A stretch of DNA of 64,000 bases from Candidatus Bathyarchaeota archaeon (GTDB lineage: Archaea > Thermoproteota > Bathyarchaeia > Bathyarchaeales > Bathycorpusculaceae): positions 576,001 through 640,000 of the forward strand of contig OY970280.1 in the NCBI GenBank assembly GCA_963715865.1, written 5' to 3'. This document shows, one piece after another, positions 1 to 64,000 of this stretch. Both the position numbers and the translations under genes were made by a program. A model generated the notes under the pieces. That model was not told where the DNA came from. It made no database searches and saw only the letters and a list, made by a program, of their open reading frames with translations. Numbering within the stretch: position 1 is the stretch's first letter; every line of letters starts with the position of its first letter.

Positions 1-1
1 T

Positions 2-766
2 TTTCTGAAACAACTCTCAGTTAATGTTTATGTTCTTCCACCTGAACCTGGGCCATTTAACATGGAATACTTCTCAATAGAATGCCACATGCCACCAGTC
101 TTTTTTAAGATGCTAAACTCCAAGTATGGTCTGTCTTTAGGGGATGCGTACAGACACCTAGAATTGCCACCCCCAATAGCGTGTTCTTCGCTTGAAGAAA
201 AACGTGAATTCATTCGAGGCTTGGCGGATTCAACAGCCCATTTTGACTTGGGTCCGTATTGGTACGGAACAGGAAAAAAAGGACTATGGCAAGTTAGACT
301 AACGCTGCTTGCGGATTCAAAACCTGAACTTGCCGTACAAATCTGTCGCCTATTGCAGGAAGATATCGACTTACCCGTACTTTCAATAAACCCTATAGAA
401 GGCGACATGCCCAGTAAGACTAAATATCGAGGCGGACGCGAAAGGCACATAATAATATGGGTTACAAATATTAGAAGGCATTTTCCCGCCCCATTCTTTA
501 GAAATGAATGGAAAGAAGAATTCTTAGAAGAGTGTTGGCAACAAGACCAAGCTGTTCTCAAGCAGCTCGTTGGAACGAAACGCAGGATTGTCAGAAGAAT
601 GCTTTCAACGTGTCCTCGAACAACTGAACAGCCTCCATATGCCTCCTTCTGTATTCCTCACGGATGCAACAGACAAAACCAGAAAACCAAGAACTCATCT
701 CAGAGCGTGCTAACAAGGAAAATAAAGGCTGATAAGTCCGAATCAGATACGCCTAAATCTACTTAG
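2..766 (+). CDS. LAGLIDADG-like endonuclease domain protein, 5'-partial
   Basis: Frame of ORF 62..766 has no stop back to nt 2. Motif EEKREFIRGLADSTAHF resembles a LAGLIDADG helix (FxRGLxDSxG). Confidence 0.5.
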   Translation, partial: FLKQLSVNVYVLPPEPGPFNMEYFSIECHMPPVFFKMLNSKYGLSLGDAYRHLELPPPIACSSLEEKREFIRGLADSTAHFDLGPYWYGTGKKGLWQVRLTLLADSKPELAVQICRLLQEDIDLPVLSINPIEGDMPSKTKYRGGRERHIIIWVTNIRRHFPAPFFRNEWKEEFLEECWQQDQAVLKQLVGTKRRIVRRMLSTCPRTTEQPPYASFCIPHGCNRQNQKTKNSSQSVLTRKIKADKSESDTPKST

Positions 767-853
767 CGTGCAACCATCTCAACTATTTTAGCCTTCCCTA
801 CGATTTTTCACTACTGAAAACTCCCTTTGGCCATGACTATCAACTCGAATTTC

Positions 854-904
854 GAGTACGTAGTAATTACTGAGTACATTCCAGACCTTATGATGTACGT
901 AGTA
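854..904 (+). repeat. Two copies of the viral 12-bp motif (GAGTACGTAGTA 854-865; ATGTACGTAGTA 893-904)
   Basis: Direct reading of the intergenic region. Confidence 0.8.
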
Positions 905-995
905 AATAGCTTCCGCTAAAACAATAAATTAAATGCCGAAAAAAAGACTGAAAAGAAGCTCCCTTTCAGCTTAGTTTTCAAACCCGGGAGATTGT

Positions 996-2564
996 TTAAT
1001 TTTGAGCCTGCCAAAACAGATAAACTTTTGTCTGCAGAAGCATTCCAACAAGCTTTATCAGCTTAGCCATCTTCGGCAAATCCGCATTTTCAATGGATGC
1101 TACGTATTCAGATGTTTTCCCAAATGGCTGATGTCTACTGACTGCGAATTCCTTCTTGAAACGCGGATGCTTATTCCTGATGAATAACTCTTTGAGCTTT
1201 CCTATTTGTGCAGGATTTAATTCCTCGATTTTTGAAAATACGTACCGGGAACTACCTAACAGTTGCAGGTCAAAGCCAAATATAGAGAGCAGCTCCGAGA
1301 TTCGCAAGATGCCCTCGGTCGGCTGTTGTTCCGCTATTCTCTGCATGCCCGCCTTTTCGGCAAACGGGTTATACTTAGCCATGACCGCAACCATCTCCAC
1401 GTAAGGAGTGCCGGCTAAAGGCAGAGTTTCGCGGATTAGTTTGGCGCCTAAGCCGATTGTTCGGTATTTCGGGTGAATGACAACGCGGTTGATGATGCTG
1501 AGTTTCTGGTTTAGTTCTTGCATGGTCATGTGAGGCAGCATGAGGCGGCGCCCAAAACATGTGGGCGGTGGATAGCAGTAGACGATTACGCCGCAGAGTT
1601 CTTCTCCTCGGACTAAACGAAAGATTTTCCTTGGACCTACAACCAAGTGTCCTCGGTAGTGAAAGCTGGCGAGTTTGTGCCAGTCGGCTATGGTTCCCTG
1701 TTCTATCTTCATTTCTCGGATTAGACTGCATTCAGCCGCGGCTTCGTTCGGGTAATAGTTGATTTGGATCTCTTCTCCGAACCGCTTGTGCACATGGACG
1801 CTTGGTTTCAAGTCCTCAAGTAAGTCGCTGTGAGTTGTGGCTGCTATGACTGCTTTGCCTTGTTGGCGTGCGATTTTCTGGAGGTTGAACGCGATAATTT
1901 TGGCTGTATCCCTGTCCAAGCAGGCTGCGAATTCATCTGCTATCCACCACTGCTTTCCGTTTTTTCCACTCTCGATTAACTTCGCGATTCGGTAACGGTA
2001 TTTCTGCCCGTCACTTAATTGGCTGTATGTACGTAGGAAAAGAAAAGCATCATTCAACCCAACCCTGCTCAGCAATTCTAAACCTTCCTCAACTGTGGCG
2101 CCTACGGTTTCGATTAAGGGCTTTTCAAGATCCACGGTAACCTCGGATAAGTCAGCCGCTTCATCGCCAAGGTCTGCCCTGATTGCTCGCAGTAAGACGC
2201 TTTTGCCTGACCCAGAATCCCCCGTGATATACATGATGTCTCGCGGTCCAATCTTCAACTCAGCATCCAGAACCTTGAACTGCTGCGCCTCGTCAATGCC
2301 TAAACCGAACGCTTCAGCAACAACAAGGCTTCTCGGAGTAGGCTTAGTATGCGTCTCGTAGCTTATGTTAAACGTGAACTTGCCCGCTGCCCTATCATAA
2401 ACTCTGCGGAACTGCCTGATACGGAAAAACTCGTCACGCCGCCTCGCGATTCGACATTCACCATTAACCTTGCGTTCAGCCAGTTTCTTTCTAACACGAG
2501 TTAAGTCAGATTTACCTTTCCTCAATCTGCATAGCCTCCGCTGACACCAATTAACAATGCACAA
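996..2564 (-). CDS. ABC-type ATPase fused to a GNAT acetyltransferase (COG2401-like); true start probably ~40-100 nt downstream of 2564
   Basis: Walker A GDSGSGKS, signature LSDGQ, Walker B WWIADEF, H-loop TTHSD, then GNAT motif A RVVIHPKYRTIGLG. Confidence 0.85.
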   Translation of the reverse strand: MCIVNWCQRRLCRLRKGKSDLTRVRKKLAERKVNGECRIARRRDEFFRIRQFRRVYDRAAGKFTFNISYETHTKPTPRSLVVAEAFGLGIDEAQQFKVLDAELKIGPRDIMYITGDSGSGKSVLLRAIRADLGDEAADLSEVTVDLEKPLIETVGATVEEGLELLSRVGLNDAFLFLRTYSQLSDGQKYRYRIAKLIESGKNGKQWWIADEFAACLDRDTAKIIAFNLQKIARQQGKAVIAATTHSDLLEDLKPSVHVHKRFGEEIQINYYPNEAAAECSLIREMKIEQGTIADWHKLASFHYRGHLVVGPRKIFRLVRGEELCGVIVYCYPPPTCFGRRLMLPHMTMQELNQKLSIINRVVIHPKYRTIGLGAKLIRETLPLAGTPYVEMVAVMAKYNPFAEKAGMQRIAEQQPTEGILRISELLSIFGFDLQLLGSSRYVFSKIEELNPAQIGKLKELFIRNKHPRFKKEFAVSRHQPFGKTSEYVASIENADLPKMAKLIKLVGMLLQTKVYLFWQAQN

Positions 2565-2573
2565 AAACAGCGA

Positions 2574-2657
2574 TTATCTTGCTACGCCCGTGACCTGGCG
2601 CTCCTTCAGCTTCTTGCGAATTTTTTGAAGCTTAGGCCTAAGTTTTTTGCCCAACAA
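2574..2657 (-). CDS. Candidate 27-aa basic mini-ORF resembling the N-terminus of the ABC-GNAT frame
   Basis: TTG-start ORF LLGKKLRPKLQKIRKKLKERQVTGVAR; aligns to KSDLTRVRKKLAERKVNG in the next gene. Confidence 0.3.
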   Translation of the reverse strand: MLGKKLRPKLQKIRKKLKERQVTGVAR

Positions 2658-2886
2658 AAATACCCATCACTGTGCCAGTAAGCCCAGTTATTGCCGCGAA
2701 AACTTCACTATTCCACATGCCGAGAAAAGCCATGCATGCAATCTCAAGAGCTGACAAGCAAAAAATCATGCCCATGATAAATTTTACACATAAAACAAGC
2801 GTTTCATTCGGCTCCTCGATAATAACTGGACGCCCAGGAACCCGACGCCGACGGGTTAGGGCACGCTTAATCAGGTCTGCCATCAA
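2638..2886 (-). CDS. Small membrane protein with two hydrophobic segments (holin-like candidate)
   Basis: 82 aa, basic N-terminus, two hydrophobic stretches, at the distal end of the tail operon. Confidence 0.55.
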   Translation of the reverse strand: MMADLIKRALTRRRRVPGRPVIIEEPNETLVLCVKFIMGMIFCLSALEIACMAFLGMWNSEVFAAITGLTGTVMGIFVGQKT

Positions 2887-3295
2887 CGCTTAACCTCTGC
2901 TGAAAGATGCGGCGCTGAAAAGTCCGCGGGCGTCTAAGCGTACGGTGCCCGCCCAGCATGAAGCTGTTAACAAGCTTGCCAGCCACATCTTTAGGAATGT
3001 GCTCTTTAACCAGCACCGATATATCGACTGTCCAACCAAGCGGAATAGCCGTATAATCCAAGTCAAACAAGCCGTCAGCATAACGAAAACTATTCTGCGC
3101 AAGGACGATATGCTTAGCTTTCACACCTAAAACACCAATGAAAATTCCCCAGCTTCGAACAGGCACATCAATCAGCGCACCACTACCGCTACTCTTGCCA
3201 ACACTAGCATCACACCATTCAACACAGATCAAGTCGCCTACACAAAGCGATTCAAGCTGCTTCTTCAAATCCTTCTCTTTTTCTTTGTTTTCCAA
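2867..3295 (-). CDS. Hypothetical viral protein
   Basis: 142-aa ORF overlapping the next gene, operon-like packing. Confidence 0.7.
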   Translation of the reverse strand: MENKEKEKDLKKQLESLCVGDLICVEWCDASVGKSSGSGALIDVPVRSWGIFIGVLGVKAKHIVLAQNSFRYADGLFDLDYTAIPLGWTVDISVLVKEHIPKDVAGKLVNSFMLGGHRTLRRPRTFQRRIFQQRLSVDGRPD

Positions 3296-3438
3296 ACCTT
3301 TTCACCATTCAATTACAATTACCATGAAACAGCAAACAATACCTACCGAAAAAACCGCCAAAAACTAATATACCCAAAAAAACACGCTAGAAAACAACAA
3401 GAACACCACGTTATAGCAAACTTTACGAAGAGAATACT

Positions 3439-4422
3439 ATGAATAAAAAACAATTAACAATATGCGCTATTTTTGCCATAGTCCTTATTATTGGAGCCTA
3501 CATCACTGGGAGCAGGATGCTGCCTGCGTCTAACCCAACTTCCAACCCGATTGAGAATGATTGGGTAGGAATTAGTGTGCATTCTCTTTCAGCGAATGAG
3601 GCTCAGCTGGTTAATGAGAGCGGTGCACGTTGGATACGTATAGATGCTTCAGACGATTTTGGAACGGCAGTCGCAAATGCAAAAGCATACAACTTAAAGG
3701 TTCTCGGAATACTTGACAGTTGGATGTTCAACGGAACAAGCGCATTTACACTTGAAGAATGGCGTAATGCTGTCACACATTACGTTTCAAATTACTCTAA
3801 TAGCGTTGATGCATGGGAAATCTGGAATGAGCCAGCAAATCCAACTTACCCACTATTGAACTTGAATATTACGACCCAGCAAAACATGAGCCGCATCGTT
3901 GAATTTTATTACTCAATGGTGCAGACAGCTTCACCAATCATCCGCCAATACGACCCAACCGCAAAAATCGTACTCTTCGGAGGCTTAAACCTGTGGTCAG
4001 GAAACGACCCTAACCTCGCACTTGACAAGGAGTTTGCCCAGCAACTCGCAGCCATGAACATTACACAGTACGGTGACGCAATCTCAGTCCACGCTTATCC
4101 TTGGATGGAGCAAGTTCAGCCGTGGATTTGGGAAAAATACGATGAATCACTAGCATATTACCGCGGACTTTTCACGAATAAATCTCTTGAGATATGGGTA
4201 ACTGAGACTGGACAACCAATAGAATCCGGCGGAGAACAAGGGCAGGCGCAGTACATGACTGATACCCTTCAACATTTCCAAGGAAACATCACACGCTTAT
4301 TCTGGTACTCGCTAGTAGATAACGCTGCAGACAAAAAAAGCTTCGGATTAATCGGAAACGCGTCGACGCCACGACTTGCCTACTACATATTACAAAAACA
4401 ATTAACAGGTAAATCAGATTAG
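3439..4422 (+). CDS. Membrane-anchored or secreted glycoside hydrolase, clan GH-A-like TIM barrel
   Basis: N-terminal hydrophobic anchor; acid/base motif WEIWNEP; nucleophile motif IWVTETG; SVHAYP; FWY. Confidence 0.8.
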   Translation: MNKKQLTICAIFAIVLIIGAYITGSRMLPASNPTSNPIENDWVGISVHSLSANEAQLVNESGARWIRIDASDDFGTAVANAKAYNLKVLGILDSWMFNGTSAFTLEEWRNAVTHYVSNYSNSVDAWEIWNEPANPTYPLLNLNITTQQNMSRIVEFYYSMVQTASPIIRQYDPTAKIVLFGGLNLWSGNDPNLALDKEFAQQLAAMNITQYGDAISVHAYPWMEQVQPWIWEKYDESLAYYRGLFTNKSLEIWVTETGQPIESGGEQGQAQYMTDTLQHFQGNITRLFWYSLVDNAADKKSFGLIGNASTPRLAYYILQKQLTGKSD

Positions 4423-4479
4423 TAAAGAAATGAAAACTCGAAAACCGCATACTCCAGAAAATAGACCTAGAAAACGGGT

Positions 4480-4516
4480 TACCACGTACATCCTAAGGCT
4501 CTAAATGTACGTAGTA
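4480..4516. repeat. Inverted pair of the 12-bp motif with a 13-nt spacer
   Basis: TACCACGTACAT-cctaaggctctaa-ATGTACGTAGTA. Confidence 0.85.
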
Positions 4517-4552
4517 AACGGTCCAATAACTCACTTCAACAGCTAACACTTA

Positions 4553-6166
4553 TCACTTCAGTGAAGTAAGCCCATACAGATAATCAGCCAGCTGAGGCTT
4601 CTCCTTACCCAGATTAGCTGTTATCTTAAGCGTCTGAGGCTCAGACGTCTCATCAAGCTGGTACTCAACGTAGTCGATGCGGAAATCATCGTCCACATCA
4701 TCATTAGGCAAAGTAACATGAACTTTATCGCCTCCTAAAAGAGGCGTAGTACCATAATCGAGGACGGTGCTACTAATCGTCAGAGACACTGCAGGATCCT
4801 TAAAATAAGCAAGAAGCGCTTTAGCCCGCAAGTCACATTCATTATCGCTTGCCAAATCCGTATCCGTCTCAGCATACTCCCTCAAAGCATAAGCACTTTG
4901 ACTTGCAGCATCCTCTTCAACGGCACTATATTTCATTCCGCCAAAGTATAAGCCGTCAACCCAGAAATCTCCTGAGCCTGAAGCGCTTCCGTCACTGAAT
5001 AAGCATGATATTTCAACCTTCTTTATCTGCGTCCAATCAAACCCAGTTTGGTTTACCCCCGGCACCCAGCTATCAGCGTTCGCTTTTCCAACATCAACCG
5101 ACGTGGTACCCCATTGCGTATTACCGGTGAAATTCTGGGCTTGAGTCATTTGCTTGTTGTTGATGTCAAATAGTGTAATTGCTCCTCGGCCACTAAGCAC
5201 TGTTTGTAACAGGTTGAAAAATGCTAATTTAGGATACAAATTAGCGTTTACTTCATACCCTGAATTAAACGTGAATATGATTGCGCCGTAAGCATTGTTG
5301 ACAATGTGACATTTAATACTGCTTGTTCCAATGGCTTTAACAGTGCTATCCTGCGCTACAGTAACGCCATCGCCAAAGGCTGTCCAATTGCCTTGTGGTG
5401 GGCTCAGTATTTCAGTCCAAGCATCCTTATCCAAGGGAGTGCTTTTGTCAGCTACGCCATACACGGTAATTTTGTTTCTAACACGCGAAATATCTATGCT
5501 GTAACTGCTCTGCTCTATGCTTTCACTCAAATCCACAGAGTTACTTTTGCTGTTTACTGGGAAAAACTCGAACTTGCCATCAGGCGCCACACGAAAGTCA
5601 AAGCCGATAACCCCGTTTTGGTCAGCGCTCCCAGCTATGTACTTTAAAATATCAAAAACCTGCTTGTCACTATACTGCAAATCAAGATACTCAGTGTTTG
5701 TGTCTTCAACAAGTTCAGTACTGTTGCGCGAATGACTTAAACTTGTATAGTTATCAATTAAATCTTTTACTATGGCTTCGCCCTTTTGATTCAAGTATTC
5801 TTTTGTCACTAACTTGCGGAAAAGTTGCTCACCCCAGCAACGCCCAGTCACATGCACATAAAACTCGCCAGATACACTAGGCGCATTGGGGTTCTCCTGG
5901 TACTCCACGGCTTCTATTCTCAGCGAAATAACTGCAGGAGCATTAGCTCCACGTCCAAGGCCGATACCGCCAGTTTGACCAACCAGAATCGGATACGTGC
6001 CATTAATGCTATACTTACTATTCCAATTCTGCAAAAGAAGATCAAAACTGCTAACCTCCTTCGTCGCACCACAATGAACCAAAAGCTTGACAACATCTTC
6101 AGGTGGAACCGCAACAGCCAAACCCAAACTAATTATTACGTTTGGGAGATCAACACTACCACTCAC
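4553..6166 (-). CDS. Tail tip or baseplate-hub-like protein with a central beta-rich insert
   Basis: Follows the tape measure gene; hub-like segments (FDFRVAPDGKFEFFP, SIDISRVRNKITVYG, GGDKVHVTLP) flank a Trp/Asn-rich insert. Confidence 0.7.
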   Translation of the reverse strand: MSGSVDLPNVIISLGLAVAVPPEDVVKLLVHCGATKEVSSFDLLLQNWNSKYSINGTYPILVGQTGGIGLGRGANAPAVISLRIEAVEYQENPNAPSVSGEFYVHVTGRCWGEQLFRKLVTKEYLNQKGEAIVKDLIDNYTSLSHSRNSTELVEDTNTEYLDLQYSDKQVFDILKYIAGSADQNGVIGFDFRVAPDGKFEFFPVNSKSNSVDLSESIEQSSYSIDISRVRNKITVYGVADKSTPLDKDAWTEILSPPQGNWTAFGDGVTVAQDSTVKAIGTSSIKCHIVNNAYGAIIFTFNSGYEVNANLYPKLAFFNLLQTVLSGRGAITLFDINNKQMTQAQNFTGNTQWGTTSVDVGKANADSWVPGVNQTGFDWTQIKKVEISCLFSDGSASGSGDFWVDGLYFGGMKYSAVEEDAASQSAYALREYAETDTDLASDNECDLRAKALLAYFKDPAVSLTISSTVLDYGTTPLLGGDKVHVTLPNDDVDDDFRIDYVEYQLDETSEPQTLKITANLGKEKPQLADYLYGLTSLK

Positions 6167-6178
6167 GATTTCACCTAC

Positions 6179-7180
6179 TTACTCAATACCCCGACGAAGC
6201 AATCCTGCCGCACCCGCACTCTGAATATTACTCATAACTCCAGGCGTCGCAGCAGCAGAAGCATTAAAGTTCTGAACGCTTGAAGCTGCCGAATTCATCT
6301 GCGAAGCAAAATAAGCCACCGCAACAGCCGCGGCAATAATCACAGCTATCCCCACACCAGTCAACGCTAGAAAAGTAGCCTGACTAATGTTCAATGCGTC
6401 CTCCGCAGTAACCGCAATCCACGTAGCCGCCGTCTTAATGTTCATAGCTACAGTTGACGCCATACTAGCAACCACGCTTCCAGTTTCCGTCGTCGTATCC
6501 AACGCTTCCGCCGCCGCCTGACCCTCCGTCGCACTTGTCGCTGCAACAGTTGAGGCAGCATTAGCCGCTTGCGACGAAGTATCAATCGTAATCGACGCAG
6601 TGTGGCCTTGCGTAAAAAGGGTGGCGTAATTCATCATGCGAGCAACCTGGCTCACAACAGTCACCACCGCGAGAGCATCACGCACATACTTAGTTGACTG
6701 CGCATCAAGCAAGCCAAAATCAGTCCCAAGCGTGGTTATGCCTAAGCCCAAACCGCTGACGCTGCTTATGCCCCTGGCAACAGTCGTAAGCTTAACCGTA
6801 GTCGCTTCAGCCTGAGTTCCCAAATCATCAAAACTTGATCCAGCAACCTCAACGTCAGCGCCCATTTCAGTCGCGGCAACACCAACCTCATTAAAACTCG
6901 TTTGAATAGGTGTTGTATCAACAGGCGGAATAATTATGGGCGGAACATCTACGGGCGCAAAACTGATTGTTATCGGTGAAGCTTCAACCTGAGCCTTAAC
7001 GCTTGCTGCGTCTTCCGCTACTTGGTTAATTTCTGGAGAAGCCAAATTCTCCACGTTAAGCGTCATCGGCGAACTTGAAATTGCAGAAGCCATCGATGCG
7101 GCGCCGCTGCTAATTTCCGCAAACTGCGACGTAGCCTCATCTACAGCTCGAATCGTTACAAATATTTCACCCATGCTCAT
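6179..7180 (-). CDS. Tape measure protein (short, 333 aa)
   Basis: Ala/Thr-rich helical sequence; N-terminus EIFVTIRAVDEAT typical of tape measure proteins; position after the chaperone and gp10 genes. Confidence 0.7.
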   Translation of the reverse strand: MSMGEIFVTIRAVDEATSQFAEISSGAASMASAISSSPMTLNVENLASPEINQVAEDAASVKAQVEASPITISFAPVDVPPIIIPPVDTTPIQTSFNEVGVAATEMGADVEVAGSSFDDLGTQAEATTVKLTTVARGISSVSGLGLGITTLGTDFGLLDAQSTKYVRDALAVVTVVSQVARMMNYATLFTQGHTASITIDTSSQAANAASTVAATSATEGQAAAEALDTTTETGSVVASMASTVAMNIKTAATWIAVTAEDALNISQATFLALTGVGIAVIIAAAVAVAYFASQMNSAASSVQNFNASAAATPGVMSNIQSAGAAGLLRRGIE

Positions 7181-7548
7181 ACTGAAGCCTCCTCTGCAGC
7201 CTGCTGCAAAGCTGAATCCATTATTGAAATAAGTTTAGACGCGTTTTCCTGCAGAGCACGAGTCAAGAAAAGACGCGGCATAATGCGTCTTGTGCCAAAC
7301 TCCTGAAAAAGCGCGTAGGGTACGTAGCAGCCAACTTTAACCTGGTACTTATCAACGACTTGTGCGTAAATGTTCTGCATAAGCCTACCGGTTTTGACGG
7401 GCGCAAGCTGCTTCGCACGAAGCATAATTTCCTGAGCAGTCTGCATAAGAGCCTGCTGAATATGATCCTGCATACCCGCACCTAACACGTCCATGTTACG
7501 CGCAACGTCTTCTGCACCATCAATTGTAACTTGGAATTCAACGCTCAA
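7177..7548 (-). CDS. HK97 gp10-like tail component
   Basis: Motifs APVKTGRL and YALFQEFGTRRI. Confidence 0.85.
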   Translation of the reverse strand: MSVEFQVTIDGAEDVARNMDVLGAGMQDHIQQALMQTAQEIMLRAKQLAPVKTGRLMQNIYAQVVDKYQVKVGCYVPYALFQEFGTRRIMPRLFLTRALQENASKLISIMDSALQQAAEEASV

Positions 7549-7550
7549 TA

Positions 7551-8068
7551 CTAATGCCTCTTCGCCTTTTCCATTTCGGCTTTTACTTGTTTATCCTGCT
7601 CACTTAAAATGAGAAGAAATTGGCTGATTGCTTTCGCTGGCTGTTCACGCAGTTGCAGCGGCGTCCAACCGAATTCCTTACAAAGACGATACTCCGTTAA
7701 GGCTGAGCTTGGTTTGCCTCCGCGGATGGCTCGGATAAAAAACGTGCCTCTTCAACGTTAACCGCATTAAGCCTATTGACCAGTTTCGCAAACAATTCGC
7801 CTAAGCCAATCGGAACACCATTTTCTTCAGCAAGTAGTTTTTCAAGCGTAACAGGCTTCGTTTCAGGCTGCTCCTTAAGGCCTGCCATTACAGTTTCAGC
7901 TTGAACCGCAACGTAATCACTGCTCTGCACCTGACCCGTCATTTGACTGTACTTCGTGTACTTCTGAATGATGCGGCTACGCTTCGCCCACGTAATTTCA
8001 GCGAAAACGTATTTGCCCTGGTACTCAGCACCGAATCTGCAGTCTAACTCTATTTTTTCAGTCTGCAT
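7551..8068 (-). CDS. Tail assembly chaperone GT-like fusion (~172 aa) via -1 programmed frameshift
   Basis: After T-TTT-TTA (7742-7736) the -1 frame is open for 61 codons (IRAIRGGKPSSALTEYRLCKEFGWTPLQLREQP...KAKRH) to TAG at 7553-7551, 2 nt before the gp10 start. Confidence 0.8.
7697..8068 (-). CDS. Tail assembly chaperone (G-like, unshifted product)
   Basis: 123 aa, directly after the tail tube gene; slippery heptamer near the 3' end. Confidence 0.75.
   Translation of the reverse strand: MQTEKIELDCRFGAEYQGKYVFAEITWAKRSRIIQKYTKYSQMTGQVQSSDYVAVQAETVMAGLKEQPETKPVTLEKLLAEENGVPIGLGELFAKLVNRLNAVNVEEARFLSEPSAEANQAQP
7736..7742 (-). other. -1 ribosomal slippery heptamer U UUU UUA
   Basis: X XXY YYZ pattern in the correct phase (cgT TTT TTA) of the chaperone ORF. 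Confidence 0.8.
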
Positions 8069-8079
8069 TTCTAGTCACC

Positions 8080-9156
8080 TTAAGTGATAACTGGTTCTTG
8101 TGCTGTGAACGCCGCTTTTACTGAAATAAGATCCTCAACTTTCGTCGGCGATTCTATCTTATCCCACTTGCAATGCGTAAATAAAGCGTTGCTCGTACCG
8201 CCCAAGCCAAACTTCAAGCTGAATTCAAAATCGTGCGTTACCTCAAGATACTGCGTCATATCTTCAAAATCAAGCGTTAATTCGCCAGTTAAAACCCGAT
8301 GACGCTCCTGCAAATACTTAAGCAAATCAGCGACTAAATCTTCAGTGTACGCACCTGCGGCAACAGTATAAGTATTAACCAAATTGTTTAGCATAGTCAA
8401 ACTGTTGCTTGCGATTGAATCAATTGTGTTCCACTCAGCACCGTTGGTATCTTGAATTTTAACCATGTCTCCAGCGGTGAATAACATGCCATCCGTAACC
8501 GGAACTACCTTTTGGTTAGCTGCTGCGGTTCCAGTTAGTAAACTCGTATTGTTTTGCCGTATCACAGGCACACGTTTAAGGTTGTTTTCAATGCTGAACT
8601 TCCAATCAGTCACCGTATCAAGTACGACCTGAGAAGTACCGTCTGCGGCTCCTTTACTCACGTAACTTTCATTAAACGCAACTGCGCCGCCATCTTGGCT
8701 GTACGTTGCTCCCGGAATCTTCGCGCTTTCAGGATCCAAGTTTTGCCCAATGATATCTACAGTTGCTTCAATAGCTTTTTCAACGCTACATCCAACACTT
8801 GCCTTATCCGAGATGCATCCCATATGACGCAAATCAACAATTTGACCGCTAGCCACTTTGTCATAAATAAGCTCAGCAGTGAACGGGTCAAGCGTCATAA
8901 CGTAGTTTAGAAACTTAGTTGGATTAGCGCTGGGCAGAGCATAAACCACTTTCAAAGCCACCTGCTTCAAACCTTTCTTTATCGCCGTCAAATCTCTTGA
9001 ACCGATACCTCGAAGCTTAATCAGTCCCGGATTAACCGAAGGCTCAACGTCCGTGATGTTCTCTATACCTGACATTGCGGGACTCGCCGGTATCCTTCCG
9101 TATGTTGTTTCGCTCACGTAGTAGAATTTTGCTTCATGCGCTCCATATTCACTCAT
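8080..9156 (-). CDS. Major tail (tube) protein with an internal ~70-aa beta-rich insertion
   Basis: Position before the chaperone; tube-like motifs (WKFSIENNLKRVP, LTGELTLDFED); no sheath gene seen. Confidence 0.75.
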   Translation of the reverse strand: MSEYGAHEAKFYYVSETTYGRIPASPAMSGIENITDVEPSVNPGLIKLRGIGSRDLTAIKKGLKQVALKVVYALPSANPTKFLNYVMTLDPFTAELIYDKVASGQIVDLRHMGCISDKASVGCSVEKAIEATVDIIGQNLDPESAKIPGATYSQDGGAVAFNESYVSKGAADGTSQVVLDTVTDWKFSIENNLKRVPVIRQNNTSLLTGTAAANQKVVPVTDGMLFTAGDMVKIQDTNGAEWNTIDSIASNSLTMLNNLVNTYTVAAGAYTEDLVADLLKYLQERHRVLTGELTLDFEDMTQYLEVTHDFEFSLKFGLGGTSNALFTHCKWDKIESPTKVEDLISVKAAFTAQEPVIT

Positions 9157-9183
9157 TTTTTTTGTTTACTCCTTTTTTTTATA

Positions 9184-10533
9184 TCACACTTGTGATGTGA
9201 CTATGCTCCTTGGATAAAACTTGCACTTAACCTGAATCAACATCCGCGCAAGATTGAAATCTTCACCTTGACTCTGCTCAACGCTGATCACAACGTCACC
9301 TATGCCCGGTATCCTGCGTCTGCAAGGCGACCCGTTAGCGTACGTATATTCGGTATTCCAAAGAGGCGCAAGCACGTCATACATGTGAATTATGCGTTCA
9401 ACCTCCGCCTTCAAACTCTCACGCCTCAAAACGTTATCGCCAACAGCAGCACCCGCAGCTTTCGCAACTATTTGCACGGCTACATCCTCAAGCTTAAGCC
9501 ACAACTTACGCGTCACACTGGAACTGCCTAAACTGTAGCAGAAAACAGCGTTTTTCTCTTTCATCTTGAAAAAGTCTAAGGCTCCCGGTTGTGCTCCAAG
9601 CGCTAACTCAATCGGGTTATTACTCCAGAAAATGTCTGTTTTATCAATGTCGTGCTGCCACTCACCCATCAACGTCTGCAGAATAACAGTGCTTCCCTGC
9701 ATCGTGCTCATCGCCGAATTCAAGTAATAATGCAGAAACGCTAAACTTTGACTTGCTTTTCCGTCTGTCTTGCCGAAGAAGTACTCGTAAGGCTCAAACT
9801 GGATAACCTCTGCACCAATGTTTCTACAAAGGCATGCATGTCGAATCAACCAGGAAATAGGCATGTTCTGCGGATCGTTTACAGCGGAGTATTCAGGAAG
9901 CCTATGCCGCGTCTCCCAATACCAGCTCTGGACACTTCCGCCCCAATGCGTAAACAGGCCTTTCACGAGGTTAAAGCCGTCCCAAGGTTCAAGCTCACCT
10001 GAATTAGTAGAAAAGCCAACAGTTACAACATCCTCAAATCCAACAATGTACCCTTGAATATCTTGAAAAACATGATCAACCTTATACTCTGCCCAAAACA
10101 CTTTCAAACCGTGTTCTTCACAAAAAGCAAGAATAGATGTGACATAATCCGTTGGAAACGTCTGACTATACGCTATATACCAGCTTTTAACTTCAAAAAA
10201 CCTCAGCCATTTAACGTTCGCTACCGCCATGACCTGCAAAATCTGGTCAGTAGTCAACTGCGTAACGACATGATCAGCGTACGGCCCACCCTCAAACGCA
10301 GTTAACATAATCGGAATACCCGTCGGTCCTCCAAAATTGTCAGTGATCCAGTCGAGCAAATCCTCAAAAACCTCGTTCCCGTTGTATTCAGGCAGCAAAA
10401 CGATATTCGCGTATTTACCATCATTAGCAGCTATAATCTGCGCGTAAACAGCAGCGACGTCGGGAATGTGAATATCCCCTGTTTTCTCGCTAACATGATA
10501 AACAATCGTATTCAAATTTACCATATCATACAT
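9184..10533 (-). CDS. Two-domain protein: ~275-aa alpha/beta, possibly TIM-barrel-like N-domain plus a ~170-aa tail-terminator-like C-domain
   Basis: Position immediately before the tail tube gene; size and C-terminal strand pattern fit a terminator; the N-part is aromatic-rich and enzyme-like. Confidence 0.5.
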   Translation of the reverse strand: MYDMVNLNTIVYHVSEKTGDIHIPDVAAVYAQIIAANDGKYANIVLLPEYNGNEVFEDLLDWITDNFGGPTGIPIMLTAFEGGPYADHVVTQLTTDQILQVMAVANVKWLRFFEVKSWYIAYSQTFPTDYVTSILAFCEEHGLKVFWAEYKVDHVFQDIQGYIVGFEDVVTVGFSTNSGELEPWDGFNLVKGLFTHWGGSVQSWYWETRHRLPEYSAVNDPQNMPISWLIRHACLCRNIGAEVIQFEPYEYFFGKTDGKASQSLAFLHYYLNSAMSTMQGSTVILQTLMGEWQHDIDKTDIFWSNNPIELALGAQPGALDFFKMKEKNAVFCYSLGSSSVTRKLWLKLEDVAVQIVAKAAGAAVGDNVLRRESLKAEVERIIHMYDVLAPLWNTEYTYANGSPCRRRIPGIGDVVISVEQSQGEDFNLARMLIQVKCKFYPRSIVTSQV

Positions 10534-10741
10534 CTACTTGAATAAGTTCAGTTTTCTGATAAGGGTCAAACAATCTCTTGTAAGCGTTCTTGAAATCTTT
10601 GAACGACTTGAAAACACCGAGATTCGGCCTCGGCAGAGGAAACTGCACAACTGTTGTCCCATCGTCAAAGGTTACTCCGACTAGAAGCAAATCAATGTCC
10701 TTTTGAGGAAGATATCTTCTCACTAGCTTGAACGCTTTCAA
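10526..10741 (-). CDS. Hypothetical protein
   Basis: 71-aa ORF, TTG start after GAGG, overlaps the next gene. Confidence 0.55.
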   Translation of the reverse strand: MKAFKLVRRYLPQKDIDLLLVGVTFDDGTTVVQFPLPRPNLGVFKSFKDFKNAYKRLFDPYQKTELIQVDV

Positions 10742-10981
10742 AAACTAATTACCTCGCTTCTCCTTCTAATAACTGATAAATTGCACATGCAGTTTTAGCG
10801 AAGCATTGCTGCAGTCTTTTATTCCTTTTTCTTGTCCTAAATAACACGCTTTTTCTGGCACGTTTATTACCGCACAGTCACGCTTTATCATTCGTCGGAA
10901 TTACCGTACTGCGCACTTCAAAAACAATGTCAAAACCGTTTTGACTTACTACGAAAGTGTCAAAGGATGACTTGTATTTTT

Positions 10982-11065
10982 TCACAGCCAAATCCTAATC
11001 GCCTCCTCATAACTAGCGTTTAAATGATTTTGAACATCCGAATATTGAACATACGTTACGGTCAT
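10982..11065 (-). pseudogene. Possible remnant of a head-tail adaptor gene (27 aa)
   Basis: AAGGTG SD then MTVTYVQYSDVQNHLNASYEEAIRIWL; aligns weakly to AVYADERAVVNALQMTF in ORF 13260-14024. Confidence 0.3.
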
Positions 11066-11085
11066 ATTTTCACCTTGTTAACGTT

Positions 11086-11123
11086 CACCACGTACATAAC
11101 CAAGGCCTAGAATGTACGTAGTA
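11086..11123. repeat. Inverted pair of the 12-bp motif with a 14-nt spacer
   Basis: CACCACGTACAT-aaccaaggcctaga-ATGTACGTAGTA. Confidence 0.85.
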
Positions 11124-11189
11124 TAAAAAAAGGGAGAGGCCACGCTCATGTGGGAATCATTGGCAAAACGATTTTCCCCTAAGCAGGGT

Positions 11190-11654
11190 TTAACCCGAAG
11201 CCGCTATGGTTGTCGTGTACCCGTAGCTTGTGTTTACAGGAGCATTAGCCAAAACGCTGTCTGTTGCAACTACCGGAATCACTCCGCCTGGAGGCGTATT
11301 CACTGCGCCTAAGAAGTCTATGCCTGCGTAAATGTAGGTGTTCGCGTTAGTTGGAGACCACGCCGACTCGGTAAATGTCCAATTACACGGCGAGTTACCC
11401 ATGTTCTTCATGTAAAACGTGTAGTTCATGCTGCTGTCAGGCGACAAGGTTCCCCAGCTAATTGATGTTAGCGGCTTAGACGCTGCTGTATCTGTGTAGG
11501 CTGCGCAATTAATTGTTTTTACGACTCCAACGTTTCCCGCGTTAGTCACGTTTATTTGAGCGAATATCAAGCCAATTACAACGATAAGCGTGATAACGGT
11601 TCCAATAAGTACGGCTGTTGCAACTTCATAGTTGCTTGACGGTTTCTGAGTCAA
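11190..11654 (-). CDS. Membrane-anchored beta-rich surface protein
   Basis: N-terminal hydrophobic helix followed by a Thr/Asn/Ser-rich Ig-like sequence; GGAGGTGA SD. Confidence 0.7.
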   Translation of the reverse strand: MTQKPSSNYEVATAVLIGTVITLIVVIGLIFAQINVTNAGNVGVVKTINCAAYTDTAASKPLTSISWGTLSPDSSMNYTFYMKNMGNSPCNWTFTESAWSPTNANTYIYAGIDFLGAVNTPPGGVIPVVATDSVLANAPVNTSYGYTTTIAASG

Positions 11655-11680
11655 TTCAATTCACCTCCGATAACGGTTTT

Positions 11681-11968
11681 TTAGAAAAGCCAACTTTGCC
11701 TTGTGAAATAGGTTCTTTCTTTGACGTAGACGGAACTGAGTTTTGTTGCCGCTGGAGTTGAAGTTGGAGGAGTTGGAGCTGAAGGAATAGGAACAGATGA
11801 TCCAGCCCATTCTTTCAAAGCCAAGATCGCTCCTGCAAGGATAGCGCCGACTACTAAGCCGATTGCGAGCCTGCTGGTTGGAAACCCAGCATAAGCCCAC
11901 CCTGCAAGCGTAGACAGAACCACGCCAAAGAAAACCACTATTGCTTGCTGTGCATCATTCAAAGCCAT
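11681..11968 (-). CDS. Small multi-pass membrane protein (holin-like candidate)
   Basis: Hydrophobic N-terminal half, Pro/Thr linker; GGAGGTGA SD. Confidence 0.6.
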   Translation of the reverse strand: MALNDAQQAIVVFFGVVLSTLAGWAYAGFPTSRLAIGLVVGAILAGAILALKEWAGSSVPIPSAPTPPTSTPAATKLSSVYVKERTYFTRQSWLF

Positions 11969-11981
11969 TTAATCACCTCCA

Positions 11982-11993
11982 ATGTACGTGGTA
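11982..11993 (+). repeat. Single copy of the 12-bp motif
   Basis: ATGTACGTGGTA, adjacent to the SD of gene 11681..11968. Confidence 0.8.
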
Positions 11994-12031
11994 AACAAAA
12001 AACAAAGAAAAAAAAAGAAAAACTAAGGAAG

Positions 12032-13111
12032 CTACAGTGTAACAGCCGGCATCACAGGAATGGGGAACAGTCCGAGTATGCGAAAGTTCTTCACGAATCC
12101 CGTATATCCCGCGTCTGAATTAAGCACATACAACGAGATAACATCGTTCATATTGACTGCAACTTGTTGGCTGTATTCGTAATACGTTGTTGTGCTCATC
12201 CCACAATCAGATCCTACTGCTACTCCGTTTTGGTATAATTTACCGGATACCCAATGACCAGAAGTTCCAGCCTTCTCTGAAAAGTTAATCCTAATCGTAC
12301 CCTTGAAGTATCCAACATTAAACTCTTTGACCTTATGGTAAGTCTGCCCATCAGGACCATTTATCTCAGCATCGTTTGACAGCAAAATGTTTGTTACAGA
12401 ATCAGCGTAAGGCCCACCAACAGCAGCGTACAAAACTGGTAACAGCGCTGGCAATATAGCCGGAATATTCGTGTCCAATTGTGTAGCGATGTCTGCTGGA
12501 ATAAGGTCAGTTTTAGTCTTAACCGCAGCTACGTTTCCGCCAGTTTCCAACGCGACAGAAGCACCGATCAAATCAGTCTTGGCTTTAATCGCTGGAACAT
12601 TGGTGTCAAGTTGAGTAGCTGTATCTGCAGGAAGAAGATCAGTTTTCGCTTTGATTGCTGCTACGTTGCCTCCTGTCTCGAGAGCAATACTTGCGCCGAT
12701 AAGGTCGGTCTTGGCTTTGATAGCTGGAACATTGGTGTCTAACTGTGTACTTGTATCTGCTGGTAATAGGTCGGTTTTAGCCTTGATGGCTGCAACGTTA
12801 CCCCCTGATTCAAGAGCAACCGACGCGCCTATCAGGTCTGTTTTAGCCTTGACCGCAGCTACGTTTCCGCCGCTTTCCTTAGCAACAGTAGAATCTTTAG
12901 CTACCGTAGAATCCTTGGCAACGGTCGAATCTTTGGCTAAAACTGTAGAACCTTCAATTTGACTTAAAGTTGCTCCTACGCACGTCGCACCGCCGCCTCC
13001 ACCGCCTGCAGCAACCGCGACGTTAAGGTTCCCGTTAGCATCCGTGCTTAGCTGCTTTATTGATCCATCAGGATTAATTACTTCAATTTTAGCAACTACT
13101 TCTTGACTCAT
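12032..13111 (-). CDS. Fibre-like virion protein with tandem repeats and a C-terminal beta-sandwich-like head
   Basis: AKDSTV repeats, six 22-aa KAKTDL repeats, C-terminal globular domain; GAGGTGA SD. Confidence 0.7.
   Translation of the reverse strand: MSQEVVAKIEVINPDGSIKQLSTDANGNLNVAVAAGGGGGGATCVGATLSQIEGSTVLAKDSTVAKDSTVAKDSTVAKESGGNVAAVKAKTDLIGASVALESGGNVAAIKAKTDLLPADTSTQLDTNVPAIKAKTDLIGASIALETGGNVAAIKAKTDLLPADTATQLDTNVPAIKAKTDLIGASVALETGGNVAAVKTKTDLIPADIATQLDTNIPAILPALLPVLYAAVGGPYADSVTNILLSNDAEINGPDGQTYHKVKEFNVGYFKGTIRINFSEKAGTSGHWVSGKLYQNGVAVGSDCGMSTTTYYEYSQQVAVNMNDVISLYVLNSDAGYTGFVKNFRILGLFPIPVMPAVTL
12470..12950 (-). repeat. Coding tandem repeats: six alternating 66-nt units plus three to four 18-nt units (boundaries approximate)
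   Basis: KAKTDL recurs every 22 aa, alternating with IGASVALE(S/T)GGNVA and LPADT(S/A)TQLDTNVP; wobble positions have diverged. Confidence 0.85.
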
Positions 13112-13119
13112 TTTTCATG

Positions 13120-13233
13120 TCACCTCGTCGCCGCAATGGCAATTTTAAGGTTTCCATTTGCATCAGTGCTTAACTGTTTTTGCGTGCCGTCAGGATTGAC
13201 TAGCACAAATTTCGCTACGATTTCTTGACTCAT
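13120..13233 (-). CDS. 37-aa mini-gene paralogous to the N-terminus of the fibre protein
   Basis: MSQEIVAKFVLVNPDGTQKQLSTDANGNLKIAIAATR versus MSQEVVAKIEVINPDGSIKQLSTDANGNLNVAVAAGG; absent from the ORF track. Confidence 0.75.
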   Translation of the reverse strand: MSQEIVAKFVLVNPDGTQKQLSTDANGNLKIAIAATR

Positions 13234-13259
13234 TTCAAACTTCAACTCTTTGTTTTTCT

Positions 13260-14024
13260 TTAATCGACCATTAAAGGTCTTTTCTGCGGAACCTGACTCG
13301 CAAGCTTAGATTCGCCGATTTTAGCGACCGTAGCAACGTTTGTTAAGGCTCCGCGAAATTCTGATTCAAAAGCTTGAATTGCAGCAAGGTAAACTTCCTT
13401 AGTTACATTAGCCCTAGTCACCAAAAGATCGCCAAGACGGTAATCGAAAGCGCCTTGCAGCGCACCGCCCGAAGCCGTAACAAGAATTCTACGGCACGCT
13501 AAAGCAACAGCCGCTTGAATGCAAGCACGGTACTTTTTGCTTTTAGGATCAACCTGATCCGTCAAGCTGTCAACGTACCCATTAGCAAAGTTGATATGCG
13601 ATAAAACAGCGACTTGAGCTATAGGAAGCCCAAACACCATAAAAGTTTTAGACGCTGAATCAAACGTCATCTGCAAAGCGTTCACTACAGCCCGCTCATC
13701 AGCATAAACGGCAGCACCTGCTTTAAGAGAATCCACAACTAAAGCCGGGTAATCTTTAACTTGCGTAAAATTGGATAATGTACCCGTAACTTGAATCATC
13801 CATAAACCTGTCGGAGCATCGCCCGCGAGATTATACAAAAACTGATACATCCCAACGCTTTTTTTCGTTAAGTTAGAAAGACTTTGCGTCGCGACAGTTC
13901 CACCATTCGGATCAATGATTATTACAGAAACTGTAGTCGGATCAAACAAACTTCCATTTTGATCCTTGAACGTAAATATTTTGGCGACTGTACCGCCAGG
14001 ATTCAAACTTTCACTCATCAACAT
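13260..14024 (-). CDS. Head-tail adaptor-like protein with an N-terminal Ig/BppU-like domain
   Basis: First gene after the MCP; N-terminal beta domain (LFDPTTVSVIIIDPNGG...GLWMIQVTG) and helical C-domain. Confidence 0.6.
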   Translation of the reverse strand: MLMSESLNPGGTVAKIFTFKDQNGSLFDPTTVSVIIIDPNGGTVATQSLSNLTKKSVGMYQFLYNLAGDAPTGLWMIQVTGTLSNFTQVKDYPALVVDSLKAGAAVYADERAVVNALQMTFDSASKTFMVFGLPIAQVAVLSHINFANGYVDSLTDQVDPKSKKYRACIQAAVALACRRILVTASGGALQGAFDYRLGDLLVTRANVTKEVYLAAIQAFESEFRGALTNVATVAKIGESKLASQVPQKRPLMVD

Positions 14025-14059
14025 TACCTGATTATTTTGATTATTTTGATTTTAAAAAA

Positions 14060-14075
14060 TAAAAAAAAGGGAGTA
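14060..14075 (-). terminator. Oligo-U terminator candidate downstream of the MCP
   Basis: Minus strand reads ctcccttttttttatttttt about 30 nt after the spliced MCP stop at 14105. Confidence 0.45.
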
Positions 14076-14104
14076 AAGTTTTTGTGCTTTTTGTGCTATT
14101 GCGT

Positions 14105-15093
14105 TTAGCTTGTTAGACAGTTCGTAATTTTGGCTATGCATTCACCGTTCGTGATTACCGGCGCGTATCTTGTCGTTAAAATTGGCTTAACAAGTTCTTT
14201 GCTCTTGAGCAATTCAACATCAGTGGTCAATGGGCGTTTTAATTCTCTGGTGCTATTGAGGAACAAGCCTGTTCCTTATGGCTACCATCTAAGAAAAATC
14301 CAAGCGGCGCTTGCACTTAATCATAAAAGGCTGCTATGGTTGCCTTCTGATTAATATATGCCGCGCTTAGGTTTTTGCCCGTACTGATGCAATACACTGT
14401 ACCCGCAGGCACAACGTTGCTCCAGCAAAGTTCCCATTCGCCAAGCATCTGCATTGGTTTCTGGGTAATTGGGCTGATAACGTCGTGGTATAAGCTGTAG
14501 TTCGGCAAGTTTTTGATGTCTCGTTTTTGCACTGGATTGCAAAGTATCGTATCCATCAGGAAGTCAGCTTTATTGATTAATGCTTCTGCATTATTGAAAT
14601 CTTCCATACCAGGCGTGCCTGCCTTCGTGAATTCAGTGCCTGTGACAGTGATAGTTTTGCCTGTGCAAGCGTTACTGTTTGCTCCTGGGCATGCCAGATC
14701 AATGACGCCTGAGCAATCTAATTCGATTTGGAAGGCCAACCGCCTCGCAAGTCTTTTGAGTTGCTGGTTAATCACTGGTAGGTCAACGTCTTCAACGACT
14801 TCCTTGGGGATTTCAACGGATTCGCCGCGTTTATACGGGCTTATGGTAACGTAAGACATCGGTGTATAGTCAACTGGAACTGCAGTGCCAGGCGCGATTT
14901 CGCTAATTCCCGTGCTTCTTACACCTGCTTCTTTAACGTAAGTTTTTGTCCTTCCAGATTTTAAGACGTCGTCAGTGAACAGCCGCTTCGTTATCAAGTT
15001 TGGCATAGTCAACTCAAGAATTACCTGATGCAATTCGGGGTACTGAATGGCTGCTGAATCAACAAATGCTAAAGCATCTTCATTAAAACTCAT
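14105..15093 (-). CDS. Major capsid protein (HK97 fold), 298 aa, spliced: join(15093..14356, 14310..14289, 14241..14105)
   Basis: Exons 738+22+137 = 897 nt. Spliced C-terminus ...STGKNLSAAY/APLGFFLV/KRPLTTDVELLKSKELVKPILTTRYAPVITNGECIAKITNCLTS*. The unspliced ORF stops at 258 aa inside intron 1. Confidence 0.92.
14242..14288 (-). other. BHB intron 2 in the MCP gene (47 nt, frame-shifting)
   Basis: Central helix UCUU/GAGA, bulges AG^A and AU^U, intron stem UGGU/ACCA with apical AGGAACA/UGUUCCU hairpin, outer helix UUUU/AAAA. Confidence 0.9.
14311..14355 (-). other. BHB intron 1 in the MCP gene (45 nt, contains an in-frame TAA)
   Basis: Central helix GCAU/GUGC, bulges AU^A and AA^G, intron stem UUAAUCA/UGAUUAA, 9-bp exon-exon helix with one bulged C. 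Confidence 0.92.
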
Positions 15094-15114
15094 GTTTGTT
15101 TTTTCCTCCTGTGT

Positions 15115-15564
15115 TTATCCGAAGATTATCTGCACTTGAGCGTTGGCTACTCCGCCAATTACTACAACGCCCCTTCGGTTTTGCTGAGCGTTGATGGCTG
15201 CTGCGACTTTAGTTTCATCTATGCCGCTGGTGTCAAGATCTCCGGCGACATATGTGTGCATTAAAGCGATACCCGCGTTGCCTGATGTGATGACGTTGCC
15301 TGCTACGAGAGTTACGCCTGACGTGTTTTTGCAGCGTATTCTGTGGCCGAAAACGTACACGTTGAGAGCTCCGTTTCCGCCTTTCGCAACTGACTGAACG
15401 AATCCGACAAACGCTGGATTTGCGCCTGCGCATAAGCTAACTTTGTTGTCGCTTGAAACGTAAACTGGGTCGCCAACTGCTGGGCTTGTGTAACCTGAAT
15501 CAGGGAAGAATGTCTGCTCTAGGTCTGGAACAACTTTTGGTCCTGAACCTTCAAAATAAGCCAT
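15115..15564 (-). CDS. Capsid decoration or cement protein (DUF2190-like)
   Basis: Small Gly/Val/Ala-rich beta protein between the protease and MCP genes (AVGDPVYV, VGFV). Confidence 0.65.
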   Translation of the reverse strand: MAYFEGSGPKVVPDLEQTFFPDSGYTSPAVGDPVYVSSDNKVSLCAGANPAFVGFVQSVAKGGNGALNVYVFGHRIRCKNTSGVTLVAGNVITSGNAGIALMHTYVAGDLDTSGIDETKVAAAINAQQNRRGVVVIGGVANAQVQIIFG

Positions 15565-15566
15565 TT

Positions 15567-16646
15567 TTATTCCTCCTCTTCCTCGTGCACAGTTAAGTCG
15601 GCAGTTAAGCCGCCCATGCGCTTCGCAGCAGCCGCCAATTCAAGGCCTGCTTTTTGCAAGTTACCTTTTCTGGCGAATATGTTGTTTAGCCTTTGAGCAT
15701 CATCTAAGGGAGCATTCAAGCTTCCAACTGTACCTTTACCTGTTGGTTTAGGTCTAGGCACTAATGCTGCTACTGCCGCTTTAACGTCTGCTTCCAATTT
15801 TGCTTCATGTTTAGTCATTGCTTCCGCGATTGCAGCTTTGCATGCATCCAGAATTTGCGTTGTGTTCTTAGTCATTTCCTGCACAAAATCGTCGTACGTC
15901 AATTCCGCGCCAGCTTTCGTTGGCGCCATTGGAACCTGTGGTGGTACTATCGGTGTTTCTGGTGGTTCTGTTGGTTTTGCACTCATTTGTTTTTTTTCTC
16001 CTATTTTTATTGTTTGGTTAAACTCGGGTTTGCCGAGCTGTACCTTTGATTTAAGCTCCTTGATGCCGCATGGACACTTTGACTTATCCGCGCACTCGCA
16101 GACTGAAGCTATCAATGTCTTGCGCTGCGATTCATCCATTGCAGCAGCGAACCCTTTCGGACGGAACTTACTGTTTTTATATGCGCCCTCTGCAACGATG
16201 GAAAGTTCAACGCACTGCGGCTTATGCACTATCTCGTAAGCACCAGCACACAAGTGAACCATAACCATGTTGTCGTCTCTTGTTCTGCCACTGCACAAAC
16301 TGCAGACTATTTCGTTGGAAACAACTTTAGGGCTCACCATAGTCAAATATTTTTTTTGAATCTGCGTTAAAAGCACGGGGTCGCTGGAAACTTCAGCCTC
16401 AAACAAAACCTTGTTTCCATCACGCCGAGCTTTCCTAACCAAGCCTTTAACGTCGCAAACGTCAGTTCCATGATCTATTCGAACCTGCACGCCAGTAAGC
16501 GTAGCCGCAAAATAATCCAAATCTTCCGGCGGTACCTGCCAATTATTCTTGTTAATGGAAACGTCGATAGCTTCGCCTTCGATAATTATGGTTTTTTGGA
16601 TTTCATCAAGGCTTGCCTGGACGTCCACATCGTATTTTAATTCCAT
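15567..16646 (-). CDS. Prohead maturation protease fused to a scaffold region
   Basis: IEGEAID, RIDH, ELSIVAEGAY motifs of HK97-type proteases, CxxC insert, Pro/Ala-rich helical C-terminus. Confidence 0.85.
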   Translation of the reverse strand: MELKYDVDVQASLDEIQKTIIIEGEAIDVSINKNNWQVPPEDLDYFAATLTGVQVRIDHGTDVCDVKGLVRKARRDGNKVLFEAEVSSDPVLLTQIQKKYLTMVSPKVVSNEIVCSLCSGRTRDDNMVMVHLCAGAYEIVHKPQCVELSIVAEGAYKNSKFRPKGFAAAMDESQRKTLIASVCECADKSKCPCGIKELKSKVQLGKPEFNQTIKIGEKKQMSAKPTEPPETPIVPPQVPMAPTKAGAELTYDDFVQEMTKNTTQILDACKAAIAEAMTKHEAKLEADVKAAVAALVPRPKPTGKGTVGSLNAPLDDAQRLNNIFARKGNLQKAGLELAAAAKRMGGLTADLTVHEEEEE

Positions 16647-16693
16647 TTTTGCTTTACCCGCCCATAACTTTCAAAAAACGTCTTTCTAGTGCA

Positions 16694-18075
16694 CTAGAAA
16701 GTGATTTTTGTCGGCATTTGCTTTTGATTTCCCTGGTTCTCGCCAAAATTATCGAAAGTAGATTGCTGCGGCTGCTTCAAGTTACCGCTGATCGTTTCTG
16801 GTAAGCCAAGTTCAGCGCGGGCTTCCGTGTTGCCCATAAGCATGCCATTATATAAATCGAGAACACGCTGCATTTTCACGTCTGTCGGCGGCTCCCAAAT
16901 AGGCTTCCACTTCATCCTCGGAATTTTATCCGCAGTTATCAGGCTTTCAGGAAAATCGCCGCGCAAAATTAACGGAAACAACTGCGTCTCGTAAACGCCG
17001 CTTTTGTGTTTTTGGCGCATTCTGAGCCGCGTAATAAATTCCTGCATGACCACTTCCGCAGTTGCTCTATTCGTGCCTTCACTTTCGCCTAGGAATATTT
17101 TGGGTACGCCAAGCTGGGAATCACGCTGCCGCTCCAAATATTGAATCCACCATTCCACCCTAAGATCGCGAGTCATCGAGCCCTGAGGCGTAACCTTGAC
17201 CTCTCCACTCAAAACCAAATCCGTACCTTGATCGCGCTGTGACACTTCGATCCAAAAGCGCCTGCATTTTTTCAGCGCTCCACGGCTGCTGCTGCACCTA
17301 CAGCTCCGTCTCCACCGCATGAAAGCACAAGCATAGGCTTCGTGTAAACCTTCATTATTTTAGCCATATCAACTTGAAAATCATCAATCAAGGCTTGAAC
17401 ATGAAGAATTGAACGTAACGCAGAAGTTCCATAGGCATTTTCAAACCGCCACGATTTAACACCATTTAAAGTCCTGTAAATTTCTTCAGGATCAAAAATG
17501 ACTGGTGGATAAGAAGTAAGTTGAGCATAGCCAAAAATGTTCTTATAGCAATCTTGGCGAATTCGCATATCGCACGGATCCAAAGTTTTCAGCCATTCCA
17601 CGCGGCTTGAATCTTCATCCATGCACGGCTCCGTATAGCTTGAACCAAAGACCAAAGCATCAGTTTCCTCACTGCGCATAGTTGAAAGTAGATCATGCGA
17701 CTCAATCCATTCTTCCAAAAAATCTCGGAAAGTAGCTGTTCCGCCTTCGAGAACAAAGCCGTTAGAAATTGTTAAGATTAACCTAACATCAACGATAGCT
17801 TGAATTCGCGGAGTAAACGAGTACAAAGCCTTGTACTTCGGCAAATCCTCGATTGGAGTAACTCCCCAAATGCGATCCCAAAGCGACGTATAAGGACTGC
17901 TGACAAAGCCTATACCAGCCGCCTTCAAAGTGTAGTTGTTAACGTACTGCATAAGATTCCAGTCGCCGCGCCAAGCCACAGGAACTTCCCTTTCACGCTG
18001 CGCAACGGCTATTTCATTTGGCACGTTACGCAGCGGATTAGGCATAGTCAGCGACAAATCTTTCCTAAGCGGCAT
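16694..18075 (-). CDS. Portal protein, split by two apparent single-base insertions near 17,290 and 17,250
   Basis: Portal motifs (YGTSALRSIL, QLGVPKIFLG, EARAELGL). Frames join as ...GGDGAVGA/QQPWSAEKMQALLD/EVSQRDQGTD if one base is removed at each site. Confidence 0.85.
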
Positions 18076-18089
18076 TTACATTTTTTCAC

Positions 18090-18302
18090 CTACTGCTTTT
18101 TCCTCGGTTTCTTTTCTTCTTCAACGTCGGCGGTTATTTGCAAGTCATCCAAAACAACGTCTTGCATCAAGTCAACACCGTTAATTTTTACGTGCAACTT
18201 ACCCATCCGCACGTTTGCAACTTCAATACCAAGAACCTTAACGATTTCGTCCTTGGCATTTGCAGACAACAAAGTTTTTTCCATTTTAATCATCATCATC
18301 AA
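18090..18302 (-). CDS. Hypothetical protein between terminase and portal
   Basis: 70-aa ORF overlapping the terminase stop. Confidence 0.55.
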   Translation of the reverse strand: MMMMIKMEKTLLSANAKDEIVKVLGIEVANVRMGKLHVKINGVDLMQDVVLDDLQITADVEEEKKPRKKQ

Positions 18303-19630
18303 CTATTTTTTTCCTGATCACTGCGACGCCAACGCCTGAGGAAGGCAACGGAGACCGCGCAGCACCATAACACGCCAAAGCCATGCTCCAGAAGACATCA
18401 TCATGCCCGCCTTCAGGATGACTAAACCGCAAATGCCCCGTCTTCATCAACTCGTACTTTTCAATGTTCAATTCAGCCGTCAAATCAACATCTTCAATCT
18501 TTCGGGCTGGAACATAAGGAATCTTCACTTCACCGCCACGCATCTTCTCACGCAATATCGTGGCCATCTCCTCTTTGACTTTGAACCGTGAAAGTCACGC
18601 CCAGCAACGCCCTGGATTCCGCTGCGCACCATATCCTCAACAATATAGTTGCCAACACCGGTAACATCCGCATACACGGCTCGAATCGTTTTCCAACGGT
18701 CCTGCAGGCTCTTAATGTACCCGATTACTGAAGCATATTCGGTCTTAAGCGGAAAACGGTGAACATGAATCACCCGCAACAACGACCCTTGCTTCTCAAC
18801 CACCAGGACCACACTGAAATCCTGTTCCTTGCCAAAATCTACGCCAACATAAAACTCGCCTTGAGGCAAGGCCTGAAAATCAAGAGGCTGCAAGTTACTG
18901 TCAATACAGGTAACAATAAGGCTCTGCGTAAGCCAAGCATCAACATCCTCAACGAATTCAGCCATAAACTCCCGCTGAAAACGCTCAAACGGCAACTGAG
19001 ACCGCATCTCATCAATAAAACTCTGCTTAACAAGCCCGCTGCGCACAACATCCTCGCAGGTTATAGCATGCTTACTAAAATCTTTGCTCTGACACATACG
19101 GTAAAAAACGCTGTCTTTACTCCAAGGCGTGCTCAGGCGATCAAGGCGCCATCCGTCGTAGATAGCATCGGATAAAGCACATTATAGAAAACGAGCTCAT
19201 CATCCTTGAAGAACGCGCTCTCGTCAGCAAATAACTTGGTGCGCAGTGTAACCCCTGAGCATCTGAGGACTATTAGGCAAAGCAACAATACGCGATACCA
19301 TTCTTGAACCGAACAGTCGTTCTTTGCAACTTATCAACAAGTATCAATCTGCTTTTCTTTCGGTAAGCTCGCCGAGAAAGTCTTGAATGCGATCGGACAT
19401 AATCATGCTCTGCCGCAACAGTCGGCGCCACAATCAACGTCAACGTCTTCGGATAGCGTCAAGCGCAAACCAAATCGCCCTCAAAGCAATACACGTGGTT
19501 TTCCCAGCTTGCCTACTCCAGCGAACACAATCCGCTTGCTCTCATCCCGCAGAAGCTCAGCCTGATAAGCCTTAACATCAAAGCCAAAGAAGTCCCCAGC
19601 AACAAACAAAACTGGATCTTCAGGAGTCAC
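18286..19630 (-). CDS. Terminase large subunit, broken by many single-base indels
   Basis: Reconstructed Walker A region (RWSRQAGKTT), LIVAPTLRQS, Walker B (xDESAF), STPW, and nuclease motifs YVGVDFG and HDDVFW, spread over ORFs 18525..19097, 18286..18567 and shifted frames upstream. Confidence 0.85.
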
Positions 19631-20045
19631 TGAGCTTTGGAGCTGCCTCCTGCTGGTTTTGCTGCTCCTTGAACTGCTTGATTTCCTTGATTTCCGCGCT
19701 CAACTGATTGAGCTTCTTGATCTCATCAACCAACTGCTCCAACTTCGCTAAATCCTCATTAAACTGACGCTCATCATACCCTCGCGCCAAATTACCCATA
19801 ACCAACGCGACATGAGCTGCAATATGAGCCCACATCTGCCGTTGCTTAGGCGTTATCAATTCCTCTTTCCCACCAACCCTTTGAGAAGTAACCTTGCCCA
19901 CAGCAATTGATGTTGCAAGAGTAAACAACTCATCCAACTTATCAATCCACTTTGACCTGAGGACTTGCGTATCACGCCTCGCGGTTCGCTGAAGCTGGAA
20001 AATACGCCTCTTAACCAGAACAGTAAACCCAGGATTACCCCTCAC
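19620..20045 (-). CDS. Probable terminase small subunit
   Basis: Helical 141-aa ORF overlapping the TerL start. Confidence 0.55.
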   Translation of the reverse strand: MRGNPGFTVLVKRRIFQLQRTARRDTQVLRSKWIDKLDELFTLATSIAVGKVTSQRVGGKEELITPKQRQMWAHIAAHVALVMGNLARGYDERQFNEDLAKLEQLVDEIKKLNQLSAEIKEIKQFKEQQNQQEAAPKLSDS

Positions 20046-20134
20046 ACTCTCTATCTCCCAAAGTTTTTTTTAGGTCTTCACACGTCAATAAAGCCTTCCA
20101 GACCTGTTATTGACGTAAAACAACCCAATTTTTT

Positions 20135-20380
20135 TCAACGTTGAAAACTCCCTTGGCCGCGAGAATTAATTAGAACCTCGCCTTTTTCCACGTCAGGCAC
20201 ATCGCTGAGGTGAACAGGTTGAGCTAAGAGCGATAGAACATCTTCCCGAGAAACCTGACTAACAGTTTCACAGACAATCCTATCGTCATAACTTCGCAAA
20301 TAGATTACTCTGCGAATTTGCCTCTGCAACAACTTATCCTTGCTTCGTTTATGTACCATAAAAACTCTTCCGTACGCCAC
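20135..20380 (-). CDS. Hypothetical protein
   Basis: 81-aa ORF with ATG start. Confidence 0.45.
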   Translation of the reverse strand: MAYGRVFMVHKRSKDKLLQRQIRRVIYLRSYDDRIVCETVSQVSREDVLSLLAQPVHLSDVPDVEKGEVLINSRGQGSFQR

Positions 20381-20478
20381 TCAAAGGCGGCACAAGAACA
20401 CTACTATAGAGGTCAACCCTGAGAAAAACAGTAAGCCCGCCTTGGGAGAGAGACTTACCGCTTTTCCCAAGGCTGCCT

Positions 20479-20490
20479 ATGTACGTAGTA
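20479..20490 (+). repeat. Single copy of the 12-bp motif
   Basis: ATGTACGTAGTA preceded by cccaaggctgcct, similar to the spacers in the paired sites. Confidence 0.8.
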
Positions 20491-20662
20491 AACCTATCAC
20501 CGCATCCTCTTATATAATTTGCTGTGCCCCAAAACAAGCCCCAAACCCAAAAACCGCCAAAAAACGGGGATTATTCACCGAGTTTCTTCCCTTGCTAGGA
20601 TACTGTAAACTTATTTGTCATGGTGTAGATTTTTTAATGTCTTGAAAATTTCGGATGATAAA

Positions 20663-21199
20663 TTACATATTCTCTGGTTCGATTCCCATTTTCAAAACTA
20701 TATACAAGATTCCTAAAATGCCTATGAATAACAGAACAGAAGAGCTAACAGTTAAAAGAAAAGTCAATTTTAAACTGGGAACTGTTTGAGTAGCATTATC
20801 AATGGTCGCAATTCCGAGTGCCATCATCGAAAAGAAAAAAGAAAAAACTAAGCATACTAGCGAGCTAAAAATAGCCCAAACAGCTTTTCTTTTGTAGTTC
20901 ATAATTTTGTGTTTTCTACTCTCAAGTTTTACCCAGTTGCTAGTTTGGTTAGCTAATCGTTCATCTATTTTGTCAATTTTCTGGTCAATTGAAGTTAAAA
21001 AGTAAACGCTAATAGCCCCAAATAACCCAATTATAGTTGCATCTGCTTCAACCAAAGCTTTCAAAGCATCGGATGATAAGAATATAGCCAAACCGAAAGG
21101 AATTAAATATGCAATTCCTACCGAAACAATAGCTACTAAAATTATTATTGAATTGACAATTTGAATTATTCTTAATCCTGTTGATGTACTGAATTTCAT
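20663..21199 (-). CDS. AT-rich multi-pass membrane protein (moron-like)
   Basis: About four hydrophobic helices with a central coiled segment; visibly more AT-rich than its neighbours. Confidence 0.7.
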   Translation of the reverse strand: MKFSTSTGLRIIQIVNSIIILVAIVSVGIAYLIPFGLAIFLSSDALKALVEADATIIGLFGAISVYFLTSIDQKIDKIDERLANQTSNWVKLESRKHKIMNYKRKAVWAIFSSLVCLVFSFFFSMMALGIATIDNATQTVPSLKLTFLLTVSSSVLLFIGILGILYIVLKMGIEPENM

Positions 21200-21299
21200 G
21201 TTTTCTTGCTTTTATTGTTTAAGTATTTAAAAACTATCTTGTAACACAAGAAAATCCACCCTTTTTCTTAGTTTATTTTTCTTTTGAGGTTGATTAAAG

Positions 21300-21784
21300 T
21301 TGAGTTACATTGGTAGAGGCGGTTCAAGTTACGGCAAAAACATTAGGAGAGCGCAAAGGTTTCATGCTAGACGTAGCAACACAACAATTCAATTGAAGTT
21401 CTAAGACGAATTGGTTTTCTAAGTTTTGACGAAAAAAAGGACTGGCAGAATCTTTACAGTCTACTCTCCAAGTTCATCCACACTCCAGAAGAGTTTGTTA
21501 CTCGTATCGAACATGGAGGCAAATTTGAATTGAAGGGAAAGATTACATGTGCAGCAGCCACGTATTTTAGCGAAAAACAACTAATTGAGTGGTCTAACTG
21601 CTATCAAAAAGTTTTCGCCATATTGCTAAAAACCATTGCAGAATTTCATCCCGAAGCCTTTGAGACCGAATCTGGAAGAATTGCAGTTAAATATGTCAAG
21701 TCGGAATTGGATGGATGTGAAAAACAGATAACTGTCTCGAAAAAGATTAGGCAAATATTGTCAACAATCCACGATTCTGATTAA
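21300..21784 (+). CDS. Hypothetical protein (~160 aa) with one apparent frameshift near 21,385
   Basis: MSYIGRGGSSYGKNIRRAQRF... continues in a shifted frame (EVLRRIGFLSFDEKKDW...) into ORF 21530..21784. Confidence 0.45.
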
Positions 21785-22308
21785 TTCCCGCTACTACTGC
21801 GAGTAACCTCTTCCTCAGTCTCACCATACACATCAAAAGCAAACTTTGTCAAAGCCCAACGATGCCCACGCTTCTCAAACAGCACATGACCAGTCTCAAC
21901 ATGCAAACGCTTATTCATCCGCACAATCCTACGGCTCACATCATAATACGCCAAATCATACTGAGCGAGCTCTGCAGCCACATCCTTCGGAAACATGCCA
22001 TTATCACCACTCGTTTTTACTAAATCAAAAATCGCTTCATCAACCTTATCGACAAAAGCAAACTTCTCAAGCATAGGCGTAGCAAAACGCATAAACCCAG
22101 CACTCTCCAGAGCGTTCCGAATAACCCGCAAATCACCCTTAACCTCAGCAATCTCAGCCAAAGCCCGCTTCAGCAAAACCTGATTATACTTGATTCTGCC
22201 AATTTTCTCCTCTGAACTACGCCCTTTTTCAGCCTTTTGAACAACATTTTCGCCAAAACCCTGTTCATCCTGTTTAATCAAGGAAAAACCCTCCATCAAC
22301 AACACCAA
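21781..22308 (-). CDS. Coiled-coil plus winged-HTH DNA-binding protein
   Basis: C-terminal wHTH-like segment GMFPKDVAAEL...VSRRIVRMN...FEKRGHRWALT. Confidence 0.6.
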   Translation of the reverse strand: MVLLMEGFSLIKQDEQGFGENVVQKAEKGRSSEEKIGRIKYNQVLLKRALAEIAEVKGDLRVIRNALESAGFMRFATPMLEKFAFVDKVDEAIFDLVKTSGDNGMFPKDVAAELAQYDLAYYDVSRRIVRMNKRLHVETGHVLFEKRGHRWALTKFAFDVYGETEEEVTRSSSGN

Positions 22309-22445
22309 AAATATAGCGTCCGCAATCAGGACTAACCACTATCAGAAACCCCCAAGCCGAAAGCATGGACTTTTCCCATGCCTTCCACAAGCATTTTTCA
22401 ACATGAAAACGTGGTTTACGCAACCTTTCACATCCAAAAACCCAA

Positions 22446-22620
22446 CACTACGTACATCAGACAGGGCACAGAAAACTCTACCACGTACATACGCCAGTCT
22501 ACACCAGCGGGCCCGCCGGGATTCGAACCCGGGAACCTCTGCAGGATAGGCTCCTGAATGTACGTAGTAATATACTAATGATAATATACCAAAAGGTAAG
22601 CCCTTAGAATGTACGTAGTA
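22446..22620. repeat. Four copies of the 12-bp motif flanking the tRNA fragment
   Basis: Reverse copies at 22446-22457 and 22479-22490; forward copies at 22558-22569 and 22609-22620. Confidence 0.85.
22508..22540 (-). other. Isolated tRNA 3' fragment (variable loop, T-arm, acceptor strand); att-core candidate
   Basis: AGAGGTTC CCGGG TTCGAAT CCCGG CGGGCCC G; no D-arm or 5' acceptor strand upstream. Confidence 0.75.
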
Positions 22621-22624
22621 AATC

Positions 22625-23479
22625 TTAAGACACATAATCTTTACCTCCAGAACCCTTAGGCGCCCTCTTATCGACATCAACATCAAAAAGCTCAGTTAGA
22701 ATCCCAGTTATCTTCTGAAGCGCCTTATCGCTCTTCTCCAAAGCATCAAGCTTCTGCAAAGCCAAATCAATAGCATCCGAAAAACTGGCAATAACCTCAA
22801 CCGCATCCGGATGCGTCCTGTCACCAACCTTAATCACAATGCCATGGCTCAACTCAAAATCGCGAATAACCATATACGGCAACCGCTCACCGCTACTGTA
22901 AGGAAAATGCCCGCTCTTAGGCCTGATACGCTCCAAAACAGGATTCAACAACTTCATGTCAGTAAGCAGGCCAGTGTTAACGAACGCGTCACAAAACAAC
23001 TGCTTCGCCTTACCCAAGTTACCAGGCCGCCGAACATGCAAAGTAACCGTACCACTCTCAAACCAAACCACACGCCCCAAACGGCACTTCCAAACAAGAA
23101 ACCTATTTCGAGCCTTACTCAACACCCAACCAAAACCAACCCCGCACCGCTCAACGTCTAATTTAACAACACGCCTTAACGCTTCACTTAAAGCGCCATC
23201 AAGCCTCACCTTAGCCTTAAAACAATGAAAACTTGAACACTTTGAACCTCGTTCATTTCGATAGTAATACTTCCACTCCCACTTAGTCTTAGAAACATAG
23301 TTGTGATAGCGCTTGTAGCTTAAATCTAGCAATTTGCAGATCTGTTTAGGAGTCAACAATGGATCAGAATGCCCATCGCCATCTAAAACGTCAAAGATTT
23401 GTTTTCTAATATTATTACTATTACTACTCTTACTGTAAGAGTTCAAACCGCGTGAAGTGGTGTCCGGTAGTTTAGCCAA
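22625..23479 (-). CDS. Hypothetical viral protein with an N-terminal HTH-like segment
   Basis: LLTPKQICKLLDLSY HTH-like segment; 284-aa ORF. Confidence 0.65.
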   Translation of the reverse strand: MAKLPDTTSRGLNSYSKSSNSNNIRKQIFDVLDGDGHSDPLLTPKQICKLLDLSYKRYHNYVSKTKWEWKYYYRNERGSKCSSFHCFKAKVRLDGALSEALRRVVKLDVERCGVGFGWVLSKARNRFLVWKCRLGRVVWFESGTVTLHVRRPGNLGKAKQLFCDAFVNTGLLTDMKLLNPVLERIRPKSGHFPYSSGERLPYMVIRDFELSHGIVIKVGDRTHPDAVEVIASFSDAIDLALQKLDALEKSDKALQKITGILTELFDVDVDKRAPKGSGGKDYVS

Positions 23480-23494
23480 AAAAATGCAGCTCCG

Positions 23495-23798
23495 CTAAGT
23501 TTGCTCCTTCAACTTTTCAATCCGCTTAGCAAAATCAAGCAGGTTCTTCTCATCTAAGCCTCCAGGATAAAGGACGTCGACCTGAACCTTCACAATCCTG
23601 ATCTCTGTAGCGTAAGGGCTAGACTTAGGCGAAACATCATAAAACCTAACTCTATCTCCTCCAGGTATAGCACGTTTACATTTCAGCTAGCCTGTTTCTG
23701 GCCATCTCAGCAGCCTTACGATTACGGCAGATAGCAAAAACAACTATTCCAGCAGCCGAAACAGTGCTTTTGAAAACTACATAAACAGCATTAGCCAT
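23495..23798 (-). CDS. Hypothetical protein (~100 aa) with one apparent extra base near 23,680
   Basis: GGAGG SD, MANAVYVVFKSTVSAAG...RLAEM/KRAIPGGDRVRFY...EKLKEQT*; span 304 nt = 101 codons + 1. Confidence 0.5.
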
Positions 23799-23871
23799 TA
23801 GAGATAGCCTCCTGGTTGCCAAAAACAAAAAAAGAAAGAAGGGAAATGATTACGCGGGTGATATCGCCACG

Positions 23872-24930
23872 AGGATAATCTTCCATTTAGACATGGATCA
23901 CTTCTACACCGCGGTTGAGGAGCGGGAACGTCCTGAAATTAGGGGTAAACCTGTAATTGTGGGCGCTGATCCTAAATGGGGCAAAGGCAGAGGCGTCGTT
24001 AGCACAAGCAATTACGAAGCCAGAAAAGCTGGCGTACGCTCAGGCATGCCAATTTCCCAAGCTTGGAGGCTTTGTTCAGAAGCGATTTATTTACCTCCGA
24101 ATTTTCCCTTGTACATTAAGGTTTCAGGCGAAATCATGGACATAGCACGCAAGTACGCGGATAAGTTTGAGCAGTGGGGAATTGATGAGGCTTTTTTGGA
24201 TGTTACAAGCAAAGTTAAAGATTATGCTGAAGCAGAAGCCTTGGCTCGAAAAATAAAGCAGGAGATTAAAGAGAAGCAAAGCCTCACTTGCTCCATAGGT
24301 GTAGGACCAAACAAGCTTATCGCCAAAATCGCGAGCGATTTTCAAAAACCTGACGGTTTAACAATTGTTAGAGAAGAGGAAGTGGAAAAGTTCCTTGCGT
24401 CGTTGCCGGTGCGTAAGTTATTGTGGGTTGGACGTAAAACCGAGGCAAAGCTGAAAGCATTAGGTGTAAACACTATCGGCGACTTGGCACGTTATGACCC
24501 TTCAGCGTTAACCTCAATGTTTGGTGTGATGGGTTTGCAGATGCATTTGATGGCAAAGGGCATTGACCGAAGTGAGGTTGAGGAGAGAACTGGCGTTAAA
24601 AGTGTAAGCCATGAGACCACGTTCGAGGAAGACACTGCAGATTCTGCTGTCATTTTACAAGCGTTAGAAGCGCTTTGCGTGGAAGTTCAAAAAGCAACCG
24701 AAAACCAACATTTACTCTTCAAAACTGTTACGTTGAAAATTCGTTATGAAAACTTTGAAACCCATACCAAAAGCAAAACCCTGCCTTTCCTAACCAACCG
24801 CCTCTATGACCTACAAAAAACCGCGAGAGAACTACTCTCTACTTATTTGCGGAAAGACCGCAAAGTCAGGCTCATCGGCGTTAGAGTTTCAAGCTTAGTT
24901 TCCGGAGAAAAGCAGAAGACGTTAATTTAA
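23872..24930 (+). CDS. dinB: DNA polymerase IV (Y family); start codon appears missing
   Basis: RIIFHLDMDHFY, STSNYEAR, GIDEAFLD, KLIAKIASD; no in-frame start found upstream of 23,872. Confidence 0.92.
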   Translation, partial: RIIFHLDMDHFYTAVEERERPEIRGKPVIVGADPKWGKGRGVVSTSNYEARKAGVRSGMPISQAWRLCSEAIYLPPNFPLYIKVSGEIMDIARKYADKFEQWGIDEAFLDVTSKVKDYAEAEALARKIKQEIKEKQSLTCSIGVGPNKLIAKIASDFQKPDGLTIVREEEVEKFLASLPVRKLLWVGRKTEAKLKALGVNTIGDLARYDPSALTSMFGVMGLQMHLMAKGIDRSEVEERTGVKSVSHETTFEEDTADSAVILQALEALCVEVQKATENQHLLFKTVTLKIRYENFETHTKSKTLPFLTNRLYDLQKTARELLSTYLRKDRKVRLIGVRVSSLVSGEKQKTLI

Positions 24931-25478
24931 AGGTCAGTAACCATTTCTGATACTAAGTGTTGACCAAACGTTTCTTCACTGGCAACCTCGCTGAGAGTTT
25001 TTCTTGCCCGCACAAGACGCAAAAGCTTACTTGATAAATCCAGTTTTTCACGAGCGTAGCCGACTGCTAAAAGCAAGAGAACCTCAAAGTTTTCAGGAAC
25101 CTTAACCGCTGCCTTAACTTCCTTCTCATTAAAGCTTCCAACGTAGCAGGTGCTTAAGCCTTCGCTGGTGGCTGTTGAAATCATGTTCTCCACTGCTAAG
25201 GCAACGTCGATGGCGTACCAGTCGGGCGAAGCTTTCTTGTCGCCGCAAGCAACAATCACGACTGGTGCTTCAGCAAGGAATTTTGCGAATCTGCCCTTTG
25301 AGAGGATTTTTCTTTTCTCGTTGTCAGTAACTGCAATAAAATGCCATGGTTCAATATTTCTCGCTGAAGGCGCAAGTCTGGCAGCCTCCAAAATTGTCTC
25401 CAGCTTTTCTCTTGGCACAGGCGTGTCTTGGTAGACGCGGATTGACCTTCTTTCCTGCACAGCCTCAAAAACGTCCAT
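24927..25478 (-). CDS. Nitroreductase family protein
   Basis: RRSIR, APSARNIEPWHF. Confidence 0.9.
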   Translation of the reverse strand: MDVFEAVQERRSIRVYQDTPVPREKLETILEAARLAPSARNIEPWHFIAVTDNEKRKILSKGRFAKFLAEAPVVIVACGDKKASPDWYAIDVALAVENMISTATSEGLSTCYVGSFNEKEVKAAVKVPENFEVLLLLAVGYAREKLDLSSKLLRLVRARKTLSEVASEETFGQHLVSEMVTDL

Positions 25479-25612
25479 AACATTCCCTTACTAAACTAGA
25501 AATGAATTTCACGGTATATTAGCTTATCAGAGTCTACGCTTCATACTTTGTCGGGTCTGGCACGCCTGCTTCACGGAACGCTTTATTTGTGTGGAGGGTG
25601 CTATTTCACTGT

Positions 25613-25676
25613 GGGGGATGATGTCGCCGTCCCAGTCTGATAGGGAAAGATGAGGAGCTTATGACGGACAGACCCC
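25613..25676 (+). ncRNA. Candidate C/D box sRNA
   Basis: GGGG/CCCC terminal stem, C-like AUGAUGU, D' CUGA, C'-like AUGAGGA, D-like CAGA, two 12-nt guides. Confidence 0.5.
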
Positions 25677-25921
25677 GACGACTTATTGTCAAATATTTCA
25701 TGGTATGCTCATAGTATTGTCATCACCCGATTGTTAATAGGGGATGCTCGCAGTAATTGTATCCCACGATGGTTAACAGAGAACTACCCGAAAGCCAAAT
25801 CCCACGAAGAGTTAACAGAACCGCTGGGCGAAATATTAATAAATCTCACGGGAAGATTACATGGTGCTACTTCCTAGTGGATGGCATTCCGCGGAACGGA
25901 GTTTTAGGGAGCACAAAAACT

Positions 25922-26566
25922 ATGTCACAAAATAATACAGCTAGCCAATTAGTCCTTAAAGGAACAACTACAATAGGCGTCGTCTGCAAAGATGGCGTAA
26001 TATTAGCTTCAGACACCCGAGTAACCATGGGCTTTTTCGTCGCTCACAAATTCGGGAAAAAAGTCTACAAAATAGATGATCATTTGGGCATGACAATTGC
26101 CGGAACCGTCGCAGATGCCCAAAGAGTCGTGGATATACTTACGGCTAACGCGCAACTCTACAAGATTGACAAGAACAGGCCAATGCCAGTCAGCGCAGCT
26201 GCCAGGCTTGTTGCTAACTTGCTGTTTTCCGCACGTTACCTGCCTTTAGCAACACAGGTTCTAGTCGGCGGCATAGATGACACTGGACCGCACGTGTACA
26301 ATCTAGACCCGTTCGGAAGCTTAATGGAGGAAAAGTCGGTTTCAACTGGTTCAGGTTCACCAATCGCTTATGGTATACTCGAGGATAAGTACCGTGAAGG
26401 CATGACCCTTGCTGAGTTGCTGCCAACGGTTGTTAAAGCTGTTAATGCGGCTATGAAGCGGGATGTTGCAAGCGGCAACAGTTACAATATCACGGTAATC
26501 GACAAAAAGGGTTACCGAGAATTATCAGACGAAGAAAAAAGTAAACTTCTCAAAGCAGGAAGTTAA
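25922..26566 (+). CDS. psmB: Proteasome beta subunit
   Basis: Propeptide then KG/TTTIG, GSGS, RDVASG; start taken at ATG 25,922. Confidence 0.95.
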   Translation: MSQNNTASQLVLKGTTTIGVVCKDGVILASDTRVTMGFFVAHKFGKKVYKIDDHLGMTIAGTVADAQRVVDILTANAQLYKIDKNRPMPVSAAARLVANLLFSARYLPLATQVLVGGIDDTGPHVYNLDPFGSLMEEKSVSTGSGSPIAYGILEDKYREGMTLAELLPTVVKAVNAAMKRDVASGNSYNITVIDKKGYRELSDEEKSKLLKAGS

Positions 26567-26571
26567 ACACT

Positions 26572-28497
26572 GTGGCGCGCACCCAAGAAAAAGAAAAAGA
26601 CAAGATAGAAATTAGCCAATACATTTTGGAAAAAGTTCCAAGAGAGGCAGAAGTAACCAGAATCGAATACGAAGGACCCATGCTAGCGGTTTACACAAAG
26701 AAACCTGAGATTTTAGTTGACCAAAGCAGCATAGTGGCAGAAATCGTCGGTGTGATTCGCAAAAGAATAGTCATTCGCCCCGACCCTTCAGTTAGAACAC
26801 CAGAAATTGAAGCCGAAAAAATCGCTCGTGAACTAATCCCTCCTGAAGCCGAAATCACCGACATAAACTTTGACCCAAGCCTTGGCGAAATAATAATTGA
26901 AACAAAAAAGCCCGGCTTGGTGATTGGAAGAAACGGCGCTGTTTTGCAGGAAATTATAAAGAAAACCAAGTGGCGCCCCCATGTTTTGCGGAGTCCACCG
27001 ATTAAGTCGAAGATTGTTACTCACATGCGGCATTATCTTCACTCGGAAAGCAAAGAGCGAGAAAGAATCCTTCGCACTGTTGGCGAGAGAATCTTTAGAC
27101 CAAAAATTTACGATGTCGGCGACATCCGAATGACTGTTCTCGGTGGAGCACAAGAAGTTGGTCGCTCAGCCTTTCTAGTTAAAACACGCGAAAGCAGCGT
27201 ACTCTTAGACTGCGGCATTAACCCTGGTTCAAATCGGCCTTTTGAAGCGTTCCCACGCTTTGATTCGCCAGAATTCCAGATTGATTCTTTGGATGCTGTG
27301 GTTATTAGTCATGCTCACCTTGACCATTGCGGTTTAGCGCCGTTCCTATACAAGTATGGTTATGACGGACCAATTTACTGTACTGCGCCAACTTCAAATT
27401 TGATGACCATGCTGCAGTTGGATTATTTGGACGTAGCCAGCAAACAGGGCGTTACTCCATATTATGACCAAAAGGACGTGCGTGAGTGCGTTTTGCACAC
27501 GATTCCGCTTAGGTACGGTGTTGTCACCGACATTGCACCCGATATTCGCCTGACTTTACATAATTCAGGTCATATTTTGGGGGGTGCAATGGTTCACCTG
27601 CACATTGGCGAAGGCTTACATAACATTGTTTACACGAGTGACTACAAGTTTGCGAGAACTATGCTGTTGGAAGCTGCAGCAACGGAGTTTCCGCGCATTG
27701 AAACAGTGATTACTGAGAGCACTTATGGTGGAGCAGAAGATTTTATGCCTTCCAGGGTTGAAGCTGAAGAAGCTATGACACGCGTCATTAACCAAACTTT
27801 GGAACGCAAAGGCAAAGTCCTAATTCCAGTGCCAGCCGTTGGCAGAGCTCAAGAAATCATGCTTATCATCGACGGTTACATGAAGCGCGGCTTAATGAAG
27901 GAAGCCCCAGTTTTCATCGAAGGCATGATTAGCGAAGCTACAGCCATTCATACCGCCTACCCAGAATACTTGGGCAGGGAAGTCCGCCACAGCATTCTAC
28001 ATGAAGGAATTAACCCATTCCAAAGTGACTACTTCACCATCGTGGAGCACCCGAGCGTTAGGCAAAGCATTATGGAAGGGGAACCATGCATTGTTTTGGC
28101 TACTTCAGGCATGCTTGAGGGTGGACCAGTAATAGAGTACTTCAAGAACTGGGCTGGCGACGAGAGGAACACGATAATTTTTGTCAGTTACCAGATTGAA
28201 GGCACCATGGGCAAAAGAGTCCAAAAAGGCGTTGGTGAAGTAACAATGATGGACAATGAAGGCAAAATGGCAGCGATACAGGTTAAAATGAAGGTAGAAT
28301 CAATTGAAGGATTTTCAGGTCACTCAGACAGGCGGCAACTGGTTAATTATTTGACTCATCTTACACCTAAGCCTGAGCGAATCTTTGTTTGCCATGGAGA
28401 AAAACAGAAGACTATAAACTTTGCTAACTACTTGGATAACAAGTTAGGCATTAACACCGTTGTTCCTGCAATTCTAGAAACTTTTAGGCTGCTGTAG
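26572..28497 (+). CDS. fttA: aCPSF1/FttA: KH-domain beta-CASP ribonuclease
   Basis: KH motif KPGLVIG, SHAHLDH, GHILG, FSGHSD, HGE. Confidence 0.93.
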   Translation: MARTQEKEKDKIEISQYILEKVPREAEVTRIEYEGPMLAVYTKKPEILVDQSSIVAEIVGVIRKRIVIRPDPSVRTPEIEAEKIARELIPPEAEITDINFDPSLGEIIIETKKPGLVIGRNGAVLQEIIKKTKWRPHVLRSPPIKSKIVTHMRHYLHSESKERERILRTVGERIFRPKIYDVGDIRMTVLGGAQEVGRSAFLVKTRESSVLLDCGINPGSNRPFEAFPRFDSPEFQIDSLDAVVISHAHLDHCGLAPFLYKYGYDGPIYCTAPTSNLMTMLQLDYLDVASKQGVTPYYDQKDVRECVLHTIPLRYGVVTDIAPDIRLTLHNSGHILGGAMVHLHIGEGLHNIVYTSDYKFARTMLLEAAATEFPRIETVITESTYGGAEDFMPSRVEAEEAMTRVINQTLERKGKVLIPVPAVGRAQEIMLIIDGYMKRGLMKEAPVFIEGMISEATAIHTAYPEYLGREVRHSILHEGINPFQSDYFTIVEHPSVRQSIMEGEPCIVLATSGMLEGGPVIEYFKNWAGDERNTIIFVSYQIEGTMGKRVQKGVGEVTMMDNEGKMAAIQVKMKVESIEGFSGHSDRRQLVNYLTHLTPKPERIFVCHGEKQKTINFANYLDNKLGINTVVPAILETFRLL

Positions 28498-28972
28498 GCA
28501 AAGGCTCATTTGAAACTGGCGTTTTTTCCCGCCAAATCCTAATATTTTTTGGACAAATAACCACTCGCTCTTCACCTAGACGTGCAATGTCGCCGCCGAT
28601 GGATTCTGTAAAGTCATAGAGTTCGTTTACCGCGCTTTTTACGTCGTCGATACTTTTATTTGCAAGAGGAGTAACTCGGAGAATGATTATGTTTCCGTTT
28701 TTAACTTCGTTTTTTATATTTTCTATGTCGGTTAGTTCTTTTAGAGGCATGGCTTTTAGGTAGGTTTTGTTCAGGGTTTCAGCGACTTCTTGTTTCTGCT
28801 CTTCCCGGGGCTCAACGGTTTCTTGTGCAGGTGCCGGTTGCTGAGGAGCGGTTGCTTCTTGTTTCGGTTCCTCGGAGACGGCAGTTGTTTCTTCTTTGGG
28901 TTCTTCAGGAGGCACGGCTGGTTTTTCTGGTTCAGGTTGTTGTTTGGATTTGCGGAATAGGCTGAATTTCAT
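28484..28972 (-). CDS. sepF: Cell division protein SepF
   Basis: C-terminal NGNIIILRVTPL...GGDIARLGEERVVICP. Confidence 0.85.
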   Translation of the reverse strand: MKFSLFRKSKQQPEPEKPAVPPEEPKEETTAVSEEPKQEATAPQQPAPAQETVEPREEQKQEVAETLNKTYLKAMPLKELTDIENIKNEVKNGNIIILRVTPLANKSIDDVKSAVNELYDFTESIGGDIARLGEERVVICPKNIRIWREKTPVSNEPLPTAA

Positions 28973-29140
28973 TTTCCTCTCTCAACCACATATTATTAGG
29001 GTTGCAACAGTTAAGCGTTTCTTTAACTGAATCCTAAATGGTAATACGCGTGAATATTTTATTTATGTTTTACTAATCTGTATTAGCAATCACAGGTTGA
29101 CTGAAAAGGGCAAAGGCGAGGCTTTGGCGTTTTTACTTAC

Positions 29141-29509
29141 TTATGCTAAGAGAATTATAAGATTATTTGCAACTACTATAACTAGAAATGCAAGGATACC
29201 AGCATAGGCAACTTTCAAAAATTTGCAAGAATATTTGAAGGATTTCGTGCTTTTATTTTGAGTTTTCATAAGGGTTTTGTTCGCCAAAATATATGTAAAA
29301 GCTATGAGTATCGTCGCTGCAAGCTTGATCACTAAAAAGGCTCCAATGTTTGTGCTAACTATGCCTGCCATGAAGGGGTTTAACTCGGCAGCTCCAAAGT
29401 ATAGAACGCCTATAACGGTGGTTAAGCAGTCTATGGAGCCCATGAAGATAAGAAGAAAACTTGTAAGTGACTCTCTCCTCAGCATGTATACGCCTTCTCC
29501 CTTATTCAT
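29141..29509 (-). CDS. Membrane protein (DUF5658-like)
   Basis: DxLTT...G...ELNP motif and transmembrane helices. Confidence 0.7.
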   Translation of the reverse strand: MNKGEGVYMLRRESLTSFLLIFMGSIDCLTTVIGVLYFGAAELNPFMAGIVSTNIGAFLVIKLAATILIAFTYILANKTLMKTQNKSTKSFKYSCKFLKVAYAGILAFLVIVVANNLIILLA

Positions 29510-29703
29510 CAGGCGATTATGATATAGTTAAGTCTTTATGAGTTAAGCTTGCCGTTCTCGATATATTCCAAATTGCAAAACATGCGCTATTTTTATGCGA
29601 TAGTTGTCAAGAGTTAGAGAGCTATTGAAGGCAAAAAGACACAGCATCTTCGCATAAGCCTTATATTTTAAATGTTAAACCTTCTTGCTGGAAGGATTTA
29701 GGC

Positions 29704-30783
29704 ATGCACAAGAAACTCTTGATTCCTGGCCCAACAGAAGTCAGCCAAGAAATACTTAATGAGCAAACTCATCCTCTTATAGGTCACAGAGATAAAGAAT
29801 TCTCAGACTTATATGGTGGAATAACCGCTAAACTAAGCAAATACTTCGAGTTACCTGCAGATTTCAAACCCACAGTCACCACTTCCTCAGGCACACTTTG
29901 GTTTGACATTATCGGAAGAAGCATCGTAAAACAAAAAGCGTTAGCATGCATAAACGGCGCTTTCTCTCAACGATGCGCTGAAACCCTACGTGCATGCGGC
30001 AAAAACACTGATTTCTTAGAAGTTGAATGGGGCAAAGCCGTCAAACCGGAAATGATAGCTGAAAAACTTGACAGCGGCGAATATGACACATTAACAGTAT
30101 GCCACAACGAATCCTCCACAGGTGTAAGAAACCCAATAAGCGAAATAGGCAAACTTGTACGCAAAAAATACCCAAACATAATCTACGCAATCGACGCTGT
30201 TTCCTCAATGGCAGGAGACAAAACACTACCCCGAGAAATCGGCTGCGACATAATTTTTGCTTCAACACAAAAATGCTTCGCTCTGCCACCAGGATTAACC
30301 GTTGCATTAGTTAACGACCGAGCAATTGAGAGAGCTAAAGAAGTTCCAATCAGAGGCACATACACGGATTTGGTTGAAATCTTCGAGTTTGAGAAAAAAC
30401 ATCAAACACCCTTCACCCCATGCATCCCCTTACTCTACGCTTTGAATAAACGCATGGATCTTTTGCTGGAAGAAACATACGACCATGTTTACCAGCGCCA
30501 CATGGAAATGGCTCAGTATACACAGCAATGGGCAAAAAAACATTTTGAAATGTTCTCTGAATCAGGCTACGAATCAATAACCGTAAGCTGCATAAAAAAC
30601 ACACTTGGCAAAAGCGTTAAAGAACTCAACCAGAAGCTCGGTGAGAAAGGCTACATGATATCCAACGGTTACGGGAAACTAGCTGAGAAAACCTTCCGCA
30701 TCGGACACATGGGCGAATGGAACCTAGCAGGAATCAAAGAAGTCATAAGCCTAATTGATTCGATTTGGGGATTAAAAACGTGA
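29704..30783 (+). CDS. Class V PLP aminotransferase (SerC-like or serine-pyruvate)
   Basis: IPGPTEV, HNESSTG, DAVSS, STQKCF, FRIGHMG. Confidence 0.9.
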   Translation: MHKKLLIPGPTEVSQEILNEQTHPLIGHRDKEFSDLYGGITAKLSKYFELPADFKPTVTTSSGTLWFDIIGRSIVKQKALACINGAFSQRCAETLRACGKNTDFLEVEWGKAVKPEMIAEKLDSGEYDTLTVCHNESSTGVRNPISEIGKLVRKKYPNIIYAIDAVSSMAGDKTLPREIGCDIIFASTQKCFALPPGLTVALVNDRAIERAKEVPIRGTYTDLVEIFEFEKKHQTPFTPCIPLLYALNKRMDLLLEETYDHVYQRHMEMAQYTQQWAKKHFEMFSESGYESITVSCIKNTLGKSVKELNQKLGEKGYMISNGYGKLAEKTFRIGHMGEWNLAGIKEVISLIDSIWGLKT

Positions 30784-31679
30784 CATTCAAAATCCTCATA
30801 AGCGACAAAATATTCGAAGAAGGTATAAAACTTCTCGAAGAAAAAGGCTACCAAGTCACACGAGCATGGGATACTCCAAAATCCGAACTTCCCAAAATAA
30901 TAGCTGACTATGACGTATTAATCGTAAGGTCAGCAACCAAAGTTAAAGGAGAACTATTAGATAACGCAAAAAAACTCAAAGTAATCGGACGTGCAGGTGA
31001 AGGCTTAGACAACATTGACTTCAAAAAAGCCAACTCCCTCGGCATCGCCTTGGTAAACACTCCGCATGTTTCCTACATGAGTGTTGCAGAATTAACAATA
31101 GGTCACTTACTGGCGCTTGCAAGAGGCATCGTGCAAGGAACTGTAAGTTTGCGTGAGGGAAAATGGGAAAAAGAAAAATTAATTGGAACAGAAGTCAACG
31201 GCAAAACTATTGGAATTATCGGTTGTGGCTACATTGGAAAAACAGTTGAACGCTTAGCCATATCATTGGGCATGAAAGTACTCGCCGTTGAAGAATGCGT
31301 CTATGACCGGTTTGTGCCCCTAGCTGAAATGTTGCCACAAGCAGACTTCATCACAATCCACGTGCCCTTAACGCCTCACACTAAGCACATGATTTCCACA
31401 AAAGAGTTTAACATGATGAAAGACGGCGTAATGCTAATTGACTGTTCCCGCGGTGGAGTAGTTGACCAAGAAGCACTTTACCAAGCATTAGTGTCAGGAA
31501 AAGTTAAAGGTGCAGCATTGGACGTTTTCGAGGATGAACCGCCGAAAAACAGCAAATTATTAACGCTAAACAATGTGATTGCTACGCCGCATGTTGGTGC
31601 TCAAACATATGAAGCCCAGTTAAAGGCAAGTGTACAAATAGCTAAAAGAGTTATAGAAGCGCTGGAAAAAACACCTTGA
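30780..31679 (+). CDS. serA: D-3-phosphoglycerate dehydrogenase (no ACT domain)
   Basis: IVRSATKV, GIIGCGYIG, HVPL, TPHVGAQT; GTG start overlapping the upstream stop. Confidence 0.85.
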   Translation: MTFKILISDKIFEEGIKLLEEKGYQVTRAWDTPKSELPKIIADYDVLIVRSATKVKGELLDNAKKLKVIGRAGEGLDNIDFKKANSLGIALVNTPHVSYMSVAELTIGHLLALARGIVQGTVSLREGKWEKEKLIGTEVNGKTIGIIGCGYIGKTVERLAISLGMKVLAVEECVYDRFVPLAEMLPQADFITIHVPLTPHTKHMISTKEFNMMKDGVMLIDCSRGGVVDQEALYQALVSGKVKGAALDVFEDEPPKNSKLLTLNNVIATPHVGAQTYEAQLKASVQIAKRVIEALEKTP

Positions 31680-31689
31680 GCTGAAACGT

Positions 31690-32967
31690 TTGGTAGACAT
31701 TAGACCCTTCAAAGCCATACGGTACACGCAAAAAGCTGGTAATCCAGAGAACCTCATAACTCAACCGTACGATAAAATAGATGCTGAAATGCAAAAAGAA
31801 TACTACCAGAAATCACCGTACAATTATTGCCGACTGATTCTGCCAATGGAAGAAAACAAGTACCAAGTGGCGCAACAGCGGATTCAGCAGTGGCTAAAAG
31901 AAGGCATATTAGCCAAGGAAACTGAACCAGCAGTTTTCGTTTCACGCCAAGAATTCACCTTGGACGGCAAAAAATTCGAGCGCACAGGATTAATCGCTGC
32001 CTTGCGCCTTTACGATTACAGCGAAAACATGGTGTTTCCACACGAAATCACTTACAAAGCACCAAAAGCTGACCGGTTAAACATGCTTCGCACCGTCCAA
32101 AAAGACCTTGAACCAGTGTTTCTGATTTATTCGGACCACGAAAGAAAAACCCTCGCTTTCCTGCAGGAAGTAGCGAAGACAAAACCAATAATCCAAGTTA
32201 CTGACTCATTGCAAGTTAAGCATACCGTTTGGAGAGTTACTGACCCACAAAAAATAAAGCAACTGCAAGCAAACCTAAGCAGCAAAACCATGGTAATAAC
32301 TGACGGACACCACAGGTACGAAAGCGCATTGGCTTACCGAGACGAAATGCGCAGCAAAGGAAATTGGACAGCGGATTCAGCGTTTAATTTTCACATGTGC
32401 TACGTGGTTCCAGTTCAAGAGGAAGGGCTTGTTGTTTTGCCCACGCACAGGCTTCTCAAAGAATTCAAGTTAACTGATCAAGTTTTGCAAGGGCTCAAAC
32501 GCTTCTTTGACGTTTCAGAAATAAAGCCGACTGTAGAATCCTTAGAGGATTTCTTGAAAAGCCATGTTAATGAGCATGCTTTCTGCGTTTATGATGGCTT
32601 GAAAGCTTACGGTTTATCGCTAAAGCATGACAAAAGCGTTTATGATTTTGTGAACGCTAACGTTTCTAAAGAGACAAAAATTTTCGATGTAGTAATACTT
32701 CGAGACATCGTTTTCAAACATATTTTGAAAACAGGGCAATTGAACATGGATGAAAATATCCTTTACGTGCGGTGGACAAAGGAAGCGGTGGATAAAGTTA
32801 ACCGTGGAGAAGCCAGCATCGCATTTCTGGTTAACCCGATAAGCGCCCAAACCGTTGCAGAGATAGCACAGCAGCATGAATTGTTGCCTGAGAAAAGCAC
32901 GGATTTTTATCCCAAGATGGTCTCTGGGCTTATGATGATGGATATTTCTGTAAGCGAGAAACTTTAA
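31690..32967 (+). CDS. DUF1015 family protein (serA-associated)
   Basis: PYDKID, PHE, ITDGHHRYE, KSTDFYPK. Confidence 0.88.
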   Translation: MVDIRPFKAIRYTQKAGNPENLITQPYDKIDAEMQKEYYQKSPYNYCRLILPMEENKYQVAQQRIQQWLKEGILAKETEPAVFVSRQEFTLDGKKFERTGLIAALRLYDYSENMVFPHEITYKAPKADRLNMLRTVQKDLEPVFLIYSDHERKTLAFLQEVAKTKPIIQVTDSLQVKHTVWRVTDPQKIKQLQANLSSKTMVITDGHHRYESALAYRDEMRSKGNWTADSAFNFHMCYVVPVQEEGLVVLPTHRLLKEFKLTDQVLQGLKRFFDVSEIKPTVESLEDFLKSHVNEHAFCVYDGLKAYGLSLKHDKSVYDFVNANVSKETKIFDVVILRDIVFKHILKTGQLNMDENILYVRWTKEAVDKVNRGEASIAFLVNPISAQTVAEIAQQHELLPEKSTDFYPKMVSGLMMMDISVSEKL

Positions 32968-33025
32968 GCTAAGCTTTTTGCAGGGAAACTATTATAAGCG
33001 CTAACTTAGAAAGCAGAGAGCCAAA

Positions 33026-33769
33026 TTGGAAAAGGAGAAAGAGAGTTTGGGTGAAGTAGAAAAAACAATAAACGAGATACGTGAACCACCGCCAGCGACG
33101 CCTCAAATTGATCCTATGAAAAAATACGTTGCTGAACTGATTGGAACAATGGTGCTGGTGCTGATGGGCTGCGGCAGTGCAGTTATTGCAGGTTACTACA
33201 TTCAAAACGTGGGAGTGGCTTTTGCTTTCGGTCTTGCCGTGTTAGCTATGGTTTACACGATAGGCAGCATTTCTGGATGTCACATAAACCCCGCCATTTC
33301 AATTTCAATGTTGGTTGCTGGAAAACTAAGCATAAAAGATACGGTATTTTACGTTGTTTTTCAGTGCGTGGGCGCAATAATTGGTGCAGGCATACTTTAC
33401 GCGATAGTTATAGGAAACTCAGGGTATGATTTGGCAGTTAATGGCTTGGGTGCGAACAGTTATTCCACTTATTCTTTAGCGTCTGTATTCATTGCTGAAA
33501 TAGTTTTAACCTTCATATTCGTGCTTGTCGTTCACGGTTCAACCCATGAAAGGGTACCTAAAGGATTTGCGGGATTATCTATTGGCTTAACCTTAGTGAT
33601 GATTCATCTTGTAGCAATACCTATAGATGGCACTTCAGTGAACCCTGCGAGAAGTTTGGGACCAGCGCTTTTTGTCGGCGGTACAGCGTTGACTCAGCTT
33701 TGGGTCTTTTGGGTGGCTCCGATAATTGGCGGAATCTTAGCTGCTGTTGTCTGGAAACTCTTCAAGTAA
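33026..33769 (+). CDS. aqpZ: Aquaporin (MIP family)
   Basis: Two NPA motifs (HINPA, SVNPAR). Confidence 0.92.
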   Translation: MEKEKESLGEVEKTINEIREPPPATPQIDPMKKYVAELIGTMVLVLMGCGSAVIAGYYIQNVGVAFAFGLAVLAMVYTIGSISGCHINPAISISMLVAGKLSIKDTVFYVVFQCVGAIIGAGILYAIVIGNSGYDLAVNGLGANSYSTYSLASVFIAEIVLTFIFVLVVHGSTHERVPKGFAGLSIGLTLVMIHLVAIPIDGTSVNPARSLGPALFVGGTALTQLWVFWVAPIIGGILAAVVWKLFK

Positions 33770-34141
33770 ACCTAAAAAACAACTAATCCCTTTCTTTTTT
33801 GTTTGTGACAATATTATTTGACGAATTTTGTGGCGTGCCTCTTGAATCTTTTCTTGCAAACAAGGCTGCAGAAATGGTAGGTTTCACCCTCATAAGTGAT
33901 TTTGAATTTAGCTGTATTTTCGTCAAGAACCATGCCGCAAACAGGGTCTCTAAACATTATTTGTTTTAATGCCTCATGCATGATTCTACTTTCTGCCTAT
34001 TATGATTAGCGGTGGCGAAAGTTTAAAGCATCGAGGCTCTTGTGCTCGGAGCAGTCTGATACCTCCCTTATTCAAAGTAGAAGAAAGTGGAAGTAAGTTG
34101 ACGTGCAAGCTCTCTTATTGGTTAATGGTTTAGCTGGTTGG

Positions 34142-34453
34142 TTAATCGTCTTCCGCGTCTTCCTTCGCTAATTCAACCGAAATTGTATCGTCGTGGCTGA
34201 CGGCTTTTTTTCGTGTTTCTTTCTTGCTTGGCGGTTCCTGTTCTCTTCCTCTCATGAATCCTTCTTCGGCTGCGCTGATTTCGTCCTCATCTAGCATTTG
34301 TTCTCTTTCCTGTGTGTCGTATATGTCTTCAGTTTCGTCTTCTGTTTTGTCTTTCGGTTCTCCGGTGTAGATGTAGGGTTGGGGCTTTTTTCTTGTTTTG
34401 CTCATTTTTTCTTTAACCTCTCTAATTGCTGGAAAAATTTTTGACTTAAACAA
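34142..34453 (-). CDS. Small acidic hypothetical protein
   Basis: Highly charged 103-aa ORF. Confidence 0.55.
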   Translation of the reverse strand: MFKSKIFPAIREVKEKMSKTRKKPQPYIYTGEPKDKTEDETEDIYDTQEREQMLDEDEISAAEEGFMRGREQEPPSKKETRKKAVSHDDTISVELAKEDAEDD

Positions 34454-34480
34454 ACTATAACTTCGAATTACTTTTATGAC

Positions 34481-34508
34481 TATGTGACTGAGCTCAGACA
34501 GTCACATA
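34481..34508. promoter_or_regulatory. Perfect 10-bp inverted repeat with an 8-nt spacer (operator candidate)
   Basis: TATGTGACTG-agctcaga-CAGTCACATA between divergent genes. Confidence 0.5.
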
Positions 34509-34816
34509 CATCGGCACAAAAAAGTTGGTGCTAAATCTAAAATGGATAACAATAGTCACTCAAACTATTTTTCATGTGCATAATACTCTTGATTGTAAAA
34601 ATAACATAATTACAAAAATATGCCCTTTCTAACTGCAAATTACCCGTCTTTGAAGAAAACCTAACTTTTAACGTACTCTTTTGCCTGAAATTGTGCTAAA
34701 CCTTTTTATACACCAAACCCGACTGTTGGGGTGTCACATTAACTCATGTATCACAAAGCTCCTGAAGCTTTTAGAGAAATCATGAAAAAGTTCTGTGGCA
34801 GGAGAAAAAATAATAT

Positions 34817-35968
34817 ATGCAAATTCAATCATTTAAGGACTTTCCCTTAACTGGGGAAATCCTCAGAAGTATAGAAGAACTTGGGTTTGAGAGTCTTTTT
34901 CCAATTCAAGCTCAAGCAATAATGCCGTTGCTTGAAGGCAAAGATGTCATCGGGCAAGCGCAAACGGGAACAGGCAAAACAGCCGCTTTCGGCGTTCCCA
35001 TGGTTCAACGGTTAAACCGTGAAATCCGCGGTGTTCAAGGCTTGATTTTAGTGCCAACCCGCGAATTAGCCGTGCAAGTAGCCGAACACATGGCGTGTTT
35101 CGCAAAATACGCTAGACTGAAAGTTTTAGCCGTTTACGGCGGAGAATCAATCAACAAGCAAATACACGCCCTATCAAGCGGTGTTCATATTGTTGTCGGC
35201 ACACCTGGCAGATTAATCGACCTCATGGAAAGGCGAGTGCTAAACCTCTCATCCGTCCGCATAGTGGTTCTTGACGAAGCAGACAGAATGCTTGATATGG
35301 GCTTCATAGAAGACATCGAGCTTATTCTTTCGAAAATACCGTCAGATAGGCAAACTAGCCTTTGGTCAGCAACCATAGATCAATCAGTAATGAAAGTATG
35401 CAACAAATACATGAAAAACCCGCAGAAAATCCTTGTCAGCAAAGACGAAATCGCACTAACACAAATGAAACAGTTCTACACAGTCGTCAATCAACACGGA
35501 AAGTTCGAAGCCCTATGTACCATTCTTCATAGCGACCAAGTGGATAAAGCCATCATTTTCTGTCGAACTCGCAGAGAAACAAGCCGGCTCGCTGACCAAC
35601 TCTACCGCAAAGGTTGCCGAGTACAAGCGCTGCACGCTGGCTTTACCCAAGCGCAGAGAGACCGCGCAATCAACGACTTCCGCTCGGACAGACTCAACCT
35701 CCTAGTAGCAACGGACGTTGCCGCAAGAGGCTTAGACATTCAAGGCATAACCCACATAATCAACTATGATGTGCCGATGGATGCGCTAGTATATTTCCAC
35801 CGCATAGGCAGAACTGCACGCAAAGGAGAAGAAGGCACAGCCATAACACTGGTAAGCTACGGTGAAATGTCAGACTTCAACAACATCAAAGCCCTGACCA
35901 AAACAAAAATTCAAGAAATCAAATCAGCAACCGCCGAAGACGACTCACCCATTAAGAGTTTCTTTTAA
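34817..35968 (+). CDS. DEAD-box RNA helicase
   Basis: Q motif, AQTGTGKT, PTRELA, DEAD, SAT, ARGLD, HRIGRTAR. Confidence 0.95.
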   Translation: MQIQSFKDFPLTGEILRSIEELGFESLFPIQAQAIMPLLEGKDVIGQAQTGTGKTAAFGVPMVQRLNREIRGVQGLILVPTRELAVQVAEHMACFAKYARLKVLAVYGGESINKQIHALSSGVHIVVGTPGRLIDLMERRVLNLSSVRIVVLDEADRMLDMGFIEDIELILSKIPSDRQTSLWSATIDQSVMKVCNKYMKNPQKILVSKDEIALTQMKQFYTVVNQHGKFEALCTILHSDQVDKAIIFCRTRRETSRLADQLYRKGCRVQALHAGFTQAQRDRAINDFRSDRLNLLVATDVAARGLDIQGITHIINYDVPMDALVYFHRIGRTARKGEEGTAITLVSYGEMSDFNNIKALTKTKIQEIKSATAEDDSPIKSFF

Positions 35969-36501
35969 ACTATCAACCTCTCAACTGGGAGAGGCTTGAC
36001 TCTTAATTCTAATAGTTGGCGTTTTCTTTTTTTGAAATAGTAAAGTAAGCCTACAACGGCAACAGCAAACGTTGCAGAGGAAAACTCTGGTTCAGAACGC
36101 AAGCCAAAGCAAACAAAAACTAATTTTTTCTTGCCTTTTTCCGTTCATACCAAAAATCATACGGCCTAAAGAAACAGTAGGCAACAATTAGTAATCCAAC
36201 GTAGAGAGCCACAGTCACAAGTGCAACGTTAACGTTGTTCAGTTGCTAAACTCTTCCATTTCAATCGTTGGTTTTGCTGGAAATAAAAAAACTTAGCTAT
36301 GCTCATAGAATGCTCTCAGTATGCTCCTAGTGTTTGCAGAAATTGACACATTTATGTTAATTTGCTATGGTTTCAGATGGGATTAGGAAATAGTCGTGAT
36401 TAAACTAAACAAAAATGACTTAAAAGGTGCTTGCGATGTTGCGTAAAATCTTCATGTAAATATTATGAAGCGTTATTATTTCTTTTTGCCCATGAAAACT
36501 C

Positions 36502-36714
36502 ATGCCAAGGCGAAACAGGGCACTTTCCATTATGGCGATGCCAATAGCGATTCTCTTATTTTTTATTGGATGGAGTCTCTATTGGATAGGGCCCAAAAAA
36601 GAACCGCGCAGACACAAAGTTAAGTTACCTGGTCAAAAAGAACTCGCCTTCATTGTGCCAATACTAGAACAGCAGCATGCTATCATCCACCTATCCCCTC
36701 AATGTATGCAGTAA
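36502..36714 (+). CDS. Small membrane protein
   Basis: One transmembrane helix in a 70-aa ORF. Confidence 0.45.
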   Translation: MPRRNRALSIMAMPIAILLFFIGWSLYWIGPKKEPRRHKVKLPGQKELAFIVPILEQQHAIIHLSPQCMQ

Positions 36715-36799
36715 CAAAGCGAGCAGACGAAAAGTAACACCTAAACGGAACAAAAACAGAGGTAACAGAACCTATTAATCTTTTCTGAGTTGATAACCG

Positions 36800-36907
36800 T
36801 GGCGGGCGGGGAGGGATTTGAACCCTCGACCCCCAACTTAGGAGGCTGGTGCTCTATCCGTACTGAGCATCGAGAAAGAGTCATGAGTTGGCCCTCTTTA
36901 CTCGCCC
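36800..36907 (-). tRNA. tRNA-Arg(CCT) with a 30-nt intron at non-canonical position 9/10 (36869-36898)
   Basis: Spliced cloverleaf: D-stem GCTC/GAGC, anticodon loop CTCCTAA, T-arm GAGGG-TTCAAAT-CCCTC, discriminator G, encoded CCA; acceptor stem has an A6:C67 mismatch. Confidence 0.9.
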
Positions 36908-37184
36908 ATATTTCCCGTCCAGCAACTCACTAAGAATATCGGGTGTAATAACCCTAACGTTTGAATTATCAAGTAACTGTGAGTATTTTTCTCTGTATTT
37001 TTGGGTAGTTACGATGAGTACCGTTTTGATATCTATTTTGAAGTAGTCGTGGATTTTCTGTTGCAGTTCTTTAGCTCTTTGTTCTACGTCATGCCAAAAA
37101 GTGCTTAACAGTATCCTTAAGGAAATATCCAAGATTTAGGATTAAAGTATGATTGAGCTATCTGTTTCATTTATGAGTGCTCTT

Positions 37185-37367
37185 CTACCTTCTTTTATGT
37201 CTAGCGTAGATGATTGACGTAACTGTGATGCCTACAAAGAAGGCTAGTACTGAAGCCAGCATCGTCCCCATCATGGTGATTGATAATGCGGCTGACCCTC
37301 CGAAAAGAATTGCTAACAGAAGGATGGTAAGAACCCTTAACTTCAAGACTCGTCTCATTCTCTTCAC
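37185..37367 (-). CDS. Small two-TM membrane protein
   Basis: 60 aa, hydrophobic. Confidence 0.45.
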   Translation of the reverse strand: MKRMRRVLKLRVLTILLLAILFGGSAALSITMMGTMLASVLAFFVGITVTSIIYARHKRR

Positions 37368-37567
37368 ACAAACCTCAATGTTTATTTAAATTGTCCTCGT
37401 AAATAAAGAGTCTTGCTATTCACGTAATATATCGAAACAGTAAAAGCAATAGCTAAAACAATTGCCCAATAGGAAGATAATTTGTAGTATTTTATATATT
37501 TCTTTTTAGAAAACCACAAGTTATATTAAAAATAGGTTGAATAAATTAATTTGCAGGGGTTTTTTGC

Positions 37568-37948
37568 GTGGATAAAGAAGATGAAATATTAGTAGAGTTA
37601 AAGAAAATTAGTGCAGCTTTAGAAAAGGCTTCAATACCTCAACCGCCAAAAGGCTTATGGAATGAATTCAAAGATTTCCTGTCAAAATACAAGATTCTTG
37701 GCTTGGCTGTTGCTTTCATTTTAGGCTTGTATTTGGGTGCTCTGGTTCTGGCGCTTGTCAAAGACTTCATTATTCCGCTCTTAGGTTTAGCTATTCCAGG
37801 CATGTCAAACTTAGCTACATATTCGGCAACATTGATGAATCAAGTGTTTAGCATAGGTGACTTTCTGATAGCGCTGATTACTTTCATTGTAGTGGCTTTC
37901 ATAGTGTTCATTTTGGTGAAGGTAGCTAAGAAATGGAAAATTGAGTAA
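37568..37948 (+). CDS. mscL: Large-conductance mechanosensitive channel MscL-like
   Basis: EFKDFL...ILGLAVAFILG...LVKDFIIP; IGDFLIALITF. Confidence 0.8.
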   Translation: MDKEDEILVELKKISAALEKASIPQPPKGLWNEFKDFLSKYKILGLAVAFILGLYLGALVLALVKDFIIPLLGLAIPGMSNLATYSATLMNQVFSIGDFLIALITFIVVAFIVFILVKVAKKWKIE

Positions 37949-38509
37949 AACTTTCTCTCTCTTTTTCCTTTTTTCAAAATAATTTAGATAAAATATTGGG
38001 GGTTTCTCATTTTAGTCTATGGTTCATTTCTGAGTTAATGTCAAAGCTCTAAAAGACTGTCAGGTGACCATTATTTAAAATGGTAGAACATAGATTTGGA
38101 ATGGTCAAGATTTTTAGAAACAAATGAAAAAAGAGACAAAAGCCTAACTCTGATGGATAAGGATGAAATATTACATTTATAGGAATATGGCTTTTATTCT
38201 ATTTCATACTCCTTCAAAATTACAGAGGGCGAAAGGAGAAAGACTCCATCACCCAGGAACTAGGAAACTTTATCCTCAGTTCCTAGTAAACCTTCTAAGT
38301 CAAACTCACATGACAACAAGTCTTAAATCTACAAAGCGTAGAAATAGCCTAACATGGTGAATAGGGCTAAGAAAAAAGAGAGGTTATTAACTTGAGAAAG
38401 AAGCTAACTTGGTACCTATTGTTGGTTTAATGTTGTTTGTTTACAGTCACACATTTTTATTAACTTGAAGATGATTTGGGATTATCTGAGGCTGATTTTT
38501 GTGAGTAAA

Positions 38510-38716
38510 ATGAACAGTCAAAGCAGTGTTAAAGATGCGTTGAACCACATTAAAAACGACGTTGACTATCCAGCTAGCAAACGGGACATAATGCAGGCAT
38601 GCTCTGGTTTTTCTGAAGTTTCTAAGAATGAAAGAGACTGGTTTGACAACACGTTGCCTGATAGAACGTATAACAATCCTGATGAAGTCATAAGAGCTAT
38701 TTTCGACAAGATTTAA
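38510..38716 (+). CDS. DUF2795-like small protein
   Basis: VDYPASKRDI...LPDRTYNNPDEV. Confidence 0.7.
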   Translation: MNSQSSVKDALNHIKNDVDYPASKRDIMQACSGFSEVSKNERDWFDNTLPDRTYNNPDEVIRAIFDKI

Positions 38717-38805
38717 AAGCCGATTTTTTGCATTCTCTTTTTTCTTTTCTTTTTTTGATAAGGCTTAAGCAATTATTTGTTTAGGGTTTTAGGTTCTGTA
38801 ACTTT

Positions 38806-39183
38806 TCATTTGGAAGATGAGCAGTGCTCAAATCCCACTGCCGCTGCAGCCTTCAACAGCCTTACTATTTCAGGTTTTAACTTATCAACGTCACTTACTG
38901 CTATATGCCTGACGTTTTCCGATTTCTCTGCTTTACCTCTACTTTTGAGAAGATCTGAATCAAGGCTTGCTCCCATGAAAAACTCCAAATCCACGTGGTC
39001 TTGGTAGTGGCTTATCCAAACAAAGTCTTTACCGTTTAACTTGTAAGCGATTTTTCCCTGTCTCACTATTTCCACAGTTTCTGGAACAACGCTTTTTATT
39101 AGTGCGCGAAGGTTTTGTATGGTTTCCTTCTGAGCGGGTTCAAGGCTGACTAAAATTTCATCAATTGTTCTTTGGTTTACCAT
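38806..39183 (-). CDS. DUF1801 domain protein
   Basis: LRALIKSVVPETVE, HVDLEFFMGASL, RHI. Confidence 0.75.
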   Translation of the reverse strand: MVNQRTIDEILVSLEPAQKETIQNLRALIKSVVPETVEIVRQGKIAYKLNGKDFVWISHYQDHVDLEFFMGASLDSDLLKSRGKAEKSENVRHIAVSDVDKLKPEIVRLLKAAAAVGFEHCSSSK

Positions 39184-39507
39184 AAATAATAATTTGTTTT
39201 GCGGATTTTTATTGTTTCCTACTTTTCCGAGGCTTTAGGAAACTAGCATGGAAAAATTATAGCCCCCTTGTTTAAAGCAGACAATAAGAGACATAGCGTC
39301 TCCGTGACCTATCCCCTCCCTCTTTACACAGTTTGGATTTGCAAACGGGTTGAAGCTTGGTTTGCCGTAAGATTTCTTGACTAAGCAATCCTGCCCTTAG
39401 TTAAGTTAGATTGTTTTCTATGCAAGTTTCCCAAAGTTTTAAAGCATTGTAATCAAATTAATGTTTGCAAGTTAACAGTGGTTAGTTTGACTTTAAATTA
39501 CCATTAC

Positions 39508-40545
39508 ATGCAGCTTCCTCGCGAGGTCATCGTCGGAAAAGGAACCCTGAACCGTGTTCCTGAAGTCGCAAAACGGCTAGGCCTAAAAGGAAAGGTGTTG
39601 GTGATAGCTGGGTCAAAAAGCTACGATTTAGCGGGAAAAACCGTAAAAAACTTACTTGAACAAATGGGCTTACAGACTGATGTACTTATAATTAAAGCAA
39701 TGAGCATAAAAGAAATGATAACTATAGAAGAGCAAATTGAAACATTAAAACCGCAGGTGCTCTTCGGCGTTGGTGGCGGAACAATAATTGACGCTGCCAA
39801 AATAAGTTCAGGAAGCCAAAACATTCCCTTCATCAGCGTGCCCACCACTGTCTCTCATGACGGCATCGCAAGCCCGTTAGCTTCAATTAAAGGTTCAGAC
39901 AAGCCTTACTCAATACTGGCACAAGCGCCACTGGCGATAATTGCTGACACAGACGTTATTGCTCAAGCGCCCTGGCGTTTTGTAATAAGCGGCTGTGGAG
40001 ACGTGATCGCCAAGTTTACAGCCGTTAAAGATTGGAAATTAGCACATCTGGAACAAAACGAGTATTATGGCGAGTACGCTGCCAGCTTAGCCTTAATGAG
40101 CGCAAAACTGGTGATTGAAAACGCCGAGCTAATCGTTTATCGAAGAGATGAAGGACTACGTGTACTTCTTGAGGCTTTGATAAGCTGCGGCGTCGCCATG
40201 AGCATCGCTGGAAGCAGTCGTCCATGCAGCGGCTCAGAGCACTTGTTCAGTCATGCTTTGGACATGATTAATTCACATCACGCCATGCACGGTGAACAAT
40301 GCGGTGTAGGCTCAATATTGTGCGCTTATCTTTACAGGGCAAATTGGCAAAGGATAAGGAATACGCTCAAGCAGATAGGTGCGCCAACAACTGCTAATGA
40401 ATTAGGCGTTAAAGACGTTGATGTAGTTAAAGCGTTGGAGGTAGCAGCGAAAATAAGGCCTGAACGCTACACAATCCTTCACAAGTTAAATCTTAATTTT
40501 GAAGCCTGCGAGAAAACAGCGAAGGCAACAGGAATAATCAATTAA
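39508..40545 (+). CDS. egsA: Glycerol-1-phosphate dehydrogenase
   Basis: GVGGGTIID, PTTVSHDGIAS, SGSEHLFSHALD, HGEQCG. Confidence 0.95.
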   Translation: MQLPREVIVGKGTLNRVPEVAKRLGLKGKVLVIAGSKSYDLAGKTVKNLLEQMGLQTDVLIIKAMSIKEMITIEEQIETLKPQVLFGVGGGTIIDAAKISSGSQNIPFISVPTTVSHDGIASPLASIKGSDKPYSILAQAPLAIIADTDVIAQAPWRFVISGCGDVIAKFTAVKDWKLAHLEQNEYYGEYAASLALMSAKLVIENAELIVYRRDEGLRVLLEALISCGVAMSIAGSSRPCSGSEHLFSHALDMINSHHAMHGEQCGVGSILCAYLYRANWQRIRNTLKQIGAPTTANELGVKDVDVVKALEVAAKIRPERYTILHKLNLNFEACEKTAKATGIIN

Positions 40546-40556
40546 ATCGCTTAATT

Positions 40557-40940
40557 TTAAACACGTAACGGCTGAATAAGTGCAAACTGGTTTCCTTCAG
40601 GATCTTCTGCGGCAGCTATCCAGCCAACATTAGGAACTTCCTGTTTGGGCGAGATTATTTTTCCACCAAGCTTTAGGATTTTAGTTAAGTAATCGTTAAT
40701 GGACTCAACGGCAAAATAGTTGATAGGCTTAATTTCAGGTTGTTGCTTTCTAAACATGCCACCGTTTACTCCTGGCCTTAGCGGCGTGCCGTTTGCGTCA
40801 ACAGGAACGGTTTGTATTACCCAGTAATCTATTGGTCCTGGATACTGGATTATTTTCCAGCCGAAGACTTCTTCATAGAACTGCTTTAGTTTTTCTACAT
40901 CTTGGGCTGGGATTTCAAAGTGAACTATTGTATGATCCAT
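40557..40940 (-). CDS. VOC/glyoxalase family protein
   Basis: IVHFEIPA, DPEGNQFAL. Confidence 0.9.
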   Translation of the reverse strand: MDHTIVHFEIPAQDVEKLKQFYEEVFGWKIIQYPGPIDYWVIQTVPVDANGTPLRPGVNGGMFRKQQPEIKPINYFAVESINDYLTKILKLGGKIISPKQEVPNVGWIAAAEDPEGNQFALIQPLRV

Positions 40941-41101
40941 CCCGGTTTTTTCACCTCCCTTCGAACCCTTGCGCGAGAAGAACGGAAAACGTTAGTGTTT
41001 TGTATTATAATTATAGGGGCATGATGGATTTATCTTTATTCTTAGCTCTAAAATAAAGTGGAATTTAATTATAAAAGGGAAAATTGTTTGCTAACGCTTT
41101 T

Positions 41102-41845
41102 TTAGGGCGCGATAGCTTGCACTTCTGGTGCCGGGGTGGGTGCTGCTGGTGCTGGTTTGGGTTCAGCTTTGAAGGTTTCAACGAATTTTGTCTCAGCTAG
41201 GTCAGGGATGAATTTCTGGATGTCCAAGGCGATGCCGCGTTTTGCAATTTGGATACCTTCAATGTAGAAGGCTACCTCCGGCATGTCAATGGTTAAGCTT
41301 TTGCCTTGTATGGTTAGTTTGAACTGGTTTTCTTCAACTACGGGTATTCTGCGGTGGACAAGAGCGCCAATTTTTTCCTCGTTGCTTTCAAGTTTCTTGT
41401 TGACTGTGACAGCGTAAATTAAGGTTTTTCCAGCTAATGGAGGGTTGAAGTCTAAAAGTACTCTTCCCGCGCCTATTGCGCGAACACTCGCCATTTTTCC
41501 TTGATATTCTATGCGTGCCCCAATAACGGGGTTAATTTCTTTTGCCAGTAATTGCTTGAGTGATACGCGCCTCACTTTTTCCGGGTCTCTTTGTCCGAAG
41601 CCTTTGTCAGGTGGAATTTCAACGGTTGCAGGCTTGTTTATCTCCATAGTTGTTAAACTGTCATCTAAGGCTTTGAGTACCCAGCCTTCGCCTATAACTA
41701 CCAGGTTAGGTTCGTATATTTCTCCTTCTTTATGCAAGTGCTCTTTTTTGGCTACTTCTTCGTTTGTTGTATCGAAAACTTCGTTTGTTTCCTTAACTTT
41801 CGCTGTATAATTGATTAATATGAAATCTCCTTTTTGTAGGGCCAT
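41102..41845 (-). CDS. slyD: FKBP-type peptidyl-prolyl isomerase (long archaeal SlyD type)
   Basis: GDFILINYT, FDTT, LDFNPPLAGKTL. Confidence 0.9.
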   Translation of the reverse strand: MALQKGDFILINYTAKVKETNEVFDTTNEEVAKKEHLHKEGEIYEPNLVVIGEGWVLKALDDSLTTMEINKPATVEIPPDKGFGQRDPEKVRRVSLKQLLAKEINPVIGARIEYQGKMASVRAIGAGRVLLDFNPPLAGKTLIYAVTVNKKLESNEEKIGALVHRRIPVVEENQFKLTIQGKSLTIDMPEVAFYIEGIQIAKRGIALDIQKFIPDLAETKFVETFKAEPKPAPAAPTPAPEVQAIAP

Positions 41846-42263
41846 CTTGAATCATCCTTTGTCTTAACGGTCGAAGTTTAAGTTTCAAACGCGAATAAAA
41901 ACTTTGTCTAGCAAAAAACTATTATGCTCTAGAGTTGTTAACATATTTAAAAATTTAGATCAAAAAAAAATTAGTTTTAACTATCTAGCGTAACATCGGT
42001 TATTAATTGAATTTCATAATGCATGAACAGTCGCCTTAAAGCATCTTTAACGATTTCTGCTTGACTCTCATAGAGCCCATCTTTAATTAAGAGTTCCATT
42101 CCTTCCAAGTAAGATTAGCCATTGTTACTTCAACTCTCTTCTTTTGCACTACACCCAAGATATCATGTACCCCCTCTCTCGATTACTTTAAGAAATCGAT
42201 TAGCTTTTAAAATTAAATTTGATTCAGAATTGGAATAAAAAGTGCAGCAAACCTTCCGCTCTC

Positions 42264-42806
42264 TCATCCGGTACATTCAATCTTAACGTCGTTTTTATGA
42301 ATCTGCCCATTCTTTAGCACATAACCATTGGTTGTAGGAAGCTTCTCATACAAATCAGTAGTAGTCAAAATCACAGTAACCTTCTCTTCCCTGTTTATTC
42401 TACAAAGCATCCTTACTAAAAGCTCAGAGTTTTCATCATCCAAACTAGACGTAGGCTCATCAGCCAAAAGCACAGTCGGATAATTAACTAACGCACGAAT
42501 AACAGCGATACGCTGCCTTTCTCCTCCGCTAAGATTCTCTGGAAACCGCTCAGCCAACTGAGTCAAATCAAAATACCGCAAAAGCTCAAACGCTCTCTCA
42601 TGCCTAGAAGACTTTTTGACCCCGGCTAAAGCCATCGGCAACTCAATATTCTCCAAAACAGTTAACGACGGCAAAAGATTAAAAAACTGGAAAACCAAAC
42701 CAAGCTGCCGCAACCGCAAACGTGCTTTTTCATCCTCACTAAGTGCATAAACGTTTTTTCCAAACAACCTCACGGTGCCATCACTAGGCAATTCTAAAAG
42801 TCCCAC
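42264..42806 (-). pseudogene. 5'-truncated ABC transporter ATPase (LolD/FtsE-like), Walker A missing
   Basis: LSGGERQR and LLADEPT present. Upstream reads IETKTSLFKLVG, with no GxxGxGK and no start; no permease gene adjacent. Confidence 0.6.
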
Positions 42807-42903
42807 AAGTTTGAAAAGGCTGGTTTTGGTCTCTATTAATATAATTTATAGAAAAGCTTATGTTTTGTTCTAGAGTGATTGTTAAATAATTTGAGGAAAA
42901 AGT

Positions 42904-43365
42904 GTGAGTAGAGAAAGAGAGGGACAATTGCAGGTTACTAACCATTCGCCTCAGGCTTTTGCTGATGCTTCTCTTGAGAGAATCAAAGCGCAGAAGGAAC
43001 TGGTTGAGGAGCTTAAGGTTCAGTGGAAGCTTTTATGGAGTGAGCGCTATGCCGATAAGGTGAGGGCTGAGGGGGTTTCGGTGAATGATTATGTTTGTTT
43101 GCGTGTGGAGCGGGGCACCATTATTCACGCGACTAGGGATTTTAAGGCGTTAAGTTTTAAGGAAATCCTTGAACAACATTTGGTTGAAGATCTCGATCGT
43201 TTCGTTCAACCAGAGGTTCATGTGGGAGGCTGGAATAAATTCGTAAAAACCAAAATCACCAATCGCGAGCCTCAGAGAAACAAGCGTACTTTGCCGTATG
43301 CTCCTAAGAAGCGGGAAGTTCAACAGCCCAAGAAAGGCGGGCGCGGTTGGCTTCACGCAACCTAA
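42904..43365 (+). CDS. Hypothetical protein
   Basis: 153-aa ORF. Confidence 0.6.
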   Translation: MSREREGQLQVTNHSPQAFADASLERIKAQKELVEELKVQWKLLWSERYADKVRAEGVSVNDYVCLRVERGTIIHATRDFKALSFKEILEQHLVEDLDRFVQPEVHVGGWNKFVKTKITNREPQRNKRTLPYAPKKREVQQPKKGGRGWLHAT

Positions 43366-43471
43366 CCCTTTGCTTAATTATTAAATTCAGTGAATTTTAT
43401 TTTGGACGAGTCTACTTGCAAGATAGCAGTTTTAGACAAAATCTCGAATTAACAGGGAAACGAGGCAATGG

Positions 43472-45577
43472 TTAGATTTTTAGCCAGTTGAAGAGGGAGG
43501 TTTTTTCAGGTATTTGATTTTTCCATGCGAGAGCCGGGTTGTCATTCTTGTTTATGAGTATTTTCTTGATTAAGCCGGCGTTTTCTGCTTCATCAAGTTT
43601 TTGTGCGACCCAAGTTTCAGAAGGGGGTGTTTGAGCTAGTTTTTGGAATTCAAGAGTTATAGCTTGGGTTGTTGGGTTGTACATGTTTTTGGCGTTTGTG
43701 ACTGCTTTCATTATGAGTTGGTCTTGTGATGGAAGTTTTAGGTAGAGGTTTAAAAGTGCAAGTTTCTCTTTTCTATCTAAGTATACAGCGTAGAGAATGA
43801 GTAAAACAAGAATTGCGGTAGCGCCTGCTGAGAGTGCAAGCCCGTTTTGGCTGATGCCTAATGCGATGGTGGTCCAGGTTTGTATTGGTTGCCAATAGTT
43901 GTTGATGGCGTTGGCAATTGGCAGCTCCTGGTTTTCAGCTTGTGATACGTTTTGGGGAGATGATGGGTACATAACTAAGCTTATCATTACGCTTTTTGTT
44001 TGTGCTGTGCCGTTTGTGTTGAATGTGGCTGTTTCGTACCAGTAGAGGACAGCTTGGGTTTGGTTTGTGTCTTTGTATTGGAAGGCGAAGTAGCGTGCTG
44101 TTATAGGTGGGTTATCTTGAATCTGAATGTCTCTAAGGTCGAGTTGGTTTACTGACGTCTGTTCTCCTAGGCTGAGTGGGAAGTTGATGAGGCAGGTTTC
44201 CCATCGGTGTTCGGATGTTACGCTGGTTGCTATTTGTATAGCTACCCACACGGTTGATGTTGTTCCGTTAGGTGAGCCGTAGGTGTAGACTAGTGCTACG
44301 TCGTCGCCGGATGATTGTTCAAATTGTGTGTCGCGGTAGACGTAATTTAGAGCATATCCTGTGATGTTTGGGAGCATGGAGCTTGATGTGTTTATTTGAA
44401 CGCCTGAGGGTGTTTGGATCATGACTTGAGCTGGGCCTTGGGTTAGCGCGAACACTGGCGCTTGGATGGTTAAAAGCATGATTGTGATTATGGTTATGCC
44501 TGCGATTTTTGTGATGTCGGCTCTGTTGAGTTTTGCTTTGGGATATTTGAAGAGTTTTCCGCAGTTTGGGCAGAATGGTTCGGTTGGGTTTGTTGGGGTT
44601 GGGTTGCATGTTGGGCAGGGTTGGGGTGGTTTGGGTTTTTTAAATGCTTTCTCTGTTACCGCCAGCAGCAGAAGCGTGCCTATGAACATGAGTACTGTGG
44701 CGCCTACTGCATGGAAAAATTGGAGCGCTAAGTTTTCGCCGAAGTTATAGCCTATTGCGAGGATTGTTGTTATGCGAATTATGTTCAATGCAACAATTAG
44801 TGGTATGCCCATGACGAGAATGGCGAATTTGTTGCGCAGTTTACCGCGTGTAATGTATGCTATGAACAATACGAATATGACGAAGCCTATGATGCTGTAG
44901 ATTCCTGAGCAAGCCACATCCACACTGAAAGGTAAGGTTGTGTGGTCTGGTCTGGTCAGCGTTATTAAGGGACTCCCATTGCTGACGGAAAGCGCTGCAT
45001 GCATTCCGAAAACGTTTGCCAAGGTGTTTGATGCTGATGCGCTTAGGTTTGCGAGTGCTGAGCCGATGCCGTAGAGGATTTCGGCTGGGGGTGGTGCGAG
45101 GAAAATGAGGAATGCTATGGGGAAAAGTAATTGTTTTAGTGTTTGGGTGTTGAATAGTATAAGGGTTAGTCCTGCTGTTAGAAAAGGCAGGGTGAGCATG
45201 TGATATTCTAGTGGTGTGAAGGTGTAACTTCCATACCAGTATGTGAGTATGGCGACGGCACATAATGATATTCCCGCTAGTGTGCTGAAGTATTTTTGGA
45301 ATCCGCGTGTGCTTGTTTGAGGGGGCTGAAGGGCAGCGTTAATCATTTTCCGTTTTCTGTATATTAAGTAAGCGAAAAGGAAGGGTATGACGAGTATGTG
45401 GTAAGTTGATTCGTCGGTTAAAGCACCCGTGAAGACCATGCTTAAGTCTTGAAAGTACAGTGCAACTACAACCAGGGTTATAACGGAGAATTTTAGTGCG
45501 ATTGCTAATCTATGCTGGCTTAGCACTAAAGCCATCTTTGTGGTGGTGGAGATTTTGGTTTCTTGCATGCGGTACAC
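43472..45577 (-). CDS. Archaeosortase/exosortase fused to a zinc ribbon and an EpsI-like extracellular domain
   Basis: Multi-TM N-half with VDVACSG, NIIRIT and FFHAVG (Cys/Arg/His triad), CPTC...CPNC, then a soluble domain. Confidence 0.85.
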   Translation of the reverse strand: MYRMQETKISTTTKMALVLSQHRLAIALKFSVITLVVVALYFQDLSMVFTGALTDESTYHILVIPFLFAYLIYRKRKMINAALQPPQTSTRGFQKYFSTLAGISLCAVAILTYWYGSYTFTPLEYHMLTLPFLTAGLTLILFNTQTLKQLLFPIAFLIFLAPPPAEILYGIGSALANLSASASNTLANVFGMHAALSVSNGSPLITLTRPDHTTLPFSVDVACSGIYSIIGFVIFVLFIAYITRGKLRNKFAILVMGIPLIVALNIIRITTILAIGYNFGENLALQFFHAVGATVLMFIGTLLLLAVTEKAFKKPKPPQPCPTCNPTPTNPTEPFCPNCGKLFKYPKAKLNRADITKIAGITIITIMLLTIQAPVFALTQGPAQVMIQTPSGVQINTSSSMLPNITGYALNYVYRDTQFEQSSGDDVALVYTYGSPNGTTSTVWVAIQIATSVTSEHRWETCLINFPLSLGEQTSVNQLDLRDIQIQDNPPITARYFAFQYKDTNQTQAVLYWYETATFNTNGTAQTKSVMISLVMYPSSPQNVSQAENQELPIANAINNYWQPIQTWTTIALGISQNGLALSAGATAILVLLILYAVYLDRKEKLALLNLYLKLPSQDQLIMKAVTNAKNMYNPTTQAITLEFQKLAQTPPSETWVAQKLDEAENAGLIKKILINKNDNPALAWKNQIPEKTSLFNWLKI

Positions 45578-45652
45578 TGTCAGGGTTAAATAGTAAAAAA
45601 GAGATTGTGGGCATTAGCGATAGCTTTTGTGAAGTGCGGCGGTCTTAGTGGT

Positions 45653-46260
45653 TTAGGTTTTGATGTGCGAGGTCAGAGCTGTTTTGTCGGTGTGTTTTCC
45701 GCGTATTTTGAAGAGGGCAAAGGCTGCGAAGAAGACGAATAATGCGAGCAGCGTGCCTACACCATATTCGGGAGCACGAAAAGGCGAAGGCAAAAATGAA
45801 GACGAAGGAGAGGGAGAGGATGAGGGCGAAGGCGAGGGAGAAGATGAAGGCGAACCGTCATTAGTGCCCGTGCCCCCGAGTGGAGTTCCTGTCAGGGCGA
45901 TAGCGGCGAAGGTGCCAACTAATGTGTGGGACGATTGGAACTCTGCGGACACAGAAATCCATTTGCCTTGGGTGGTATTGTAGTAGTACATTGTGCTGTG
46001 TTTATTGAAGTTCAGGTTTGTTATAGTTACTTTCGCCATCACGTCTGGGCTTAAAGTAATGTTTGTGGTGACTTTTACGTCGTAGTAGCCTGCGGCGGTT
46101 GCGCCTTTAACTGCGAGGGGGCGCCGGCGTCTTGAGGGACATCAGTGCCGTATTTAGTCGTGGTAATCGTGAAGTATGCATCGTCAGGCAGTGAGCTTCC
46201 GCTGATTTCTACAATAATGTTTGTGGTGGTGCTGTTAACTTGGTGAGATACGACTTCTCC
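45653..46260 (-). pseudogene. Fragment of a surface protein with a PEF-CTERM-like sorting signal
   Basis: C-terminus: Ser/Pro linker, APEY, TM helix, KIRGKH. Frame extends upstream of 46,042 across a 1-nt slip in a C-run; no clear 5' end. Confidence 0.6.
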
Positions 46261-46371
46261 ATGTTAACTGTCGTGAGATACTTAAAATTTTTAAGCTTTT
46301 TCTTTTCCCCTTTTTTTCTAGTGCAAACCCTTAAAACCATTAACGCCTAAACGATAAATGGTGTTGAGAAT

Positions 46372-47394
46372 ATGTCTGCCATAATTGCCTTTGATTCAAA
46401 AGAATTTAAGAGACCAAACAAAACTGGGGGGTTAGCTTGGTATACGCCTTTTGGTTGTGGTGTTAAAGTATCAAAACCTGATGAGTTCATTTCTACTTAC
46501 AATAGCAAATTAAAAGAGCTGTTAGGAAATTTCGGGGTAGAGCAACTGTGTTCATGTTTCCCTACATCAGAATACTTCTCAAAAATTGGTCATGCGAAAG
46601 CGTACAAAATAAGCGATGAGCTACTAAAATCAGTGCAACAATACATTGATTCCGTTTATTTTTCCTACGCTGTGCTTCCACCTAAGCAGGTTCCAACGGT
46701 AGAGGTTGGTGGATATAAAACAGCAAAAAAGGAACTTGACATTTTTGATTTTTTAAGAAAATTATCGGTATATTTCTCATATATTACTGCATGGCGCTAT
46801 TTGGGAGTAGAAAGCCGAAAAAAAGACAGAATACTAATTGATGGATTCCATGGAAAGAGAACTACGGCATGGGATGAGCTGGAGAAAATAACTAAACCAA
46901 TAGTTTATTCTCATGGTGATGAATGTAACCCCTTCATTTCAATGGCAGATGTGATAGCCTCGTTAGCTGACAAGAAACTCTATGATAATTACAAGAAATT
47001 AACGCCTGAGAACTTAGCTGAAGTATGGCAAGGTTATTCCTTCAATGTCGAAACACACTTTTTAGACCAAGGTATTATTTCACGGATAAAATGGTACACT
47101 GATGACCACATAGATTTAACAAACTTCTATGCAAGACCAATGATTTTCTTGAAAGCTGACGGGTATAATGCTGATGAAATAAAGAGTTTGATGGCTTATC
47201 CAAAAGCCACGTTTTTTGCACAAAAGCTAAATGGTTCTCTTCAAGGTTTTGACAAAGCGATAGATTCTCCAAAATTAAGAAATGGTGATTATTTTATTTA
47301 TGCAGGAAAAGAATCGGAAACACTTGCGTACACAATAAAAGATTTAGGTAAAATAACTACGTTGCCATTTAAGGATTTAGAAGAAAAAACATAA
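46372..47394 (+). CDS. AT-rich hypothetical protein, possibly RNase H-like fold (DUF3800-like)
   Basis: Acidic motifs IIAFDSKE, ILIDGF, ISMADVIA; composition differs from the neighbouring genes. Confidence 0.55.
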   Translation: MSAIIAFDSKEFKRPNKTGGLAWYTPFGCGVKVSKPDEFISTYNSKLKELLGNFGVEQLCSCFPTSEYFSKIGHAKAYKISDELLKSVQQYIDSVYFSYAVLPPKQVPTVEVGGYKTAKKELDIFDFLRKLSVYFSYITAWRYLGVESRKKDRILIDGFHGKRTTAWDELEKITKPIVYSHGDECNPFISMADVIASLADKKLYDNYKKLTPENLAEVWQGYSFNVETHFLDQGIISRIKWYTDDHIDLTNFYARPMIFLKADGYNADEIKSLMAYPKATFFAQKLNGSLQGFDKAIDSPKLRNGDYFIYAGKESETLAYTIKDLGKITTLPFKDLEEKT

Positions 47395-47555
47395 CAGACT
47401 TAAACATTCATTACTCTACTACGATGGCAAATGATGCCGACGTGGAACCATTCGCATTATACCCGTTATAGCGCATAGTATATAAAACTTGTTACGTTAC
47501 AAGATACAACCACATCTGAACAGCATGAATGCAGAAAACGCTTTAACGTTCAAAA

Positions 47556-48314
47556 CTACTCTTTTCTACTTGCGTTTTGTATCAGTGTTTTCCATTTGTT
47601 TTGTCCTTCTATCTGTATGCCACATGCTTCTGCAGGTGTTTTGCCATCTAAGCCTTCATGTGGTCTAAAATAGTTGTGGTAAAGTTGGTATCCTTGAAGG
47701 ATAGGCGTGTCATCTTTTTTGAGTCCACGCATGACCTTTTCCCTATCTCTGACTTCTCCGTTCATGCGTTCCATTTTGTTGTTGTTGTGGTCGCCTTTTA
47801 GAGTGATGTGTCTGATATGCTTGGTTTGTGGAAGTCCGAGGGTACGGAACTCTTTTTTGTAAGCGTCATGGTAAGATGGTAAACCGTCAGTTATGAAAGT
47901 TAAAGGCTTTTTTCCCGTTACCTCTTTAGACATGCGTAACAGGTTTCTTGCGTCATGCCTATCTTTAGATTCAGCTACTTCTTGTGCAATCCAGAACCTT
48001 GTTTCATCATCCATCATAGCGAAAAGATACTTCATGTTGCCGTTGATTTTAATGTATAATTCGTCTGCTCTCCATGTGTCGCTTACGTTTGGCTTTACTT
48101 TCTCAAGGTACTTGTTCATTAATGCGATGTACTTGTTTATCCACTTGGCAACTGCTACATGGCTAACTTTTACGCCTTGAAGTTTAAGGAATTTTTGAAC
48201 GTTTCTTAATGATTCTCCTGTGAAGTAAAGTTGCATTGCAGAAGTGATAATTTGCGGTGAAACTCTCATGCCTTCAAAACCCAAGTTAAAAGTGAAACGC
48301 TTAATCCTCTTCAT
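47556..48314 (-). mobile_element. IS6-family (IS240-type DDE) transposase, probably 5'-truncated
   Basis: WRADELYIK, AMMDDETRF, ITDGLPSY, NNKMERMNGEVR. Confidence 0.85.
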
Positions 48315-48512
48315 TATCGACGCAAATATTTTATTAGATTCATAATTAATTAAGAATTATTTACATTCGGAATCTAAACTAGAAATTAAAAAAGAAATAT
48401 ACAGATAATTGCCAAAATAATGAGCCAACATAATTTCCGATAAAACTTTAAATTCTGCTTAGGTCAGAGAAAAGGTACGAACCAGCTTCAATCCAGAGTT
48501 GGTTTTTCATTT

Positions 48513-48628
48513 GCCGGGGTCTCCTAGCCAGGCAGGGAGCAAGCCTGGAGATGCTTGCAGAAAAGCAAGCACCAAGCAGCTTGTGGCCTCTCGGGGCCGC
48601 GGGGGTTCAAATCCCCCTCCCGGCGCCA
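48513..48628 (+). tRNA. tRNA-Ser(GGA) with a 27-nt intron at canonical position 37/38 (48551-48577)
   Basis: Acceptor GCCGGGG/TCCCGGC, long variable arm, discriminator G, encoded CCA; intron stem TGCTTGC/GCAAGCA. Confidence 0.92.
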
Positions 48629-49016
48629 CCATAATAATCTCGCCCCTATGGCGGTGTTATGCATTGTTTTCGTCTCCTGAAGATTTTGTCGTCGCTAAAC
48701 TCGCAAACGTATTCGAATCCAGCTTCACGCGGCGTCGATTTCAAGTTTTTCTTTAGCGGCAAATTGTAGACGCACCATAAAAGCCAAAATCACACAGGCA
48801 TTAATTTCAGGAATGCTGCATAATGCGACGTCTATTTATGAAAATGGTTCTTGGTGGGCTACTTAGGTTAGAACCCACGTTTAGATGCACGGTGTTAAGA
48901 AACTACGTGAGAACTACAAAATGGCAAAACAATCAATGAAAATACCGACTAAATTCGGGAGTACCAATGCCATTTGGGAAATTGCTTAAAATCACGACTT
49001 AACATATGTCCTCCAT

Positions 49017-49343
49017 TTGAGAAGGTCTTTAATGGCTGTTAACGTGCGCCAATTAAAATATCTACTCGGATGGTTAATCGCAGGATCAAGAGGCGGTCCG
49101 ATGCGTGCCAAAATGATTGAGATCCTAAAGGAGACCCCGCAAAACGCAAATCAGCTAGCAACCATACTGAAAGTTGATTACAAGACAATACGGCATCATA
49201 TTGAAGTTCTCGAAAAGAACAATATGATTACTTCAGCTGGAGGAGTTGGAGGAAGGTATGGAATCACATACTTCCTATCACCAGCGTTGGAGGAGAATTA
49301 CGCCTTGTTTGAGGATATTCGGAAAAGAATGTGGCAAAAGTAG
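49017..49343 (+). CDS. ArsR-family wHTH regulator
   Basis: GSRGGPMRAKMIE...NANQLA...DYKTIRHHIEVL. Confidence 0.85.
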   Translation: MRRSLMAVNVRQLKYLLGWLIAGSRGGPMRAKMIEILKETPQNANQLATILKVDYKTIRHHIEVLEKNNMITSAGGVGGRYGITYFLSPALEENYALFEDIRKRMWQK

Positions 49344-49361
49344 AAAAGAGGGAAAAGCAAC

Positions 49362-49802
49362 ATGAAGAAACGTATGCACAAGAACTTAAAAATAGTGTTA
49401 GTGCTGGTCATCTTGATAGTTGTGGCTTTAGATGCAGCCCTTTGGGCTGCGTACACGTTTTATAAGCCATTTAACCCTTTAAGCCCATTGCCGCCGCCTA
49501 ATAGTAATCCTGGTGATCTTGAGGTGTTTTACGCAGCGGAAGCTGTGGTTTCCTCTCTTAACATAGCGCTTCTGGTTTTTCTTCTCATCACGAATGCCGA
49601 CATGTTTAGGAAGACACGATCCAAGTTCACGTTTGGATTGTTGATTTTCTCAACGGCTTTTCTCTTCAAGGATCTAACGTCCAGTCCTTTGGTGATTTGG
49701 GTCTTCGGTTACCACCAAGAGGGTCTAGGTCCATTTGCGTTGTTGCCAGACTTGTTCGAGTTGGTAGTGTTGTGCGTGCTACTGTACCTCAGCTTCGAAT
49801 AA
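49362..49802 (+). CDS. Membrane protein
   Basis: Four hydrophobic segments; co-oriented with the ArsR gene. Confidence 0.7.
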   Translation: MKKRMHKNLKIVLVLVILIVVALDAALWAAYTFYKPFNPLSPLPPPNSNPGDLEVFYAAEAVVSSLNIALLVFLLITNADMFRKTRSKFTFGLLIFSTAFLFKDLTSSPLVIWVFGYHQEGLGPFALLPDLFELVVLCVLLYLSFE

Positions 49803-50174
49803 TAGGAACTTCTCTTCCTTAATGGTCAATGAAACGGGCACCACCTTAAAGATTTAACGAGTGATATTCTGGGATTTCGTTTCCCCAATACGTGTCTGCG
49901 CCGGAAAAACCTTTTGAGAGCTGGTGTCGTTTGCTCTGTGTTGGCATCTGAATCTGAGTCTGTGATGATAGTTACATCGGTCTCGTATGACGTTTAGAGA
50001 ACACGAGGCAATTAGGGCGACAACTCAGTCGGCTGCAAAGCATTCTGGACTTAATGTTGCTGAATTTGGAGTTGAGTTGGGATTAATTTAGAAGAGAATG
50101 GGTTTCAATTTTGAAAAATCGTTTAATAACGGATTGGGCAAGTGTGTTGTCAGATAAAAAGGAGGCGAAGAAAA

Positions 50175-50726
50175 ATAGAAAGAAAAACCGCGGCTTTGAC
50201 TCTACTACTAATAACAGCATGCGCCGCAATCATCGGAGGCTTCATAATGACGGCACATGCAACCGACACAAATTCAACCACGACTTCAAGCATAAGCTCT
50301 ACAACAGCCATCACTTCGGGCAGCAATGCAAATAACCCTCAGCTATGGGGAATGAGCGGTATGAATACAGGTGACCAGGGATTCGGCGGACCAATGGGGT
50401 CAGGAAGAGGCCAAGGAGGATTCATGGGCGGCATGGGCAACATCGAAGTCAGCTCAGAATACACAGCCAACGTAACCGCCATACTCAACAATGACACAGA
50501 CGTGCAGAACCTAATCTCACAAGGCTACAACGTAACATCAATCAACCCAATAGTCAAGAACGTCATCGAGGGTGACGGAACAATCGCCACACAAGCAACC
50601 ACTGCGATAGTTACGCTCCAAAACGGCACGTCTGGATATGCAACTGCCTACGTGGACGTCGAGCAGGCAAAAGTCACTCAAATAGTCATCATCACAAGAA
50701 CTGTAATTGACAAGACCACCGGCTAA
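50175..50726 (+). CDS. Secreted hypothetical protein; possible ATA start
   Basis: GGAGG at 50161-50165, in-frame ATA at 50175, signal peptide, Gly/Met-rich linker. Confidence 0.6.
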   Translation: MERKTAALTLLLITACAAIIGGFIMTAHATDTNSTTTSSISSTTAITSGSNANNPQLWGMSGMNTGDQGFGGPMGSGRGQGGFMGGMGNIEVSSEYTANVTAILNNDTDVQNLISQGYNVTSINPIVKNVIEGDGTIATQATTAIVTLQNGTSGYATAYVDVEQAKVTQIVIITRTVIDKTTG

Positions 50727-51217
50727 ACCAAAAAAGCGAATATGCAACATAGAAACAATGCCATAAGACGGGGAAGCCAAAGGGCTATCCCACTCTTCAA
50801 CTTTTCTTGTTTATGAATGCTAACTACGTAAAAACGAAGTTGGGGCTGAGAAGGATCTGGTTAATTACGATTACTAAATCAGTATCGTGATAGCGCATTT
50901 GCATTTGCGTTCTTTTCTCCTTAAAAGTGTTCCAGAGCCTCAGCAAACCCTCTTTCTTCAGAGCCACTTTTCTCGGTTAAGAACTAGTTGCAGTGGACCG
51001 AGGAACAAGCTGCCTTTCGCAACAAATCCGGCGCCAGCTTTTTATAAATTCAAAAACTTTAATGATGGTTCGCCAATACTTTGAATGTTCTTGCGCAATA
51101 TTCTGTATACTGCTCTTTCATAATGCACGGTTAGATGCTCACCTTCATAACTAATAATCTTCCTCATCATTTCGACTGAAAATCACGGTTCCTTCTTTCC
51201 AAAAATGTAATTTGTAG

Positions 51218-51323
51218 TGCTCCGGCCGGGATTTGGACCCGGGTCCGCGACTCGAGAGGCCGCTATACATAGCCCCTTAATAAGAAGCCTTAGTAAGGTT
51301 TGACCGGACTATACTACCGGAGC
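51218..51323 (-). tRNA. tRNA-Glu(CTC) with a 31-nt intron at non-canonical position 21/22 (51269-51299)
   Basis: Acceptor GCTCCGG/CCGGAGC, anticodon loop CTCTCGA; central helix GGUC/GGCU, bulges AA^A and AU^G, intron stem CCUUA/UAAGG; T-loop reads TCCAAAT. Confidence 0.9.
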
Positions 51324-51404
51324 ATTCGGAAGATGGTTCTCTCTTAGAGATAAATATCTTTTTATGCGTTTAGACTGTGCAAGCAATCCATTTTCTTTGA
51401 AAGC

Positions 51405-51758
51405 TTATGTTTCATCGTCTACGTTTAAGAAACGCTTTATGGCTGCTACAATTTCCTGCAATCCTTTCTCTGTTAAAGGCGGCTCATAGGGAATTCTGAG
51501 CACATCCCAGCCTTGAGCTGTCAAAAGATCAAAGATTTCCTCATCATGCTGTTGCTGTTTATCGCTTGAATGCACTTGCACGCCGTCTAAGTAAACGATT
51601 TTCCGCTTGTTCACCCAGCAAAAGTCGGGAATCGTTGATTTTAGAACAATTGTTTTTTGCGTCACCATACCGCTGGTTAACCCAGCTATGCTCAGTGCTT
51701 TGAATACTTCGATTTCTGCTTTGCTGACTTTAGGATGCATGTTTCTTTTATAGCTCAA
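51405..51758 (-). CDS. DUF559/Vsr-like PD-(D/E)xK endonuclease
   Basis: IPDFCW...IVYLDGVQVH...QGWDVLRI. Confidence 0.75.
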   Translation of the reverse strand: MSYKRNMHPKVSKAEIEVFKALSIAGLTSGMVTQKTIVLKSTIPDFCWVNKRKIVYLDGVQVHSSDKQQQHDEEIFDLLTAQGWDVLRIPYEPPLTEKGLQEIVAAIKRFLNVDDET

Positions 51759-52426
51759 TTTGGCCCCCGAGAATTAGCATTGCATCTAACCCTTAATAAA
51801 TTCTATACAAAAAAGCAACAAAACTGCTTATCAAGCAGTAACCAAAAATAGGCTTGACGGATCGCCACTGTTAACCCAAGGCGCGAATCAAAAAGAGCAC
51901 CTGAATTGTCAGGGTGGTAATCCGCGTCTCGTTTAACTGCTGACCCGCCAAGCATGGGTGTACCTCTTGGATGGCTATTTCTCGCAAGATAACAACTCTT
52001 CGCCAAGTATAAATGGAATTGTGACTGTGCAATAACAGCAACAAGCATATGCTAACTTCTATAAGACCACTTACCAAAAAGTCCTAATTTATTAAAAAAA
52101 GAATACTTACTTTTTAATTACACAGTTTTTAATGCCAAAAATCATCAAAATAATTTATCTAAAAATGAAACGTTCCCATTCTGGAAGTTTTCCTTTCTTC
52201 AATCGCCCTTTGCATTCCAATCCAGTACAAACTCCACCCGAAAATAAAGATGAAGGCGAATGCTGGGAGAAGAATCAATCTTACGGCTTTGTAGCGTTTA
52301 TAGGCAGTTTTAGGAAATGCCACCAGTGCACCCGACTACTCAATAACTGAGCAACAAAATTTAAGCTTTTGCTTGGGAAAGCAACTTTAATGAAAAAATG
52401 ACAACTTGCTGTCTTTGCGTTGATGT

Positions 52427-54844
52427 TTAATCTTCGATTTTTTTCTCTTGAATTTGGAAAGGAGGATATTCTTTGAGTTTCTCTGCCATTTCTCTAAGTT
52501 GCTTGTCGACAAGGTAATTTACTGTTCCTTCCTCAAAAGTTCCATCTGCTCGTCGTTCACCAGCTTTGGTGCCTGTGACAACCTCTATGCCTTCGGCGAT
52601 AGTTTTAACAGAGTAAATGTTAAATTGTCCAGCCTTAACCGCCTCCACGACTTCCTCTTTCAGCATTAAGTTTTGCACGTTGCTTTCCGGTATCATCACG
52701 CCTTGCTGTCCAGTAAGTCCCTTTAGCTTGCAGACTTCAAAGAAACCTTCGATTTTCTCGTTTACTCCGCCTATGGCTTGAACTTCACCTTTCTGGTTAA
52801 CTGAACCGGTTACTGCTATGTTCTGCTTTATTGGAAGCCCAGAGAGCGCTGATAAAATCGCGTACAATTCGGTGCTTGAAGCGCTGTCACCTTCGACTCC
52901 TTCGTAATTCTGTTCGAAGACAAGCCTTGCGGAGAGGCTTAACGGTTTATCTCTGGCGTATTTGTCATTTATGTAGCCACTGAGGATTAAGACGCCTTTG
53001 GTGTGTATGGGTCCGCCCATTTTAGCTTCTCTTTCAATATCGATTACTCCTTCTCTGCCTAAGCCTATGCTTGCTGTTACGCGTGAGGGGTTGCCGAAGG
53101 CGAAGTCGCCTAGTCCCATAACGGATAAGCCGTTTACTTGCCCAACTTTCTCTGCGATTGTGTCTATTAGGAAAAATCCGCGCTCGATCATTTCTTGAAT
53201 TTTTTCTTGGATTAGTTTTGAGCGGTAAATTTTTTCTTCTATTGCTTTCTTGACATGATTTCCGTTTATAAACTCAGCATTTTCCTGCGACGCGTAGTAG
53301 TTGGATTCGCGAATTATGTCAGCAATATAGGAGAACTGCGTTGATAGCTTGTATTGGTCTTCTGCAACCCTTGAGCTGTACTCTACTAGTTTAGCTAATC
53401 CTGAGCCGTCGAGGTGTTTGAGGTGTTCTTTTTCGCATAGCATGCAAACGAAAGCGGCGTACTGCTTAACTTTTTCATCAGTTCTATCCATTACTGTATC
53501 GAATTCTGCTTTTACCTTGAAAAGTTCTTTGAAATCAGTATCCAATCCGAATAGCATTTGGTAAATGTAGGGATTTCCAATCAGGATTACTTTGGCTGTT
53601 AAAGGAATGGGCTGGGGTTTAAGGGTTTTAACACTGAGGAAACCATAACGTTCTTCAGGTTCCTCTATAACCAAGTTTCCGTCTCTGAGGTCTCTTTTTA
53701 AGCCATCATACGAGAACGGGTTTCGGAGTAATTCTTCAACTGGAATAATTAAGTATCCACCGTTAGCTTTGTGTATGGATCCTGCCCGGATCATTGTGAA
53801 GTCTGTGGTTAGAGCGCCAAACTGAGCTTCCTTCTCTGTTTTACCAAGAAGGTTAGGGTAAGTAGGGTTGGTTTCCACAACTACAGGTGCACCTTTAGTA
53901 TCTGAGTTATCAATGACGACGTTTACCTCGTATTTCTTGAAGGGTTCCTCTTTCATCCAAGGCATTTGAAATGGAAGTTGCTGTTGGGATTCGCCTCTTT
54001 TAATAAACTGTTGCAGATTGTCCAGAATGTCATTTTGTACGTCTTTCAGGTAGGTTGTTACTTCTGGGGTGTCTTTGTACTTCTCGATGAGGCTTTCCAC
54101 TTGGTTGCCAATGGCGTAGAGGGCAACTTCCTTGTTTAGTTTCTTTAATGCCTCGTGAATTTTTCTCTCCATGTCTATTAGTTGCCTCATTGTGTTTCTG
54201 AATTCCGTTTCCAACTTTTCCCTTTTTTCTTGGAGTTTATCCTTCATTTTTTGAGGCAATGCTAACATTTCTTCTTCACTGAGCGGTTTGCCATCTAACA
54301 CTGGAATAAGTAGCAGGCCAATGGGTGTTGTTTGAATTACAAAGCCTTCCCGCTGAGCCTTTGCGCTTAATTCGTCAATTAACTGTTTTCTTTGATTTTC
54401 CAACCCTCGAATTGTGGCTTCTCTTCTTGCAGCGTAATCTTCACTTTCAAAAGCTTTAGGAAGCGCATTCCGAACAACATTTTCAATAAAATTTTTCATA
54501 TCATCTCTAAATTCTTTCCCTTTTCCAGCGGGCAACTTAATCGCTTTTGGCTCATACGGATTAGCAAAATTATTGACATAACACCAGTCGGGTGGAACTG
54601 GCTGAACTTTAGCTTGCGCTTCTACGAAGTTTTTAACCGCGGTTTTTCTGCCTGTTCCAGGGTAACCTGCAACATACATGTTGAAACCGTGGTCTTTGAT
54701 GCCTAAGCCAAAATTTAAAGCTCGAACGGCTCTTTCTTGACCTATAATTTCGCTTAGAGGAACAAGGTTCTTGGTTGATTCGCACTGCATAAAATTAGCA
54801 TCACATTCTCTTCGGAGCTTTTCTACTGGCAACTTGTTTATCAT
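52427..54844 (-). CDS. Lon-like ATP-dependent protease (S16, LonC/AAA_32 type)
   Basis: IIGQERAV, GSIHKANGG, GDSASSTE (Ser), AIGGVNEKIEG (Lys). Confidence 0.92.
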   Translation of the reverse strand: MINKLPVEKLRRECDANFMQCESTKNLVPLSEIIGQERAVRALNFGLGIKDHGFNMYVAGYPGTGRKTAVKNFVEAQAKVQPVPPDWCYVNNFANPYEPKAIKLPAGKGKEFRDDMKNFIENVVRNALPKAFESEDYAARREATIRGLENQRKQLIDELSAKAQREGFVIQTTPIGLLLIPVLDGKPLSEEEMLALPQKMKDKLQEKREKLETEFRNTMRQLIDMERKIHEALKKLNKEVALYAIGNQVESLIEKYKDTPEVTTYLKDVQNDILDNLQQFIKRGESQQQLPFQMPWMKEEPFKKYEVNVVIDNSDTKGAPVVVETNPTYPNLLGKTEKEAQFGALTTDFTMIRAGSIHKANGGYLIIPVEELLRNPFSYDGLKRDLRDGNLVIEEPEERYGFLSVKTLKPQPIPLTAKVILIGNPYIYQMLFGLDTDFKELFKVKAEFDTVMDRTDEKVKQYAAFVCMLCEKEHLKHLDGSGLAKLVEYSSRVAEDQYKLSTQFSYIADIIRESNYYASQENAEFINGNHVKKAIEEKIYRSKLIQEKIQEMIERGFFLIDTIAEKVGQVNGLSVMGLGDFAFGNPSRVTASIGLGREGVIDIEREAKMGGPIHTKGVLILSGYINDKYARDKPLSLSARLVFEQNYEGVEGDSASSTELYAILSALSGLPIKQNIAVTGSVNQKGEVQAIGGVNEKIEGFFEVCKLKGLTGQQGVMIPESNVQNLMLKEEVVEAVKAGQFNIYSVKTIAEGIEVVTGTKAGERRADGTFEEGTVNYLVDKQLREMAEKLKEYPPFQIQEKKIED

Positions 54845-54938
54845 TTCAAAATCCCTTCATTAAACTTACAAAACTAATATAGCTTTTAATTTGCTTAGTA
54901 ATTAAGTTTCTGTTGGCTAATTTTCCAGTGGTGTCTAA

Positions 54939-55499
54939 TCAGGGACTATCCTTATTATTCAGTTGGATGAAGCATTTGATTAATTCAGGATTTCTTACTT
55001 CTGGATGAAAAAGCATACCATAAATTGGCTTGATTTTATGCTTAATGATTTGGATGCACTTTGCTGATTTTGCCCAAACCTCAAAATCCGCTGAAGACTC
55101 GACGCAATAGCTATGAAGTGAGTAAGCCTTGAACTCTCCAGAGAAAAGGGGATTTTCCTTTAGCGTAGTTATCTGTGTCATGCCTATTTCCAAACACTTA
55201 ATCAAGCGCATACCGAAAACCACGCCTATCGTTTCCATACCTGCACAGATGCATAGCACTGGTTTTTCAGTTCCCTTGACCCAGGGGAACTTTTCTGGCT
55301 GACTTAAAGTCGCTGTATCCTTGAGTGCTGTTCCTGAAAGAATAATCCTGTCACATCGACTTAGGTCTTCATTGGTTACTTCAAGATAATGTTTTACCAT
55401 GCAATTGTCCAGTGTTTCAGCAATCGTGACTATGGGTAAGACAAACTCGTAAAAGCCCAGCGAATTCTTCTTCCAATTCATGTCAACAATTAAAATCAT
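54939..55499 (-). CDS. Class I glutamine amidotransferase
   Basis: IILSGT, LCICAG, FHPE. Confidence 0.85.
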   Translation of the reverse strand: MILIVDMNWKKNSLGFYEFVLPIVTIAETLDNCMVKHYLEVTNEDLSRCDRIILSGTALKDTATLSQPEKFPWVKGTEKPVLCICAGMETIGVVFGMRLIKCLEIGMTQITTLKENPLFSGEFKAYSLHSYCVESSADFEVWAKSAKCIQIIKHKIKPIYGMLFHPEVRNPELIKCFIQLNNKDSP

Positions 55500-56176
55500 T
55501 TCGAAACCAGCCGAGCTTGCTTAATCCTGAACACTCCAGAATTCCCCTTTGCTTCGGTACTATAATCAAGGACGTCGATTTTCTTTTTGAACAGAGGCGC
55601 GTCTAAAACTGTCGTCTCAATTTCACCCCCTTCTCCTGAGGGGCTCAAACCGTATTTTTGCTGAAGGTCAACTAGCCTTTCTATTAGCTGGGTGTCGATT
55701 TGTTTTCCAAGCCATTTTTCGTCAAGGGGGTAAGCGAAAACTCCTGAAATAATCACTTTGAACTGTTTCTTTAGCAGTTCCTCTAAAAGGGCTTTCTGGT
55801 CGTGTTTCCACAGTGGGTTAAAGCACCAAAGTCCAAGCCGATTACATATGCGTTGGACGCGTTCGGCTTGGTAAACTGATTCCACTGCGCCCGTTACAAT
55901 GCCCTCTATCTGGAATTTCCTTGCTGCCTCAGCGATTGCATCTTCTAGGTCTGAGAGTTCTTTTTCCTTTTCGCCTTCAGTTGTCTTTGTTATTTGGGGC
56001 AATCCTAAGGCTTCTGCTTGGAGTGCCGTAATGTCGATATTTGGGGTATGGAACATGTAGCTTTCCTTGTTTTTCGAGAGTATTGTGATGAGGCATACGA
56101 CTTCTTCTTTCTCCGCGGCTAAGAGAAGAGCAAGTGTTGAGTCTTTGCCGCCTGAGAACAGAACCCCTAATCGCAT
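55496..56176 (-). CDS. dph6: Diphthine-ammonia ligase family
   Basis: LFSGGKDS, SYMFH, GEGGEIET. Confidence 0.88.
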   Translation of the reverse strand: MRLGVLFSGGKDSTLALLLAAEKEEVVCLITILSKNKESYMFHTPNIDITALQAEALGLPQITKTTEGEKEKELSDLEDAIAEAARKFQIEGIVTGAVESVYQAERVQRICNRLGLWCFNPLWKHDQKALLEELLKKQFKVIISGVFAYPLDEKWLGKQIDTQLIERLVDLQQKYGLSPSGEGGEIETTVLDAPLFKKKIDVLDYSTEAKGNSGVFRIKQARLVSK

Positions 56177-56232
56177 GGCTACTTTAAAAAAGAAAACTGG
56201 CTTATATGCCTGCTTGAAAGAGAGTTTTTAGC

Positions 56233-57427
56233 TTAAACTTTCACGTTGCAAACGTTCGTGATTGCTTTGAGCTTTTTTATTATTTCTGGGCTAACTTTTT
56301 TGTGAAGCACGTAAACTGATATGGCGAAGCCGCTGTTTCCTATTTGCCTTGAATAGTTGGCTCTTATGTTTATGTCGTTGTCAGCTAACACCGTGTCAAT
56401 GCTGGCGAAGACTCCTGGCACATCACGGTGGTGAATAAATAAAGTGTAAACTGGTTTTTCTTCCAGCTCTATGCTTTCGCCTGCGTTCACTACATTGGCA
56501 AAGTCTCCGCCTAAAAGATAACCTGAAACTACGCGGGCAATCTCAATTGAAGTTTCCCTTTGAGCGTCAGTTGTTGACGCGCCAAGGTGGCTGCTGAAAA
56601 CCACGTTATCTAACTCTTTGAGTTTGCTCTTAAATTCAGCGCCTTCCGCTTTAGGTTCATCCGCATAAACGTCTAATGCGGCGCCAGCGATTTTTCTTTC
56701 TTTTAATGCTTTGTATAGTGCTTGTTCGTCAACGTTGCTGCCTCTTGAAGTGTTAATTAGGTAAGCGGTTTTCTTCATTAACGCGAATTCTTTTTCGCCG
56801 ACGACTAGGTCTTTTCCGCCTGTATGAATGCTTATGTAATCGGCTTTTGAGAGAACTTCCTCTTTTGACATGAATTTTATTCCTGATTCAAGGCATGGCT
56901 TTATGTCATAACCGATTACTTCCATGTCAAAGCCGCGGCGTGCAATTTCTGCCTAGTCTTTGCCCGATTCTTCCGCAGCCCAAAATGCCCAAGGTTTTAT
57001 AAGACAACTCGGTTCCTTTAAACTTCCCTTTTTTCCACACACTATTTTTTAGTGAATGGTGCGCTTGAGGAGTATTTCTTGAGATGCTTAGCATTAAACC
57101 GATGGTTAACTCTGCCACTGCATTGGTGCTTCCGTATGGGGCAGATTTTACAACTATGCCATTTTCTGAGGCGGCTGCAGCGTCTATGTTGTCGTAGCCT
57201 ACTCCTGCTCTTCCGATGATTTTGAGTTTGCCTTTTGCGCCTGCTTCAAGGACTTCACGCGTAACTTTTGTGGCACTTCGCACGATTAACGCGTCAAACT
57301 GGCCTATTTCCGAGACAAGAGCGTTTAAGTCTCTCTTTTTTGTATCCGTTTCTATGCCAGCTTCTTGGAAGAGTTTTAAGCCTTCTTTTTCTAAACCATC
57401 ATTTAATAGTACCTTCACTTTAGCCAA
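56233..57427 (-). CDS. serA: Second phosphoglycerate dehydrogenase with a C-terminal ACT domain, split by one extra G near 56,951
   Basis: GCGRIGQRL/AEIARRGFDMEVIGYD is restored by deleting one G in CTAGGCAG; ACT motif HRDVPGV. Confidence 0.85.
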
Positions 57428-57523
57428 CTCCTTTCAGTGGTTATTGAGGTTGGAGATTTAAGTTGATTGGCACCGAGAATATTAAATCTTCTAGAAACCT
57501 GAAAATTTTGCCCTATTGCACGG

Positions 57524-57805
57524 TTAAGCTTTGTTTTTCAGGGCTGGGATTGGTTTGCTAATTCTGGTGGATGCTATGTTAAAGGTTGATAATTTATGAC
57601 AGTAGGGGCAATGAAGGCGCCGTTTGTTTCCATAAAGTAGCGAGGTTAAGGTGGCTCCCGGAACCCAATGGAAATTAAACTGTTTTCTGCAGTTTGGGCA
57701 GGTAAGCCTTGAGGTGTAATGTGGCCCATATCTGGGAAGTAGAATGAATAATACTATGAAACCTATAACGATTATTGGGCTTAGAATGTATAGAATGTCT
57801 ACCAT
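57524..57805 (-). CDS. Membrane-anchored zinc-ribbon protein
   Basis: TM helix, CPNC and CPYC. Confidence 0.65.
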   Translation of the reverse strand: MVDILYILSPIIVIGFIVLFILLPRYGPHYTSRLTCPNCRKQFNFHWVPGATLTSLLYGNKRRLHCPYCHKLSTFNIASTRISKPIPALKNKA

Positions 57806-57893
57806 GGTTTTCCAGTCTCAAATGAAATATGTGGGTTTATTAACGTTTAGGCTTGGCTAAAGAATTTCTGGCAAGTGAAAAGGAAAAGAGGGC

Positions 57894-59231
57894 TTAAGCC
57901 TTTTTAATATAGCTTAAAGCTTCTTCTACGTTTTGGAAGCAGTATTTCACTTGGTTAAACTCTTTCTTTAACGATAACACGTCTTCCTTAACCTGAGCGG
58001 GTTTACGTTTGCCCTTTATCACGTCGAGCATTAGGTTACATAAGTGTTTGATGTCGCCTTCTTTGAAGCCGCGTCTGGTTACGTCTTGGAAGCCGATTCT
58101 TAATCCTGAGGGATCATCTTTGCTGCTTTGGTCATCATAGGGCAAGAGGTTCTTGTTGAGGATTATGTTTGCATCTTCGAGGTCTTGAGCAATCTTTTTG
58201 CCGCCGCCAAAGCTGCGAATATCAACCGCAATTTGATGAGATTGAGTGAAACCTTTTTTCTCAGCGAGAACTTTAACGCCGTTCTCATACAAGTGCTGTC
58301 CAGCTGTCTGCGCGTTCTTTACTGTTTGCCTTGCTAGTTTAGCGCCGAAAAGCTTCATCTCTAACGCGGCTATGCTAAGCGCTGGTAACCTGCCCAAATG
58401 GGTGTTTGAAGCGCTAAGTGGAAATATGGCGAACTGAATTTTTTTCACCGCTTTTTCTAATGCTGGATTGGTTGGGCTGCCCATGATGACGCCGCCTTGC
58501 GGGCCTGGGAAAGTTTTGTGAGTTGAAGAGGTGATAAAGTCTGCGCCTTCTCGCAAGGGGTCTTGGAATTCGCCGCCTGCGATTAAGCCTAAAACGTGGG
58601 ATGCGTCGTAGGCTACGTATGCGCCTACTTCTTCACAAACAGCTCTTAACTCTTTAACTGGGTGCGGGAATAGGAAGAGGCTGCCGCCGAATGTGACTAT
58701 GCCTGGTTTGGCGGCGCGTATGACGTAGGCTGACTTGTCTGGGTCTATGTTGAATTCGTCTATGTCGTAAACGTGGTTTATGTTGTCCAATCCTAAGATG
58801 TTGCCTGCTAGGCCAGCGTAATCGTGTGAAATGTGTGCGCCGCAGCTTAGTGGAGTGACGACCATTTTGTTGTTTTTTGAGGCTAATGATAAGCCTTTAA
58901 ATGTGGCTAGGTTCGCGTGGGTGCCTGAAACTAGACGGACGTCTGCCCAGTCAGTTTTGAAGAGGCTTTTCATTATGTCTGTTGCGTAGTCTTCGATTTG
59001 GGACATGTATTTTTGTCCTTGATAGTACCGTTTTTTCACGTGCCCTTCTAGGTCGTTTTCGCCTTCGGCGTATCTGCATTCGAGGTCGTGCGAGAGGCTG
59101 AGCATTTGGTTGACTGCTGACGATTTGAGTCCCTCGCTTGCAATCATGTTTATGCATTCTTTGTCTCGGTACTGTTCATGTTTGCTAGTTGCTTCGATTA
59201 GCTTTACGATTAGGTCTGAGAAGTTTTCCAT
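57894..59231 (-). CDS. glyA: Serine hydroxymethyltransferase
   Basis: INMIASE, RYAEG, SSTHKTFPGPQGG, SGLRIG. Confidence 0.95.
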   Translation of the reverse strand: MENFSDLIVKLIEATSKHEQYRDKECINMIASEGLKSSAVNQMLSLSHDLECRYAEGENDLEGHVKKRYYQGQKYMSQIEDYATDIMKSLFKTDWADVRLVSGTHANLATFKGLSLASKNNKMVVTPLSCGAHISHDYAGLAGNILGLDNINHVYDIDEFNIDPDKSAYVIRAAKPGIVTFGGSLFLFPHPVKELRAVCEEVGAYVAYDASHVLGLIAGGEFQDPLREGADFITSSTHKTFPGPQGGVIMGSPTNPALEKAVKKIQFAIFPLSASNTHLGRLPALSIAALEMKLFGAKLARQTVKNAQTAGQHLYENGVKVLAEKKGFTQSHQIAVDIRSFGGGKKIAQDLEDANIILNKNLLPYDDQSSKDDPSGLRIGFQDVTRRGFKEGDIKHLCNLMLDVIKGKRKPAQVKEDVLSLKKEFNQVKYCFQNVEEALSYIKKA

Positions 59232-59348
59232 TTGTTCTTTTTCCCCACTCTTAAATCATCAACGGAATTAGGCTTTGCAGTATTTAGCCGTTACTGGAAG
59301 CAAGTGAAGGTTCAAGGGTTGAATGTTGGCGAGTAATTCACTTCACTC

Positions 59349-59783
59349 TTATAACACGTACATTATTATGTAGAATATTTCTCCTGTGAGGAAAGCAAAC
59401 CACCAGACAAAGAAGAGAATCTTCGCTAGTTTTCCATGCCATCTGTTGGGTGCTTTCTGCTTTAGCTGTGACAAGCCGATAGCGAGAACGGCAACTTCTA
59501 GAGACATTACTAAAATCGCAATTGCTCCGTGGACTCCGAAATACACATCCAAAGTTGGAGTTAACTGTAGAGTAGCGCCTTCAACTGCTCCGCCGAAAGA
59601 GCGGTACAGCATGTAACCGATAGACATGGTAAGGTCCCATGAAATCGCAAGTACGCCTGTGACAGGGTGGAAACGGTTTTTTCGTCTGCCGCTTAAGAAG
59701 GCGTGGCAAACAGAAAAGCCACTGGAATCAAGCCAACAGCGACTATTGTGCTTGCAAGTGGAGCAATGGTCATTTTTAATCAC
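59349..59783 (-). CDS. DUF420-like membrane protein (start uncertain)
   Basis: FHPVTG...HGAIA...RWHGK TM pattern. Confidence 0.6.
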   Translation of the reverse strand: MIKNDHCSTCKHNSRCWLDSSGFSVCHAFLSGRRKNRFHPVTGVLAISWDLTMSIGYMLYRSFGGAVEGATLQLTPTLDVYFGVHGAIAILVMSLEVAVLAIGLSQLKQKAPNRWHGKLAKILFFVWWFAFLTGEIFYIIMYVL

Positions 59784-59815
59784 CAGTTTTGGAAGTCTTT
59801 TCTTGCGCTTGCTAA

Positions 59816-60631
59816 TTAAGACTGCGCCGTTTTTCTTTCCGTTTGACTTGATGCTTGTGTTATTTTTGCTATGGGTACTGCGCCCGATAGGACGCTGTTG
59901 TTAAGGAAGGTTATTTCTTTTCCAGAATCCAAAAGGACAACCGTGTGTAATGGTGTTAATTCTTTGATTATGCCCTGCTCATTCATGAATGAGGTAATTA
60001 CTCTATCTCCTTTAGTGTAGGGTATTCTGCTTTCTTGTTTTCCCTCAAACTTGTGGACGGCAGTTATGATTACTCCGCCTGAAGCAATTGCACTGTTTGG
60101 AATGCTAATTTGACCTACATCAGTTCTTATCCTCATGACAAGCGCGGTCATGTCTGTAACTCGTCCGGGAATGTTGTTAACCATAACGTCGTCGCCTACT
60201 TTGAACTGGTAAGTGGTGAAAACTAATGCGCCTGATAAGAGGCTGCCGACAAATGTGGATATTACAAGTCCAGCGGTGATTGAGATTATTCCTGCACTAG
60301 TCAAAAGCGCCGTTGGAGAGACGCCCAAAGAGTTTAGGAGTCCGAAGGTCATGACTAATATTGCTATTGCAAGCATTGCGAACTGTAGTATTGTTGCTGC
60401 TTGGATTCCTATTTTCGGCGTCATGAGTGGTTTAATGCGTCGTAAAAGCATTATTGCTGTTAACCAAAAACCTAAGATGATGATTATTCTTATGGCTTGT
60501 ATTAATAACATGGGTAGGCTTATTGGTGCAGCAACAAACAGGTCAAAAACGTAGAGGGTACCTATGCTTAAGATTACTATGAATATTAAGTAAACAGCGA
60601 GTCTTTCTAATGAGTATATAACGTGGGCCAT
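59816..60631 (-). CDS. mscS: MscS-family mechanosensitive channel
   Basis: TM1-3, FKVGDDV, ISIPNS. Confidence 0.8.
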   Translation of the reverse strand: MAHVIYSLERLAVYLIFIVILSIGTLYVFDLFVAAPISLPMLLIQAIRIIIILGFWLTAIMLLRRIKPLMTPKIGIQAATILQFAMLAIAILVMTFGLLNSLGVSPTALLTSAGIISITAGLVISTFVGSLLSGALVFTTYQFKVGDDVMVNNIPGRVTDMTALVMRIRTDVGQISIPNSAIASGGVIITAVHKFEGKQESRIPYTKGDRVITSFMNEQGIIKELTPLHTVVLLDSGKEITFLNNSVLSGAVPIAKITQASSQTERKTAQS

Positions 60632-60795
60632 GTTGATCCTTCCTATCCTTAATTTGCAAGCATATTTCTATAGTTTTCTCAATAAAAGATATGTCGCTGC
60701 GCGCGCGTAATCGTAAGGGAGACAAAGTGTAAATTTAGCTTGGGTTAATTTTGGTACAAAAAAGGGAGAGGAGAGGAAAAGGAACTCTTTCTGGT

Positions 60796-61182
60796 TTAAC
60801 CTACGATTTGCGTTATTTCTTTGGCGATTCCTCTTTCTACGTGCTGAGTCCACAGCATTTCGGGCACGTCAACAGCGAGAAACAGCCAAGACAGCAAGAT
60901 AGCTTCGACTGCTGCTACTGCTAGGTTCTGGATCCATTTGCCTACGCCTATGTGGATTGAGAAATCATTCGGCTGCCCGGTTACTAGGATGCTAAACGCC
61001 CTGTCCGCAGTGATGATGTCCCGTAAAATCCCGGCTTTTTTCGCTTGTATAACTATTCCCAAAGGTGCATTGGCTGACTGTGTTTTGTAGCCTTCAGTTG
61101 ACAGTTGCTGAACAATCTGCTGTGATAGTTGATTTAGGTCCTTGTTTTTTCCTTGAAAACGCATTACTTTTTCCGATACCAA
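60796..61182 (-). CDS. Conserved hypothetical protein
   Basis: 128-aa ORF with normal codon usage. Confidence 0.65.
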   Translation of the reverse strand: MVSEKVMRFQGKNKDLNQLSQQIVQQLSTEGYKTQSANAPLGIVIQAKKAGILRDIITADRAFSILVTGQPNDFSIHIGVGKWIQNLAVAAVEAILLSWLFLAVDVPEMLWTQHVERGIAKEITQIVG

Positions 61183-61317
61183 ATTTAAAACCTCAACATC
61201 CAGTTTGGGTGCTGCGCTCTTTTAAGATATTGTCAGTCACACTCTTATCTTACAGTCGAACCCTCTCATCAAGCGGGTTGAAGATCCCAACGAAATTCAA
61301 TCACCTAAGTAAAATCG

Positions 61318-62610
61318 CTATTTCGTCTCTTTACTATAGATGATTACGTTTTCAGAGAGTTTATTCCACGTTTCTTCGGCCAACGCCCAGAACAGGGTGA
61401 CAATGCCCTGTTCAAGAGACCAAATAGCTTCACGTGGAATCTGAATTAAAGGACTAGACGAAAACATGCATTCCGACTCAGTTACAACGAAACTTACAGG
61501 TCTATCTTTGAGCACCCGTAGACTAACTCTTCCGCTAAAATTTTGCACGACTTCATTGTTCCTTTGATCGACTACCGTTACCCATCTTATCGAAACACTT
61601 CTTTTTCTCAAGTCTTCAAGTAACGGAATCATCAACTCAATACTCTCATTATTTACATAAGAAACTATAAACAACTTTGATTTGGCAGCAGAAGCAACTT
61701 CGATCAGTTTTGCCTTCACCTTTTCCTCTCCCTGAATGACGGAAAAGCTTTCCACTATTCGTCCGCTTCTTATTGCGTCTATCCCTATGACCGCAGGCAC
61801 AGAAATGTTCCAGACTTTCTCAAAAAAATCCCTCATTAGGTTTATGTGGCTGGAATCATTGGTCCATAGTTCGTGCATTAGTTCACTGCCGACAGAGTTT
61901 TCAACTGGATATATTGCTGAGCCGATGATTAGCTCTTTGTGATCAACAATCGTTGCCACGGAGGTGACTCCGAGAGAGTGCTTTATCTCGCAAAACTTGC
62001 TCAGTTTTTCCACCTTATCAACGTTTGTTTCATCGATCTCCGTGACTATTCGCACTTTCACATTTCTTTTGGTACAGTTGTTAAGCAATCTATCCCTATC
62101 AACTGCTATGCCACGTTTAATCTCGGCCTTAGGAGCTATCCAAAGAACCTCATTTGTGGCTTTTTGCAACATTTCCCTGATTCTCTCGTTGATTAAATTT
62201 TGACCGGAAATTAACATGAATCGAATTGGCTCTGGTCTGACTAAGCCAGCTGACCTGTCTTCTACTTCTTTCAACTCATCCTCTAACTCCGTCTTCTTTC
62301 GCCGGAGATCGGAAAGGTGCCTCTCGAGAGTTTCTTTTTGAAGTCCGATAAGCTGTTTCAAAACATCGTGGGGACTAATCGCAAGATATTTGGTGGGTTT
62401 ATCAATGATTACTTCGACGAGGCCTATTTTTTCAACCCGTGGCAAGACTCTGTAGACTTCTTGTCTAGGAATATTGGCTAGTTTTGCAATTTCGGCCGCA
62501 CTTGCCTTACTGAGTTGAAGAAGTGATAGATACACCTTGGCTTCGTTTCCAGTTAAACCAAAAGAGGTTAATTCGTTGAGTAGCTTATCAGAAATCGGCT
62601 TAATTGTCAT
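61318..62610 (-). CDS. TrmB-family transcriptional regulator
   Basis: FGLTGNEAKVYLSLL...AEIAKLANIPRQEVYRVL wHTH plus PLD-like effector domains. Confidence 0.9.
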   Translation of the reverse strand: MTIKPISDKLLNELTSFGLTGNEAKVYLSLLQLSKASAAEIAKLANIPRQEVYRVLPRVEKIGLVEVIIDKPTKYLAISPHDVLKQLIGLQKETLERHLSDLRRKKTELEDELKEVEDRSAGLVRPEPIRFMLISGQNLINERIREMLQKATNEVLWIAPKAEIKRGIAVDRDRLLNNCTKRNVKVRIVTEIDETNVDKVEKLSKFCEIKHSLGVTSVATIVDHKELIIGSAIYPVENSVGSELMHELWTNDSSHINLMRDFFEKVWNISVPAVIGIDAIRSGRIVESFSVIQGEEKVKAKLIEVASAAKSKLFIVSYVNNESIELMIPLLEDLRKRSVSIRWVTVVDQRNNEVVQNFSGRVSLRVLKDRPVSFVVTESECMFSSSPLIQIPREAIWSLEQGIVTLFWALAEETWNKLSENVIIYSKETK

Positions 62611-62778
62611 TCTGTCACCTTACCACAGGACTAAAGATTGTCAATGTTACTTTTAAAAATATGGCATGTGCAAAAATCATTCTTAATGGGGCAACTGATA
62701 TCTTGCCAAAAATACTCGTTGTAGTTAGGGAGGGCAACTTTGGAAAAAAACACAAGGTCACTTCAAATACTGTAAGGC

Positions 62779-62800
62779 GACAATCTGACTGTCATGCGTT
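62779..62800 (+). promoter_or_regulatory. Near-palindromic operator candidate next to a TATA-like box
   Basis: GACAATCTGACTGTCA-tgcg-TTAAAA. Confidence 0.5.
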
Positions 62801-62858
62801 AAAAGGAGAGAAAAGCGTTCTCGTTCCTTTAATTGACTGTGTATGAAAAGGTGATGTA

Positions 62859-63272
62859 ATGTTAATGCAAAAAGATCATGCTGTTTCATCGAAATCGCCG
62901 GTTGAGAATGATGATAAAATGGGGAAGGTTCTTGATAAAAATTTGGCTGATTTCTTGAAAGACCAAAAAATCAGGATGAACCTGCGAAAAATTTCCGATT
63001 CAGAGTTCTGGCTGGTAGATCCTTACGGCTTTCTAACTGCCAGATTCTTAGTGGACGAGGCCGCTCTCGAGGTAACATATGACGTTTTTTCTCCAAAATA
63101 TGATTTACATTTAAGGGAGTCAAGCCTCAAAGACGTTGAACAGTTGGAGAGGATTCTTGAAGAAAAAGGAAAGTGGAACTACGCAAAGTCGATTGAGGAT
63201 CTGTGGCTTGTCCTGGATTATGTTAGGATATGGACTCAAAAAAGGGGATACAGCATTAAGGAAAAACGCTAA
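62859..63272 (+). CDS. Hypothetical protein
   Basis: 137-aa ORF with AGGTGA SD. Confidence 0.6.
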   Translation: MLMQKDHAVSSKSPVENDDKMGKVLDKNLADFLKDQKIRMNLRKISDSEFWLVDPYGFLTARFLVDEAALEVTYDVFSPKYDLHLRESSLKDVEQLERILEEKGKWNYAKSIEDLWLVLDYVRIWTQKRGYSIKEKR

Positions 63273-63445
63273 GTATAGCAGCGCCATTCTTGCGAGCGCA
63301 AAACTAAAGTTAATAGTTTCAAAGGCGCATTATTTTGTCATTCTCCCTGACTAAATGAAGTCAGGAGTTTTCTTGCAGATTTTTCTATAAGGATTTACGA
63401 CATCTGTTAATTCAACAAGGCAAATCGTTCAAGAATTGTAAGATT

Positions 63446-63470
63446 ACAGTCTGACTGTCACATCTTAAAG
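63446..63470 (+). promoter_or_regulatory. Palindromic operator candidate next to a TATA-like box
   Basis: ACAGTCTGACTGTCA-catc-TTAAAG. Confidence 0.5.
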
Positions 63471-63504
63471 AGAGAGAAAATTAATTCTGCTTTGAGCGAA
63501 TTGT

Positions 63505-63780
63505 GTGAAGAAAATGCTCATAGCAATGCAAGAAGAACAGGACGGCAAGCCAAAACTGATGACCAGTTCAAAACCGGTGCTAGGCTACAAGTTGCAGTAT
63601 CTGAATGCGAACCATTCACAAATTATCCATAGTGTTGAGGTTAAAAGGCTCTACGTTCAAGACATATTGCAACACCTTCAGCGAGGAGAATCTGTACTGA
63701 TCACACCAAAGCTTCAAGAAACCTTACAGGCCAGAACAAAAGACTTGACCCAGTTACCTTGGTACTTTACCCATCTCTGA
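63505..63780 (+). CDS. Hypothetical protein
   Basis: 91-aa ORF. Confidence 0.5.
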   Translation: MKKMLIAMQEEQDGKPKLMTSSKPVLGYKLQYLNANHSQIIHSVEVKRLYVQDILQHLQRGESVLITPKLQETLQARTKDLTQLPWYFTHL

Positions 63781-63836
63781 AAGAAAACAAATATGTACAC
63801 GATAAAAATGAAGTTGAATACAGAGGGAGAAGTTTA

Positions 63837-63977
63837 ATGTCTACTAAAAAAGTAGTTCGTAAGACAGCAAACAGAGGATCAGCCTCGCAAATTCTGAGAT
63901 CCGTTTCCACGAACAAAGCATTCCGTTTCTTTACGCGCGCGCGAACCTCACTGTGCGAGAATATTCGAGAAGGATAA
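63837..63977 (+). CDS. N-terminus of a DUF5752-like protein, apparently interrupted
   Basis: ASQILRSV...KAFRFFT resembles the family N-terminus from memory; then a stop at 63,977 near the window edge. Confidence 0.3.
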   Translation: MSTKKVVRKTANRGSASQILRSVSTNKAFRFFTRARTSLCENIREG

Positions 63978-64000
63978 GAACAAGTGAAGTCACCCAGTGC

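Follow-up and report, generated by a model that had tools for sequence, protein, structure and literature searches.

The major capsid gene of a provirus in the genome of a Candidatus Bathyarchaeota archaeon raises the question of how a complete capsid protein may be produced from a reading frame that stops well before the end of the homologous proteins. The gene lies on the minus strand of the 64,000-nucleotide stretch of DNA analysed here (the window), which extends from position 576001 to 640000 of a genome assembled as a single contig of 2.35 Mb, and its unspliced ORF, 15093..14317, encodes 258 aa only. In a preliminary description of the window, the early stop was attributed to two inserts regarded as introns of the archaeal bulge-helix-bulge (BHB) type, and the capsid was claimed to need the splicing machinery of the host.

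The gene is the HK97-fold major capsid gene of a head-tailed virus, as established by the Pfam, PHROG and fold matches and by synteny. Thus, the ORF is matched by Pfam Phage_capsid_4 (PF25209) with E 4.9e-5 and 24.2 bits, a score under the 27-bit cut-off, and the homologues of the window protein are also assigned to PF25209 in the precomputed annotations, with the PHROG major head protein being assigned to 10 of 11 capsid family members. The best Foldseek matches of the capsid model were the HK97 capsids and encapsulins, the model being weak (pLDDT 53) and therefore used for the fold class only. Upstream of the capsid gene are found the terminase, the portal, a 359-aa protein (the homologue of a 368-aa gene of the related locus L001) and a 149-aa protein, and downstream an MG2-domain protein and the tail-tube protein, in a module that is syntenic with those of intact relatives, including L001. 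The host genes, such as those of a DinB-like polymerase, a proteasome subunit and FttA, begin near 23.9 kb of the window, and the virus module is, therefore, an integrated provirus. At 12032-13111 of the minus strand, the provirus encodes a probable fibre or decoration protein of 359 aa, in which tandem repeats (...GGNVAA-I/V-KAKTDL...), each about 30 residues long, come after a Gly-rich stretch; it has strongly diverged from its 231-aa counterpart in L001.

When the three exons (738 + 22 + 137 nt; Table 1) were joined by script, a frame of 897 nt and 298 aa was obtained, reading ...NLSAAYAPLGFFLVKRPLTTDV...ITNCLTS and then the stop codon, from which the junction peptide NLSAAYAPLGFFLVK is predicted. 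The same script gave 738+45+22+47+137 nt for the whole gene, in agreement with the preliminary extension of the frame from 258 to 298 aa by two cuts, and confirmed that both inserts have to be removed: with insert 1 alone taken out, the frame hits a TAA across the intron 2/exon 3 border, and with insert 2 alone taken out, a TAA inside intron 1, these being the two stop codons located beforehand. The intronless MCP of L001 aligns by tblastn from residue 1 at window position 15093. At a dS of 1.26 between it and the spliced window gene, the dN/dS amounts to 0.033 over the full gene, with exons 2+3 alone giving 0.041.

Table 1. Coordinates of the capsid gene parts (introns and BHB motifs as predicted), of other window and host genome features, and of the insert sites found across the related capsid genes
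Feature	Position	Strand	Description	Basis or loci
MCP exon 1	14356..15093	-	738 nt, codons 1-246	ORF list; tblastn; Pfam
Intron 1	14311..14355	-	45 nt, phase 0 between codons 246 and 247, in-frame TAA	gap in relatives; MFE fold
MCP exon 2	14289..14310	-	22 nt, APLGFFL and first base of Val254	protein and DNA collinearity with homologues
Intron 2	14242..14288	-	47 nt, phase 1 in codon 254	gap in relatives; strict BHB by scanner
MCP exon 3	14105..14241	-	137 nt including stop codon	collinear with C-terminus of 298-aa homologues
BHB motif 1	14300..14370	-	outer helix 14370-14362/14309-14300, central 14361-14358/14316-14313, bulges 14357-14355 and 14312-14310	
BHB motif 2	14237..14298	-	outer helix 14298-14295/14240-14237, central 14294-14291/14247-14244, bulges 14290-14288 and 14243-14241, inner 14287-14284/14251-14248	
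Portal	18075-17317 and 17248-16757	-	two frames; frameshifted versus relatives	tblastn and DNA alignment to L001
Large terminase	19624-18292	-	fragments; frameshifted versus relatives	tblastn and DNA alignment to L001
EndA paralogue	L006:1459-2013	-	genome 742.9 kb	
EndA paralogue	L007:1234-1785	+	genome 1187.2 kb	
Insert site	codon 28		phase 2	L028 (57 nt), L032 (30), L063/L069/L072 (31)
Insert site	codons 71/72		phase 0	L150 (28 nt)
Insert site	codon 107		phase 1	L153 (22 nt)
Insert site	codon 202		phase 2	L153 (29 nt)
Insert site 1	codons 246/247		phase 0	window only (45 nt)
Insert site 2	codon 253/254		phase 1	window (47 nt), L008, L009, L119, L128-L130, 12 metagenome loci (26-68 nt)

The borders of the inserts are given by the homologues independently of any RNA structure. 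Among 5.8 billion proteins, 35 relatives of the capsid protein were found, and most of the full-length ones comprise 296-300 aa. The best relative, P0001, is 96% identical over exon 1 and reads ...NLSAAYAPLGFFLVKRPLTTDVELLKSKELVKPILTTRYAPVITNGECIA..., the same as the spliced window product across both junctions, while the 298-aa homologues are likewise continuous at both of them, ...AAY/APLGFFLV/KRP... (the slashes marking the junctions), as had been anticipated for AY/AP and FLV/KR. The DNA alignments agree with those of the proteins: the intronless L001, L002 and L005 leave clean gaps of exactly the 45 and 47 nt listed as introns in Table 1, the DNA of the P0001-type intronless relative having been taken from five independent assemblies, and the borders are unambiguous in the window because the bases flanking each of them differ. 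No copies of the window introns were found in the rest of the same genome, nor were the exact alleles detected in IMG/VR or in 60 related genomes, and the pattern of exon 2 plus both intron ends had no match in the metagenome contigs.

The complete BHB folds proposed earlier for both inserts were recovered, that of intron 1 as the MFE structure and that of intron 2 slightly above it. The MFE fold of intron 1 is the canonical BHB (hBHBh'), with the central helix GCAU/GUGC, the bulges AUA and AAG, an inner stem of 7+6 bp and an exon-exon helix of 9 bp with one bulged C, its energy being -24.6 kcal/mol (z = -3.3). The MFE structure of intron 2 contains the 5' bulge only, at an energy like that of shuffled sequence (z = -0.76), and the full BHB, composed of the outer helix UUUU/AAAA (four A-U pairs), the central UCUU/GAGA, the bulges AGA and AUU, and the inner UGGU/ACCA with a further stem, lies 0.3 kcal/mol above it (-16.3 vs -16.6). 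In both introns, the cut between the second and third bulge nucleotide, the rule established for cbf5 (PMC2738675), falls on the borders defined by homology. At this register the two window inserts score 11-12 of 12 in BHB pairing, which is equalled by none of the 288 neighbouring registers. Each of the 13 capsid-gene inserts tabulated has the 4/4-bp central helix and two 3-nt bulges at the register that restores the frame, and this register is the unique best of 289 in 11 of them, the BHB register having been chosen where a border was ambiguous by one repeated base. The background of a strict BHB at one given register is about 7e-6 in the genome (3421 hits in about 5e8 position-length pairs). 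The loose motif scan returned about 280 hits per strand in the 64 kb, and the genome-wide scan for BHB motifs joining ORFs gave 128 candidates vs 105-140 with decoy bulge sizes, i.e., no enrichment. Since the motif alone is common under loose rules and shows no excess over the decoys, the case rests on the coincidence of the independently determined borders with the motif. It was also observed that the first intron base (the third nucleotide of the 5' bulge) is A in every tabulated capsid-gene intron (window; L008-L178), and that the first nucleotide of the 3' bulge is A in 13 of the 13 inserts of the register table.

The pairing scheme is further reflected in the variation between the sequences. 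RNAalifold applied to the 13 distinct site-2 sequences yielded essentially the BHB, with the outer helix slipped by one register in the U/A run. On the canonical structure, 96.6% of the site-2 cells are paired vs 46-63% with the partners slid, and the central and inner helices are paired completely (100%, 13 sequences). Double changes were counted in five pairs. One of these belongs to the central helix and joins exon to intron, being U-A in the window and G-C in most of the sequences. The covariation score was reached by 0 of 500 shuffles, a count which is not to be read as a probability because the site-2 sequences are related, and the slide control is the fairer one. As site 1 is represented by a single sequence, only the adaptation of the exon flanks could be assessed there: the window forms 9 of 9 exon-exon pairs by means of synonymous codons vs 3-7 in 68 distinct intronless alleles. 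Intronless genes with 98-99% protein identity to the intron-bearing ones differ from them at the helix-building synonymous positions, with ATC vs ATA beside site 2 and AGAA vs CGAG at codon 28.

The inserts are not restricted to the window. From IMG/VR, the GTDB genomes and the JGI metagenomes, about 140 complete capsid genes were collected by capsid-family and site-2 pattern scans, and BHB inserts were found at six capsid-gene sites in related Bathyarchaeia viruses, up to three per gene (Table 1), their removal restoring proteins of 295-303 aa that are collinear with the homologues. Thus, L153:2033-3009 (+) contains three predicted introns (22, 29 and 35 nt) and encodes 297 aa after their removal, and L150:8248-9181 (-) contains two (28 and 27 nt), with 295 aa after removal; these two were the most interrupted archaeal protein-coding genes encountered in the analysis. 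In the unbiased samples, at least one intron was present in 5 of 80 viral and 4 of 43 genomic capsid loci. The terminase and portal are uninterrupted in the L069 record (31.8 kb, CheckV 93%), the L063 record and the L150 contig. The predicted introns are thus a family trait of the Bathyarchaeia viruses related to the window provirus. Several of the 27-nt introns, which keep the frame, carry an in-frame TAA in the loop (e.g., L158), and the unspliced RNA would, therefore, still terminate. The "introns" recorded by the automatic census in L010 (P0020), L106, L131 and L133 were discarded as spurious, the contigs being frameshifted, and the in-frame length differences of 12-18 nt at codons ~136-206 were taken as ordinary protein indels.

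The intact terminase and portal by which a functional (inducible) provirus may be recognized were not found in the window provirus. In comparison with L001, its terminase has at least five frameshifts and is read in three alternating frames with internal stops, and its portal is split into ORFs of 267 and 208 aa by two +1 insertions 43 nt apart, vs single ORFs of 452 (terminase) and 486 aa (portal) in the relatives. These indels are not within long homopolymers, and the other structural genes have no frameshifting indels against L001 except one compensating 1-nt pair; real decay is a more likely cause of the frameshifts than assembly error. The provirus is, therefore, probably unable to package DNA and make virions, and for the same reason the selection for splicing may have ceased in the window copy. 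Thus, of the proposal that the capsid needs the splicing by the host, the division of the gene by BHB introns is supported, and the dependence on the host holds better for the intron-bearing relatives with uninterrupted terminase and portal.

The enzymes required for such processing are predicted in the host genome. Two EndA paralogues of 184 and 183 aa, both with the N- and C-terminal domains, were identified, one closest to the catalytic alpha subunits of Crenarchaeota and the other to the M. jannaschii enzyme, a homotetramer, with no obvious short beta-type structural subunit being seen, and RtcB is represented by an uninterrupted match in a 494-aa open frame. The cbf5 gene of the host (genome ~549,360, 26.6 kb before the window) is interrupted at the catalytic Asp codon by an insert of 24 nt, reading GGTLEA*ATSQRNPKVTG, and this classic archaeal mRNA BHB intron, adduced in the preliminary description, is present in the very same host. 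With the intron option of ARAGORN, introns were predicted in 12 of the 44 tRNA genes found, several of them implausibly long. At 36811-36868 of the minus strand of the window, Rfam finds positions 10-63 of a tRNA only, and ARAGORN reports no tRNA in the whole window, a result that fits a non-canonical intron near position 9/10.

Four other explanations of the inserts have to be weighed against the evidence above. The frameshifts of the terminase and portal and the uniqueness of both intron alleles to this genome would fit inactivating debris in a decaying provirus, similar to a BHB and never removed, the capsid gene then being a pseudogene. However, random insertions would not twice provide a 4-bp helix with two 3-nt bulges at the precise register by which the frame is restored, nor would they bring along the synonymous exon changes that complete the helices; the exons are without other lesion at a dS of 1.26 and a dN/dS of 0.03-0.04, and like inserts with compensatory changes occur in virus contigs whose matches to terminase and portal are continuous, all of which renders debris improbable. 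Another explanation would be small palindromic, MITE-like DNA elements at preferred capsid sites, whose likeness to the BHB would be a by-product and which, if removed at all, would be removed otherwise than by EndA. A hairpin is indeed found in each insert, several inserts share common sites, and the presence or absence varies among near-identical genes, but a palindrome accounts for the inner stem only, whereas the central helix is formed between exon and intron, with one such pair covarying from G-C to U-A, and the outer one between exon 1 and exon 2. Moreover, the inserts constitute no sequence family, the window introns being single-copy in the genome and those of one site varying in length (26-68 nt) and sequence, and this origin is considered very improbable.

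Programmed translational bypass, by which the ribosome would hop over the inserts, is known from gene 60 of phage T4, where a gap of 50 nt is passed over. The gap sizes of 22-68 nt, the hairpins and the stops soon after the 5' border of the capsid inserts resemble such bypass elements, but hopping needs matching take-off and landing codons, and no match exists for the TAT before intron 1, the end of which reads ...GCAA, while the site-2 introns are of phase 1, i.e., inside a codon. In addition, hopping in L009 would yield a protein one residue short of every homologue, while the FVIKRP of the homologues is obtained exactly by the BHB cut, and the covariation fits the BHB, so that there is hardly any probability left for a bypass. 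The chance that the inserts are assembly artefacts of the single-contig genome is practically negligible, as long-read errors are mostly single-base indels rather than BHB-folding inserts of 45 and 47 nt, and equivalent inserts are present in independent JGI, ENA, Logan and GenBank assemblies.

Since the homology, the geometry, the covariation, the adaptation of the exon flanks and the enzyme set of the host agree, the two inserts are very probably archaeal BHB introns in the pre-mRNA of the HK97-fold provirus major capsid gene, and from these sequence data we infer the cleavage and ligation of that pre-mRNA in the cell. Each insert would fold together with its exon flanks into a helix, a 3-nt bulge, a 4-bp helix, a 3-nt bulge and a helix, the host EndA would cut each bulge after its second nucleotide, and RtcB would ligate the exons of 738+22+137 nt into a message for the 298-aa capsid protein; unspliced or half-spliced RNA would be translated into a C-terminally truncated product. 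It was also proposed in the preliminary description that splicing could gate late expression or restrict the host range. It is a rather doubtful extension of this scheme that, in the capsid genes of Bathyarchaeia viruses, the BHB introns are not mere passengers but dynamic and under selection, that they come and go between nearly identical viruses, possibly by recombination in which the adapted exon flanks are carried along, and that they may be kept to tie capsid production to the tRNA-splicing enzymes of the host or to break up the most conserved capsid DNA as a target of sequence-directed host defence. A crude repeat scan found no CRISPR array in the host genome, and in 300 family genomes the 111-nt intronless segment spanning both sites matched capsid genes only, apart from hits that were weak and short.

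If spliced, the capsid genes would be the first case shown of viral protein-coding genes that depend on the tRNA-splicing pathway of archaea, and they would also be the first among archaeal protein-coding genes to contain several BHB introns. The alleles with and without introns would offer a natural series on the entry, adaptation and loss of protein-spliced introns in coding sequence, and the competition of splicing with coupled translation could be tested in a cell with no nucleus. For annotation, it is of importance that gene callers truncate or mis-extend such capsid genes, P0033 being too short and P0034 reading through a 30-nt intron, and a BHB intron in a virus contig may serve as a possible marker of an archaeal host. 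The literature search found no publication on BHB introns in viral protein-coding genes and no report of mRNA introns in Bathyarchaeia; the papers on Bathyarchaeia viruses and proviruses PMC10541130 and PMC11705971 do not mention introns, and two archaeal mRNAs processed at BHB motifs, cbf5 and HVO_1309, are listed in the reviews up to 2023 (PMC7714728, PMC10485636).

The dependence of virus genes on RNA splicing is familiar from the group I introns of phage genes, such as td and nrdB of T4, which are large self-splicing ribozymes. In the splicing of XBP1/HAC1 mRNA, a protein endonuclease, IRE1, cuts at paired stem-loops and RtcB seals XBP1, in a eukaryotic, IRE1-based system that acts as a stress switch. 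The BHB intron of the crenarchaeal cbf5 pre-mRNA, reportedly a finding of Watanabe in 2002, is among the closest known likenesses. It is short, located within the coding sequence and cut by EndA, with the exons ligated afterwards (Yokobori 2009, PMC2738675), and the capsid introns resemble it in their length, in their location in the coding sequence, in the BHB cut between the second and third bulge nucleotide (here predicted) and in the highly conserved place in the protein. In contrast, the cbf5 intron is a single one, confined to one site of a single cellular gene and often with a relaxed BHB, whereas the capsid introns belong to a viral structural gene, with mostly strict motifs, up to three introns per gene and six sites across the family. 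The HVO_1309 mRNA of Haloferax volcanii, with a BHB intron in its 5' UTR (PMC7714728; PMC10485636), is likewise a case in which the splicing endonuclease acts on an mRNA rather than on tRNA or rRNA, as is predicted for the capsid genes, but its intron is situated in the untranslated leader of a cellular mRNA and leaves the reading frame uninterrupted.

The archaeal tRNA genes of Thermoproteales and Asgard contain multiple and non-canonical BHB introns (PMC4090602, PMC11291895) and resemble the capsid genes in the motif, in the range of intron sizes, in having more than one intron per gene and in the rapid gain and loss. However, the fold of the mature tRNA helps to present the motif there, while in the capsid genes it has to be built from codons constrained by the protein, at the synonymous positions. 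Short inserts in protein-coding genes of an archaeal virus are also the subject of Peng et al., who, as cited in PMC2738675, described putative 12-bp introns whose splicing was not demonstrated. Those inserts keep the frame and may simply be translated, and no claim of BHB geometry was found for them in the cited account, whereas the capsid inserts mostly break the frame or carry stops, and display both the BHB geometry and the covariation. Thus, a known splicing signal is met in a new setting, that of viral structural genes, with several introns per gene and at many sites.

Follow-up and report, generated by a model that had tools for sequence, protein, structure and literature searches.

A probable archaeal BHB intron interrupts the HK97-fold major capsid gene of a Bathyarchaeia provirus

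The 64,000-nt stretch of DNA analysed here (the window) belongs to a Bathyarchaeia genome that is assembled as a single contig of 2.35 Mb. On the minus strand it carries a head-morphogenesis module in which the gene of interest sits 3' of terminase large subunit (TerL), portal, protease-scaffold and decoration genes. The open reading frame of this gene, 15093..14317 (-), encodes 258 aa and stops at a TAA inside the 45-nt element that we call intron 1. It matches phrog_1650 and, with 24.2 bits obtained on this truncated 258-aa frame, lies below the 27-bit cut-off of Pfam PF25209. An AlphaFold model of the 96%-identical homolog P0001 (pLDDT 76) has HK97-type capsid proteins as its best Foldseek matches in the PDB, with E down to 7e-11 and a probability of 1.0. 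Given these matches and the head-gene neighbours, we therefore conclude that the gene encodes the HK97-fold major capsid protein of a tailed provirus integrated in the Bathyarchaeia chromosome. The nearest capsid homologs come from Bathyarchaeia MAGs and viral contigs. The same host genome also holds a second, intron-less capsid paralog (48% identical, at G000:C1:1706602-1707540), which marks another provirus.

The capsid gene is divided into three exons by two elements of bulge-helix-bulge (BHB) type, the type of archaeal tRNA introns, that lie 22 nt apart; their coordinates, together with those of the predicted splice motif, are collected in Table 1.

Table 1. Features of the capsid gene (positions in the window) and loci of related Bathyarchaeia viruses with introns at two recurrent sites.
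Feature	Position	Strand	Remarks
Exon 1	14356..15093	-	738 nt, codons 1-246, ends ...SAAY; 96% identical to intron-less P0001 over 1-246
Outer (exon-exon) helix, 5' strand, exon 1	14362..14370	-	9/9 pairs with 14309-14300
Central 4-bp helix, 5' strand GCAU, exonic	14358..14361	-	pairs with 14316-14313
Bulge 1, AU^A	14355..14357	-	predicted 5' cut 14356/14355; unpaired probability 0.89-0.95
Intron 1	14311..14355	-	45 nt; MFE fold is a BHB; absent from all homologs; removal restores Y246|A247
Intron stem-loop	14317..14354	-	7 bp + 6 bp, 10-nt loop, 2-nt UA bulge; pair probabilities 0.79-1.0
In-frame TAA within intron 1	14317..14319	-	closes the 258-aa frame
Central helix, 3' strand GUGC, intronic	14313..14316	-	RNAfold
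Bulge 2, AA^G	14310..14312	-	predicted 3' cut 14311/14310; unpaired probability 0.72-1.0
Outer helix, 3' strand, exon 2	14300..14309	-	bulged C at 14306
Exon 2 (micro-exon)	14289..14310	-	22 nt, APLGFFL + first base of Val codon; homolog residues 247-254
Intron 2	14242..14288	-	47 nt, second BHB; central helix UCUU:GAGA, bulges AG^A and AU^U
Exon 3	14105..14241	-	137 nt including stop; C-terminal 45 residues
Introns after capsid residue 28			L178, L193-L196, L207, L072, L079, L114, L120, L123
Introns at residue 253/254			L041-L044, L231-L234, L243, L247

When 14377..14290 was folded with RNAfold, the MFE structure and the centroid were one and the same BHB (dG -26.8 kcal/mol, z -3.2), with 2 of 200 shuffles being equally stable. 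An earlier note on this DNA had read a canonical BHB here: its motif string and coordinates agree base for base with the sequence, the fold that it claimed is the favoured one, and the helices that it described (9 bp with a bulged C, a central helix of 4 bp and a 7+6-bp stem) are all present in the predicted structure. The outer helix, in which exon pairs with exon, is laid out as 3 bp, the bulged C and 6 bp; the central helix consists of the pairs G-C, C-G, A-U and U-G and separates two 3-nt bulges, AUA and AAG, on opposite strands; and the inner helix comprises 7 bp followed by 6 bp. Pair probabilities range from 0.37 to 0.99 in the outer helix, from 0.62 to 0.64 in the central helix and from 0.79 to 1.0 in the intron stem, and the bulge bases are unpaired with probabilities of 0.72-1.0. 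In a 176-nt context the BHBs of intron 1 and intron 2 co-form in the MFE structure (dG -55, z -4.1, 0 of 200 shuffles).

A cut behind base 2 of every bulge in both introns would leave 738 + 22 + 137 = 897 nt, encoding 298 aa. This predicted product is colinear and without gaps against P0001, its closest intron-less relative, to which it is identical at 285 of 298 positions, and the full-length homologs that were read (296-300 aa) pass through both junctions without an insert (...SAAY|APLGFFL|VKRPL...). If the 45-nt cut is moved by one or two bases, a stop, YTP or YMP results; only the predicted cut yields the conserved Y-A-P. Removal of intron 2 similarly restores FFL-V-KRPL, and relatives hold BHB introns at the identical site. 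It had also been claimed that the 45 nt, being a multiple of three with a TAA, would yield a truncated capsid protein from unspliced mRNA; indeed, the reading frame ends at 14319-14317 after 258 aa. The unspliced product would lack model strands 250-256, 261-266, 270-283 and 289-293, i.e. the last four β-strands of the HK97 fold. Downstream of the insertion, codons 247-298 are free of stops and frameshifts, and dN/dS relative to L159, the closest intact relative (83% nucleotide identity), is 0.041, compared with 0.031 over codons 1-246. The capsid part 3' of intron 1 has, on this evidence, evolved as coding sequence. Note that dS to L159 is saturated, at about 1.26, and therefore the low dN/dS cannot date selection to the time after the insertion.

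The host genome encodes the enzymes that such an intron would call for. Two genes for the tRNA-splicing endonuclease (EndA; at L001 1459-2013, minus strand, and L002 1234-1785) match tRNA_int_endo (PF01974), with scores of 100 and 80 bits, and the RNA ligase RtcB is present with 593 bits. Reading by eye, one EndA paralog has Tyr, His and Lys at the expected places of the catalytic triad and the other is without the His, which suggests that the host EndA is of the hetero-oligomeric type, probably (αβ)2. Hetero-oligomeric EndA has been linked to introns in mRNA and to non-canonical introns (PMC2738675 and its references). Host precedents for the cut rule are found both inside and outside the window. 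In the window it also delimits a tRNA intron, 36898-36869, which adjoins an Rfam tRNA match beginning with position 10 of the model. Outside it, about 26.6 kb ahead of the window start, the codon for the catalytic Asp of the host cbf5 gene is split by a 24-nt BHB intron (G000:C1:549340-549363) with an in-frame TAA; the region folds as a BHB, and GGTLDPKVTG is recovered once the same cut rule is applied. The position of this intron matches that of crenarchaeal cbf5 introns (PMC2738675); with the predicted element, cbf5 introns of this kind reach beyond Crenarchaeota to a Bathyarchaeia genome.

A BHB motif on its own is not rare. A loose BHB descriptor had 426 matches in the window, among which about 23 places (counted by eye) are as strong as intron 1, and we rejected the descriptor as a sole test on account of these 426 matches. 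A strict descriptor missed both the host cbf5 intron, which has a 1-nt bulge beside the central helix, and intron 2, with its short helices. The significance of intron 1 comes from elsewhere, because the motif coincides with an insertion defined by homology, because shuffled introns rarely fit, and because the exon codons are tuned. First, the borders of the BHB coincide exactly with those of the 45-nt insertion. Second, when only the intron sequence was shuffled and the exons were left unchanged, the borders acquired a 4-bp central helix together with an inner helix of at least 7 bp in 3 of 1,000,000 trials (3e-6). Third, the exon-exon helix has 9 of 9 pairs, compared with 3-7 (median 4) at the same positions in 64 distinct intron-less homolog DNAs that encode the conserved peptide motif. 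With codons sampled from the 29 relatives that encode exactly NLSAAYAPLG, the probability of 9/9 pairs is 2.6e-4 at homolog codon frequencies; it is 2.4e-3 with uniform synonymous codons. The intron-bearing allele picks the synonymous codons that build the helix, e.g. AGC rather than TCN for Ser. The synonymous codons beside intron 1 are thus tuned to the splice motif, and imply selection for the motif at some time. Rfam at gathering thresholds reports no known RNA family at the intron 1 locus, and no convincing C/D box (sRNA) was seen in intron 1 by eye.

The provirus around the capsid gene is not uniformly preserved. Compared with intact L159, TerL (about 19624-18292, -) is broken into three alternating frames and portal (18075-16757, -) into two, and together the two genes contain about a dozen 1-nt indels within 16757-19624; within each frame the fragments are nearly identical in protein to L159. 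This pattern suggests local consensus (assembly) errors or a very recent inactivation of the provirus. The 1-nt indels in TerL and portal may thus mark a defective provirus or a locally poor assembly, and expression of the capsid gene in a productive cycle may have ceased. These frames, together with the absence of two small L159 genes, could be taken to mean that the 45 nt are a BHB-shaped insert in a decaying provirus, and that the capsid gene is a pseudogene no longer usefully transcribed or spliced. We regard this as unlikely: all three capsid exons are without stops or frameshifts and 96% identical to an intact homolog; the protease-scaffold, decoration and tail genes are intact as well; the near-identity of the TerL fragments in each frame points rather to consensus errors or fresh damage than to prolonged decay; and the tuned exon codons imply past selection for the motif. 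Such a reading would, moreover, bear on the present use of the element and not on its nature.

As to the two L159 genes without a counterpart in the window, one encodes 123 aa and would follow the capsid gene (14058-14088), and the other encodes 103 aa and would precede the protease-scaffold gene (~16647-16650). Upstream of the terminase, two further strong BHB-like hairpins on the minus strand, 20422-20462 (outer helix of 7-8 bp, inner helix of 10-11 bp) and 20076-20117 (outer 5 bp, inner 10 bp), flank the homolog of a 74-aa gene of L159. The former lies in a stretch that aligns with L159 at 87% identity, and is therefore no insertion relative to it; both hairpins may be terminators, processing sites or chance occurrences.

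Close relatives of the gene, 79-96% identical, carry neither intron. For intron 1 itself we found no second instance: there is no break at Y246|A247 among 43 genome loci, ~170 IMG/VR loci and 28 metagenome loci, no intron at this site in a capsid-protein search of 401 genomes of the order, and no match when 100 genomes of the genus and IMG/VR were scanned for the intron 1 hairpin pattern, the hairpin being present as a single copy in the host genome. The viral and metagenome searches used N-terminal-only queries, unbiased by the junctions. In the scan of genomes, one of the patterns spanned the junctions. Looking for an origin in a repeat or mobile element, we found no significant similarity of intron 1 to intron 2 or to any homologous locus compared.

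Elsewhere in the capsid genes of relatives, BHB introns recur at two sites, one after residue 28 (30-62 nt) and one at residue 253/254 (26-664 nt), the latter being the site of intron 2 (site 2). Of 80 viral contigs that were sampled without bias towards the junctions, 14 have such an intron, and so do several genomes; the introns of related Bathyarchaeia viruses listed for these two sites in Table 1 measure 26-68 nt. With the borders placed so that the homologous peptide is restored, all parts of the motif (4-bp helix, two 3-nt bulges, inner helix) are present at 12 of 12 site-2 loci and at 7 of 11 loci of the N-terminal site. The inner-helix sequences vary among the relatives' introns yet remain complementary, with compensating changes in the stems. 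These introns at two other sites give covariation-type support to the view that the capsid mRNAs of related viruses are BHB substrates.

Two introns at the intron-2 site are long, L149:804-1467 (664 nt) and L250:1958-2491 (534 nt), and are almost filled by reading frames of 200 and 159 aa that are 61% identical to each other and contain Cys clusters. The C-terminal region of both has sub-threshold matches to the Hjc PD-(D/E)xK resolvase (E 0.006 and 0.019), and we consider the protein a candidate intron-encoded homing nuclease. The introns at site 2 have also left traces in public protein sets: P0033 ends by running into such an intron, an artefact of its not being recognised, and P0034 has a 10-residue insert that is an in-frame intron translated by the gene caller.

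A different role for intron 1, a regulatory switch, was raised in the earlier note. Splicing would gate capsid production, the 258-aa product would possibly be dominant-negative, and late expression would be tied to EndA/RtcB. The idea can point to the in-frame TAA, at which the unspliced mRNA ends to give a product without the four C-terminal HK97 strands, to the short distance between two introns that must both be removed, and to exon codons tuned so that the motif is kept. Against it, a stop is expected by chance in ~51% of random 15-codon inserts and is found in the host cbf5 intron too. Furthermore, since the close relatives do without either intron, a dispensable selfish element fits better than a conserved control device. 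A regulatory role is possible but unsupported, and we judge the switch as formulated to be quite improbable. We also considered CRISPR escape, by which an intron would split a protospacer, and rejected it; the host has no spacer-like match to the capsid junctions and one doubtful repeat array only.

Could the 45 nt be absent from the real genome, i.e. be an error of assembly or sequencing? The TerL region hints at local consensus problems, and the one public DNA run with related contigs, X1 from peat, contains an intron-less relative only. One X1 contig skips 135 nt with 43 letters between; this amounts to a net skip of 92 nt, or 45+47, so that both introns are absent from that relative. X1 holds diverged relatives only, and is uninformative on the allele of the window. 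A search of sequencing runs for the gene found no RNA run that contains it. The errors of this assembly are 1-nt indels and not structured inserts of 45 and 47 nt; each insert is a complete BHB whose cuts restore the protein exactly; and BHB introns occur in the same gene in independent assemblies of relatives. An artefact therefore seems very improbable to us.

Finally, that the tail INQKATIAAFYD should be real coding sequence, an alternative C-terminus or a translated insertion, has next to no probability, in spite of a length divisible by three and of in-frame introns that gene callers have translated in relatives (P0034), since the tail is covered by none of 35 homologous proteins and ends in a stop beyond which the conserved C-terminal 52 residues lie intact and unreachable without splicing. 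The same comparison bears out the claim of a canonical intron, the full-length homologs that were read continuing with APLGFF.

Taken together, the canonical BHB reading is strongly supported, because the fold, the restoration of the protein, the co-adaptation of exon codons and the presence of host splicing enzymes all speak for it. Very probably, 14355..14311 is a genuine archaeal BHB intron of the capsid pre-mRNA that is removed, along with intron 2, by the host EndA and RtcB; from the sequence we infer actual cutting and ligation on the capsid transcript. In the proposed mechanism, bases of exon 1 and exon 2 would pair in the transcript to form the 9-bp outer helix, and the central helix would arise from four bases of the exon and four of the intron. 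The hairpin of intron 1 itself would serve as the inner helix, and the two 3-nt bulges would be presented on opposite strands. Host EndA, with its two paralogous subunits, probably as (αβ)2, would cut after base 2 of each bulge; RtcB would ligate the exons and probably circularise the intron. Once both intron 1 and the 47-nt intron 2 are removed, the message would encode the 298-aa capsid protein.

Most likely, intron 1 is a selfish or neutral element, recently gained, that persists through efficient splicing. One can go further and imagine that a recent lineage-specific gain of intron 1 testifies to a continuing mobility of BHB introns in Bathyarchaeia viruses, with the virus retuning its synonymous codons after insertion. 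The broad-specificity (αβ)2 endonuclease of the host would then gate the capsid as a checkpoint for host range or lysis timing, and the short introns would derive, by loss of the ORF, from nuclease-carrying introns of the 534- and 664-nt type. As a whole we put this scenario forward as a speculation that is rather improbable.

If the intron is spliced, the virus needs the tRNA-splicing enzymes of its host for capsid production, and intron gain and loss would be ongoing in this virus family, with three sites in one gene and presence that varies between close relatives. If true, this would offer a natural system for following the spread of BHB introns and the way in which coding sequence accommodates a splice motif. 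On the practical side, gene callers mis-annotate such capsid genes as truncated or as having odd inserts, as with P0033 and P0034, and the capsid-based detection and classification of viruses in archaeal metagenomes will be biased as a result.

In the literature searched we found no published case of a viral structural gene, capsid genes included, with a BHB intron. The closest known counterparts are the crenarchaeal cbf5 introns (Watanabe et al. 2002; Yokobori et al. 2009, PMC2738675), cbf5 being, as of 2009, the only archaeal protein-coding gene with confirmed splicing of a BHB intron (PMC2738675). Like intron 1, these are short BHB introns in a protein-coding gene; they are cut by the tRNA splicing endonuclease, in lineages with hetero-oligomeric EndA, and their lengths are often multiples of three. 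The two cases differ in that the capsid gene is a viral structural gene and cbf5 a conserved cellular one, and in that the capsid gene has two introns 22 nt apart, with intron 1 being lineage-specific. Among archaeal viruses, putative introns of 12 bp have been proposed for the rudivirus SIRV1 (Peng et al. 2004, as cited in PMC2738675). They too are short and lie in protein-coding genes; according to PMC2738675, their splicing had not been demonstrated and they are perhaps simply translated. They contrast with capsid intron 1, which has a stop and a full BHB and whose removal is needed for the conserved protein.

With the hBHBh' introns of archaeal pre-tRNAs, those at non-canonical positions included, intron 1 shares both geometry and cut rule; the tRNA in the window has an example at position 9/10 (36898-36869). 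The capsid substrate, in contrast, is an mRNA in which both strands of the outer helix are coding, and the motif would therefore be maintained via synonymous codon choice. Phage group I introns, which are found in T4 td and nrdB and in structural genes of some phages, are self-splicing ribozymes of more than 200 nt that are sometimes tied to homing nucleases. Like the capsid introns, they interrupt essential virus genes and vary in presence between close relatives, and their link to homing nucleases can be compared with the Hjc-like candidate in the two long capsid introns of relatives. The 45-nt intron 1, unlike them, is without a catalytic fold and would rely wholly on the proteins of its host.

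Follow-up and report, generated by a model that had tools for sequence, protein, structure and literature searches.

A probable BHB intron at a recurrently occupied site in the major capsid gene of a tailed provirus from Bathyarchaeia

The window, by which we mean the whole stretch of 64,000 nucleotides that was analysed, carries an interrupted gene on its minus strand. The gene encodes an HK97-fold major capsid protein and belongs to the head module of a tailed provirus in a Bathyarchaeia chromosome. The host genome is a single contig of 2.35 Mb, and the relatives of the capsid protein are all labelled Bathyarchaeia. The best homologue is P0001, an intron-less Bathyarchaeia protein of 298 amino acids with 96% identity. 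It matches PF25209 (Phage_capsid_4) with 28.4 bits against a cut-off of 27, and exon 1 of the window gene alone scores 24.2 bits. An AlphaFold2 model of P0001 has moderate confidence (mean pLDDT 60.9), and its top Foldseek matches in the PDB are HK97, encapsulins, and phage capsids, with E-values of 4e-8 to 1e-6 and TM-scores of ~0.5-0.6. Neighboring genes on the same strand encode the terminase large subunit (phrog_5909, E 7e-19), a tail tube protein (PF18906), and an HK97-gp10-like protein (PF04883). A portal-like gene is also nearby, and it is colinear with those of relatives. From ~23.9 kb in the window the genes are those of the host and include a Y-family polymerase and FttA. The PF25209 match, the HK97 fold, the head-tail neighbors, and the host flank together identify an integrated tailed virus and mark this gene as the one for its major capsid protein.

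The capsid gene appears as two open reading frames on the minus strand, one of 258 amino acids (15093..14317) that closes at a TAA, and a second at 14266..14105 in a different frame. Its exons and introns are listed below in window coordinates, followed by the elements of intron 2, which were read from the sequence except for the internal hairpin, which comes from the folds.

14356..15093, minus strand: exon 1, 246 codons with the C-terminal end ..NLSAAY, defined by the ORF list, homologues, and junction alignment
14311..14355, minus strand: intron 1, 45 nt, with a BHB found by the scanner and in the minimum-energy fold; excision restores AAY/APLG
14289..14310, minus strand: exon 2, a micro-exon of 22 nt, encoding APLGFFL and the first base of a Val codon
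14242..14288, minus strand: intron 2, 47 nt, a probable phase-1 BHB intron after residue 253
14105..14241, minus strand: exon 3, the remainder of the Val codon, KRPLTTDV...CLTS, and the stop
14298-14295, minus strand: UUUU, exonic 5' strand of the outer helix of intron 2
14294-14291, minus strand: UCUU, exonic strand of the central helix, which covaries with the intronic strand over 11 introns
14290-14288, minus strand: AG^A, 5' bulge
14287-14284, minus strand: UGGU, inner helix
14276-14270 with 14265-14259, minus strand: internal 7-bp hairpin, AGGAACA and UGUUCCU around the loop GGCU
14251-14248, minus strand: ACCA, inner helix
14247-14244, minus strand: GAGA, intronic strand of the central helix
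14243-14241, minus strand: AU^U, 3' bulge
14240-14237, minus strand: AAAA, exonic strand of the outer helix

Removal of the two introns restores the protein exactly. Joining 15093..14356, 14310..14289, and 14241..14105 gives 897 nt and 298 amino acids, and this product results when both introns are cut after the second base of each bulge. The junctions are the same as in intron-less homologues. In P0001 they read NLSAAY/APLGFFL/VKRPLTTDV, identical to the window, and the same residues span both junctions in 16 further proteins of 296-300 amino acids. A preliminary description of this DNA had claimed that removal of intron 2 shifts the gene into the frame of VKRPLTTDV, and translation after deletion of 14288..14242 indeed gives ..FFL-V-KRPLTTDV. 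The nearest relative at the DNA level, L040, aligns up to 14369 and resumes at 14239. The window is longer by exactly 92 nt, which is the sum of 45 and 47.

Incomplete processing would give shorter proteins. The predicted product of the unspliced message is truncated at 258 amino acids. Removal of intron 1 alone is predicted to give 269 amino acids, with the stop provided by a TAA spanning the 3' junction, and skipping of the micro-exon 246. The capsid exons contain no frameshift or stop. Compared with L040, exons 2 and 3, which lie downstream of the in-frame stop, have a dN/dS of 0.053/1.29, and exon 1 has 0.039/1.25, values that span the whole lineage since the L040 split (dS ~1.25), as do the codon comparisons below, and do not date the insertions. 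Exons 2 and 3 thus appear from these substitution rates to be as constrained as exon 1.

Both introns have the form of a BHB. The sequence and helix reported earlier for intron 2 agree with the minus strand at 14299..14231, and the scanner returns the same motif. The central helix UCUU:GAGA has 4 bp, as described, and lies between the two 3-nt bulges AG^A and AU^U. In intron 1 the central helix is GCAU:GUGC and the bulges are AU^A and AA^G. Its inner helix has 7 bp, and a 9-bp exon-exon helix contains one bulged C. Intron 1 also includes an in-frame TAA. Bases of exon 2 contribute to the outer helices of both BHBs. The scanner required four central pairs and counted outer and inner pairs. Within the capsid gene, introns 1 and 2 are its only matches with at least 4 inner pairs and a length below 60 nt.

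Folding supports intron 1 completely and intron 2 in part. The minimum-energy fold of the 161-nt region containing both introns has an energy of -48.5 kcal/mol (z -3.66). It includes the complete BHB of intron 1 and the 5' bulge, central helix, and inner helix of intron 2. When the 69-nt region of intron 2 is folded in isolation with ViennaRNA (-16.3 kcal/mol, z -2.4), the 5' bulge and the central and inner helices are again present, and the 3' bulge and the four A-U outer pairs are absent. The full motif including these outer pairs lies 2.6 kcal/mol above the minimum, so the outer part of the structure is allowed and not predicted. In terms of the strict hBHBh' form, the inner helix UGGU:ACCA of intron 2 is in the minimum-energy fold, and the four outer A-U pairs are possible by pairing rules.

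The motif by itself is not significant, since loose BHB-like motifs occur ~1.4 times per kb per strand in the host genome. This frequency was counted for motifs of 15-60 nt in which all four central positions pair (4/4), with a minimum of 3 outer and 4 inner pairs. For any one pair of boundaries fixed by homology, a motif of this kind would arise with a chance of 1.3e-5 to 3e-5. Both inserts have such a motif by pairing rules at boundaries set by homology, with the canonical cut positions.

A survey of capsid relatives in species genomes, IMG/VR, and metagenomes covered 198 loci and 137 distinct proteins. Most of these genes are uninterrupted, and the interruptions that do occur fall at four sites. 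The introns at all four have canonical bulges and a canonical central helix.

Site A, after residue 27: L063 3084..3140 (57 nt), L068 3084..3113 (30 nt), L109 3084..3114 (31 nt), and L103 at the same site
Site B, after residue 201: 24-nt introns with an 11-bp exon helix in L098 (1295..1318), L101 (1130..1153), L170, L172, and L180
Site C, residues 253/254, the site of intron 2 of the window: 11 introns of 26-68 nt
Site D, the site of intron 1 of the window: 45 nt, in the window only

The preliminary description had proposed a survey for variants with zero, one, or two introns. Most of the genes have none, some have one, and among the surveyed loci only the window has two. The introns at site A have the motif CGAG UU^A ... 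CUCG AG^A and an outer helix with one mismatch. This mismatch caused them to be missed by the strict scan, and they were recognized as canonical by pairing by hand and by a relaxed scan. At site B, a 10-bp exon helix is kept, with compensatory changes, in the intron-less near relatives L084, L096, L091, and L083. This fits either a hairpin that existed before the intron or the footprint of a recent precise loss. The longer genes of L029/L189 and L190/L200/L201 were considered as possible intron carriers and rejected, as the additional sequences are in-frame protein insertions.

Besides the intron in the window there are ten at site C, inserted at the identical codon and phase in distant capsid genes with ~45-50% amino acid identity. 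All 11 begin with an A after a 5' bulge NN^A and end with G(C/A)GA and a bulge A(N)^U. Pairing is complete in the central helix, at 44/44 cells. This helix shows a double compensatory change, in which exonic UCUU occurs with intronic GAGA in the window and UCGU with GCGA in the others. The changed pair, U-A in the window and G-C elsewhere, follows the exon codon. Inner pairs 1-4 are also paired throughout, with 3, 1, 5, and 3 pair types, respectively. Some of the site C introns are on independent JGI metagenome contigs, showing that the feature is not peculiar to one assembly. In a separate sample of 401 Bathyarchaeia species genomes, 14 have a match at E <= 1e-10, and 12 of these hold 15 complete capsid genes. 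Site C is interrupted in six of the 15 (the window, G187 twice, G342, G346, and G366).

The window belongs to a clade of 33 in the capsid tree, from which the frameshifted copies L017, L039, and L147 were excluded. The other 32 members, including the sister L040, are intron-less. The remaining site C introns are found across the deepest branch in two or more places, and at least three gains or losses are needed to account for the distribution. Site C is thus a recurrently occupied site for putative introns in this capsid family. It had been suggested earlier that the two neighboring insertions mark an insertion hotspot. The suggestion is supported for site C, with its 11 introns and at least three gains or losses. 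The site of intron 1 is occupied in the window only. The interiors of the site C introns are wholly different even between near relatives (L197, L211, and the L027 group), and for this reason a hotspot and an ancient intron with many losses are inseparable. The recurrence may be due to either of these or to spread by recombination, and the three are not separated by the data.

The exon flanks in the window appear to be adapted to the introns. Forty-five intron-less relatives of the clade of the window encode the same peptide with other codons. If these genes had the window introns, their exons would pair with each other over 0-1 bp around site D and over 0-2 bp around site C. In the window itself the helices have 9 bp with one bulged C and 4 bp, respectively, and they are formed through synonymous codons (CUA AGC GCG ... 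GCG CCG CUU GG at site D, and UUU UUC ... GUA AAA at site C). The codons of exon 2 are unique to the window compared with the 45 relatives. The codon choice and the dN/dS values suggest that, while the window allele carried its introns, selection acted on the protein as well as on the splice structure.

The host genome encodes the expected splicing machinery. It has two EndA-family genes (PF01974, 100 and 80 bits) with open reading frames of 184 and 183 amino acids. They lie in the regions G000 C1:742977-743219 (minus strand) and C1:1187424-1187678 (plus strand). Inspection by eye shows that one has a Tyr-His-Lys pattern and that the other lacks the His, and the two paralogues are probably a catalytic and a structural subunit. 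RtcB is also present, at C1:2027402-2028712 (PF01139, 593 bits). The host cbf5 gene (G000 C1:549111-550154) contains a 24-nt BHB intron at 549340..549363, located 26.6 kb before the window, with the motif CUCU AG^A ... AGAG AA^A and an outer helix of 1 bp. This intron splits the codon of the catalytic Asp, and its removal rebuilds GTL-D-PKVTG. The host presumably splices this mRNA intron, which has a weaker outer helix than intron 2.

Searches for a donor or a relative of intron 2 gave only short matches. The earlier claim that it resembles neither intron 1 nor the tRNA introns of the host is borne out. The longest word shared with intron 1 is 5 nt, there is no similarity to the host tRNA introns, and the top hits elsewhere in the 2.35-Mb genome are 13-mers (E ~1). 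The proposed blastn-short search was run with both introns against the whole host genome, and only 12-13-mers with E ~1 were found. Exact 19- and 23-mers of the introns have no matches in IMG/VR. When 400 Bathyarchaeia species genomes were searched by BLAST with the 161-nt region, the only matches were of 18-20 nt, in G027 and G079. These were rejected as donors, as they lie in unrelated coding DNA (..EAIRNRL.. and ..EAIRKRL..) and their number is that expected by chance. In IMG/VR and the 400 Bathyarchaeia genomes, the exact intron 2 is known from one assembly. The site C introns differ in their interiors between near relatives, so the dissimilarity of intron 2 tells little about whether they share an origin.

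Group I and group II introns of phages are ribozymes of hundreds of nucleotides, often with homing endonucleases. They resemble the capsid introns in that they interrupt essential virus genes and have a patchy distribution among relatives. However, intron 2 is only 47 nt long and would rely on protein enzymes of the host. An Rfam scan of the capsid gene found no family at the gathering score. A group I or group II intron was rejected on the basis of this result and the length of the insert.

Overall it appears likely that 14288..14242 is a genuine archaeal BHB intron of the capsid pre-mRNA, spliced by the host EndA and RtcB and located at a recurrently occupied site. The anatomy of the gene, the exact restoration of the protein, the conservation of the motif among relatives, and the host machinery are observed, and from these we infer cutting and ligation in vivo, circular products, and a holding role for the micro-exon. 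A look-up of RNA and DNA sequencing runs for the stretch listed none. In the transcript, the exonic UCUU would pair with the intronic GAGA, leaving a 3-nt bulge on each side. The host EndA would then cut after the second base of each bulge, between 14289 and 14288 and between 14242 and 14241. Intron 1, 22 nt upstream, would be cut by EndA in the same manner. RtcB would ligate exon 1, the 22-nt micro-exon, and exon 3 to form the mRNA for the 298-amino-acid capsid protein, and the two excised introns would leave, probably as small circles. During the reaction the micro-exon may stay positioned through the 9 bp that it forms with exon 1 and the 4 bp with exon 3. The BHB shape of the insert implies that the virus probably needs the tRNA-splicing enzymes of its host to make its capsid. 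A broader proposal is more tentative. The structural genes of tailed viruses in Bathyarchaeia may carry BHB introns as a class of mobile or recurrently gained elements that prefer certain insertion points, 253/254 above all, and the dependence on host enzymes might serve as a timing, host-range, or anti-defense device, so that the introns would not be neutral passengers.

One alternative is that intron 2 is a relic in a dead provirus, perhaps spliced at one time but now without present function in a capsid gene that is unexpressed or unneeded. The condition of the neighboring genes is consistent with this. The terminase large-subunit gene (window ~20000..18290, minus strand) is colinear with the intact P0037 (452 amino acids) at ~88% identity, but 10 frame corrections are needed, for seven extra and three missing single bases. 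These breaks lie outside homopolymers, near 19527, 19459, 19419, 19373, 19351, 19296, 19229, 19134, 18605, and 18577. The portal-like gene (18075..16694, minus strand) is split into two overlapping open reading frames of 267 and 208 amino acids. It is also colinear with intact relatives, being a single open reading frame in L015, L040, L041, and L044, and it has at least two 1-nt frame breaks, near 17295 and 17246. No integrase was recognized among the ORFs scanned, and only a single copy of this capsid allele is known. The frame breaks may mean that the provirus is defective or that the consensus is poor where reads of related proviruses cross-map. If the provirus is defective, intron 2 need not be under present selection. 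On the other hand, the capsid exons are intact and have a dN/dS of ~0.03-0.04. Ten indels at ~88% identity to P0037 would be odd for natural decay and look more like consensus error from cross-mapping, and frameshifted capsid genes occur similarly at two other MAG loci (L017 and L039). Even in a dead provirus, EndA should cut a transcript with this motif. A relic is unlikely. The indels in the terminase and portal-like genes lower confidence in the current use of the intron in this cell, not in its identity as a BHB intron. Introns were rejected as the cause of the terminase breaks, as these are 1-nt indels, and a BHB scan of the terminase region found only chance-level loose motifs.

It is very unlikely that intron 2 is a small mobile or repeat element that kills the gene and whose likeness to a BHB is accidental. 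This genome does have many loose BHB-like motifs, and the outer helix of intron 2 is weak. However, the boundaries are the canonical cut sites in two inserts, each with a chance of ~1e-5, and the exon flanks are adapted. There is no second copy in the genome, unlike what is expected of a repeat element, and no terminal repeats or target duplication are seen in the sequence. Furthermore, the motif persists through compensatory changes in eleven independent inserts that share one nucleotide position.

Still less credible is that the RNA is uncut and that the ribosome skips the gap by bypassing it or by shifting frame during translation, as happens with gene 60 of phage T4. The gap at intron 2 has a hairpin and is about as long as that of gene 60. 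However, a ribosome that left the message at the UUA preceding the gap and landed on the one at its end would omit the conserved Val, while BHB excision is exact, and intron 1 has no visible matching take-off and landing codons. The 3-nt bulges and the 4-bp helix are constant over introns of 26 to 68 nt, a geometry that bypass does not need. An assembly artefact, with the 47 nt absent from the real DNA, is just as hard to credit despite the many small indels in neighboring genes, as consensus errors are 1-2 nt and not structured inserts of 45 and 47 nt with adapted flanks, and similar introns are present in contigs of several other assemblies and metagenome collections.

The probable BHB intron in the capsid gene can be compared with known archaeal systems. 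The cbf5 pre-mRNA of Crenarchaeota contains a BHB intron with lineage-specific gain and loss (Watanabe et al. 2002; Yokobori et al. 2009, PMC2738675), and splicing has been confirmed for cbf5 and for no other gene according to PMC2738675. The host of the window carries that very cbf5 intron. However, cbf5 is a housekeeping gene of the cell, interrupted by a single intron at a single site, while the window has a viral structural gene with two unrelated introns that are 22 nt apart around a micro-exon, and the capsid family has at least four sites. Splicing of cbf5 has been shown experimentally, whereas that of the capsid introns is predicted. PMC7714728 states that the BHB motif had previously been found in one mRNA, that of cbf5, and adds one substrate from Haloferax: the BHB-processed HVO_1309 mRNA of Haloferax volcanii, which is cut by the splicing endonuclease in vivo and in vitro. 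This is similar in that an mRNA is a substrate of the archaeal splicing endonuclease, but it is a cellular message and not that of a viral structural gene.

The introns of archaeal tRNA and rRNA, at canonical and non-canonical positions, share with the capsid introns the BHB motif, the cut positions in the bulges, and the expected enzymes EndA and RtcB. After splicing, the outer helix of the capsid product would enclose a loop of 7 nt, much as in an anticodon loop whose intron sits at 37/38. In contrast to tRNA and rRNA, the capsid substrate is the open reading frame of an mRNA, so that excision must preserve the reading frame, and the capsid introns have no similarity to the tRNA introns of this host. 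Among viruses, variants of the rudivirus SIRV1 have putative 12-bp 'introns' in open reading frames (Peng et al. 2004, cited in PMC2738675), and PMC2738675 notes that splicing was not demonstrated and that coding regions may tolerate the inserts. On that account, they resemble the capsid introns as short inserts in protein genes of archaeal viruses that have been suggested to be introns. They differ in that each capsid insert contains a stop or changes the frame, appears to form a full BHB, and would have to be excised. A literature search on archaeal viruses, capsid genes, and BHB or other introns found nothing relevant beyond these unproven SIRV1 inserts. A BHB intron in a capsid gene is not described for any archaeal virus in the literature searched.

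In the literature searched, introns of archaeal protein-coding genes come almost solely from a single cellular gene, and here an essential viral structural gene appears to have two. The wider capsid family has them at four sites in many independent metagenomes, and gene callers truncate or mistranslate the genes that carry them. The proposed dependence of the virus on host EndA and RtcB becomes directly testable. In addition, the presence/absence polymorphism at one nucleotide among close viruses provides a natural system for the gain and loss of BHB introns, a question that concerns tRNA introns too.

Several minor observations were made. The same chromosome has a second capsid paralogue (L002, G000 C1:1706602-1707540), which is intron-less, encodes 313 amino acids, and is 47% identical over exon 1, indicating that the host holds a second related provirus. 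Many terminase homologues in databases are 340-362 amino acids long compared with ~455 (P0039, P0046-P0048, P0054, and others), and some may be truncated by unrecognized introns or frame breaks. ARAGORN with default settings predicts no tRNA anywhere in the window. Its intron option yields a tRNA-Ser(GGA) with a 27-nt intron at 48513..48628 (plus strand) and one doubtful call, and a partial Rfam tRNA match (model positions 10-63) is found at 36811..36868 (minus strand). In the same-genus genome G383, locus L214 (G383:C74:1-400) has capsid homology from residue 255 (RPLTTDV..), 131 nt from the start of the contig. The sequence upstream of residue 255 is unrelated to the capsid gene, which could reflect a long intron, rearrangement of the DNA at site C, or a break in the assembly. 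At L197, the site C BHB intron is 30 nt long, in frame, and free of stops. The protein P0033 has been translated through it and has ten extra residues (NVTIIYGDGE), showing that gene callers hide such introns.
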